Assembly (NCBI GenBank): GCA_017392345.1
Contig: JAFOVN010000022.1
Coordinates: 1-38,788, forward strand
Origin: Alphaproteobacteria bacterium
GTDB lineage: Bacteria > Pseudomonadota > Alphaproteobacteria > Rs-D84
Length of the DNA: 38,788 nt
Direction: 5' to 3'
Shown: in pieces, positions 1 through 38,788 of the stretch
Position numbering within the stretch: position 1 is the first letter of the stretch
Layout of the letters: each line of letters starts with the position of its first letter
The notes under the pieces: model-generated
What the model saw: the letters and a program-made list of their open reading frames with translations, nothing else
What the model was told of the DNA's origin: nothing
Databases searched by the model: none
Program-made: the position numbers and the translations under genes

Positions 1-681
1 AAGGCGAGCGCCTTGCGCGGATTTTATAAATTTTTAATGTTGGAACATATAATCACAAAAAATCCGGCAACGAATATCGAATTACCCAAACGGCCAAAAC
101 CGTTACCAAAATTACTAAGCACCAACGAAATCGAATTACTAATATCTTCGGCGGGCGATGTCCGCAACGCGACCCGTCTGCGCGCAATGATAGAATTGAT
201 TTACGCATCGGGCCTGCGCGTATCCGAACTTTGCGAATTACCAATGACGGCGATACTTGGCGACCGCCTTTTGATTCACGGCAAGGGTTCCAAGGAACGC
301 ATTGTCCCCATGCATGCCGAAGCACAAACCGCCCTTGCCCGATGGTTGCGTATGCGCGATGCGGACGAATCGAAATTTGTTTTTCCATCACGTGGTGCAT
401 CGGGCCACATAACACGCGACGGTTTTTTCAAATTACTAAAAAAGTGCGCAACACTTGCCGGAATTGCGCCTACGCGCGTTGGTCCGCATGTTTTGCGACA
501 TTCGTTTGCATCGCACTTGCTGTCGCACGGTGCAAATTTGCGCGCGATTCAAACCATGCTTGGACACGAAGATATATCAACAACACAAATTTACACGCAT
601 GTTCTGCCTGAAAAATTGCAACAGGTTGTCGCCGAACACCACCCACTTTCAGATAAAAAAGGACACACAAACAATGATTAA
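1..681 (+). CDS. xerD: Tyrosine site-specific recombinase, XerD/XerC family (5' end lies outside the window)
   Basis: The frame is open from nt 1 (KASALRGFYKF...), so the listed start at 13 (a TTG) is not the true start. Catalytic-domain motifs: LYASGLRVSEL, HGKGSKERIVP, LRHSFASHLL, GHEDISTTQIYTHV. Stop TAA at 679-681. Confidence 0.85.
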   Translation, partial: KASALRGFYKFLMLEHIITKNPATNIELPKRPKPLPKLLSTNEIELLISSAGDVRNATRLRAMIELIYASGLRVSELCELPMTAILGDRLLIHGKGSKERIVPMHAEAQTALARWLRMRDADESKFVFPSRGASGHITRDGFFKLLKKCATLAGIAPTRVGPHVLRHSFASHLLSHGANLRAIQTMLGHEDISTTQIYTHVLPEKLQQVVAEHHPLSDKKGHTNND

Positions 682-1168
682 AAAATGTGATTTTCCCGGT
701 TGCACACGGGCGGGCACTTGCCGCGCGCCAAAGACACGCGACCTGAAAGAATACTGGTCTTTTTGCAAGGAACACGCCGCCGAATACAATAAAAATTGGA
801 ATTACTATGCGAATATGTCCGCCGATGAAATCGAAGAAGATTGGGAACGCCAAACGTTCGGCGAACCGGTCGGCAAACGCAGTCCCCAAGACACCGCCGA
901 TTACGTAAAATTTTTAAACGATTTTATTACCGGCCACGCAAGTTTTGATAAAATGCCACCCAAAAAATCACTGCCGTCGGCAATTGTTTCGGCATTCAAA
1001 ACACTTGAATTACCAATCACCGCATCGTGGCGTGAAATTGGTGCAAAATACCGCGCACTTGCGAAAAAATATCACCCGGACACGGCAAAAAGTTCGGATT
1101 CGTCGGGTACCGAATTTGCAAAAATTTCCGCCGCATATCAAACACTAAAAAAACATTTCGGCAAATAA
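674..1168 (+). CDS. J-domain (DnaJ-like) protein with Cys-rich N-terminal region
   Basis: The ATG at 674 overlaps the xerD stop (ATGATTAA). C-terminal J domain with HPD motif (AKYRALAKKYHPDTAKS...ISAAYQTLKK). N-terminus CDFPGCTRAGTCRAP...FCKEH. The upstream part of tracked ORF 455..1168 lies inside xerD and was discarded. Confidence 0.75.
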   Translation: MIKKCDFPGCTRAGTCRAPKTRDLKEYWSFCKEHAAEYNKNWNYYANMSADEIEEDWERQTFGEPVGKRSPQDTADYVKFLNDFITGHASFDKMPPKKSLPSAIVSAFKTLELPITASWREIGAKYRALAKKYHPDTAKSSDSSGTEFAKISAAYQTLKKHFGK

Positions 1169-1232
1169 GAATTTTTTATGGCACATCCAATGAATTTGTG
1201 CTATGTTATGACCCACAAAAAGGATTTTTTAC

Positions 1233-2135
1233 ATGTACGATGTTATTATTTTGGGTTCTGGGCCGGCGGGATTGACCGCGGCACTGTATTGTGGACGTGC
1301 AAACAAAAACACACTTGTTATTGGTGGCGACACACTTGGCGGTCAAACCGCGGGAATCGCGACACTTGAAAATTACCCCGGATTTCGTGGGTCGGGTTTT
1401 GACCTTATTCAATTTATGAAAGGGCAAGCGGAATCTTTCGGTGCAAAAATCGAAATGAATACAATCGCGCATATTGAAAACGGTGAAAACAATACATTTA
1501 CACTGACCGACACGCACGGGAAAAAATATGACACGCGCAGTGTTATTTTGGCAACGGGGGCCAGTCCGCGAAAACTTGAAATCGCGGGTGCGCGTGAATT
1601 CTTTGGCCGTGGCGTTTCATATTGTGCAACATGTGATGGATTTTTCTATGGCGGCAAAACGGTTCTTGTTATCGGTGGTGGCAATTCCGCACTAAACGAT
1701 GCGCTGTATTTAGCGGACATTGCCAAGACGGTAAAAATCATTTATCGTAAATCTGCATTTACCCGCGCCGAAGCGATTATCCGTGACCGCGTTGCGGCAA
1801 AGTCAAACATCGAATGTGTATTTAACACAGAATTAAAATCTATATCGGCGCGGCCAAATTCCGAAAGTGGCGAACTGATTGCAACCACAACTAACGACGA
1901 GCAAATAATTTGTGACGGAATTTTCGTTGCGATTGGACACGAAGCAAACACCGATTATTTAACCGAAGACATCAAACGCGACGACCTTGGGCGATTGGCA
2001 CCGGACGCGTTACCACGCGGAATGTTTGTTGCCGGTGATGTTCATTCGGGACTAAAAATGCAAATTGCAACGGCGGTCGGCACGGGCTGCACCGCGGCGA
2101 TGGACGCGATTGCATACCTTAACGCAAACGCATGA
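1233..2135 (+). CDS. trxB: Thioredoxin reductase
   Basis: N-terminal GSGPAG dinucleotide fold, redox-active CATCDG, second GGGNSA fold, 300 aa. AGGA lies upstream of the ATG. Confidence 0.93.
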   Translation: MYDVIILGSGPAGLTAALYCGRANKNTLVIGGDTLGGQTAGIATLENYPGFRGSGFDLIQFMKGQAESFGAKIEMNTIAHIENGENNTFTLTDTHGKKYDTRSVILATGASPRKLEIAGAREFFGRGVSYCATCDGFFYGGKTVLVIGGGNSALNDALYLADIAKTVKIIYRKSAFTRAEAIIRDRVAAKSNIECVFNTELKSISARPNSESGELIATTTNDEQIICDGIFVAIGHEANTDYLTEDIKRDDLGRLAPDALPRGMFVAGDVHSGLKMQIATAVGTGCTAAMDAIAYLNANA

Positions 2136-2152
2136 GTAAAAAAGGATGACAA

Positions 2153-3433
2153 ATGTTGGATATAAAATTTATTCGTGAAAACCCAGAAATCGTAAAAAAC
2201 GCATGCCGGGTAAAAAACTTTCCGGATGTTGTCGATGACATTTTATCTTTGGATGTGCGCGTTCGCGAATTAAAGACAATCACACAAACAAAAACCGCCG
2301 AAAAAAATAAACTTTCGCGCGAAATTCCAACCGCCACGGACAAGGCACCACTTATCGCAAAATCCAAACAAATTGGCGAAGAGATTGCAAACGATTTGGC
2401 GGAACTTGCAGAAAAGGAGGCAAAGTTAAACGACCTTTTGCACCGCGTTCCACAAATTCCGGATACATCCGCCCCCGTTGGCGCGGACGATTCCGCAAAC
2501 ATAGAGGTTCGCCGTGTCGGCGCCCCGCGCGAATTTGATTTTACACCGCGCCCCCAGTGGGAATTACTTGATATGAACGGTTGGTGGATGCCGGAAAAAA
2601 TCGCGGGCATTTGCGGCACACGCACATATTGCCTGTGTGGTGAATTGGCGGAGTTGTCATTGGCGATTCAAACATACGTTGTTCAAAAATTGATTAGTAA
2701 AGGCTTCAAATATATTGAATGTCCGCCCGTCACAAAACCACAAACTATATTCAATGCGGGTCATTTTATGGGTTCGGATTTATCGGTTATGAACGATGAT
2801 GTTTTTATGCTGGCCGACACAGACCGTTGTTTGGCGGGCACCGCAGAAATAATTTTGAATTCTCTGCACGCTGATGAAATTTTACCAGAAAACGAACTGC
2901 CGATAAAGTATGCTGGATTTTCCACATGTTTCCGTAAAGAGGCCGGTGCCGCCGGTCGTGACACGCGCGGACTGGTGCGGTTTCATCACTTTGACAAAGT
3001 CGAACAATATATTTTCTGTCGTCCCGAAGAAAGCGATGAAATGCATGAATTTTTGTTAAACAATTTGTGCGAAGTTGTGGGTGATTTGGAATTGCCGTAT
3101 CGCGTAATTGCAAATTCCACCGGCGACATGGGTTTCAACAAAGTAAAAATGAACGATGTCGAAGCATGGTTTCCATCGGAAAACGCGTATCGTGAATTGG
3201 GTTCTTGTTCATCAATTGGCCAATTTCAGGCCCGCCGCACAAACACGCGCTATCGCGAAAACGCAACCGGCGAAGTGAAATTTGTTGCAACATTAAACAA
3301 CACTGGAATCGCCCTGCCCCGCGCATTGGTGCCGGTAATCGAAAACCACCAAAACGCCGATGGGTCCGTGAACATTCCAAAAAAATTGCAACCACTAATG
3401 GGCGGCAGAACGAAGATAGGTGGTAAACACTAA
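2153..3433 (+). CDS. serS: Seryl-tRNA synthetase
   Basis: N-terminal coiled-coil arm (MLDIKFIRENPE...). Class II core motifs FRKEAGAAGRDTRGLVRFHHFDKVE and TLNNTGIALPRALVPVIENHQ. 426 aa. Confidence 0.95.
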   Translation: MLDIKFIRENPEIVKNACRVKNFPDVVDDILSLDVRVRELKTITQTKTAEKNKLSREIPTATDKAPLIAKSKQIGEEIANDLAELAEKEAKLNDLLHRVPQIPDTSAPVGADDSANIEVRRVGAPREFDFTPRPQWELLDMNGWWMPEKIAGICGTRTYCLCGELAELSLAIQTYVVQKLISKGFKYIECPPVTKPQTIFNAGHFMGSDLSVMNDDVFMLADTDRCLAGTAEIILNSLHADEILPENELPIKYAGFSTCFRKEAGAAGRDTRGLVRFHHFDKVEQYIFCRPEESDEMHEFLLNNLCEVVGDLELPYRVIANSTGDMGFNKVKMNDVEAWFPSENAYRELGSCSSIGQFQARRTNTRYRENATGEVKFVATLNNTGIALPRALVPVIENHQNADGSVNIPKKLQPLMGGRTKIGGKH

Positions 3434-3500
3434 TAGCCCGTTCCGCCCAATCGCGCCACGATTTTATTCTGTATTGCCCCCGCATAAAATCAAATTTTAT

Positions 3501-3528
3501 TTGAAAATGCAAAAATACATGATAGAAT
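3501..3528 (+). promoter_or_regulatory. Candidate sigma70-type promoter for typA
   Basis: TTGAAA (3501-3506), 16-nt spacer, TAGAAT (3523-3528), about 25 nt upstream of the typA ATG. Confidence 0.4.
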
Positions 3529-3552
3529 TCTGTGCTAAAAAAGGGCAAATAT

Positions 3553-5391
3553 ATGAAAATTAGAAATATCGCGATTATTGCACATGTTGACCACGGAAAA
3601 ACGACCCTGGTCGATAACATGTTGAAACAGGCGGGAACTTTCCGCGAAAACGAACGCGTGGATGACCGCGTCATGGACAGTGGCGACATCGAACGCGAAC
3701 GCGGCATTACCATTTCCGCAAAGCCGACATCGGTGCTTTGGCACGATTACAAAATAAACATCGTTGATACGCCGGGCCACGCGGACTTTGGCGGCGAAGT
3801 AGAACGTATTTTGTCAATGGTTGATGGCGTGGTGTTATTGGTCGATAGTGCCGAAGGCCCCCTGCCCCAAACGAAATTCGTATTATCCAAGGCATTAAAA
3901 CTGGGGCTGCGCCCTATTGTTTGTATCAACAAGGTCGACCGTGGCGATGCCCGCCCGGACGAAGTTTTATCCGAAACTTTTGACCTGTTCGATAAATTGG
4001 GGGCGGACGATGCACAACTTGATTTTCCATACCTTTATGCGGTTGGACGCGACGGTTGGGCGGTGCGCAATCTGAACGACGAACACAAAGATTTAACCCC
4101 ACTGTTCCAACTGATTGTTGACCATGTGCCGGCACCGGATTGCAATGGTTCGCGTTGTCAATTGGACGCACCGTTCACCATGCTTGCGACAACCCTTGAA
4201 TCAGACCCATATGTCGGCCGAATACTTACCGGGAAAATCGAATCGGGTACTGTGCACGTTGGACAAAGTGTCAAGGCAATAAATATGAACGGCGAATTTA
4301 TCGAAAACGCCAAAATCACAAAGATTATTGAACACCGCGGAATTGAAAAAATTTCCCGCGACAGTGCGTCGGCCGGCGACATCGTCGTCGTTGCCGGATT
4401 CAGCAAGGCAACCGTGGCGGATACACTTTGTGACCCGTCGGTCACCGAACCGATTCCCGCAATGCCTATTGACCCACCAACCCTTACCATGACATTTTTC
4501 GTGAATACATCACCACTTGCGGGGAAAAGTGGTAAAAAACTTACATCGCGTATGATTGGCGAACGCCTTTTCAAAGAGGCCGAAACAAATATCGCACTAA
4601 AAGTCACACAAAGCGAAAACAAAGAATCTTTCGAAGTTTCCGGCCGTGGCGAATTACAACTTGGGATTTTAATTGAAACAATGCGCCGTGAAGGTTTTGA
4701 ACTTTCGGTATCGCGTCCGCGCGTTGTTATGCACACAGGCGAAAACGGCGAAATGTTGGAACCAATCGAAGAAGTCGTTGTTGATGTCGATGATGAATTC
4801 AGTGGCGTTGTTATCGAAAAAATGACCAAGCGCAAGGCGACAATTACCGAAATGAAGGCATCCGGCGGTGGCAAAACGCGCATTGTGTTTTCTGCGCCAT
4901 CACGCGGACTTATCGGATACCTTTCGGAATTCCGCACCGATACGCGTGGTACCGGTATTATGAATCGCGTGTTTGATAAATACGGACCATATCGTGGTCC
5001 AATTGTGCAATATCGTCCAGGTGTTTTGGTTTCGATGGAAAATGGTGTTACGGCGACATACGCGTTACATAATCTTGAACCACGCGGTGTTTTGTTTGTT
5101 GGCCCCCAGACCGAGGTTTATTCCGGTATGATTATCGGCGAACACAGCAAAGAAAACGACTTAGAAGTCAACCCGATAAAAGGTAAAGAACTGACCAATG
5201 TACGCAGTGTGACGGCCGATGAAAAATTGTTCCTTGCGCCACCGCGCAAAATGTCGTTGGAAGAAGCGTTATCATATATCCAAGACGATGAATTGGTGGA
5301 AGTCACGCCCGCAACAATTCGCCTGCGTAAGAAAGAATTGGACAGCGGCAAACGCAAAAAACTTGCCCGCGGCAAAGATGAAAGTTTATAA
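3553..5391 (+). CDS. typA: Translational GTPase TypA/BipA
   Basis: MKIRNIAIIAHVDHGKTTLVD (G1), DTPGHADFGGEVER, NKVDR, and a BipA-type C-terminal region. The ATG at 3553 is preferred over the tracked GTG at 3532. Confidence 0.93.
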   Translation: MKIRNIAIIAHVDHGKTTLVDNMLKQAGTFRENERVDDRVMDSGDIERERGITISAKPTSVLWHDYKINIVDTPGHADFGGEVERILSMVDGVVLLVDSAEGPLPQTKFVLSKALKLGLRPIVCINKVDRGDARPDEVLSETFDLFDKLGADDAQLDFPYLYAVGRDGWAVRNLNDEHKDLTPLFQLIVDHVPAPDCNGSRCQLDAPFTMLATTLESDPYVGRILTGKIESGTVHVGQSVKAINMNGEFIENAKITKIIEHRGIEKISRDSASAGDIVVVAGFSKATVADTLCDPSVTEPIPAMPIDPPTLTMTFFVNTSPLAGKSGKKLTSRMIGERLFKEAETNIALKVTQSENKESFEVSGRGELQLGILIETMRREGFELSVSRPRVVMHTGENGEMLEPIEEVVVDVDDEFSGVVIEKMTKRKATITEMKASGGGKTRIVFSAPSRGLIGYLSEFRTDTRGTGIMNRVFDKYGPYRGPIVQYRPGVLVSMENGVTATYALHNLEPRGVLFVGPQTEVYSGMIIGEHSKENDLEVNPIKGKELTNVRSVTADEKLFLAPPRKMSLEEALSYIQDDELVEVTPATIRLRKKELDSGKRKKLARGKDESL

Positions 5392-5395
5392 AAAC

Positions 5396-5420
5396 AAAAA
5401 CCGGCTATACGCCGGTTTTT
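5396..5420. terminator. Bidirectional intrinsic terminator between convergent typA and the first glycosyltransferase-like gene
   Basis: AAAAACCGGC-TATAC-GCCGGTTTTT. The GC stem CCGGC/GCCGG is flanked by an A-run and a T-run. Confidence 0.7.
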
Positions 5421-5443
5421 AACTTATACGCAATTTTTATCTT

Positions 5444-6367
5444 TTATATCACGCAATCTGCGCATTCCTTGGCCACACCGGCATAAACACCGGTATACCC
5501 ATGAATATAAGAAACCTCAAACATATTAATTGTATCAAATTTCATCATTGCTTGAAATACGGCTTGTTCCGTAGACACCAATCCGTGTTTTTTCATTATA
5601 TTTCTTACTTGTTCAAACCACACATAAAATTTATGTACCCATTCTGTATCAGCCATAAAACTACATGCTGGCACATCATAATCTGCATTTATCATTGCAA
5701 TATCAAGTAAATTTTGTTTAACCAACGTTTGGGATGTTGCAGGCGAAATTGGACCTTGCAATTTTTTATATAAGCGATAGATAAAGTTTGGAACAAAATG
5801 TGGTCGTGTCTTTCCAAGTGTTGGTGATATAGTTATGCGCACCCTTTCAGGTTTGGCCAAAATTTTTCCATCCCACTGTGCCCAAAAGCCGGCATACATC
5901 GGATGGAAAGAGCCCGCATCTATCCACATAAAATACTTTGACTTAAATTTATTTGTTTGCGCCGCCCAATCAAACACAGACGGTTTCGCGCCAATAAGTA
6001 TTAAGTAATCAACCCATTGCTCTGGTGTTTTATGATGAAATAAATATCCAACATTACCACGCATTCCATGTAAAATTTTCAACATTTCATCACGTTCTGT
6101 ATAATGAGGCAATGCGGAAAAATCCATCACACGCATATCAACATATTTTTCTAAATTTTCTTTTTTAATAAATTCTGCGGTTTCTTTATCGCACCACAAT
6201 GCAACTTTTTTAAAAGTATTTATCAATGTTTTTAATGACGGCAAATAAAATTCTTCAAACTTTCGCTGCATATGTTTTAGAGAATTCAAATCATTTTGCT
6301 GTGGCATCTTAAACAACATAGTGCAAAAAGTTATATCTGAACGTTTATTATCATACTTTATGCTCAT
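5444..6367 (-). CDS. Putative glycosyltransferase, HtrL/WlaTC(YibB)-like
   Basis: Resembles the HtrL_YibB family by eye (ITFCTMLFKMP near the N-terminus, WIDAGSFHP). The start at 6367 (MSIKYDN) has AAGGGA upstream, whereas the longer tracked start at 6397 has no SD. The gene is AT-rich. Confidence 0.45.
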   Translation of the reverse strand: MSIKYDNKRSDITFCTMLFKMPQQNDLNSLKHMQRKFEEFYLPSLKTLINTFKKVALWCDKETAEFIKKENLEKYVDMRVMDFSALPHYTERDEMLKILHGMRGNVGYLFHHKTPEQWVDYLILIGAKPSVFDWAAQTNKFKSKYFMWIDAGSFHPMYAGFWAQWDGKILAKPERVRITISPTLGKTRPHFVPNFIYRLYKKLQGPISPATSQTLVKQNLLDIAMINADYDVPACSFMADTEWVHKFYVWFEQVRNIMKKHGLVSTEQAVFQAMMKFDTINMFEVSYIHGYTGVYAGVAKECADCVI

Positions 6368-6480
6368 AACACATCCCTTTATTAAAAAATCCATCATTAT
6401 AGTAATCGAGTTTTAGCATATGCGCAATAATTATTACTTGTTGCAAACAATAAAAAAAACTGTTCTAATCATAATGCATT

Positions 6481-7326
6481 ATGAAAAAACATAGAATCTT
6501 TTTAATTGCCGGATACGACAAAGATGGAAAAATAAATTCCACACTAATTCATTTGGTGAAATCCTTTGCGAAATACGGTGATTGTGTTTTGATTATGGAT
6601 TCTGATTGCGATGAATCTGAAATTGCTAAGGTAAAACCGCATTGCCTATATGTCGCCGGCGCACGCCATGGCGAATATGATTTTGGTTCATACAAGCGAG
6701 CATATATTTGGGCGACCGAAAACACAAATTTATCAACCTATGATTTTATGTATATGGTGAACGACAGCGTATATGGCCCATTGTTTGATATCGGTGAATA
6801 CCTAAACAAGATGGAATCTTTCGGCACCGATGCATTCGGTATGGTTAAAAAAACAGGTGGAAAATTCCAACACATTCAATCTTGGTTTATCGGTATGCGA
6901 CCAACTGTATTTCTATCAAATTGGTTTAGCGATTTTATCACATCTGTAAAAAATGTCGAAAGCAAAACCGCCGTCACCGAACTTTACGAAAACGGGTTCA
7001 CACGCAAATTAAACGGACATAAAATTGCATGGAAATGCCTTTACGACATATACAATCGCGGAATTTATAATCGGGTCAAACACCTTTATAAAATCCGTAT
7101 GCCGTTTATCAAAAAACTTTCCTTTACGCGGCATTTCGGCGCATACGGACGACAGATTTTATATGTTCTAAACCATGTTCCAAAAAAATTGCGTGATGAT
7201 GTTTTATCCGCCGCGCGCGAAACGTTCGGAATAAAATATATAAATTGGCTTTTAACAAAAAATCCTGTTAAAATCTTATTGCGTAAAACAAAATATGTTA
7301 TATCGAGGCTGCTGTGCAAAAACTAA
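6481..7326 (+). CDS. Rhamnan-synthesis-F (RgpF)-like polysaccharide biosynthesis protein
   Basis: IFLIAGYDKDGKI..., GEYDFGSYKRAY, MVNDSVYGP, HIQSWFIGMRP. This pattern is typical of RgpF-family proteins. The gene is AT-rich. Confidence 0.55.
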   Translation: MKKHRIFLIAGYDKDGKINSTLIHLVKSFAKYGDCVLIMDSDCDESEIAKVKPHCLYVAGARHGEYDFGSYKRAYIWATENTNLSTYDFMYMVNDSVYGPLFDIGEYLNKMESFGTDAFGMVKKTGGKFQHIQSWFIGMRPTVFLSNWFSDFITSVKNVESKTAVTELYENGFTRKLNGHKIAWKCLYDIYNRGIYNRVKHLYKIRMPFIKKLSFTRHFGAYGRQILYVLNHVPKKLRDDVLSAARETFGIKYINWLLTKNPVKILLRKTKYVISRLLCKN

Positions 7327-8150
7327 AAAAAATTGCCGCCATCACAATGGCGCGAAATGATGAATTTTTTCTATCGCGGTGGGTTGAATATTACGGTCAC
7401 GAATTGGGAAATGAAAACCTTTATATAATTCTTGATGGAACCGACCAAGATGCGCCAAAAAACGCTAACGGCGCAAACATAATAAAACTGCCACACACGG
7501 ATATGTCACGTGCGGCTGGCGATAAATATCGTATCGGCAAAATAAACGAACTTGCAAATGAATTATTCAAAACTTACGACATTGTAATCGGTTGCGATTC
7601 GGATGAATTTTTAATCGTTGACCCGAACGCAAAAAAATCACTTCGCGAGTATCTATCCGAATCAAAATATAAAACAACCGTTTCCGGACTTGGATTCGAC
7701 ATTGGGCAAAATATGAAAACGGAAAAACCAATCGACACATCAAAACCAATGTTATCACAACGCGAATATGCCCTGCTTTCCACACGATACACAAAGCCGG
7801 TTGTTTTATTCCGTCCCGCCCGTTGGGGCAGTGGTTTTCACCACATCAAAGGCAAAAATTTTCACATTGATAAAAATTTATACCTGCTTCACTTTGGCGC
7901 GGTTGATATGAATATGTTGATTAAGAAAGCGGAAAAGCGCGGTGCCGATTGGGTAAATCACCTGCGACGCCGCGGAAACGGAACAATAAACGCGGTCACA
8001 ACCAAAACCGCACACGGCAAAACATGCATAAAATTTGCCCGCGTTATGCAACGCATATTCCGTCCAATATACGCACCCGGCAAACCTGGAATGATGGGAT
8101 TAAAGTGGGTTGTAAAAATTCCAAAAAGATTCAAAACTACTGCGATATAA
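7314..8150 (+). CDS. Glycosyltransferase family 2-like protein
   Basis: IAAITMARNDEFFLSRWVEYYGHELGNENLYIILDGTDQ and GCDSDEF (DXD-like). The GTG start at 7314 overlaps the upstream gene by 13 nt, and an alternative ATG lies at 7347. Confidence 0.55.
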   Translation: MQKLKKIAAITMARNDEFFLSRWVEYYGHELGNENLYIILDGTDQDAPKNANGANIIKLPHTDMSRAAGDKYRIGKINELANELFKTYDIVIGCDSDEFLIVDPNAKKSLREYLSESKYKTTVSGLGFDIGQNMKTEKPIDTSKPMLSQREYALLSTRYTKPVVLFRPARWGSGFHHIKGKNFHIDKNLYLLHFGAVDMNMLIKKAEKRGADWVNHLRRRGNGTINAVTTKTAHGKTCIKFARVMQRIFRPIYAPGKPGMMGLKWVVKIPKRFKTTAI

Positions 8151-9144
8151 ATTTTTCTATACGCCGTTTATATTTTTTTGCACGCATCCTTACCGGATTT
8201 TCAAGAATTCCCATATCGCGCATTTCCATAAACAACTGCTTTATTCGCGCAATATCTTTTTTATTTTCTATAACCGTCGCCAAACGTTTCATCGTAATTA
8301 TAAAAGGCCACAAAAATTCCGCATTAAATCGCCGCGCCTCTTTCGGCGTTGCAACACCCGCGCACACACCATACGCATGTTTTAACCCAACGCAAATACA
8401 TTCAAGCATAAACATTACTTTTGCGGTATGTAAAATAGATCCAACATTTGGCACATAAAAATACAGTGGCGCATCCAATATGACCGTTCGTGGCCGTGCA
8501 AACATTATGTCAACCCACCATGGAAAATCTTCGATAACTATCCCAGTAATAAATTTACATTTTTGCGCCAAATCGCGCCGTAACATTTTTAGCACCGGAT
8601 AACATTTTTTAACTGTAAATCGCCCCAACGCATGTGCACGTTCGGTCGCATATCCAAGTATATTATCGGTCACAACATGTGGAATTTTTTTTACATCATA
8701 TTTTTTTCTGTACGATTTAGGCACAAAATCTAAAACATCCACACCCGCCGCCAACATTTTTTCCATTTGTTTTCGCGCGGTCATATCAAACTTAAAAACA
8801 ACCATATCGGCATTATTATCAACCGCCGATTTATACAATATCTCTAAAGTTTGTGGATGAATAAAATCATCACTATCAAGGTATAAAACAAAATCACCTT
8901 TTGCAATTTTCGTTCCAAAATTTCGCGCATCTGATTGCCCGCCGTTTTCTTTGTACACGACGATAAAACGATTATCTTTTTTCGCATATTCTTTGGCAAT
9001 TTTTCCGGAATTATCGGGCGAACCATCATCAACACAAATCGCCTCAAAATCCAAAAACGTCTGATTTAACACACTATCCAAACACCGCCGCAGGTATTTT
9101 TCGACATTATACATCGGAATAATTATCGATATTTTCGGTCGCAT
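8137..9144 (-). CDS. Glycosyltransferase family 2 (paralog A)
   Basis: KISIIIPMYNVEKYLRRCLDSVLNQTF, VDDGSPDNSG, LDSDDFIHP. Its 3' end overlaps the convergent gene 7314..8150 by 14 nt. Confidence 0.85.
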   Translation of the reverse strand: MRPKISIIIPMYNVEKYLRRCLDSVLNQTFLDFEAICVDDGSPDNSGKIAKEYAKKDNRFIVVYKENGGQSDARNFGTKIAKGDFVLYLDSDDFIHPQTLEILYKSAVDNNADMVVFKFDMTARKQMEKMLAAGVDVLDFVPKSYRKKYDVKKIPHVVTDNILGYATERAHALGRFTVKKCYPVLKMLRRDLAQKCKFITGIVIEDFPWWVDIMFARPRTVILDAPLYFYVPNVGSILHTAKVMFMLECICVGLKHAYGVCAGVATPKEARRFNAEFLWPFIITMKRLATVIENKKDIARIKQLFMEMRDMGILENPVRMRAKKYKRRIEKFISQ

Positions 9145-10161
9145 CTAACATTCCCCAACAAATTCATAAATTTGATTCCGCAATTCGAACCGTTCATTCG
9201 GCACATTATCAAACACGCCGTCATCCTTCAAATTTGCAAATGTTTCACGCGCAACTTTTAATTCATCATCCGACTTCAAATATTTTATTTTTCGAAAAGC
9301 CCAATTCACAAAATACCACATAAATTGTTCTTGCCATTTTTTCATCTGATAATCGGTTGCTGATTTTTTATAAACGCTGTATGCATAGGAAATCCCAGTA
9401 CAGAGCGATTGCATAATCCGCAATTGTTTTGCCGACAATACGATTCCACCAAAGTTTGGTATATAATAATAAAGTGGTAAATTTATAATCGACACACGTG
9501 GATTTTTTAACATAATCTCACTCCACCATGGAAAATCTTCAAACAAAATTCCCTTTATAAAAGGCGTATCCGCAATCAGTTCCCGCCGATACATATTTTT
9601 CCAAACCTGACAATGTTTAATTAGCCATTTGCGATTTTTATTAAATTTATTATGCACACGTTCAGTTGCATATTCGAACACATCATCCGTCACGCGCGAT
9701 TTTATTTTTGCAACATTATATTTTTTCCTAATCCCCAGTGGCCGAACATTATCAGTATTCAAACCCAACTTATGATACACCATCAATTGTGGTCGATAAA
9801 AACGGTCATATGTATACGCGACAATATCCGCCCTGTCCCGCCGCGCAATCGCATACGCAATTTCCATTGTTTGCGGATGAATAAAATCATCACTGTCCAA
9901 AAACATAATATATTCACCGGTTGCATACGGCATACCGGCATTACGCGCATCAGACAAACCGCCATTTTCTTTGTGCACGACAATAAAACGATTATCGCGT
10001 GCCGCGTATTCTTCGGCGATTTGCCCCGAATTATCCGGCGAACCATCATTAACACAAATTGCCTGAAAATCCGAAAACGTCTGATTTTGCACACTGTCCA
10101 AACACCGCCGCAGATATTTTTCAACATTATACATTGGAATAATTATTGATATTTTCGGCAT
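9145..10161 (-). CDS. Glycosyltransferase family 2 (paralog B)
   Basis: KISIIIPMYNVEKYLRRCLDSVQNQTF, VNDGSPDNSG, LDSDDFIHP. Its stop (TAG, 9145-9147) directly abuts the start of paralog A at 9144. Confidence 0.85.
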   Translation of the reverse strand: MPKISIIIPMYNVEKYLRRCLDSVQNQTFSDFQAICVNDGSPDNSGQIAEEYAARDNRFIVVHKENGGLSDARNAGMPYATGEYIMFLDSDDFIHPQTMEIAYAIARRDRADIVAYTYDRFYRPQLMVYHKLGLNTDNVRPLGIRKKYNVAKIKSRVTDDVFEYATERVHNKFNKNRKWLIKHCQVWKNMYRRELIADTPFIKGILFEDFPWWSEIMLKNPRVSIINLPLYYYIPNFGGIVLSAKQLRIMQSLCTGISYAYSVYKKSATDYQMKKWQEQFMWYFVNWAFRKIKYLKSDDELKVARETFANLKDDGVFDNVPNERFELRNQIYEFVGEC

Positions 10162-10170
10162 ATTTTATTC

Positions 10171-11070
10171 CTACATTTTATTTATTATTTCGTCCGCGAA
10201 CGACCCAGGCACCGGTTTATCCGACCCACGATAGGTCAGTTTCTGAAAAAATGCACCCGCCGTCACACGATTAAAAGTATCCGCATCAAACGGTTTGTCT
10301 TTATAATCCCACCACAGCATATGCGTTGGGTCTTGGTCAACATGCGGCATTTCGGCGAAATGCTTTTTTGCACGCGTATCGTTTTGCACCAATGTTTTGA
10401 ACAACAATTGATGCATAAAATAATCAAAGTTGTGATTTTCATGCATCCAATAATCCAAAATCATCGCCCGCCATGCGTCAAGCAAATACGCACCCTTGCG
10501 CGCACGAATAAAACAGTTTTGCATAAAACTATACGGACTGCCTACATGTTGCCCGGCCATATAAACAAAGAAATCTTCTTTGATAATCCAATCTGGAATT
10601 GGTGCGGTCACAAAGCCGGTTGAATCAAGCCAAAATCCACCATGTTCATACAAAAGTTCCACACGACAAATATCCGCGAAATGTGCACGCGCAATTTTAC
10701 CCGCACGATATTTTTCAACAATTTCCTGGGGCAAAGTAATATAATCAAAGACCGTATTTTCATCCAACACAACCAGTTCTTGTTCACAATGCCGTCGCAC
10801 ACTGCGAAAACATGCCTTTACCAAATCGGGCGCGTTTTCTTCGCCTTGCAACCAAAGCGTAAAGATTTTTTCATGTTCATCATCATGCACAACCGCACGT
10901 TCCGGAATCGCGGCGGCCGCCGGCAAATATCGTTTAAAATAATCCGGAATAATCCGCGAAATCACATCACTGCGCACCGCGCGCCGATGCGCACGTGACC
11001 ACCAAAGCGGGTTAAACACATGCCCCAACATTACAACACGCGTCATCGCCCACATCTTTGCTATATTCAT
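10171..11070 (-). CDS. Capsular-polysaccharide-synthesis (Caps_synth / Gly_transf_sug-like) glycosyltransferase
   Basis: IFTLWLQGEENAP..., FADICRVELLYEHGGFWLDSTGF. The start at 11070 (MNIAKMW) has a GGGGG SD. The longest ORF would start at 11121, 1 nt from the recA stop. Confidence 0.6.
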   Translation of the reverse strand: MNIAKMWAMTRVVMLGHVFNPLWWSRAHRRAVRSDVISRIIPDYFKRYLPAAAAIPERAVVHDDEHEKIFTLWLQGEENAPDLVKACFRSVRRHCEQELVVLDENTVFDYITLPQEIVEKYRAGKIARAHFADICRVELLYEHGGFWLDSTGFVTAPIPDWIIKEDFFVYMAGQHVGSPYSFMQNCFIRARKGAYLLDAWRAMILDYWMHENHNFDYFMHQLLFKTLVQNDTRAKKHFAEMPHVDQDPTHMLWWDYKDKPFDADTFNRVTAGAFFQKLTYRGSDKPVPGSFADEIINKM

Positions 11071-11122
11071 ACCCGCCCCCTTTTTGATTAAAGCATCGGG
11101 CGACAAACGCCGCCCGAACAAG

Positions 11123-12196
11123 TTATTCTTCCATCACACTTTCGTCCGCATCGTCCGACGGACCGGTCGTCATTTCTTCGGCAATACCACCCGCACGCGC
11201 CATAATTTTATCCAACAATTCTTGTTGCGCTTCTGGATGATCTTTTAGCCATTGGCGCGCATTCGCTTCGCCTTGGCCTATGCGTTCATTATTGTACGAA
11301 TAAAAACTGCCCGCCTTGTCGATAAAGTCATATTTCACACCCATATCCAAGATTTCACTTATCCGCGAAATTCCTTCGCCATACATAATCTTGAAATCAA
11401 CAGTGCGGAAAGGCGGCGCAACTTTATTTTTCACAACCTTGACCCGCGTTTCGTTTCCGATGACATTTTCCTTGTCTTTGATTGCGCCCGTGCGCCGAAT
11501 ATCAAGTCGCACCGAAGCATAGAATTTCAACGCATTACCACCACTGGTTGTTTCAGGGTTTCCGAACATCACGCCAATCTTCATACGAATCTGATTGATA
11601 AAGATAAGCAAAGTATTACTGCGTGACACCGACCCCGCAAGTTTTTTGAGTGATTGACTCATAAGCCGTGCGGTTGTTCCAACAAAACTGTCACCAATGT
11701 TGCCCTCTAATTCCGCCTTGGGCACCAGTGCCGCAACCGAATCGATAACCACAACATCAACCGCGCCGGATTTAATAAGTGTATCCGCAATTTCCAATGC
11801 CTGTTCCCCCGAATCAGGTTGCGATATAATCAGGTTTGCAACATCCACACCCAACTTTTTCGCATAACTTGGGTCCAACGCATTTTCCGCATCGATATAC
11901 GCACACGTGCCACCCTTCTTTTGCGCTTCGGCCACCGCGTGCAGTGCAAGCGTTGTTTTACCACTGCTTTCCGGGCCATAGATTTCAACGATACGTCCGC
12001 GCGGATAACCGCCAATCCCAAGTGCGATATCAAGCCCCAGTGAGCCCGAAGAAATCGCCTCTATATTCTGTTGCGAACCATCGCCCATTTTCATAATTGC
12101 TTCTTTGCCGAATTGCTTTTGAATTTGTGCAAGTGCCGATTCAAGTGCCGGATTTTTCGCGCCCGTCGTGGCCGCCGCCGTTTCTTTCTTTGCCAT
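11123..12196 (-). CDS. recA: Recombinase RecA
   Basis: MAKKETAA...[16 protein letters not shown], Walker [27 protein letters not shown], and the L2 region [28 protein letters not shown]. The ATG at 12196 has AAGGAAG upstream, and the tracked N-terminal extension to 12274 was discarded. Confidence 0.96.
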
Positions 12197-12223
12197 AATA
12201 ACTTCCTTTGCTATACGCCCTGT

Positions 12224-12251
12224 ATGATACCGCAAAAAAAACACTATGCAA
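12224..12251 (-). promoter_or_regulatory. Candidate recA promoter
   Basis: On the minus strand: TTGCAT (12251-12246), 16-nt spacer, TATCAT (12229-12224), preceded by an A-rich tract. No SOS box was seen, either alpha-type GTTC-N7-GTTC or CTGT-N8-ACAG. Confidence 0.4.
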
Positions 12252-12267
12252 TTTATTTTTTTATTCC

Positions 12268-12542
12268 CCTTCACTGTGTGAAGGGGGGGACCGCGGCACC
12301 GCCGTGCGGTGACGTGGTGGGGTAGTTTCCTTCACTGTGTGAAGGGGGGGACCGCGGCACCGCCGTGCGGTGACGTGGTGGGGTAGTTTCCTTCACTGTG
12401 TGAAGGGGGGGACCGCCGAAAGGCGGTGGGGTAGTTTCCTTCGCTGTGTGAAGGGGGGGACCGCGGCACCGCCGTGCGGTGACGTGGTGGGGTAGTTTCC
12501 TTCACTGTGTGAAGGGGGGTGCCAACGGAACCGCCGGGGGGT
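12268..12542. repeat. Tandem array of about 4.7 copies of a 61-bp two-hairpin GC-rich unit
   Basis: Unit: CCTTCACTGTGTGAAGGGGGGGACCGCGGCACCGCCGTGCGGTGACGTGGTGGGGTAGTTT. Copies start at 12268, 12329, 12390, 12438 and 12499. Copies 1 and 2 are identical, copy 4 differs by one A>G, copy 3 is 48 bp with a replaced second hairpin, and copy 5 is degenerate. Confidence 0.95.
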
Positions 12543-12566
12543 ATATTTGTTCCGCACCAACACCAA

Positions 12567-12585
12567 GCCGGGGCAAAGCCCCGGC
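12567..12585 (-). terminator. GC hairpin 3' of the secreted-protein gene (REP module, possible terminator)
   Basis: GCCGGGGC-AAA-GCCCCGGC, a perfect 8-bp stem. On the minus strand it is followed by TTGGTGTT, which is only weakly U-rich. The same module recurs at 15155-15173 and 18868-18887. Confidence 0.45.
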
Positions 12586-12610
12586 GCACTTACACTAACA
12601 CTAATTTTCA

Positions 12611-13561
12611 TCAATCATCTGGAAAATCCCAAAGCCAACAATAATCCGGATCATTTTCATGCCCGGTTTCATACCCGGCACAGGTGCGTTTTTTCTGGCG
12701 GGTGTCAACGGCGGCAATGGTTGCGATATTTGCGCCGTTTTCCAATTCGCCGGTTGTCGCATTATGCGTTGGCGCGTTCGCGGTCGCAACCCCATTGCCC
12801 AGCGCGCCATTTGCGCCATAATTTGCAAGTGTGTTCGGCGTGCCGGTGGGCGCAGCATTTTGAATTTCATTATGCAACGCACTATACACATCTTTCAGCA
12901 GTTCCAATGACACCAACGCACCATTGATATAGTTTTGATTTGTTGTCGCGATACTACCGGTTGCACCAAAGTTTGATGTTTGATACTGCGCCAATGTTTT
13001 TGTCCCGTTGATATACAATATAACATTATCCGCGCCGGATTTTTTGGTAAGTGGTTGCGACCCACCCGCGGTGATATAACGACGTCCAACGCCCCCCCTG
13101 TATGTAGTCAAATCAATCGTTTCCCCACCCATGGATGCCATTTGGCTGATATCTGTTGTGCTTGTCCTTCTAACCGGCAGTGTGTCTTGTTTGTCGACTT
13201 TTAAGGACCACAAATTTTCTGCTACGGCACGGACAGTTGGAACAAAATTATCCATTTCGGAACCATAGCCACCTTCAGTACCATAATAATGCAAAATCCC
13301 CTCATCATCTAAAATTGTATCCTGATCCAAAATACCGATTTTATTGGCAACCAGGCCACTTGTAGAATCATATGTCGTAATCGCCGGCAACATAAGTTCA
13401 GGATTGCCATTAAACTCCACCAATCCTGTTTCGATAATATCCTGTTTCGTATCGACATAGGCCTTAGATGCCACGGTTTTCTTGTCCAATTCCGATGGTT
13501 CCGCAAATGACGGCATTGTAAACAATGTTGCAAATACAAATAACGCGATAAATTTTTTCAT
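12611..13561 (-). CDS. Secreted protein of unknown function (Sec signal peptide, C-terminal Cys pair)
   Basis: The ATG at 13561 has a GGGGGA SD. The signal peptide is MKKFIALFVFATLFTMPSFA/EP. The mature part is rich in Gly/Thr/Asn, contains ASKAYVDTKQD, and ends in CAGYETGHENDPDYCWLWDFPDD. I do not recognise a family. Confidence 0.7.
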   Translation of the reverse strand: MKKFIALFVFATLFTMPSFAEPSELDKKTVASKAYVDTKQDIIETGLVEFNGNPELMLPAITTYDSTSGLVANKIGILDQDTILDDEGILHYYGTEGGYGSEMDNFVPTVRAVAENLWSLKVDKQDTLPVRRTSTTDISQMASMGGETIDLTTYRGGVGRRYITAGGSQPLTKKSGADNVILYINGTKTLAQYQTSNFGATGSIATTNQNYINGALVSLELLKDVYSALHNEIQNAAPTGTPNTLANYGANGALGNGVATANAPTHNATTGELENGANIATIAAVDTRQKKRTCAGYETGHENDPDYCWLWDFPDD

Positions 13562-13672
13562 ATATTTTCCCCCTTTTTTATGTAACAAAAAACCACCGAA
13601 TTCACTTCAAGTGGTTGGAGGTTCAAGACTATGTTCCGAGAAAATAGTGGGTTTATTCTTTATATTCACCGC

Positions 13673-13704
13673 CCTCCAACCACCCTGGGTTGGAGGTGTT
13701 TTTT
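13673..13704 (+). terminator. Strong intrinsic-terminator-like hairpin on the + strand with no + strand gene upstream or downstream
   Basis: CCTCCAACC (13673-13681), loop ACCCTG, GGTTGGAGG (13688-13696), then TGTTTTTT. A competing 11-nt complement GTGGTTGGAGG lies at 13611-13621. Confidence 0.5.
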
Positions 13705-13820
13705 GTCCCCACGGACATCCGGAACTACGGGTCTTGACACCCCATCGATGGAACACCCACCGATACAAATATTTTATCAAAACATGGGTATAAAAAACAA
13801 GCGAAAAAAGTATTGGCAAC

Positions 13821-13845
13821 AAAAAACGGGCGCACCGCACCCGCC
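13821..13845 (-). terminator. Intrinsic terminator of the MFS transporter gene
   Basis: The minus strand reads GGCGGGTGCGGTGCGCCCGTTTTTT. This gives a 6-bp stem (with one G-U), a 5-nt loop and a T6 run, beginning about 22 nt after the stop. Confidence 0.55.
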
Positions 13846-13867
13846 ACTAACCAATGCTCACTAACAA

Positions 13868-15058
13868 TTACACTCTTTTTCTTGCGATCAATACTGCAAT
13901 CGAAATCACGCCTATTATGGCCGTCACCCACCATACCGCCGCGGTTGTTCCGAACGCCGCAATACATACAGCGCCAATACCGGGTGCAATAACACTTGGC
14001 AAATTGCAACTTGTGCGAAACACACCATAAAACTTTGTCTGTTGCGCCTGCTTTGTTCCATCAAAGAATAACAAATCATGCACTGGTTCCATCAGGGCAC
14101 CGGAAATCTGCCACAACACAAATATGGCAAGCAGTGGAAAACCGGTCGCAAATGTTGCCCATACCGAAAACGCCGCAAACGAACCGAAACCCAAAACCAA
14201 CCATATACTTTTTCCAAATTTTCGCACCAAATGCCCCATAATTTCGGATAAAATCAAATATGGCACAATACCGAAACTTAAAATCAACCCCAATGTATCC
14301 TTGGTAAATCCGGCCTCTATCACCACAATCGGCACATACAAAAGACGCATCGCCCGCAACGAATAATATCCAAAATTCACGATATACGCGCGCTTCATTC
14401 CCGGTGTTTTGAAAAAACTCATCGTGTTGCGCCAAAGTGCGCGCACCGTCCGTCGCGGACTTACCGGTTTTATAACTTTGTCTTCTTGGGTTAAATGAAA
14501 ATACCTAAAAAACACCCAGGCCCCCAAATAAATTGCCGATGACAAAAAGAACGCCGACCGATTACCGAATCGGGTTGCAACAATCACCGCCAACATCGGC
14601 GCGAACAGCGCACCAATATTCATCCACAAATGATACCGCGAATTTAGCCGCGCCATACCAACATCACGCGAAAAATCTGACATAAACAGTGGCACCAACA
14701 TCGCGGTAAGCGTGATTGCAAAGCCACTGGTGTAATCCAAAACAATAAACGTTCGGGGCAACACGGAAAAGCCCATCATCGCATAGCACACGACCAACAT
14801 CAACAGTGCAAAATAGAAAACCTTGGTCTTGGAAAATTGGCGAAAAATCTCATGCGCGAACAACGCGACAATCATACAGAACACCGAATAAATCGCGACA
14901 TAGACACCAACAACCGCGGAATTCATAAAAATTTCCAAGATAACAAGGGAATAAACGGCATTATAAATACCATCGGCAAATCCGGTAAAAATACCAAGAT
15001 TCGCGAACGAAAACCCACTAAGCGAACTTCGCATAGAGATATATTTATCTTTGGCCAT
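13868..15058 (-). CDS. Major-facilitator-type membrane transporter
   Basis: The protein is hydrophobic throughout, with a repeated helix-loop pattern typical of MFS permeases. The ATG at 15058 (MAKDKYIS) has a GGGGGGAAAG SD. The tracked extension to 15133 runs into repeat DNA and was discarded. Confidence 0.6.
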   Translation of the reverse strand: MAKDKYISMRSSLSGFSFANLGIFTGFADGIYNAVYSLVILEIFMNSAVVGVYVAIYSVFCMIVALFAHEIFRQFSKTKVFYFALLMLVVCYAMMGFSVLPRTFIVLDYTSGFAITLTAMLVPLFMSDFSRDVGMARLNSRYHLWMNIGALFAPMLAVIVATRFGNRSAFFLSSAIYLGAWVFFRYFHLTQEDKVIKPVSPRRTVRALWRNTMSFFKTPGMKRAYIVNFGYYSLRAMRLLYVPIVVIEAGFTKDTLGLILSFGIVPYLILSEIMGHLVRKFGKSIWLVLGFGSFAAFSVWATFATGFPLLAIFVLWQISGALMEPVHDLLFFDGTKQAQQTKFYGVFRTSCNLPSVIAPGIGAVCIAAFGTTAAVWWVTAIIGVISIAVLIARKRV

Positions 15059-15130
15059 TAAACTAACTTTCCCCCCTACCCTGATAAATATATCACAAAA
15101 ACGACCGAATCGCAAAAAATGGTTATCCGT

Positions 15131-15333
15131 CACCGCAAGCGGTGCCGAGACTGCGCTGTGGCTTTGCCCCAGCTTGGTGTTAGTGTAAGTCCGTCACGAC
15201 CGCGGCGCGGTCATGCCGCGACGGGTGGTTAGCAATCTCTAGAATAATTGCGTCATCCCGCACTTGATGCGGGATCTCGTGGTTTCATCCGTAACGGGGA
15301 GATCCCGCTTTACAGCGGGATGACACCACTCTG
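15131..15333. repeat. Mosaic cluster of palindromic REP-like modules
   Basis: Modules in order: CACCGC-AA-GCGGTG; GCTGTGGC-TTT-GCCCCAGC + TTGGTGTT (15155-15180); TTAGTGTAAGT + CCGTCACGACCGCGGCGCGGTCATGCCGCGACGGGTG (15180-15227); and two inverted GTCATCCCGC...GCGGGATCTC hairpins (15252-15278, 15299-15324). Confidence 0.85.
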
Positions 15334-15347
15334 GAACAATCGCCAAC

Positions 15348-15374
15348 AAAAAACGCACCGTTCGGTGCGTTTTT
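15348..15374 (-). terminator. secB intrinsic terminator (bidirectional in form)
   Basis: AAAAA-ACGCACC-GTTC-GGTGCGT-TTTT lies immediately 3' of the secB stop. On the minus strand the hairpin is followed by TTTTTTG. Confidence 0.75.
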
Positions 15375-15375
15375 C

Positions 15376-15816
15376 TTATTTTGCTTCGGCTTGCTTTTGA
15401 TTCCGCTTTTCATACAAATCTGCGAAATCAACCATCTGCATTGCAAACGGTGGGAATCCTGATTCGGCCGTAAGGCGGGTCACCAATGCACGCACCGCCG
15501 GGAACAGCAATGTCGGTACATCAATCAACAGTGTGCGTTTTTTCTTTTCTTCGTCTTTTTCTTCTTCCATCTGCACAAGGCCGGAATATGTCGCCTCTAT
15601 CAAAAATATAGACTTCGAATCGGCCTTTAATTTCGAATGAATTTTCGTAATCAAATCAACCATAAACAGATTTTTTTCCGAACCTTTGACCTGCATATCG
15701 ATATTGATTTCCAATTCCGCCTGGCCATTATCCTGCTTAAAGAATAAATCCGGGACATTTGGACTTTCAAAAGAAATGTCTTTCAAGAATTGAGATATAA
15801 TATTGAACTTAGCCAT
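15376..15816 (-). CDS. secB: Protein-export chaperone SecB
   Basis: MAKFNIISQFLKDISFESPNVPDLF..., LLFPAVRALVTRLTAESGFPPFAMQMVDF. The ATG at 15816 has a GGAG SD. Confidence 0.9.
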   Translation of the reverse strand: MAKFNIISQFLKDISFESPNVPDLFFKQDNGQAELEINIDMQVKGSEKNLFMVDLITKIHSKLKADSKSIFLIEATYSGLVQMEEEKDEEKKKRTLLIDVPTLLFPAVRALVTRLTAESGFPPFAMQMVDFADLYEKRNQKQAEAK

Positions 15817-15896
15817 GCGATTGCTCCTTTTTTTATGACTCGTTTTATGATAATATAGCATACAAGGGGAATTTTACAAGTGGGGGGATAAAAAAA

Positions 15897-23024: not shown

Positions 23025-24608
23025 CTATTCCTTTCGCAGCGGATACTTTCCATCAATCAAATTCTGACGGACAATGTGGTGTTTGACCTTTTGCGTGCTG
23101 GTCATCGGCAAATCTTCGGTTGTCATTGCAAAGTGCGTCACCCATTTATAGGACGCCACCTTTTTATTCGCCGCCGCAATTGCCGCGGACAGTTTTTCCA
23201 TCGTCATATCTTTATCGACACTGAACACACCATACGAAACGGTTTTATCTTTTACCTTATGCTCAAACACCGCAACATTTTTCACCCCCAGGATATTTAT
23301 GAACAGACCTTCCAACTCATCCGGATAAACATTTTTACCACTGTCCAAAACAATCACCTGTTTCTTGCGACCGGCAAAATGTAATTCGCCGTTTTTATCC
23401 ATCGACACCATATCGCCAGTATTAAAGAATCCGCGGTCATCGAACGCCTGTTTATTCGCATCGTCATTATTTAGATACCCATTAAAAATCTGATTCCCGC
23501 GCAGCCATAAAATACCAACACCGTCTTCATTTTTATCACGGATTTCAACCTCGTTATTCGTGGTCGGCGCGCCAAATGCAAATGGGATTCGACCCTTGCA
23601 CGGTTTGGAAATACAAATCGGCCCGACCGTTTCGGTCATACCATACCCCTGAATAAACCCAAGGCCCAGCGCGACAAAGAAATTTTCAATTTCGGGTTTT
23701 GTCGCCGCGCCACCCGCAATCAGCAATTTTACACGCCCCCCAAACACATCTAATACCGGCCTAAACGCCGCGTCCACCAATTTACGCAGGCCGATTTTCT
23801 TTAACAAATCTGCATTTTTCAACACGAACGAAAACAGCCACCATTTATGCTGTGCCTTTATCCCATCAATGATTTTGTTACGAAAAACCTCAAACAACCG
23901 GGGGACCGCCGGAATGACATGCGGGCGATAGCGTTTGAAATCCGCCAAGATTTCCTTTGGATTTACGGTCGGTTGCAACAACACACCCGCGCCGTATTGC
24001 AATGTTGCAAGTATTTCCACCGCAAACCCGAAAATATGATACATCGGCAAAAATCCATACATGACATCGCCAACATCAAACCATTCGCGCATATCCAACA
24101 ACGACTTTGCACATTCCAACAAATTATAGTGCGAAAGTGGCACAACCTTTGGCGTGCCGGTCGAACCCGACGTAAACGACAATGTTGCGACATCCGTCGG
24201 CTTTAATTCCGCCGGTTTCAAATCGGGATTTTCACCCGCATCCGCGGTCGTGATATCAAAAAACTGAAACACATCGGTTTTATAAAAGAACGATTTTTCC
24301 GCACAAACGAATTTGCACTTTGTAATTTGGGCCATATTATCGTATTCGAACGGCGTCAAATTCGTATCCAGCAACAGCACCGTTCCGCCCAAAAACCAAA
24401 TTGCAAACAACGTTATCGGAAACGCCGGTATATTATGCGACAAAATTCCAACCACATCGCCCGGCTTCACACCTAACGAGTGCAGCGTCGCCGCACGCGC
24501 ACGAACCATTTTCATAAAGTCCGAAAATGTCACATTTTCACGCACCAAATAAATGCCGTTCGGCCATTTTTCAACCGCCCTTTCCAAAAATTGAAACATA
24601 CTGTTCAT
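23025..24608 (-). CDS. AMP-dependent synthetase/ligase (acyl-CoA synthetase-like)
   Basis: AMP-binding signature LSFTSGSTGTPKVVPLSH, YGMTE, and FNTGDMVSMDKNGELHFAGRKK. 527 aa. Confidence 0.85.
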   Translation of the reverse strand: MNSMFQFLERAVEKWPNGIYLVRENVTFSDFMKMVRARAATLHSLGVKPGDVVGILSHNIPAFPITLFAIWFLGGTVLLLDTNLTPFEYDNMAQITKCKFVCAEKSFFYKTDVFQFFDITTADAGENPDLKPAELKPTDVATLSFTSGSTGTPKVVPLSHYNLLECAKSLLDMREWFDVGDVMYGFLPMYHIFGFAVEILATLQYGAGVLLQPTVNPKEILADFKRYRPHVIPAVPRLFEVFRNKIIDGIKAQHKWWLFSFVLKNADLLKKIGLRKLVDAAFRPVLDVFGGRVKLLIAGGAATKPEIENFFVALGLGFIQGYGMTETVGPICISKPCKGRIPFAFGAPTTNNEVEIRDKNEDGVGILWLRGNQIFNGYLNNDDANKQAFDDRGFFNTGDMVSMDKNGELHFAGRKKQVIVLDSGKNVYPDELEGLFINILGVKNVAVFEHKVKDKTVSYGVFSVDKDMTMEKLSAAIAAANKKVASYKWVTHFAMTTEDLPMTSTQKVKHHIVRQNLIDGKYPLRKE

Positions 24609-24677
24609 GATTCAAAATCCTTGTTGTTTTTACAATTTATTAAGGTTATTATACCCATAAAAGGAAAGATTGCAAAT

Positions 24678-25445
24678 ATGAAAATACTAACCATCAATAT
24701 CAATTCGATTCGCGCCCACGCGGAAAGTTTTATAAAAATCCTTGAATCAAACGAATACGACACGATACTGGTCCAAGAATTAAAGGTTGAAACCGCCGGT
24801 TTTCCACATAATATATTCGAAGAATACGGATACAATATAAAGGTTTTTGGACAAAAAAGTTGGAACGGCGTTGCAACTTTTTCAAAATATTCTATCGAAG
24901 ACACCGTCCGCGGAATACCAAACTATACCGATATAAACGCGCGATTTTTGGAAACGGTAATTGACGGTCGTATCCGTGTTATAAATGTCTATATGCCGAA
25001 CGGCGAATCCGAAACATCCCCAAAGTTCGAATATAAAATTGATTGGATGCGCGCATTTGGCGAATACATAAAACAATACATTGATTCACCCGAAGCGGTA
25101 ATAATCGGCGGCGATTTTAATGTGGCAATTGCCGACCGCGATATTTGGAAACCGGAAAACTATGTAGGGTCCAGTATTTCCGCCCCCGCGGCACGTGAAA
25201 TTTTACAAGGGTGGTTTGATGGGGGTTGGACCGACATGTGGCGAAAAATGCACCCCGATGAAATCGGATACACTTGGTACGGGTACCGACAACACAGTTT
25301 TGAAAACAAACACGGTCTGCGCCTTGACTATTTTATGGCGAACAAAACCGCGGAAAAAATGATTACAAAGTGTGAAATCGACACCGCCCCACGCAGTGGC
25401 GAAAAACCAACCGACCATTGCGGACTAATGATTAAAATCGATTAA
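24678..25445 (+). CDS. xthA: Exodeoxyribonuclease III
   Basis: MKILTININSIRAH, LVQELK, WNGVATFSK, IIGGDFNVA, RLDYFM, SDHCGL-like TDHCGL. The ATG at 24678 was used because the tracked start at 24480 lies inside the ligase gene. Confidence 0.92.
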   Translation: MKILTININSIRAHAESFIKILESNEYDTILVQELKVETAGFPHNIFEEYGYNIKVFGQKSWNGVATFSKYSIEDTVRGIPNYTDINARFLETVIDGRIRVINVYMPNGESETSPKFEYKIDWMRAFGEYIKQYIDSPEAVIIGGDFNVAIADRDIWKPENYVGSSISAPAAREILQGWFDGGWTDMWRKMHPDEIGYTWYGYRQHSFENKHGLRLDYFMANKTAEKMITKCEIDTAPRSGEKPTDHCGLMIKID

Positions 25446-27967
25446 TCGCGTTCATCTGCCCGCGCAAAGTCATCGTATTCTTGATATTTTTGTTCACCGG
25501 TTCGGCGATATTCATATTCCGCCCCACCCGCCGAATACATATTAAATAATTCTGTGACCTTGCTATACGCCGCATTTATTGCGGTTGCAGTTTCTTCGAC
25601 ATCATATTTTATAATTTTTGCGTCCCCGGATTTAAGTTGCAAAAATTGCATAATTGGCATTTCACTTTTGACGGTTGTTTTGAAACAAAAACCGTGGTTT
25701 TGCAACATATACGCCTCTAACGATAATTGTGGCATTGTACCATCGAACAATTGCTTTTTACTGGGTGCGGCACCCGTTTTAATATCCAACACCCCACCAT
25801 CCCAAATTCGGTCGGCACGCGCACGAACATTACGCCCGGCGATTTTTACCGCACCTTCGATTTCAACAAGTGCGCCATCGGTTTCACACAACATTTGCAT
25901 TGCAATCGGCGCGATTTCCATAAACCGCCGATGCCAAAAATAAAATATAAGGTTATTATTACCCAACACTTCCAACGCGCGTCTGTCCATTTCCGCAATC
26001 AGCCACTGTTCGGTCGCACCCGCGGGCGCACTTTCCAAAACGCTATGCACCAGTGTTCCAAAATCACGCACATCGGCCCCAACCCAATAATCATCCGTTC
26101 GGCGCAAACGCAGTATATGCCGCACATAGAACGCATAGGGATTATGTATCAACAATTCCAAACTTGTGACATATACATCAGACCAATCTGCGGGCGGTTG
26201 CGGGTTGGCATAACAAAGTGGCCTTGATTCAACCGCGTCACGCGAACGCACAACATTTAATATGTCATTTGCCGCATCTGTATCAAACCGACCACGTGCA
26301 ACAATAACACGCGAAATAAATCGCGATTCTTGTGTTTGCACACCACCCGAAACCTTGCTGCGCAACCAATACACTTCGCATCCACATGACAAATTCATAA
26401 AATCAAGTGCCATCAGTGACACCTTGTGATTCGGTGATGGCAATCCAATTTTATTCGATATTTGCCGTGGCAACCATGGGTTTTCATACCCGGTTGCCGG
26501 AAACATACCTTCGTTTAATCCGGTAAGTATAACCACGTCCGCCGTTTGCATACGCGATTCTATTGTTCCCAAAACACAGACACTTGCCGTATCATTCATC
26601 GGCGGGCGCACACGAACACCGCCAAGGGTATCCGCAATAAACGCACGCGCATCGGTCAAACTAACCTGTATACTTTTACCCGTCAAACAATCGGAAAGTT
26701 TTTTTATCGCCGTCCAAATCGCAACAGATTCGGAACTTTCAACATCAAAGTGTGGTGCAAAACTTTCGGCATATTTATCAACAATTTCCGCAACCGTATC
26801 AAACAAATTAGAATTATTACGCGAATAAATTTCTTCAAAATAATTAGTGCCATTTTCAATCCAATCATCAAACAAATTCAAAATCGCGCGCCCCGCCACG
26901 GTCATTATACCGGACAGGCCACCCGAAAAATCTGCATCAATGTTTCGCCGTTCAAATTCACTTTTCAATCGTTGGTTTCCCGCCGCATCGGGTGTTATAA
27001 TTAAAACCGTTTTTTTATTGCGAATTGCACGCGCCGTAATTTCGGCGGTGGCGGACGCTTCTTCGGATTCACGCGCGGTCTCTATTAAATGACAATTCGA
27101 TAAATCACAACCACTTAAATCGCTGTATACATTGGAAAACGCCGTATTCATAAAATCAATATGCGACGCGCCAACATCAATTTCTTGGACATCTAATATA
27201 TCAACACCGATTGCCGACAAAAATTTATATTCTGAATTATACGGGTTTGTATCCAATTCAAAATCTTCCTTTTGTCCGGAAATCCGCCCCGGCAAAATTA
27301 TCCGACCATTTGGCAACGACGCAATTACCGACATTAAATCACGCGTGACGGGGACACTTGCGGTTGACCCACAAACAACAACCAATGATTTACGCGCGTC
27401 CATATTTTTTACATATTTGCACCACGCGTATACATCGGAATTCCGGCGTTTTGTTTCCGTATCACGCCCCCCAAAAATTTCATTTTGCACACGCGAAAGC
27501 ACGGATAAAATTTGCGCCTTGTCTTGAAAGTGTTTTGCATATTTATCATCAACCAATGTCGTCCAATCAATATCAGCAATATCAACAGAACTGTTTTCCA
27601 AATAATCTTGCATAGTAATCAGTGTTCGGGCAACCGGCAACGCATTTGATATATTTTTAATTGTCGGAATTGACGCCAACAAATACGCGGTTGCGACAAC
27701 GCGTTCCAATGTTGAAACAACGCCAAATTTTTCATCATCCAAATCTGTATCTTCAACCCCTTCGCCCAGTGGCACCAGTCGCGGCAATAATGCCGCGTGC
27801 CCAACTTTATCAATAATCATTTTTTCAACGCTGCGCACCGCCCGCCGATTCGGCAAGAAAATCAGCATATCCGTCAAATCAATACCGGAATCATTTATAA
27901 TCCGCCAAAGACCGTCCAAAATCTTTGCCGGATTCGAAACACAAAAGATATTTTTATTTGATACCAA
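25442..27967 (-). CDS. addB: Double-strand break repair protein AddB, alphaproteobacterial type
   Basis: The N-terminus has FLPNRRAVRSVEK. The C-terminal PD-(D/E)XK nuclease region has NPYAFYVRHILRL, RADRIWDGGVLDIKTGAAP and QLSLEAYML. 841 aa. Confidence 0.8.
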   Translation of the reverse strand: MVSNKNIFCVSNPAKILDGLWRIINDSGIDLTDMLIFLPNRRAVRSVEKMIIDKVGHAALLPRLVPLGEGVEDTDLDDEKFGVVSTLERVVATAYLLASIPTIKNISNALPVARTLITMQDYLENSSVDIADIDWTTLVDDKYAKHFQDKAQILSVLSRVQNEIFGGRDTETKRRNSDVYAWCKYVKNMDARKSLVVVCGSTASVPVTRDLMSVIASLPNGRIILPGRISGQKEDFELDTNPYNSEYKFLSAIGVDILDVQEIDVGASHIDFMNTAFSNVYSDLSGCDLSNCHLIETARESEEASATAEITARAIRNKKTVLIITPDAAGNQRLKSEFERRNIDADFSGGLSGIMTVAGRAILNLFDDWIENGTNYFEEIYSRNNSNLFDTVAEIVDKYAESFAPHFDVESSESVAIWTAIKKLSDCLTGKSIQVSLTDARAFIADTLGGVRVRPPMNDTASVCVLGTIESRMQTADVVILTGLNEGMFPATGYENPWLPRQISNKIGLPSPNHKVSLMALDFMNLSCGCEVYWLRSKVSGGVQTQESRFISRVIVARGRFDTDAANDILNVVRSRDAVESRPLCYANPQPPADWSDVYVTSLELLIHNPYAFYVRHILRLRRTDDYWVGADVRDFGTLVHSVLESAPAGATEQWLIAEMDRRALEVLGNNNLIFYFWHRRFMEIAPIAMQMLCETDGALVEIEGAVKIAGRNVRARADRIWDGGVLDIKTGAAPSKKQLFDGTMPQLSLEAYMLQNHGFCFKTTVKSEMPIMQFLQLKSGDAKIIKYDVEETATAINAAYSKVTELFNMYSAGGAEYEYRRTGEQKYQEYDDFARADERD

Positions 27968-28508
27968 TTATCGCCCTTAGGTTATCAATACCATATTTTT
28001 TTTCGGCGGATGTTTCAACAATATCATCAACCATCGCCGGATGTTCGTCTGCGCAAATCATAACCTGGTCTTTTTCACGCACACGTTTATCCTTTTTCGT
28101 ATAAACGATTTGATAGGATATCCCGTTCGCGTCACAAAATTCCATAAGTTCCATATCCGACGGACGCACCCCAACACGTGAATCAACCAGGATAAACAAA
28201 CGCTTTAATTGTCGCCGCGTCATAATGTATTCTTGGAATCGCATCATCCACCGCGCCGCATCCGCCCGCGACACACGTGCATATCCATACCCTGGCAAAT
28301 CAAGAATTATTATTTTGTCATTCACATTAAACATATTCAGTGTTTGTGTCCGCCCCGGCGTATTCGATGTTCGCGCAACATTTTCACCAAGCACCGCGTT
28401 TATCAGTGATGATTTTCCAACATTACTGCGTCCCGCAAACGCATATTCTGGAAATTGCGTTTGTGGCAAATCGCATACATTTTCAAAACCACCGACAAAT
28501 TTTATCAT
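27954..28508 (-). CDS. engB: Ribosome-biogenesis GTPase YihA/EngB
   Basis: FAGRSNVGKSSLINAV (G1), DLPGYGYA (G3), YTKKDK (G4). The 3' end overlaps the addB start by 14 nt. Confidence 0.9.
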   Translation of the reverse strand: MIKFVGGFENVCDLPQTQFPEYAFAGRSNVGKSSLINAVLGENVARTSNTPGRTQTLNMFNVNDKIIILDLPGYGYARVSRADAARWMMRFQEYIMTRRQLKRLFILVDSRVGVRPSDMELMEFCDANGISYQIVYTKKDKRVREKDQVMICADEHPAMVDDIVETSAEKKYGIDNLRAIIGIK

Positions 28509-28512
28509 GTGT

Positions 28513-29301
28513 TTAATCCTTTTTAATCAAACGCCTATACGCTTCCTTCTTTGAAATTCCCGCACGCGCCGCCAAATCGCTTGCCGCGGCCTTGGTTGAA
28601 TTTGCAACAACATCATTCACGATTTCCGATATTTCCGCATCAGACATTTTGTGTTCCGGTGCCGGCGCAACCACAATAACAATTTCCCCACGTGGCGATT
28701 CGATATTTTTTAGTTCCGCCGGATACCCAATTATCGCCTGTTCATGAATTTTCGTTATTTCGCGCACAATTGCGATTTGCCGTTCCGGCATAACCCGCGC
28801 AATCGCATCGATTGTATTCATAATCCGATTCGGGCTTTCATAGTAAACTATTGTATGCCGAATTTTATTATCATCGCGCAATTTCTTTTCATCAAAGAAC
28901 CCACAAAATGTAAATCGGTCGGTCGGAAACCCCGACAGCACCAACGCAGATATAACCGCCGTCGGCCCCGGTACAACATATACCGGCACACCCGCGTCAC
29001 GCGCCGCACGCACGATTCGGTATCCCGGGTCACTGATACCCGGCATACCCGCATCGGTCACAACCGCAACCGATTCGCCACCTATAATTTTTTCTATCAA
29101 TCCGCCAATAACATCGCGTTCATTATGTTCATGGCACGACACGCGCCGCGTTTTTATATCAAAATGTGACGCAATTTTGGCAAAAACCCGTGTATCTTCG
29201 GCGGCAATTAAATCGACATTTTTCAAAACATCCACCGCCCGCGGCGACATATCGCCCAGATTTCCAATAGGTGTGCCAACAATATAAAGCCCCGTTTGCA
29301 T
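28513..29301 (-). CDS. rsmI: 16S rRNA (cytidine1402-2'-O)-methyltransferase RsmI
   Basis: LYIVGTPIGNLGDMSPRAVDVLKNVDLIAAEDTR, VTDAGMPGISDPG, YESPNR. Confidence 0.92.
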   Translation of the reverse strand: MQTGLYIVGTPIGNLGDMSPRAVDVLKNVDLIAAEDTRVFAKIASHFDIKTRRVSCHEHNERDVIGGLIEKIIGGESVAVVTDAGMPGISDPGYRIVRAARDAGVPVYVVPGPTAVISALVLSGFPTDRFTFCGFFDEKKLRDDNKIRHTIVYYESPNRIMNTIDAIARVMPERQIAIVREITKIHEQAIIGYPAELKNIESPRGEIVIVVAPAPEHKMSDAEISEIVNDVVANSTKAAASDLAARAGISKKEAYRRLIKKD

Positions 29302-29362
29302 TTATGAATCCTTTGTAGTAAAATGATGTAGTAAAATGATACAGAATAAAATGGATATTTCA

Positions 29363-30967
29363 ATGCATATTATAAAACAGATTTTTGGTCTAACTTGTAT
29401 TGCTGTGTTGCTTTCATCGTGTCATGGCAACAAGGGTTCTGCGTGGCGTTCGGAATACACCGATGTGCCAATCACCGCACCGACCCAGTTGCAATACGGA
29501 ACATATTCACTTGGGATGTACGGTTCTGCACCCGATGCATCGCATAGTATCGCGGTGCTAATTCCAACAAGTGGCGCAAACGCAAAAATCGGCAAATCGA
29601 TTCGGTTAGGCGTTGAGGCCGCAACCATGCAATTTGCCCCCGATGGATTACAGGTAAGATTTTTTGATACTGGAACCGGTGACACGGGCGAAACAATCGA
29701 ACGCGCATTGGCATCAAACCCCGAAATAATTATCGGACCGGTGTTTGCCGACAATGCACGCATTTTGCGCGACAAAAAACCATCTGCGATACCGGCACTG
29801 TCACTAACATCCGATGTATCTGCGATTGGTGACGGCGTTATCAGTATGGCGGTTATGCCAATGAACGTCGTTGAATCTGCAATTGCCGAAATGTCTGCAA
29901 ACGGGGCAAAGAACTTTATTGTAATTGCACCAAACAACACATCTGGGCCGGTTATGGCGGGCGCGGCAAACGCAATTGCCGACACATATAACATTGGCAA
30001 TGTCGGAATATTCTATTACAACGAACGTGACACCGATTCGATAAAATCGGCCGCCCTTGCGGCATCTATGTATAACGCACGCAACGCGGCAAACACGCGC
30101 GCCAAAGAAATTTTATCCGCGATAATAAATCATGAAAGTTTAAGTCGTTCGGAAAAATATTCATTATCGCGCCAACTTGAAAACCTAAACAGATTCGACA
30201 CATTGGGCGATTTACCATACGATTCGATTTTATTCCTTGGTGATGGAAACGACACAAAGTCCGTGGCATCGTTCTTGCGATATTATGGGGTTGATGCACG
30301 GGCTGCAAAGTTTTATGGCACACCACTTTGGGAAGATAGCGATATCGCATCCGATTTAACAATGACTGGCGCCGTGTACGCCACATTACCGGATATCCCG
30401 GAAAACTTCAGAAACACATATTCACTTGCAACCGGAACATATCCAACACGTATGTCAACAATTGGGTATGAATCGACATTGCTTGCCATTGGCACATTAT
30501 ATTCGCACGACGATATTCACGCGCATTTAATGAACCCCAGTGGTTATACCGGCATAAACGGTCTGTTCCGGTTACATACCGACGGCACAAATGAACGCGC
30601 ACTGCGCATTATGCGCCTTAATGGTGACGGAACAACATCCATCGCCCGCACCGAACCCGCGGCATTCACCGTTCCAATATATCGAACCGGGGGGACATAT
30701 ATGTCCGCGGCGGAAAGCGAACCTTTGGATTCGGACGGTGTAAATCCGTTGGACTATATAAAAATACCCGAACGTTTTCGTGGAAAATATAGTGCGAAAA
30801 CATATGGCATAAATCATTCGTCGTCTAAAAACAATGAACCGATATTCCATACTTCAACCATATTGCCAATAAACGATTCCGAATCCATAACATCCGAAGA
30901 TTATCAACCTATGCCACTGGATAACATAAGTCGTACATATATCGATTCGGTTGAAATTACAGAATAA
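29363..30967 (+). CDS. Periplasmic-binding-fold lipoprotein, LppC/LpoA-like (putative penicillin-binding protein activator)
   Basis: The lipobox is VLLSSC when translation starts at the ATG at 29363. IAVLIPTSGANAKIGKSIRLG is a type-1 PBP-like fold. The gene is divergent from rsmI, as lpoA is in E. coli. Confidence 0.55.
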   Translation: MHIIKQIFGLTCIAVLLSSCHGNKGSAWRSEYTDVPITAPTQLQYGTYSLGMYGSAPDASHSIAVLIPTSGANAKIGKSIRLGVEAATMQFAPDGLQVRFFDTGTGDTGETIERALASNPEIIIGPVFADNARILRDKKPSAIPALSLTSDVSAIGDGVISMAVMPMNVVESAIAEMSANGAKNFIVIAPNNTSGPVMAGAANAIADTYNIGNVGIFYYNERDTDSIKSAALAASMYNARNAANTRAKEILSAIINHESLSRSEKYSLSRQLENLNRFDTLGDLPYDSILFLGDGNDTKSVASFLRYYGVDARAAKFYGTPLWEDSDIASDLTMTGAVYATLPDIPENFRNTYSLATGTYPTRMSTIGYESTLLAIGTLYSHDDIHAHLMNPSGYTGINGLFRLHTDGTNERALRIMRLNGDGTTSIARTEPAAFTVPIYRTGGTYMSAAESEPLDSDGVNPLDYIKIPERFRGKYSAKTYGINHSSSKNNEPIFHTSTILPINDSESITSEDYQPMPLDNISRTYIDSVEITE

Positions 30968-30982
30968 TAAACGGTGCCAACA

Positions 30983-31231
30983 ATGAAAACGAAATATAAA
31001 ATCATAATTGCATGCATAATAACATGTGTTGCAACCGCGTTCGCAACCGTTTACATTATGAATCATGATGTTTTCAATCTGTACTATTCGGAAAAACTTG
31101 TATGCAAAGATGACATGGCACCCGATAAAAACGGTTGTTGCCCGGGCGAAACATATACAGATATGGGTGAACTTGGGTGGAATTGCTGTCCGGATTCTGG
31201 TGGTGATTGCTTTCCGCCAATTGAACAATAA
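30983..31231 (+). CDS. Small membrane-anchored Cys-rich protein (82 aa)
   Basis: An N-terminal hydrophobic helix (KIIIACIITCVATAFATVYIM) is followed by a 6-Cys tail, C-x10-CC-x14-CC-x6-C (CKDD...GCCPGE...NCCPDSGGDC). The gene starts 16 nt after the LpoA-like gene. Confidence 0.5.
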   Translation: MKTKYKIIIACIITCVATAFATVYIMNHDVFNLYYSEKLVCKDDMAPDKNGCCPGETYTDMGELGWNCCPDSGGDCFPPIEQ

Positions 31232-31233
31232 AA

Positions 31234-32607
31234 TCAATCAAGATTTTGTAAACTTACATTTTCACCGTCAACAATGACGATATTTCCATGCATAATGTTG
31301 GCATCATGTGCAACGGCAACAAAATCACGCTGTGCGAACAAATCCGGCGTATAGACCGGAAACACGCCACGCACCAAACAAAGTTGATTTGCAACAATTT
31401 CACCATCGCACACGGCAATAACTTTTGTATCCGGCCGCCGACAAGAAATCTTTATTACCGATTCGGTGTCACGTGCAAAAACAATTATCGCACTTGCTTT
31501 ATTAAGGTACGCCATCGAAGACACCGAACGCGACCAATCATTATCCTCGGCCGAACTTTCCGCACGCACCCAATCACTTGGATTTGCCATCGCATCATCA
31601 TCCGAATAACTTAAAATCTTTGCCATTGTTTCAATAACATTTAACGGATTCGCGCCAATCGTTGTTTCTTCGGATGTCATTGTCGAATCCACGCGCAGAT
31701 ACGCCGCATTTGCAACATCACTTATTTCCGCACGCGTTGGAAATTCACTTTCCACCATCGACCCCAGCATTTGCGTTGCCATAACAACCGGTCGATTTAA
31801 CCGCCGACATTCGCGTATAATATGTCGTGAAATCGCCGGCACTTGTTCAAAAGGCAATTCAACCGCCATATCCCCACGCGCAATCATAATTCCGTCCGCC
31901 GCGCGCGCAATATCATCAATTTGTTCAACCGCACTTTTGCGTTCTATCTTGGCCATTATTTTAACGGGTCGCGCCGTATGTGCGGTAATAAAATCACGAA
32001 CTTCGGCAATATCTTCGGGCCGTTGCACAAAAGAAACCGCCACCCAATCTGGATTTTTGGGTAAAGCATATTCCAAATCCGCCCTATCCTTTTCGGTCAA
32101 AACCGATGTATCAACAATTGTATCCGGCAAATTAAATCCACGCCGCGACCAAATTTCCGTTCCGCGAATCACCTTGGTTTTAACCGAATCGGGCAATACC
32201 TCGGTCACCTGCATTTCAATTTTTCCGTCATTTAACAAAATTCTTTCACCGACATGCAACGAACGCATAACATCCGCGTCCGGCAATTGCACGCGCCGCG
32301 AATCACCGGGTGCCGGATTCGAATCAAAAACAAATGTTTGACCCACCGAAATTGGATATTTTTCTTCGGTTTTAAAATTTCCGATTCGATGCTTTGGCCC
32401 CTGCAAATCAACCAACACCCCCACGGGCATATTTAATTCCGCCGATATTTTACGAATCGCGTCAATCTTTTTACCCTGGGCATCGCCGGTATCATGACTA
32501 AAATTCATACGGCACACATTTACGCCCGCCAAAATCATTTTTCGCAAAACGGCCGGACTTTCGCAACTTGGACCAATGGAAGCAGTTATTTTTGTAAATC
32601 TTGTCAT
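31234..32607 (-). CDS. pyk: Pyruvate kinase
   Basis: TKITASIGPS, RMNFSH, MAKIERKSAV, IMIARGDMAVE, MATQML. 457 aa. Confidence 0.93.
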   Translation of the reverse strand: MTRFTKITASIGPSCESPAVLRKMILAGVNVCRMNFSHDTGDAQGKKIDAIRKISAELNMPVGVLVDLQGPKHRIGNFKTEEKYPISVGQTFVFDSNPAPGDSRRVQLPDADVMRSLHVGERILLNDGKIEMQVTEVLPDSVKTKVIRGTEIWSRRGFNLPDTIVDTSVLTEKDRADLEYALPKNPDWVAVSFVQRPEDIAEVRDFITAHTARPVKIMAKIERKSAVEQIDDIARAADGIMIARGDMAVELPFEQVPAISRHIIRECRRLNRPVVMATQMLGSMVESEFPTRAEISDVANAAYLRVDSTMTSEETTIGANPLNVIETMAKILSYSDDDAMANPSDWVRAESSAEDNDWSRSVSSMAYLNKASAIIVFARDTESVIKISCRRPDTKVIAVCDGEIVANQLCLVRGVFPVYTPDLFAQRDFVAVAHDANIMHGNIVIVDGENVSLQNLD

Positions 32608-32626
32608 AATTTTGCAATCTCTCTGG

Positions 32627-32654
32627 TTGATTTTTATGTTTTATTGTATATCAT
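32627..32654 (+). promoter_or_regulatory. Candidate promoter for gapR
   Basis: TTGATT (32627-32632), 16-nt spacer, TATCAT (32649-32654). AAGGGGAAA lies upstream of the ATG at 32687. Confidence 0.4.
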
Positions 32655-32686
32655 AAAAAGGTCACTTTAACAAGGGGAAAACATCT

Positions 32687-32935
32687 ATGAAAAATGCAAA
32701 CCACGGAAGTTTTGATAACCAACAATTGCTTGGTATCATCGAACGAATCGAAAAATTAAACGAAGATAGCGCGGCCATTGCTGCGGATATCAAAGAAATT
32801 TTCACAGAGGCCAAATCCGCCGGATACGACCCGAAATACATTCGGCAAATGATTCGTCTGCGTAAAATGGACCCGGATGAATTAGACGAAACCGACGAAT
32901 TGACCAAGATGTATCGCAATGCACTTGGGCTGTGA
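32687..32935 (+). CDS. gapR: DUF2312 / GapR-family nucleoid-associated protein
   Basis: QLLGIIERIEKLNEDSAAIAADIKEIFTEAKSAGYDPKYIRQMIRLRKMD is the characteristic UPF0335/DUF2312 sequence. 82 aa. Confidence 0.85.
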   Translation: MKNANHGSFDNQQLLGIIERIEKLNEDSAAIAADIKEIFTEAKSAGYDPKYIRQMIRLRKMDPDELDETDELTKMYRNALGL

Positions 32936-32943
32936 TTTTACAA

Positions 32944-33258
32944 ATGAAAAAATTCACAAAAACTGTTGAAAATTTTACCTGCGCACACTGTGGTGCAACT
33001 GTCACGGGCAATGGATACACAAACCATTGCCCGCGGTGTTTATGGTCGCGTCATGTTGATAATAATCCCGGCGACCGCGCATCCACATGTGGCGGTATGA
33101 TGGAACCGATTTCCGCCGAACCGTCCGGTGACGGATTTATCATCACACACAAATGTCAAAAGTGCGGAAAAACGATTCGCCAACACAGCGCCGAAAACGA
33201 TGATATTGATGAAATCATCAAACTATCATCGAATTCGGATTTTATTTTTGGTAAATAA
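32944..33258 (+). CDS. RNHCP-domain zinc-ribbon protein
   Basis: FTCAHCGATVTGNGYTNHCPRCLWSRHVD...CGGMMEP...HKCQKCG. The ATG at 32944 is preferred over the overlapping GTG at 32932. Confidence 0.7.
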   Translation: MKKFTKTVENFTCAHCGATVTGNGYTNHCPRCLWSRHVDNNPGDRASTCGGMMEPISAEPSGDGFIITHKCQKCGKTIRQHSAENDDIDEIIKLSSNSDFIFGK

Positions 33259-34827
33259 TCACTTATCTTTCGCCGCGGCCACAAAGGCGTTAAACAACGG
33301 ATGCCCTGTGAACGGATTACTTTGAAATTCCGGATGAAATTGCCCCGCGACAAAGAACCTGTGCGACGGTATCTCTATCATTTCCGGCAACTTACCGTCT
33401 GGCGACATTCCCGAAATAATCATACCGTTTTTCTCTAACGCATCTTTGTATTCGATATTCACTTCGTACCAGTGCCTGTGTCGTTCGGAAATATGATTTG
33501 AACCATAGATTTTTTCGGCCAGTGTCCCGGATTTAATCTCACACGGGTACGCACCCAAACGCAAAGTTCCACCCATATTTTCCGCGTCGCAATCGCGCAT
33601 AATATCTATGACCGGCGTGCAATTTTTTGTAAATTCCGTAGAATTCGCGTTTTCATCACCAGCGACATCACGCATAAATTCTATGACGGCGACCTGCATT
33701 CCCAAACAAATACCCATATACGGAACATTATTTTCACGCGCATACCGCGCCGCGGCAATTTTGCCTTCGACCCCACGCACCCCAAAACCACCGGGCACAA
33801 GAATCGCATCAACATCCGCGCAATCTGTGTCTGAAAAATTTTCCGCATCTATCTTTTTTATCTTCACACGCACATTGTTTTGAATTCCTGCATGAAACAA
33901 CGCCTCGTTCAACGATTTATACGCATCCGCCACATCAAAGTATTTTCCAACCACACCAACGGTGCATACCGGTAAATCCGCATTCAAATACTGTTCTATT
34001 TTTTTAATTTTCGACATATCACCGGTGGCCTCTGGCAAACCAAAGTGTTGCGCCATTATATTGAAAACATCTTGTCCGTCATAAACCAACGGAATCTTGT
34101 ATATATTATCAACATCCATACTGGTAATAACGTTTTTCGCCGGCAAATTACAGAACATACCAATCTTTGCGCGTTCATCCGCGGTCAGCATACGCGGCGA
34201 CCGCACAAACAAAACATCCGCCTGAATCCCGTTTTCAAGGAGTCTACGCACAGACATCTGGGTCGGTTTGGTTTTCAATTCACCGCTTTGTTCCAAATAC
34301 GGCGCAAGTGTTAAATGCGCGAACATAACATTTCGGCGACCCACCTCGTTTGCAAATTGTCGAATCGATTCAAGAAAAACTTTGCCTTCGATATCACCGA
34401 CCGTGCCACCGATTTCACAAATAACAAAATCAGTATCCGTTGGCACACCAATATGTTCTTTTATCTTGTTCGTGACATGCGGAATCATTTGCACCGTCGC
34501 ACCCAAATAGTCCCCACGACGTTCGGCATTTAATACCTCCCAATAAATACGACCGCCCGACACCGAATCGTTTTTAGACAGTTTTATACCCAAAAATCGT
34601 TCATAATACCCAAGGTCCAAATCCGTTTCAAACCCGTCATTGGTGACATATACTTCGCCATGTTGTAACGGCGACATTGTCCCCGGGTCCACATTCAAAT
34701 ATGGGTCAAATTTGCGCACATGAACGCTGTATCCACGGGATTGCAAAAGGGCGCCCAACGATGCCGCCGAAACGCCCTTGCCTAAACTTGAAACGACCCC
34801 ACCGGTCACAAATATATATTTCGACAT
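33259..34827 (-). CDS. pyrG: CTP synthase
   Basis: MSKYIFVTGGVVSSLGKG, the glutamine amidotransferase domain GICLGMQ, and HRHWYEVN. The ATG at 34827 has an AAGGAG SD. The stop abuts the RNHCP stop with 0 nt between them. Confidence 0.95.
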   Translation of the reverse strand: MSKYIFVTGGVVSSLGKGVSAASLGALLQSRGYSVHVRKFDPYLNVDPGTMSPLQHGEVYVTNDGFETDLDLGYYERFLGIKLSKNDSVSGGRIYWEVLNAERRGDYLGATVQMIPHVTNKIKEHIGVPTDTDFVICEIGGTVGDIEGKVFLESIRQFANEVGRRNVMFAHLTLAPYLEQSGELKTKPTQMSVRRLLENGIQADVLFVRSPRMLTADERAKIGMFCNLPAKNVITSMDVDNIYKIPLVYDGQDVFNIMAQHFGLPEATGDMSKIKKIEQYLNADLPVCTVGVVGKYFDVADAYKSLNEALFHAGIQNNVRVKIKKIDAENFSDTDCADVDAILVPGGFGVRGVEGKIAAARYARENNVPYMGICLGMQVAVIEFMRDVAGDENANSTEFTKNCTPVIDIMRDCDAENMGGTLRLGAYPCEIKSGTLAEKIYGSNHISERHRHWYEVNIEYKDALEKNGMIISGMSPDGKLPEMIEIPSHRFFVAGQFHPEFQSNPFTGHPLFNAFVAAAKDK

Positions 34828-34906
34828 AAGTTTTTTCTCCTTATGTGTAAAAATTCTACAAAAAATCGTGGTTGCCAATCAATAATAAAATCCTATAATA
34901 TGCCCC

Positions 34907-36838
34907 ATGAAAAAATTTCTGTATAATCAACGCGAAAATTTATTTTTATGGTCACCGATTGTGACGGCGTTCGGTATTGCACTTTATTTTTCATTATTTA
35001 ACGAACCAAAGATTACCACACTTGCAATTATGTTTATAATTGGTATTGCCGCAATAATCGCACTGCGGCGGCGACCATTTTTTGCAATCATCGCATGTTT
35101 TATATTGGGCTTTGGATACGCCGGAATATACACGCATATAAAAACAGTTCCAATGCTGCGCCACGATATCCACGACATTGAAATAACCGGTCGCGTAACA
35201 GAAATTGACACTGGTGGCGAAAAGACAAAAATATACATGCGCACTGAAAACTTTGGGAAAGTCCGCGTATCAACAACCGACACAATCAATATAAAAATTG
35301 GTGACACAATATCCGGCAATGGCGGCCTATTCAAACCAAAACCTGCGGACATACCACATGGATTTGATTTTGCAAGGCATATGTATTTCAAAAACCTTTC
35401 CGCAACCGGATATTTGCGCGACACAAAAATTATCTATACGCCGGATTCTGGCGTATACAGCGTTCGCGAACCCATACACGAATTATCAAAATCTTTTCTA
35501 ACAGACACACTTGTTTTGGGTTATAAAAACGCCCTGCCCGATGGGCATCGCGACACATGGGCAACAAATGGCATAGCACACATTTGGTCAATCAGTGGTT
35601 ATCATATGACACTTATTGGTGGTTGGTTATTCATATTGTTTTATTTTATATTCAGACTAATTCCGCCCCTTGTTCGTCATGTTCCCGCACGTATACCTGC
35701 CCTTGCCTGCACATGGATTGGATTACTTGGGTATATTTTTATATCCGGCGCCGGCGTTGCAACACTGCGCGCATTTATCATGGCAACGCTTGTTATGGTG
35801 GCATTTATGTTTGGACGCAACGCATTATCATTGCGCATGATATCAATTGCACTTTTTGCAATTATGATTTTCAATCCATATTATGTAATGACCGCGGGGT
35901 TTCAGTTATCTTTTGCCGCAATTTTTGGAATCATATGGTTGTGGCAAAACATGAACCCACGAACACCAAATTCAAAAGCATTAAAATATGTCTATACGGC
36001 GATTTTAACCGCATTGGTGGCAACGGTATTTACCGCACCATTTATAATTTTACACTTTGGGGCAATACCGATTTACGGTATTATCGGCAACATTATATTC
36101 CTGCCAATCTTTTCTTTTATCATAATGCCACTTGTTATCATTGGCACAATGTGCGCATGCGTTGGAATACATACGCCACTTGAAATCGCACACATAATAT
36201 ACGACCGTGCATACTCAATCGCCGAAAAGTTATCACAAATACCATATTCAGAAATCACAATCGGCAATATACCAAACGGCGCAATTATACTAACAATTAT
36301 CGGTTTTGCATGTTTAATCTTTATCAAAGATGATACAAGTTTTAAAAATTTCTTCGCCCGCCACATTGGACCGGTATCCGCAATTTTATTTATCTGTGCC
36401 GGCATAACCATTTGCACAACAACCGAAAAACCAATTTTTTATATAAGCCACGACCACAAACTTATCGCCACACCGATCAACGGCAAATTACAATTCAACA
36501 AATCACACGACAGTGGAAATTATTTTGCCTTTGATAATTGGAAGAAATTTAACAGTGAAAAAACCGGTACGGAAAATTTACGCTATACGGCTGAATCCGG
36601 CGTATACACAATTTCACAACAAAATTTTGACATTGTTTATTTCAAAAATTTTGTATCACTTTCTAAACACTTTTCAAACCTTTGCGATAATCCACACATA
36701 AAATATATCGCATCAAACTTTGATATAAAATCTGAAAAATGTGCGGACAAAATCATCCATGGTGGTGGCGTTATATACAAATCTGGGAAAATGATTCAGA
36801 TTCCATCTAATCGGTGGTGGCATAATCGGCCTGAATAA
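34907..36838 (+). CDS. comEC: ComEC/Rec2-family DNA internalisation channel protein (no obvious metallo-beta-lactamase domain)
   Basis: An N-terminal OB-like/DUF4131 region is followed by the competence domain with NGIAHIWSISGYHMTLIGG and many TM helices. The C-terminal ~150 aa lack an HxHxDH motif. Confidence 0.8.
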   Translation: MKKFLYNQRENLFLWSPIVTAFGIALYFSLFNEPKITTLAIMFIIGIAAIIALRRRPFFAIIACFILGFGYAGIYTHIKTVPMLRHDIHDIEITGRVTEIDTGGEKTKIYMRTENFGKVRVSTTDTINIKIGDTISGNGGLFKPKPADIPHGFDFARHMYFKNLSATGYLRDTKIIYTPDSGVYSVREPIHELSKSFLTDTLVLGYKNALPDGHRDTWATNGIAHIWSISGYHMTLIGGWLFILFYFIFRLIPPLVRHVPARIPALACTWIGLLGYIFISGAGVATLRAFIMATLVMVAFMFGRNALSLRMISIALFAIMIFNPYYVMTAGFQLSFAAIFGIIWLWQNMNPRTPNSKALKYVYTAILTALVATVFTAPFIILHFGAIPIYGIIGNIIFLPIFSFIIMPLVIIGTMCACVGIHTPLEIAHIIYDRAYSIAEKLSQIPYSEITIGNIPNGAIILTIIGFACLIFIKDDTSFKNFFARHIGPVSAILFICAGITICTTTEKPIFYISHDHKLIATPINGKLQFNKSHDSGNYFAFDNWKKFNSEKTGTENLRYTAESGVYTISQQNFDIVYFKNFVSLSKHFSNLCDNPHIKYIASNFDIKSEKCADKIIHGGGVIYKSGKMIQIPSNRWWHNRPE

Positions 36839-37550
36839 AGTAAAGTCCGCACGCCGGTGCCGTTGCCCCCGCCGCCGAACGATTGCGTGCCGCAAAAATT
36901 TCATTTATATCATATGGTGTCCCAAGCCCGATTTCAACCAATGTTCCAACCATATTTCGAACCTGGTGATGCAAAAATGAACGCGCCGAAAAATCAAAAA
37001 CGATTAAATCGTCTTTTTTTTCTATACGGCAAGAATCAAGGGTTTTTATCGGGCTTTTCGCCTGGCACTGCGACGCACGAAATGATGTAAAATCATGCTT
37101 TCCAACCAAAGCCCGCGCCGCATCACGCATTTTTTTAACATTTAATTTCCGTGGCACCCACCAAGCACGATTTTTATCCAACACCGGCGGTGCCGAACGA
37201 TTTAGAATAATATATTTATAATGCCGCATAACACACGAAAAACGCGCATTAAAATCATCGGGAACAATTTCGCAATCAACCACCGACACCGGTGCATCAT
37301 TCAGGTAAAAATTCACCGCCCGCATAACCGTATTCGCATCCACATCGGAATCCAAATCAAAATGCGCAACCATTGCAACCGCATGCACCCCCGCATCCGT
37401 CCGCCCCGCCCCAACGACATCCGGTCGCACACCACAGAATTTTTCAATCGCATCTTTTAACAACGATTGCACCGATGGCCCCTGGCGATTTTCCTGCCAG
37501 CCAATCAGATTCGTTCCATCATATTCAAAGATTACTTTATATCGCGTCAT
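36807..37550 (-). CDS. truA: tRNA pseudouridine(38-40) synthase TruA
   Basis: YKVIFEYDGTNLIGWQ, GAGRTDAGVHA (catalytic Asp), FLHHQVRNMVG. The 3' end overlaps comEC by 32 nt. Confidence 0.93.
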   Translation of the reverse strand: MTRYKVIFEYDGTNLIGWQENRQGPSVQSLLKDAIEKFCGVRPDVVGAGRTDAGVHAVAMVAHFDLDSDVDANTVMRAVNFYLNDAPVSVVDCEIVPDDFNARFSCVMRHYKYIILNRSAPPVLDKNRAWWVPRKLNVKKMRDAARALVGKHDFTSFRASQCQAKSPIKTLDSCRIEKKDDLIVFDFSARSFLHHQVRNMVGTLVEIGLGTPYDINEIFAARNRSAAGATAPACGLYFIQADYATTD

Positions 37551-37554
37551 TATT

Positions 37555-37764
37555 TTACCTTTGCACAGAACAACACGATGTGCACATTGGATTCACACCC
37601 TTAAAATAATCAATAGTACTAGTACAATTATCAGGTGGAAACTCAGAGCATAACACACCCCTGCATTCTTTTTCTGAACAATTCAGACACATACATTTGC
37701 CATTTTTATTATGTTGTGAAATTACTACTTGTTGTTTTTTACTCAAACAATATTTTTCTTCCAT
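37555..37764 (-). CDS. Small Cys-rich protein B (69 aa, 10 Cys)
   Basis: A GGAGAA SD lies 6 nt before the ATG at 37764, and the stop is 4 nt before the truA start. Pattern: C-x17-C-x-C-x2-C-x4-C-x4-C-x7-C-x13-C-x2-CC. The gene is AT-rich. Confidence 0.55.
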   Translation of the reverse strand: MEEKYCLSKKQQVVISQHNKNGKCMCLNCSEKECRGVLCSEFPPDNCTSTIDYFKGVNPMCTSCCSVQR

Positions 37765-37780
37765 CTTTATTCTCCAAACT

Positions 37781-38068
37781 TTATCTCAAATAACCATTTT
37801 TCTTATATTGCGCCATACACCCAATGCACCTATTTGACAAAGATTTTGCAAATTCTTGTTCTAATTGTTTTGGCCAATCACACTCTTCGCATTTACTATG
37901 ATCCGTCTGCACACAATCAACACACCTGCAAGGGGTCTTTGAACCAATAACCACCCCAACCCCATTTTGACCAATATGTTCAAAAGTCCCGCTTTGATTG
38001 TATTCTGATTTCGCAACCCTTGTGTTTTTATATGCACAATAAGTATCATATTCTCGTTCATTACTCAT
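37781..38068 (-). CDS. Small Cys-rich protein A (95 aa, 8 Cys)
   Basis: The ATG at 38068 lies 2 nt after the fmt stop, with a GGGGAA SD inside the fmt 3' end. Pattern: C-x35-C-x-C-x2-C-x7-C-x2-C-x17-C-x2-C. The tracked extension to 38125 overlaps fmt. Confidence 0.55.
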   Translation of the reverse strand: MSNEREYDTYCAYKNTRVAKSEYNQSGTFEHIGQNGVGVVIGSKTPCRCVDCVQTDHSKCEECDWPKQLEQEFAKSLSNRCIGCMAQYKKNGYLR

Positions 38069-38070
38069 TT

Positions 38071-38788
38071 TTATTCCCCAAACTTTATTTCTGCACCACG
38101 CAGTCCATTTACAAAACTTTTCCAATCCATCGGTTTTTTACCCGCGGGTTGAATTGTTAAAATTTCCAAATTATCACCATTCATTTTTGTCTTTAAAATC
38201 TTAACATCAATTCCGTTTATTTTTGTCCGACCCGCGCCCATGCTGCGGATCAAATTATGTATTTCAATCGGCGATTTTTTCCAATCGATAATTTCGTCGT
38301 ATACACCGGTTTTCGCCGTATAGACAATTTTTCCACTTTGCGGAATCGGTGAATATTTTTGCGGGTTTTCCATATATTCCAAAATCATATCCGCGCCAAT
38401 TTTTGAAACCTTTTGTTCAACAGTTTCGGTTGTGTCATCAATATCAATATCAAACCTGCGACACATTAAAATATCACCCGCGTCCAGTTCCGCCACCATT
38501 TTCATCAAACAAACACCGCTTTCCGTGTCCCCATTTTTAATTGCGGTTATAATCGGCGAAGGCCCACGATACAGTGGCAACAAACTTGGGTGCAAATTTA
38601 CACACGGCGCCGAATTCAAAACATTATCACGCAATATCGCACCATATGCCGCAACAAAGACCATATCGGGCGTAAAATTATATTCGGCGGGTTTATGATA
38701 GACCGGCAACCCCCGCGATTCCGCCCACACGTGCACCGGCGATTTTGTAATAACATGCTTTCGCCCAACCGGCTTTGGCGCGCGTGTA
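38071..38788 (-). CDS. fmt: Methionyl-tRNA formyltransferase (5' end lies outside the window)
   Basis: The frame stays open to the window edge (RAPKPVGRKHVITKSPVHVWAESRGLPV). Motifs include VNLHPSLLPLYRGPSPI and a C-terminal beta-barrel domain. Confidence 0.9.
   Translation of the reverse strand, partial: TRAPKPVGRKHVITKSPVHVWAESRGLPVYHKPAEYNFTPDMVFVAAYGAILRDNVLNSAPCVNLHPSLLPLYRGPSPIITAIKNGDTESGVCLMKMVAELDAGDILMCRRFDIDIDDTTETVEQKVSKIGADMILEYMENPQKYSPIPQSGKIVYTAKTGVYDEIIDWKKSPIEIHNLIRSMGAGRTKINGIDVKILKTKMNGDNLEILTIQPAGKKPMDWKSFVNGLRGAEIKFGE

Follow-up and report, generated by a model that had tools for sequence, protein, structure and literature searches.

The tandem two-hairpin array in front of recA is probably a local cluster of a dispersed palindromic repeat family of Enterousia-type Alphaproteobacteria

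Our analysis indicates that the array of two-hairpin units next to the recA promoter very likely belongs to a family of non-coding palindromic repeats dispersed in Enterousia-type Alphaproteobacteria, of which it forms a local tandem cluster, and is not a recA control element. At the recA locus the array is a strain-specific insertion between a terminator-like hairpin of the upstream gene and an otherwise conserved recA promoter. It is dispensable and strain-variable, because strains with identical RecA and also sister species lack it. We regard the recA-side array as selfish or neutral repeat DNA, for which an annotation as recA regulator is unwarranted.

In the window (the whole 38.8-kb stretch of DNA that was analysed) the array occupies positions 12268-12545 and comprises 4.7 head-to-tail units with periods of 61, 61, 48 and 61 nt, the count and the place of the 48-nt unit being those of the assembly. 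This architecture beside the recA promoter, as given in the preliminary description, is borne out by the sequence itself and by Tandem Repeats Finder, which reports one repeat at 12268-12416 (period 61, 2.4 copies, 100% matches) and another at 12316-12519 (period 109, i.e. 61+48, 1.9 copies, 98% matches). Hairpin 1, CCTTCACTGTGTGAAGG, is located at 12268, 12329, 12390, 12438 and 12499 and at no further site in the window; over both strands this amounts to 9 matches against a chance expectation of 0.01 for 38.8 kb. Unit 1 (12268-12328, plus strand, 61 nt; covariance-model match at 12260-12328 on the minus strand, 59.7 bits, E = 5e-16) consists, on the plus strand, of hairpin 1 (12268-12284), a G7 run (12283-12289), a long hairpin 2 (12290-12318) and the tail GGGGTAGTTT (12319-12328). 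The long hairpin 2 combines a 6-bp ACC.../...GGT foot with the nested palindrome CACCGC-CGTG-CGGTG. Unit 2 (12329-12389, plus strand, 61 nt) has the same sequence. Unit 3 (12390-12437, plus strand, 48 nt; covariance-model match at 12382-12437 on the minus strand, 56 bits) indeed carries the different and shorter hairpin 2 noted earlier, the perfect ACCGCC-GAAA-GGCGGT at 12412-12427. Unit 4 (12438-12498, plus strand, 61 nt) has the long-form hairpin 2 and a hairpin 1 with one mismatch (CCTTCGC, A>G at 12443). Unit 5 (12499-12545, plus strand) is partial or chimeric, with hairpin 1 (12499-12515), a G6 run, a divergent hairpin 2 and the subfamily-B-like tail GGGGGGTATA. Its hairpin 2 is imperfect (CCAACGG-AA-CCGCCGG), and the two A.C mismatches on the plus strand are G.T on the other strand. 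Perfect counterparts (CCGGCGG-AA-CCGCCGG plus GGGGTATGGG) are found at locus L016, and the distal piece of unit 5 is also present in L001/L004.

The promoter-proximal hairpin 1 (12266-12286, plus strand; CCCCTTCAC-TGT-GTGAAGGGG), identified by direct reading and as the hairpin-1 part of covariance model R1, has the full C4/G4 foot; the internal units have a CC foot in place of CCCC. This hairpin marks the outer end of the array, and in recA orientation the element stops at ...GAAGGGG(A). By comparison with the empty-site contigs L149-L151, the right junction lies directly 5' of ATAAAAAAATAAATTGCAT. Folding was calculated with tools that consider Watson-Crick pairs only and gave -81.2 kcal/mol (z = -10.5) for the plus strand as DNA and z = -6.0 for the minus strand as RNA.

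The recA coding sequence (357 aa, Pfam RecA_N and RecA_C) is located on the minus strand (11123-12196), so that the array lies just upstream of the recA promoter. The promoter candidate (12224-12251, minus strand) comprises a -35 element TTGCAT at 12246-12251, a 16-nt spacer and a -10 element TATCAT at 12224-12229. These candidates were not called by a consensus promoter scan; they are kept in related strains and species, with the array present or absent. The A-rich stretch 12252-12264 corresponds to the final codons of an MFS gene (IKK-stop) in strains without the array. On the far side of the array a terminator-like hairpin, GCCGGGGC-TTT-GCCCCGGC followed by TTGGTGTTGG (12567-12585, minus strand), is found just past the stop of the upstream gene. 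The latter (12611-13588, minus strand) encodes a protein that has a signal peptide and matches no Pfam family. The hairpin is kept in L001, L002 and L004 and not in L005, although the upstream gene is present there.

Comparison among strains shows how variable this site is. The upstream gene is missing in L003 and in L149-L151. In the latter three RecA is 100% identical, the array is absent, and the stop of the MFS gene is fused to the recA promoter. Sister species (RecA 93-95% identity) have no module and show the order MFS gene, 70-110 nt spacer, recA. In other strains a single unit of different subfamilies occupies the site; L002, again with identical RecA, has a different hairpin-1 palindrome (CCTTTCC-GGT-GGAAAGG). 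Altogether at least five states of the recA locus exist among strains with identical RecA (96% for L152). The copy number does vary between strains, as had been anticipated, with 0, about 1-2, or 4.7 units at the recA site, where the numbers for other strains are lower bounds because arrays of this kind are collapsed or broken in short-read assemblies.

The unit is by no means restricted to the recA locus. Read on the G-rich strand, the module has the form (A/T)TCCCC-hairpin 1-GGGG(GGG)-hairpin 2-GGGG-TAG/TAT, with 17-21 nt for hairpin 1 and 13-29 nt for hairpin 2. The search pattern ACTACCCCACC-N(5-30)-GGTCCCCCCC matched 61 DNA stretches from 19 alphaproteobacterial MAGs and 3 Parabacteroides isolates, among others 5 contigs of RGIG2769 (RecA identical to that of the window), 6 of RGIG8185 and 6 of UBA3760. 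The unit occurs on many contigs in each of 19 "Candidatus Enterousia"-type genomes (order Rs-D84, <1 Mb). The covariance model gave 109 matches in 340 kb of family loci, often in mixed-orientation clusters. A looser pattern gave 110 matches in 575 kb of family loci, which were themselves chosen for containing the element, against 0 in 366 kb of unrelated recA loci (metagenome contigs of unrelated bacteria with RecA at most 70% identical).

Modules stand alone, as inverted pairs, in mixed clusters or in tandem, at many unrelated loci and in both orientations; other subfamilies form tandem arrays at L068 and L016. Relative to the flanking genes, the orientation was same/same in 16 cases, opposite/opposite in 14, opposite/same in 9 and same/opposite in 5. 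The element is without transcriptional polarity. About 30 constant nucleotides are common to module copies across phyla. Their invariance in alignment A1 is partly an ascertainment effect, because the constant parts of the pattern are fixed by construction; the hairpin-1 foot and the GGGGA end lie outside the scan pattern and are still conserved. Rfam gave no match in the window at gathering thresholds, and permissive settings over 12150-12650 gave chance-level matches only (E >= 0.26). Also, no tRNA or tmRNA genes were found. The module had no match in the viral contigs scanned, which provides no evidence for a phage vector.

Most copies are intergenic, and a copy within mnmE is exceptional. 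At 22349-22431 (plus strand) this copy reads in frame as CCCCTTCGCTGGCGAAGGGG, then another module, then ...GACGGGGTAGTG, with a covariance-model match at 22353-22372. It lengthens the gene by about 19 codons, located between motifs G3 and G4 (NKSD). Two separate positions in the gene have filled as well as empty alleles (L003 represents the empty-site allele), and the length of MnmE among strains is 446, 452 or 465 aa.

The idea that the fold is kept and the stem sequence swapped, derived in the preliminary description from unit 3, applies to the family as a whole: 98.3% of the cells in the family-wide stems are paired. It does not apply to unit 3 as a compensatory change in situ; the identical hairpin 2 (ACCGCC-TTTC-GGCGGT) is present at the unrelated loci L019 and L045, so that the variant is simply another family member. 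Both-sided changes were counted in 72 cells against 20.6 in shuffles, and 0 of 500 shuffles reached 72. Stems slid by 1-3 columns were just 43-55% paired. One-sided stem changes of the G-U type are nearly absent from the family. That both stems covary almost exclusively by Watson-Crick changes points to a palindrome at the DNA level.

A further rule connects the foot of hairpin 1 with the tail. CCCCTTC and GAAGGGG of the foot together with GGGGTAG of the tail give 7 triads, a class II purine-motif set. This mirror rule is kept in other subfamilies (GGAAAGGGG with GGGGTATGG, AAGAAGGGG with GGGGTAGTT, AGAGGGG with GGGGTGT), and in a permutation test of foot-tail covariation between subfamilies 0 of 5000 shuffles reached the observed value. 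In the GTGAA subfamily of the window the rule holds over the 7 conserved positions only. With less certainty, and judged from sequence, the conserved parts of the module may form a purine-motif intrastrand triplex set. For the G runs such a triplex pattern seems a better fit than the G-quadruplex suggested earlier, which we reject on a motif test: four G3+ tracts are found neither on the two strands of 12201-12620 (loops up to 20 nt) nor in the whole window with loops up to 12 nt.

From the distribution of the module we infer how it may have reached its present state at recA. One or a few modules would have landed upstream of the recA promoter and would then have multiplied head to tail when the 61-nt units slipped or recombined unequally with one another; recombination may also have swapped different family members at the site. 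Both hairpins would owe their conservation to recognition or propagation of the element as folded DNA and not to a job at recA, and any effect on recA or the upstream mRNA would be a side effect. Less certainly, small cassettes with a gene for a DUF559 nuclease (Vsr-like PD-(D/E)xK) may be the source of the modules, which would be their ends or solo derivatives.

This last point does not compete with the repeat-family explanation, which it refines, and it has a real chance of being right, somewhat short of an even one. According to it the modules would be the cis-acting ends, and the solo or miniature derivatives, of a selfish cassette whose DUF559 (Vsr / EDxHD-like) nuclease, by recognising or nicking the module in its folded state (hairpin or triplex), would cause its spread or local instability. 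Pfam searches of the genes beside dense module clusters revealed no transposase; DUF559 was found (about 125 aa, Vsr-like, PF04480, E = 7e-33). In 6 of the 19 alphaproteobacterial genomes a DUF559 gene lies between modules, against about 0.4 expected from the approximately 18 kb examined per genome; for one of the six, L057, a single side is visible because the locus end cuts it off. The same arrangement is seen in Parabacteroides L028. At most of these DUF559 loci a module in G orientation is located upstream, and one in C orientation touches the gene's 3' end or overlaps with it. When DUF559 homologues were looked up independently, modules were seen on both sides at L161 and L166-L171, and in Francisella (L162-L164) there was a full module upstream and only a degenerate hairpin downstream; L165 (Cloacimonadales) was uninformative. 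Parabacteroides also has an inverted module pair of about 220 nt whose inner ends are also those of the DUF559 cassette, and the two would relate as a miniature element to its parent. The cassettes occur as inserts of about 0.5 kb within operons; in Sphingomonas, for example, one separates sufB from sufC. The DUF559 proteins invariably have the putative catalytic residues D, E-x-D and H, and the family is placed together with the homing endonuclease I-Bth0305I and with Vsr (PMC3424549, PMC9403480).

The same relation is proposed for the BoxC/PIT/TM repeats and DUF559 genes such as ycjD. Eight DUF559 loci (from cyanobacteria, Deinococcus, Neisseria, Azospirillum, Sphingomonas, Sinorhizobium and E. 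coli) contain 14 perfect homopyrimidine/homopurine hairpins in 10.6 kb, compared with 6 in 366 kb of control recA loci, which were not matched to intergenic regions of the same genomes. Owing to mismatches, the hairpins of E. coli and Azospirillum escaped this strict test. BoxC-type hairpins stand beside DUF559 genes across six phyla or classes. In E. coli K-12, a genome with 23 TM_ECO copies (PMC4666352), one copy is located 167 nt downstream of the stop of ycjD, a DUF559 gene. Holder et al. (2015) did not find mobility genes near TM_ECO (PMC4666352), and in the literature on DUF559, ycjD, BoxC and intrastrand triplexes we found no paper linking DUF559 to such repeats. Against the cassette origin of the modules, the argument is one from association, and DUF559 genes may just occupy variable regions where repeats accumulate. 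Also, neither the window nor the examined loci of its species contain a DUF559 gene. Tentatively, and with less conviction, we suggest that the module is a long-loop relative of BoxC/PIT/TM and that such repeats are the ends and orphan solo copies of widespread DUF559 cassettes. In that case repeats that have been known since 1992, with no enzyme attached to them, would have a candidate nuclease for their processing or mobilisation, and DUF559 would have a candidate substrate; two long-standing orphans, BoxC/PIT and DUF559, would be connected, and in E. coli K-12 their function could be tested on ycjD and the adjoining BoxC copy. The wider lead of this study is drawn from the foot/tail mirror rule, the module-bracketed DUF559 genes and the BoxC-type motifs beside DUF559.

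It is unlikely that the modules are canonical GTAG-type REPs or BIMEs mobilised by a RAYT (TnpA_REP) Y1 transposase. REPs share with the module short GC-rich palindromes, subfamilies that arise by complementary stem changes, nested palindromes in loops, clusters and tandem reiteration (PMC3733652); the module has 3-nt loops and an unpaired GTAG at one end, and like a REP it is a small GC-rich palindrome in many, mostly extragenic copies. Within the array, GTAG-TTT even stands before hairpin 1. This holds inside tandem arrays only: single modules read hairpin 2-GGG-GTAG-3', opposite to REP palindromes, which are 'preceded by' GTAG on the same strand (PMC8266576). The genes flanked by modules are DUF559 and not tnpA_REP, and no Y1 transposase was matched in about 520 kb of family loci, a weak test since the query was an approximate E. 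coli RayT sequence. Copies within coding sequence and about 30 nucleotides held constant across phyla, in place of species-specific classes, also argue against REPs.

A cis-regulatory or RNA function of the array at recA is very unlikely. The preliminary description had considered a 3' UTR or stabiliser for the upstream gene, a transcriptional insulator and an upstream modulator of recA, to which an operator may be added. The position of the array, with the 3' end of a gene directly on one side and the recA -35 element on the other, would suit such functions, as would the stable hairpins, and REP-like elements elsewhere stabilise upstream mRNAs (PMC3733652). In sharp contrast, the array is missing at recA genes with identical products (L149-L151) and in sister species, with the promoter kept regardless, the upstream gene already possesses a separate terminator-like hairpin, and the unit is dispersed over many unrelated loci in both orientations and even enters a gene. 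None of the proposed recA-specific or dedicated functions is supported by these observations. A LexA box or other operator of the form TTCAC-N3-GTGAA was rejected, since the palindrome is itself dispersed, strains without the array exist and L002 has a different hairpin-1 sequence despite its identical RecA, which argues against any sequence-specific operator. An intrinsic terminator was likewise rejected because no T-run (U-tract) follows the array hairpins 3' on either strand. RNA runs contained sparse recA fragments of related strains only, one of the libraries being of ambiguous nature. A secondary, exapted effect of the array on recA expression or on the stability of the upstream mRNA is possible. 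We also rejected a CRISPR-like array, since the variable parts are themselves palindromes and turn up again elsewhere in the family loci.

An assembly artefact, be it of the array or of its copy number, is highly improbable: Logan short-read contigs from all runs with the region are broken within the array, contigs L006 and L007 terminate there, and the number of units 1 and 2 is hard to resolve with 150-nt reads because both are identical, but independent assemblies from several studies have at least one unit at the recA site, an 81-nt contig from the independent run X1 (12268-12348) confirms the junction of units 1 and 2, and related units stand in tandem at other loci too. The site of the array is hypervariable and hard to assemble, and strains of these uncultured gut bacteria could be typed by it.

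By analogy, the array appears comparable to REP/BIME clusters, BoxC/PIT elements and Rickettsia palindromic elements (RPE). BoxC, PIT and TM motifs reportedly go back to work by Bergler in 1992 and by Hoyne and Maher in 2000. The module resembles BoxC/PIT/TM_ECO in its 5' pyrimidine, complementary purine and 3' G/T/A mirror blocks with G.G, A.A and T.A triads, in its intergenic position without strand bias and in the absence of a transposase nearby; both repeat types adjoin DUF559 genes, and the loci are strain-variable, as reported for TM_ECO. The TM_ECO triplex has been seen in vitro and not in vivo (PMC4666352). Its consensus, CCCTCNCCC-N3-6-GGGNGAGGG-N3-GGGNGAGGG, has short loops (N3-6 and N3; PMC4666352) and differs from that of the module; as a regular expression it matches E. 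coli L180 and not the units of the window. Unlike in BoxC, hairpin 1 of the module runs 2-3 mixed base pairs past the homopurine foot, the second 'loop' is GGG plus a variable hairpin of 13-29 nt instead of 3 nt, and modules form head-to-tail arrays and enter coding sequence.

With REP/BIME/REPIN elements the module shares GC-rich palindromes, subfamilies distinguished by complementary stem changes and a GTAG at one end (PMC3733652, PMC8266576, PMC2817692). Singletons, inverted dimers (the Parabacteroides pairs, with tags inside), clusters, tandem reiteration and strain-variable copy number are common to both, and a small nuclease gene flanked by its own repeats recalls the REPtron. In contrast to REPs, the tag of the module is 3' of hairpin 2 with GGG between, the module has two hairpins plus C/G runs, copies lie in frame in genes and the constant parts are common across phyla; in contrast to the REPtron, the associated gene is a DUF559 PD-(D/E)xK nuclease and not a Y1 HUH transposase. 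The Parabacteroides inverted pair, which looks like a DUF559 cassette minus the gene, recalls pairs of MITE and parent IS, but no target-site duplication was defined, a transposase domain is lacking and the ends are structured modules of about 55 nt, not simple terminal inverted repeats. As operon inserts, the DUF559 cassettes are similar to free-standing homing endonuclease genes. With a unit of 48-61 nt, head-to-tail order and strain-variable copy number, the array is also similar to intergenic minisatellites of the MIRU-VNTR type, unlike which its units are palindromic and occur in inverted pairs and single copies as well.

RPE are 95-150 bp long and confined to Rickettsia. To our knowledge, tandem arrays are not typical of them, and we know of no transposase for RPE-like palindromic repeats. 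Compared by description only, the module shares with RPE the character of a palindromic repeat in a reduced alphaproteobacterial genome that is found between genes and also in frame within them (mnmE). With Rickettsia as a known precedent, the Rs-D84 genomes of less than 1 Mb harbor an active-looking mosaic repeat family, even in essential genes.

The array upstream of recA is real, with 4.7 copies as assembled. Five head-to-tail units lie within 12268-12545 (starts 12268, 12329, 12390, 12438 and 12499; periods 61, 61, 48 and 61), between a terminator-like hairpin 3' of the upstream gene (12567-12585) on one side and, on the other, the candidate promoter of recA (gene 11123-12196; -35 TTGCAT at 12246-12251, -10 TATCAT at 12224-12229; all on the minus strand). 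On the plus strand a unit comprises hairpin 1 (CCTTCAC-TGT-GTGAAGG), a G run, hairpin 2 (6-bp foot ACC.../...GGT, with either a 3-4 nt loop or a nested palindrome at its top), and the tail GGGGTAGTTT. Unit 3 carries a short hairpin 2 (ACCGCC-GAAA-GGCGGT), hairpin 1 of unit 4 has one mismatch, and the array ends in a partial, chimeric unit. Folding of the array recovers the predicted hairpins (z = -10.5 as DNA, plus strand; z = -6.0 as RNA, minus strand), and the preliminary description of a two-hairpin array was accurate.

In this array, copies of a dispersed palindromic repeat are clustered; it is not a dedicated recA element. One genome per species was scanned with the pattern ACTACCCCACC-N(5-30)-GGTCCCCCCC (recA orientation), which returned 61 loci. 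The matches are made up of 19 alphaproteobacterial MAGs with many contigs each (five contigs in RGIG2769, the window's own species), labeled ‘Candidatus Enterousia’ or unclassified Alphaproteobacteria, and about 14 loci in three isolates of Parabacteroides (Bacteroidota), plus one chance match. Outside the scanned pattern, TTC-N-GAA-GGGG-A(A/T)T, i.e. hairpin 1, is conserved after the C-run. With 42 distinct units as input, a covariance model found full units in the window in the recA array only, plus a hairpin-1-type palindrome inside mnmE. In 340 kb of Enterousia-type loci the model gave 109 matches, many of them in mixed-orientation clusters or in tandem arrays of other subfamilies (e.g. 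loci L016, L048, L058 and L068), and 366 kb of unrelated recA loci were free of matches to a loose module pattern. Hairpin 2 of unit 3 recurs identically at two of the comparison loci (L019 and L045); what had been described as a structure-preserving variant is simply another family member.

Strains with an unchanged RecA protein were compared on 23 contigs, taken from 50 index blocks listing RecA, all from ruminant gut metagenomes and including MAG RGIG2769 (GCA_017427405.1); the lineage belongs to the order Rs-D84, whose genomes are mostly below 1 Mb (PMC12306168). The region upstream of recA differs widely among them. The window has 4.7 units, contigs L001/L004 one long-hairpin unit with a proximal hairpin 1 and a distal chimeric piece, L005 one long-hairpin unit, L003 (without the secreted-protein gene) one unit with hairpin 2 ACCGGC-TTT-GCCGGT, and L002 one unit of another subfamily (hairpin 1 CCTTTCC-GGT-GGAAAGG, hairpin 2 ACCACT-TTC-AGTGGT, head CCCATACCCC). 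Contigs L149-L151 have no unit; their MFS transporter gene ends in ...ATG ATA AAA AAA TAA, followed directly by ATTGCAT (-35 region). Sister species of 93-95% RecA identity (L153, L154, L155/L156, L157, L158/L159) likewise have the MFS gene and then recA, separated by 70-110 nt that contain no module, and L152 (96% identity) has a different upstream gene and degenerate units only. The anticipated copy-number variation among strains is borne out, with 0, about 1-2 or 4.7 units at this site. The promoter hexamers are conserved with or without repeat units. Given these strain differences, the array-less strains of identical RecA (L149-L151), the array-less sister species and the conserved promoter, a required regulatory role at recA is ruled out, and the regulatory proposals for the array do not hold. 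Since array-less strains and sister species share the order MFS-promoter-recA, this order is ancestral, and the secreted-protein gene and repeat units are later, strain-specific additions; the A-rich stretch adjoining the array is a relic of the last MFS codons, outside the element.

The MFS-recA spacer as a whole is a variation hotspot. The secreted-protein (signal-peptide) gene (12611-13588, minus strand), without Pfam family, is present in the window, L001, L002 and L005 and absent from L003 and L149-L151, with RecA identical throughout. This variably present gene is bordered on both sides by runs of the heptamer GTTAGTG/GTAAGTG. Such short runs are found on the coding strand no more than about 25 nt past the stops of several genes (window 12593-12610, 13845-13865 and 18929-18935, minus strand; also L003:9849-9862 and the flanks of loci L063 and L068). 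They provide stops in several reading frames and may mark sites of recombination.

Both stems show covariation among the 42 units. Of all cells, 98.3% are paired, vs 43-55% with partners slid by 1-3 columns, and both-side changes occur in 72 cells vs 20.6 +/- 3.4 in shuffles, with the observed value reached in 0 of 500. Hairpin 2 exists in at least 20 different stem variants, and the fold is conserved with its stem sequence swapped, as the preliminary description had it, family-wide. One-sided (G-U type) changes are almost absent, and perfect palindromes are therefore kept on both DNA strands. Together with the lack of orientation bias relative to flanking genes (same/same 16, opposite/opposite 14, opposite/same 9, same/opposite 5, by crude gene calls) and with insertions in coding sequence, this argues for selection or generation acting on DNA, in the form of folded single strands or cruciforms, over a strand-specific RNA.

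The window's mnmE (21431-22789) contains an insert of about 57 nt that starts with CCCCTTCGCTGGCGAAGGGG; the divergent stretch after it ends ...GACGGGGTAGTG. The insertion puts an additional SSPSLAKGRSRAVAFREGGWRVAPDGVV between motifs G3 and NKSD. The mnmE of L003 (L003:2687-4027, minus strand) lacks this insert and has another one near the N-terminus (LPFAGEGVRRGTPGGSGI), absent from the window, in which PFAGEG is encoded by CCC TTC GCC GGC GAA GGG. Repeat copies interrupt mnmE/trmE in frame, at one site in the window (22349-22431, plus strand) and at another in strain L003, and MnmE measures 446, 452 or 465 aa depending on the strain.

Other repeats occur as well. A second dispersed palindrome family, (G)TCATCCCGS-loop-SCGGGATGA(C), recurs between genes at several places in the window and related loci (window ~15250-15320, the SecB-MFS spacer; the upstream region of L161; the flanks of L019, L045 and L047). 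An element of about 40 nt, ATCACCCAC...hairpin...GGGGCCCGAT, is nested in the hairpin 1 loop in three loci (L030:4537-4632, L034:462-560, L067:969-1065), which suggests that another repeat targets these loops. In four loci of MAG UBA3760 (L023, L049, L058, L061) the C-run leads straight into one shared sequence of about 100 nt (TTGTTTCGCTCGGGCTTGTCGCC...) in place of hairpin 1, a longer repeated unit; L061 showed no transposase ORF.

Read on the G-rich strand, hairpin 1 has an invariant foot of 7 homopyrimidine/homopurine base pairs (CCCCTTC/GAAGGGG). The tail GGGGTAG, likewise invariant, mirrors the purine arm of this foot, placing G against G and A or T against A. Precisely this arrangement, the class II purine motif, has been defined for BoxC/PIT/TM_ECO repeats (PMC4666352), and a triplex is predicted; hairpin 2 would then occupy the second loop of the putative triplex as a hairpin of its own. 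The rule survives changes of the foot, in the foot/tail pairs GGAAAGGGG with GGGGTATGG, AAGAAGGGG with GGGGTAGTT, GCGAAGGGG with GGGGTAGTG, and AGAGGGG with GGGGTGT. Allowed triads amount to 3.83 vs 3.39 +/- 0.08 with tails shuffled among modules, and at the two positions beyond the conserved core to 1.07 vs 0.74; 0 of 5000 shuffles reached either value, the copies being related so that no clean probability follows. In the window's GTGAA subfamily the rule holds at the seven conserved positions only, and the internal array units have a CC foot instead of CCCC. G-quadruplexes, once envisaged from the G runs, can be dismissed, as the motif search found no canonical motif.

An unexpected by-product, which merits a genome-wide and biochemical test, is the recurrent association with genes for DUF559, a Vsr-like nuclease domain. 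Beside a dense module cluster lies a 127-aa DUF559 protein (Pfam PF04480, E = 7e-33); Pfam identified no transposase among the genes adjoining such clusters. Homologues stand between modules in six different MAGs (L016:4388-4771, L034:6-371, L011:3967-4341, L013:3629-4003, L030:4125-4508 and L057), with about 0.4 expected by chance from the sequence examined; in L034 and L057 one side is cut off by the locus end. The same holds for Parabacteroides (L028:4392-4688). In most loci a G-orientation module directs its GGGGTAG tail toward the start codon, and the 3' end of the gene is adjoined or overlapped by a C-orientation module; L030 has the window's hairpin 1 (CCCCTTCACTGTGTGAAGGGG). Independent look-ups of DUF559 homologues yielded direct copies of a module pair as flanks (L161) and modules on both sides in another alphaproteobacterium (L166-L171). 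In Francisella (L162-L164) ATTCCCCTTCGATTGGAAGGGG-T-hairpin-GGGGTAGTTTGA lies 45 nt ahead of the DUF559 ATG. The inner ends of the common inverted module pair of Parabacteroides (about 220 nt) recur in the DUF559 cassette, of which the pair looks like a gene-less miniature. Distant DUF559 genes with BoxC-type flanking motifs occur in Synechocystis, Pseudanabaena, Deinococcus, Neisseria gonorrhoeae, Azospirillum, Sphingomonas, Sinorhizobium and E. coli, and these loci contain 14 perfect homopyrimidine/homopurine hairpins in 10.6 kb vs 6 in 366 kb of control loci. In Sphingomonas (L176) the cassette is inserted between sufB and sufC, and in E. coli K-12 (L180) ycjD is followed, 167 nt downstream, by one of the 23 TM_ECO/BoxC copies. 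Of the 120 best DUF559 homologues, about 40% come from contigs below 2 kb only, which fits repeat-induced assembly breaks on both sides, a count biased by the small gene size. The proteins share an invariant D...E-x-D-G-x-x-H signature, their closest solved structure is 3HRL, and the domain is classed with Vsr and the homing endonuclease I-Bth0305I (PMC3424549, PMC9403480). No paper linking DUF559 to such repeats was found in the literature searched, and Holder et al. report explicitly that they detected no mobility genes around TM_ECO (PMC4666352). That the modules are the ends, or solo derivatives, of small DUF559 nuclease cassettes is a tentative reading, to which we give somewhat less than even chances; what is observed is association, not mechanism.

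The family is a further variant among the known interspersed bacterial repeats (REP/BIME, BoxC/PIT, RPE). It differs from REP in failing the tag-polarity test and from BoxC in failing the loop and consensus test, but it follows the BoxC triplex rule and, with its copies in a coding gene (mnmE), behaves as described for Rickettsia palindromic elements.

Follow-up and report, generated by a model that had tools for sequence, protein, structure and literature searches.

ORF-A and ORF-B, two small cysteine-rich genes lying on the same strand between fmt and truA, are by their sequences distant paralogs (~25% identity) within one previously undescribed orphan family, here called F1. Wherever the genomic context is readable, F1 is known solely from this position, between fmt and truA in Candidatus Enterousia and its relatives (gut alphaproteobacteria of the order Rs-D84), and the fmt–truA slot is a family-wide, slot-specific cassette hot spot that is hypervariable among close relatives. 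We favor, at a probability of about 0.6, a full account in which an orphan family resides in an integrase-free fmt–truA cassette slot that has grown by stacking. The whole stretch of DNA analyzed, 38,788 nt, is referred to as the window, and its fmt–truA interval contains the following features.

38071..38788, minus strand: 3' part of fmt (methionyl-tRNA formyltransferase; Pfam Formyl_trans_N 6.8e-24, Formyl_trans_C 2.1e-9)
38066..38091, minus strand: junction copy 1, made of the functional fmt tail (E I K F G E stop), AA and the ORF-A ATG
37781..38068, minus strand: ORF-A, 95 aa with 8 Cys, F1 family, "MAQYK..G.LR" subfamily
37762..37787, minus strand: junction copy 2 (the scar), made of a fossil fmt tail (GAG ATA AAG TTT GGA GAA TAA), AG and ATG
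37555..37764, minus strand: ORF-B, 69 aa with 10 Cys, F1 family, compact form
36807..37550, minus strand: truA (tRNA pseudouridine synthase A; Pfam PseudoU_synth_1 3.1e-37), the downstream anchor of the slot

The fmt stop lies at 38071, and the gene extends past the end of the window. A preliminary description of this DNA had placed fmt, ORF-A, ORF-B and truA on one strand with gaps of 2, 16 and 4 nt, had picked out the Cys cores PCRCVDC and KCMCLNC, and had counted 20/60 G+C at 37601-37660 vs. 41/60 at 37381-37440; the coordinates and gaps are exact to the base, both cores are found in ORF-A and ORF-B, and a recount of G+C gave identical values. The Shine-Dalgarno sequence of ORF-A (GGGGA) is carried by the last fmt codons, GAA ATA AAG TTT GGG GAA TAA, and that of truA (AAAGG) lies inside the last codons of ORF-B. 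A scan of the fmt–truA interval found no terminator-like site and no Rfam RNA family, and promoter-like matches in the interval were not clearly above shuffled expectation. The tight packing within the def-fmt-truA unit, a Shine-Dalgarno sequence for each ORF and the lack of a terminator-like site in the interval are consistent with the cotranscription proposed earlier. With a GC content of 0.329, ORF-B ranks among the lowest 3.6% of 210-nt windows; the GC content is 0.372 for ORF-A and 0.437 for the whole window, and GC3 is 0.24 and 0.29 in the two small ORFs vs. 0.41–0.43 in fmt and truA. Both ORFs are accessory genes, atypical in composition and absent from the closest relatives. Other Cys-rich small genes also occur in the neighborhood, e.g., an RNHCP-domain ORF at 32932..33258.

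The F1 cysteines follow the order C ... CxCxxC ... CxxC ... CxxC. Eight Cys and one Asn are invariant in an alignment of 22 F1 sequences; across 45 sequences, six Cys are invariant, and conservation is at least 90% for the two remaining Cys and for the Asn. ORF-A has all eight family Cys (C11, C47/C49/C52, C60/C63 and C81/C84), plus an insert of 18 residues that separates its SEYN..G motif from CxCxxC, while the eight positions in ORF-B are C6, C24/C26/C29, C34/C39 and C61/C64, with CRGVLC (CxxxxC spacing) where other F1 members have the middle CxxC. Both proteins contain the N-terminal hairpin motif [FY]C-x5-V-x2-S-[EQ]-[YFH]-N-x2-G (YCAYKNTRVAKSEYNQSG in ORF-A and YCLSKKQQVVISQHNKNG in ORF-B), and both genes have the F1 location, flanked by fmt and truA in the same orientation. 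When 13,523 six-frame ORFs were searched with an HMM from which the ORF-A and ORF-B subfamilies had been left out, ORF-A was recovered at E=1.1e-7 and ORF-B at E=2.5e-6; hhalign matched the ORF-A subfamily to the ORF-B subfamily at E=2e-4. Orthologs share 69–96% identity for ORF-A and 86–90% for ORF-B. F1 proteins are 53–117 aa long, and only 37 representatives are present among 1.84 billion proteins. The earlier statement that no family could be recognized holds: ORF-A and ORF-B have no match in Pfam, NCBIfam, PHROGs, PADLOC or the PDB, and representatives of F1 and of two further families of the slot, F2 and F3, gave nothing significant in Pfam, NCBIfam, PHROGs or PADLOC. One apparent fusion, P0006, in which an Aminotran_5 domain is joined to the C terminus of ORF-A, was rejected as an assembly chimera (739-bp scaffold, two breakpoints).

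The arrangement of the cysteines appears compatible with two Cys4 metal sites, in line with the metal-site idea of the preliminary description, and the eight F1 Cys most likely form two Zn(Cys)4 sites. With 15 sequences, AF2 modeled ORF-B at a pLDDT of only 39; its model of the canonical member P0036, from 45 sequences, is of moderate confidence (pLDDT 70, pTM 0.51) and shows a β-hairpin plus helices. Foldseek with the P0036 model returned no PDB match and nothing significant in BFVD. The sole pick-up of a PDB profile search with F1 was 2luy, at a nonsignificant E=0.37. This entry is Stc1, a LIM-like tandem zinc finger that binds two zinc ions through eight Cys in an order similar to that of F1; with no significant profile match and no Foldseek match, the likeness is limited to Cys spacing. 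F1 proteins also resemble the Haloferax volcanii C(P)XCG proteins HVO_2753 and HVO_0758 (PMC11241148, PMC10716476) in being shorter than 100 aa and cytoplasmic. Such zinc-finger micro-proteins are expected to need Cys4 metal sites for folding; several have two of these sites, and most are regulatory or of unknown function and have been overlooked by annotation (PMC11241148, PMC10716476); zinc is not always bound by CxxC-rich micro-proteins (PMC11241148). Unlike the Haloferax proteins, to which they have no sequence or fold match, F1 members have C / CxCxxC / CxxC / CxxC spacing and an SEYN..G β-hairpin motif rather than C(P)XCG pairs, and they are bacterial, restricted to one place in the genome, and present in some genomes but absent from sister genomes.

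A high Cys content (8/95 and 10/69), the CxCxxC motif and the other Cys-rich small genes nearby would also suit metallothionein-like metal buffers or zinc stores. We consider this very unlikely, since the Cys fraction of 8–14% is under that of typical metallothioneins, non-Cys positions (V, S-E-Y-N, G) are conserved, a β-hairpin and helices are predicted, presence or absence differs between sister genomes from the same habitat, and no bacterial metallothionein model in Pfam or NCBIfam was matched. In a specific search for SmtA/BmtA, ORF-A and ORF-B had no Pfam or NCBIfam match at E<=1 and E<=10, and none of the 45 members had one.

To characterize where F1 resides, we examined windows of ~6–12 kb around the locus (most 8.7 kb) together with the one 38.8-kb window, so that the exclusivity described here refers to these windows rather than to complete genomes. 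All matches to the F1, F2 and F3 HMMs in the whole window and 90 loci lie between fmt and truA, and three of the most divergent F1 members occupy the same slot. A context-free scan of metagenomes with back-translated motifs yielded 14 strong F1 ORFs at 10 loci, all adjoining fmt and/or truA. No F1 member was found in viral contigs; one ORF there (L102), acidic and 123 aa long, has only an EYN..G.C.C..C string in common with F1. In all loci the neighbors are def, fmt, truA, comEC, pyrG and pyruvate kinase. Across 67 loci the fmt–truA gap spans −4 to 770 nt, and the slot is either empty or contains between one and three ORFs. These belong to at least three Cys-rich families and are sometimes fused; in most loci the spacers between ORFs measure 2–32 nt. 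F1, F2 and F3 show no significant cross-family HMM matches. In a neighbor-joining tree the window, with ORF-A and ORF-B, is sister to the empty L012; likewise, L014 (ORF-A plus F2b) is sister to the empty L013, and L007 (ORF-A plus ORF-B) to the empty L017.

The strict linkage of the cassette genes to def-fmt-truA, in more than 70 loci, invites the explanation that their products modulate or chaperone Def, Fmt, TruA or initiator/elongator tRNA. Def is a metalloenzyme, and the Fmt of this lineage is short (267 aa), with Formyl_trans_C only partly matched, both of which count for such a role. However, the slot is empty in close relatives with the same fmt and truA, so these enzymes function without cassettes. 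At least three families without significant cross-family HMM matches occupy the slot interchangeably, and the cassette proteins evolve 3–10 times faster than their supposed Fmt/Def/TruA-type partners, which makes a role in the working of these enzymes unlikely. The narrower idea that cassettes make up for the shortness of the C-terminal domain of Fmt was rejected because empty-slot genomes have the same fmt end.

Both small ORFs are genuine genes, as the preliminary description had held. Their ω values of 0.16–0.65 (0.16–0.58 for ORF-A and 0.21–0.65 for ORF-B, vs. 0.07–0.17 for the flanks) reflect purifying selection and show that the ORFs are protein-coding. The comparison with relatives that had been called for, in search of disrupted reading frames, found cassettes intact in every cassette-bearing genome and the eight Cys kept at ~25% identity. 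Low GC and the lack of any annotation or family could be taken to mean that the ORFs are spurious reading frames in a noncoding spacer, a notion to which we give hardly any credence given the excess of synonymous changes (ω <1), the Shine-Dalgarno sequences at the right spacing and the intact frames. An alternative-frame ORF of 66 aa within ORF-A is by comparison truncated in L014 and L008, as a non-gene would be.

The synonymous distances reveal that some cassettes have recently crossed between species. ORF-B of L016 and L021 has a dS of 0.00 with flanks at 0.63 and 0.89, and F2b of L014 and L020 has a dS of 0.00 with flanks at 0.73; cassettes at dS = 0 between species with diverged flanks imply recent transfer in at least two cases. 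The opposite pattern is also observed, with dS at 1.0 for ORF-B of the window and L016 against flanks at 0.55–0.61, and at 1.58 for F2 of L050 and L041 against flanks at 0.26–0.36. In the ORF-A clade, cassette dS is 2–4 times below flank dS yet scales with it, and part of this deficit could reflect AT-rich codon usage or imports that inflate the flank values rather than transfer. For other clades the cassette and flank values are similar, as expected if descent has been mainly vertical and the proteins evolve fast. The mosaic identity seen in the flanks points to frequent recombination.

How two F1 genes came to stand side by side can be read from the junctions that precede them. A 23-nt repeat at 38088-38066 and 37784-37762 had been noticed earlier; the 21/23 match is confirmed, and the similarity stretches to 26 nt with 23 identities (88%), GAAATAAAGTTTGGGGAATAAAAATG vs. 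GAGATAAAGTTTGGAGAATAAAGATG. Allowing up to three mismatches, the junction string occurs at exactly two sites in the 38.8-kb window, where 100 shuffles predict none, and the spacing between the two is exactly one unit (304 nt). The second copy holds an intact fossil fmt tail, which bears out the suggestion that it copies the fmt 3' end. This scar meets the end of ORF-A in a microhomology, GAGA, and it provides both the stop of ORF-A (AGA TAA) and the Shine-Dalgarno sequence of ORF-B (GGAGA). An identical scar is found in L007, L008, L014 and L020. L001 has no scar, its ORF-A ending in QK and overlapping the truA ATG. Scars at other loci contain truA sequence as well: L023 has a truA head and an fmt tail between its cassettes, and in L077 a truA head overlaps the stop of the first cassette. 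The C-terminal MAQYK of ORF-A was likewise considered as a relic of a truA head (12/14 nt match), but all of the divergent subfamily shares this tail, and we treat the match as a resemblance only.

The preliminary description had taken the pair as recently expanded by cassette duplication, i.e., as a tandem duplication of the fmt tail plus ORF-A with the second copy diverging to ORF-B, and the homology of the two ORFs, the one-unit distance and the 23/26 match of the junctions all favor such an event. We nonetheless consider it quite unlikely, because the scar is 88% identical while ORF-A and ORF-B are only ~25% identical. ORF-A orthologs are still 69% identical in genomes with flank dS >0.9, so a fall from 100% to 25% identity within the life of the scar is implausible. 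Each ORF also exists singly elsewhere, ORF-B in L016 and L021, where it immediately follows a functional fmt tail, and ORF-A in L001–L006 (L001 being the scar-free case above), and in L014 and L020 the scar identical to that of the window stands before a different family, an F2-type second cassette. The 22- and 45-sequence F1 alignments further suggest that ORF-A-type and ORF-B-type proteins are not each other's closest relatives. Divergent ORFs, their separate existence elsewhere and the same scar before another family thus argue that the pair arose by stacking of two preexisting slot alleles.

We propose that ORF-A and ORF-B are small cytoplasmic proteins of a lineage-restricted family that would be read from the def-fmt-truA mRNA without a promoter of their own, each cassette probably being translated through a Shine-Dalgarno sequence in the last codons of the preceding gene or cassette. 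Homologous recombination, in which fmt and truA would act as homology arms, would swap the slot alleles (empty, single, double, triple or fused) among strains as well as species. An array would lengthen whenever an illegitimate crossover at a microhomology links an arriving [fmt-tail-ORF-truA] allele to the one already present. In the lineage of the window the join may have paired GAGA at the end of ORF-A with GAGA 21 nt before an fmt stop, leaving a fossil fmt tail of 26 nt. A plausible route is natural transformation with homology-facilitated illegitimate recombination, a process described in Acinetobacter baylyi and Streptococcus pneumoniae. The slot shares with this process a homologous anchor (truA), a join at microhomology of 3–10 nt (GAGA), and the addition of foreign DNA beside resident DNA with duplication of adjacent sequence (the scar), although here the mechanism is only proposed, and the window shows only the genes for ComEC, RecA, RuvA and RuvC. 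The term homology-facilitated illegitimate recombination occurs in PMC8116780 and PMC3410848.

The slot resembles integron arrays in that its short, promoterless, same-strand ORFs would be expressed from an upstream transcription unit, and its content, with many small proteins of unknown function, is shuffled and differs between close relatives. Unlike an integron, it is without attC-like flanking repeats and without a nearby integron integrase or attI. A search of 37450-38200 for an attC-type imperfect inverted repeat of ~57–141 nt found only pairs of 15–20 nt with 78–80% complementarity, inside ORF-A; no IntI or attI is adjacent to the slot across the loci, and the only Phage_integrase (tyrosine-recombinase) ORF of the window lies at 13..681, 37 kb away. 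Because the cassette boundaries instead consist of remnants of the neighboring genes (fmt tail, truA head), they point to a combination of homologous and illegitimate recombination. A general concept of pangenome biology is the strain-variable islet, located at a recombination hot spot with core genes on either side; typical hot spots are larger, carry mixed cargo and have a tRNA gene or an integrase at their border. The fmt–truA slot is like them in its conserved core flanks, its alternative contents including an empty allele and the mosaic identity of its flanks, and differs in its size of 0.2–1 kb, its few slot-specific Cys-rich families and its place within a translationally coupled operon junction.

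A selfish, homing-like element, whose cassette product promotes the copying of its gene into unoccupied fmt|truA junctions, would likewise account for slot-exclusive cassettes, for identical cassettes in flanks that are 10–20% different and for scars containing fmt-tail and truA-head sequence. Moreover, one weak library match, P0045 (E=5.6e-4), has HNH-like Cys spacing. On the other hand, the proteins are 53–117 aa long and have no conserved set of catalytic His, Asp or Glu. In the 45-sequence F1 alignment we looked for an HNH (ββα-Me) signature and found no conserved His, Asp-His or Asn-His, and Pfam HNH matched neither the F1 members nor P0045. As no nuclease or recombinase family was matched and inheritance is vertical in many clades, homing seems highly improbable.

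The preliminary description had also listed peptide precursors and host-directed effectors among the possible products. Small, Cys-rich, strain-variable peptides are indeed what RiPP or bacteriocin precursors and secreted effectors look like; however, radical-SAM, lanthipeptide, protease and ABC-export genes are absent from the annotated neighborhoods and from the large ORFs scanned in the window, so that neither maturase nor export genes are nearby. The composition is neither hydrophobic nor secretion-like (GRAVY −0.85 and −0.49), no N-terminal hydrophobic leader is evident by eye in ORF-A or ORF-B, conservation in the 45-sequence alignment is full-length rather than divided into leader and core, and NCBIfam gave no SCIFF- or ranthipeptide-type match. 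We leave these ideas only a marginal chance.

With low confidence, we suggest that F1 proteins are zinc-stabilized modules that bind a fast-evolving partner and serve a strain-specific or conflict-type role rather than a housekeeping one. A bolder extension, possible but doubtful, would regard the slot as an integrase-free "mini-integron" in an essential, translationally coupled operon, where orphan zinc-finger cassettes are captured, stacked, fused and transferred as conflict genes under frequency-dependent selection; these could be, for example, anti-phage or anti-mobile-element genes, anti-competitor genes or self-propagating elements. If the cassettes are indeed conflict or defense factors, the slot would represent a new, micro-scale type of variable locus that standard island and defense finders miss.

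At the level of sequence, the locus adds at least three small Cys-rich families without relatives in curated libraries, all from widespread uncultured gut bacteria, and it displays an unusual gene flux in which sub-kilobase promoterless cassettes appear to be exchanged at one operon junction without a dedicated recombinase. Its recombination scars are readable enough to reconstruct array growth, and this makes the slot a tractable test case for the origin, diversification and fusion of micro-proteins. The Candidatus Enterousia group has reduced genomes of ~0.75–1 Mb; accessory genes are few in such small genomes, and those that persist are therefore likely to be informative.

Read on the minus strand, the interval between fmt and truA has exactly the layout that the preliminary description had given, with gaps of 2, 16 and 4 nt between fmt and ORF-A, ORF-A and ORF-B, and ORF-B and truA, respectively:

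38071..38788, minus strand: 3' part of fmt, with its stop at 38071; confirmed by Pfam
37781..38068, minus strand: ORF-A, 95 aa
37555..37764, minus strand: ORF-B, 69 aa
36807..37550, minus strand: truA; confirmed by Pfam

The earlier hand counts of GC were likewise exact, and both small ORFs are AT-richer (GC 0.372 and GC3 0.29 for ORF-A; GC 0.329 and GC3 0.24 for ORF-B) than fmt and truA (GC3 0.41–0.43) and the whole window (0.437). Neither matches anything in Pfam or NCBIfam, in agreement with the first reading, which recognized no family. A 66-aa ATG ORF lies in an alternative frame inside ORF-A (37861..38061, minus strand); it is shortened to 34–40 aa in three relatives (L008, L009 and L014) and, not being conserved, is probably not a gene.

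Comparison of the interval across related genomes, as the preliminary description had suggested, reveals a hypervariable slot. A truA-based scan with one genome per species yielded ~57 loci from rumen/gut MAGs (65 with loci of other searches added), labeled Candidatus Enterousia or uncultured Alphaproteobacteria, with truA 61–97% identical to that of the window. These are bacteria of the order Rs-D84, which have genomes of ~0.75–1.0 Mb and are fermentative, without a TCA cycle or respiratory chain (PMC12306168). The fmt stop and truA start were located in 67 loci. The slot holds no insert in 19 of them, among which are L012 and L013, the closest relatives of the window (truA 96–97% identical); in 12 of these 19, all ten of the window's clade included, the fmt TAA overlaps the truA ATG (GAATAATGAC), while in the other 7 fmt and truA share 4 nt or are separated by 0–3 nt. 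All non-empty loci carry an insert of 164–770 nt with one or two small Cys-rich ORFs, which belong to at least three recurrent families: F1, the type of ORF-A and ORF-B; F2, with the pattern 'P.WC.YC.YFG..VCY..LFGP..V.FD..C..F.Y'; and F3, with 'C..C.F.GEN..RLCAE..WKWYNQINPIKKWLLERTGFKFKNR'. Minor ORF types exist beside these, and one metagenome contig (L125, 7936..8955) has three F1-like ORFs stacked in the slot.

Every combination of these cassettes is present close to the window: an ORF-A type alone (L001–L006), an ORF-B type alone (L016, L021), both (the window and L007–L009), ORF-A with an F2-type ORF, F2b (L014, L020), and the empty slot. The states are interleaved at the tips of a neighbor-joining tree of Fmt and TruA, in which the window is sister to empty L012, L014 to empty L013, and L007 to empty L017. 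Cassettes also decay, as in L036, where only ORF fragments remain of the first one (2950..3165). Spacers were seen in two loci, a 213-nt AT-rich non-coding stretch before truA in L048 (1883..2097) and a 110-nt stretch after fmt in L058 (3268..3380). Modules are fused in several cases: F1 with F2 (117 aa; L039, L049 and L066), an F3-like module with F2b (158 aa; L054, 3307-3783), and a fourth type with F1 (database protein P0049, 134 aa). These fusions may reflect functional association, or merely the loss of stop codons between tightly packed cassettes. The locus is a slot-specific cassette hot spot, previously undescribed, for families of orphan Cys-rich micro-proteins in gut alphaproteobacteria with reduced genomes; it extends two known kinds, small zinc-finger proteins and recombination hot spots.

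Direct BLASTP similarity between ORF-A and ORF-B is marginal (E=0.083). Across 22 aligned slot ORFs, however, eight Cys (C, CxCxxC, CxxC, CxxC) never vary, and neither does the Asn of a V..SEYN..G motif; ORF-A corresponds to the compact form plus an 18-aa insert. When 45 database proteins are aligned as well, six Cys are invariant and the other two Cys and the Asn are at least 90% conserved. An independent HMM of 15 members, none from the ORF-A or ORF-B subfamily, found ORF-A at E=1.1e-7 and ORF-B at E=2.5e-6 among 13,523 six-frame ORFs, and profile-profile comparison of the two subfamilies gave E=2e-4. ORF-A and ORF-B belong to a single family, within which they are old paralogs. Among 5.8e9 proteins, a word-indexed search returned 19 F1 proteins, and an exhaustive HMM search of 1.84e9 representatives returned 37, of 47–134 aa except for two likely spurious matches; none of the 37 is named or has a Pfam domain. 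The C-terminal 'MAQYK' codons of ORF-A (ATGGCGCAATATAA; 37803..37816, minus strand) agree with the truA start (ATGACGCGATATAA) in 12 of 14 nt, and the MAQYK..G.LR tail is kept throughout the ORF-A subfamily; it could be an anciently absorbed truA head, or a coincidence. In one database protein, P0006, a class-V aminotransferase N-terminus is followed by the final 30 aa of ORF-A, but its 739-bp ENA scaffold (L011) changes source twice within that length and is an assembly chimera; the middle segment holds the end of ORF-A, the scar (the fossil fmt tail between cassettes described below) and the start of the F2b ORF.

The 21/23 match between the strings preceding the two start codons was confirmed and extends to 26 nt (23/26), the copies lying 304 nt apart; the window contains no further copies, and none are expected by chance. 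In L001, which has ORF-A alone, the ORF ends ...TAT TTG AGA CAA AAA TGA, with a stop that overlaps the start codon of truA; in the window the sequence after TTGAGA runs on TAAAGTTTGGAGAATAAAG-ATG. In the other frame, this junction reads GAG ATA AAG TTT GGA GAA TAA, which is the fmt tail (E-I-K-F-G-E-stop) copied intact, together with the GGAG Shine-Dalgarno that the first cassette obtains from the real fmt tail. The join point falls in GAGA, a string found both where ORF-A ends (TTGAGA) and in the fmt tail (GCAGAGA in L016, L020 and L021). The same scar stands, identical, before ORF-B in L007 and L008 and before an F2-type ORF in L014 and L020, even in genomes with a resident fmt tail of the 'KY' type. 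Independent scars occur in L023 (TAA-A-ATGACGCGAT-GCAAAATATGGAGAATAA-AAT-ATG, a truA head followed by an fmt tail) and L077 (AGATGACACGG..., a truA head overlapping the stop of the first cassette); older arrays show no recognizable scar. The recent duplication of the cassette proposed in the preliminary description is contradicted by the old paralogy of ORF-A and ORF-B and by the scar before F2-type ORFs; the rest of that interpretation, namely genes that are real, probably co-expressed, acquired or accessory and probably metal-binding, stands.

On the simplest reading, arrays would grow when two [fmt-tail-ORF-truA-head] alleles are joined by an illegitimate or microhomology crossover, and slot content would otherwise be swapped by homologous recombination in fmt and truA. 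In natural transformation, one-anchor recombination is known as homology-facilitated illegitimate recombination, a term that occurs in PMC8116780 and PMC3410848. The one-anchor route here may be of this kind. The window encodes comEC, recA, ruvA and ruvC.

Substitution rates bear on both selection and transfer. The dN/dS values of ORF-A (0.16–0.58) and ORF-B (0.21–0.65), against 0.07–0.17 for the flanks in the same genome pairs, indicate that the ORFs are coding; the cassette ORFs evolve 3–10 times faster than the flanks at non-synonymous sites. Two comparisons show recent cross-species transfer: ORF-B of L016 and L021 has a dS of 0.00 (truA 0.63, fmt 0.89), as does F2b of L014 and L020 (flanks 0.73–0.74), and sliding identity is 96–100% in these cassettes and ~80–90% in their flanks. 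The opposite incongruence is seen for ORF-B of the window vs L016 (dS 1.0, flanks 0.55–0.61) and F2 of L050 vs L041 (dS 1.58, flanks 0.26–0.36). In other comparisons the dS of cassettes follows that of their flanks, consistent with vertical descent. Members of the ORF-A clade have a cassette dS 2–4 times below that of the flanks yet proportional to it, a difference that we do not regard as sufficient by itself to prove transfer.

The window itself is an ordinary stretch of chromosome; its genes include comEC (convergent with truA), pyrG, pyruvate kinase, mnmE, recA, ruvA, ruvC, serS and typA. No transposase or prophage genes lie near the slot, and the sole recombinase-family ORF, possibly Xer-type, is at the window start, 37 kb away. 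Its coordinates and those of the recombination genes recA, ruvC and ruvA are:

13..681, plus strand: Phage_integrase-family ORF
11123..12274, minus strand: recA
17321..17827, plus strand: ruvC
19706..20281, plus strand: ruvA

The 3' ends of truA (minus strand) and comEC (34907..36838, plus strand) share 32 nt (36807..36838), as in relatives such as L001 (truA 6291-7034, comEC 7003-8937). Fmt of this lineage is short (267 aa in relatives, e.g., L001 5193-5996; window fmt 38071..38788) and matches only positions 6–47 of the 100-position Formyl_trans_C model, so that its tRNA-binding C-terminal domain appears truncated; the cassettes do not replace this domain, since empty-slot genomes have the same fmt end. 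Another small Cys-rich gene of the window encodes a 108-aa RNHCP-domain protein (32932..33258, plus strand; Pfam 9.1e-29) and adjoins a GapR-type gene, an arrangement kept in relatives; its counterpart in L001 is called as an ORF of just 52 aa. L001, L003 and L005 (GCA_016295045.1, GCA_016295295.1 and GCA_016648415.1) are Enterousia-like contigs of 5–30 kb from three NCBI assemblies (JAEEGI, JAEEGK, JAEEGH) whose contigs are numbered in the thousands to tens of thousands; were these eukaryotic (a host or protist project rather than a metagenome), they would hint at host association.

AF2 modeling of ORF-B on a shallow alignment gave pLDDT 39. The canonical member P0036 (45 sequences) reached pLDDT 70 and pTM 0.51, with a beta-hairpin (residues 7–18), a short helix, a Cys-rich loop region and two C-terminal helices; Foldseek found no match to it in PDB and no significant one in BFVD. 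Two structural Zn(Cys)4 sites are probable, given the eight conserved Cys (six invariant in all 45 sequences), the lack of an evident signal peptide and the hydrophilic composition. Not all micro-proteins with Cys pairs bind zinc (PMC11241148). The C-termini are basic (..KQR, ..QKTR, ..QKQK), which is at least partly forced by dual coding, as the purine-rich Shine-Dalgarno of the next gene sits in those codons. Neighbors, domains and fold gave no clue to a target. Because the proteins are dispensable, fast-evolving, exchanged between species and interchangeable among families that share no detectable similarity, we prefer, with low confidence, a binding role of a strain-specific, conflict type to one in translational housekeeping.

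Searched with F1, F2 and F3 HMMs, the full 38.8-kb window and the flanks of 90 loci (to ~2.5–6 kb per side) gave no match outside fmt–truA. Three of the most divergent F1 proteins (P0033, P0039 and P0051) are in a def-fmt-[X]-truA arrangement with comEC convergent. A context-free metagenome scan with the back-translated motif E-Y-N-x2-G-x-C-x-C-x2-C returned 120 stretches with 14 strong F1 ORFs in 10 loci, all 14 adjoining fmt and/or truA; viral contigs yielded no F1 in the same scan. A same-strand array of ~18 small Cys-rich ORFs (63–105 aa) of two interleaved families lies outside any fmt/truA context on a 38.6-kb contig that may be viral (L180, Ga0114923_10000352; 5464..9774). One of its families carries YN..G.CPC..CI.KCMC and scores weakly with the F1 HMM (E=2e-5); the array may represent a remote analogue of the F1 core.
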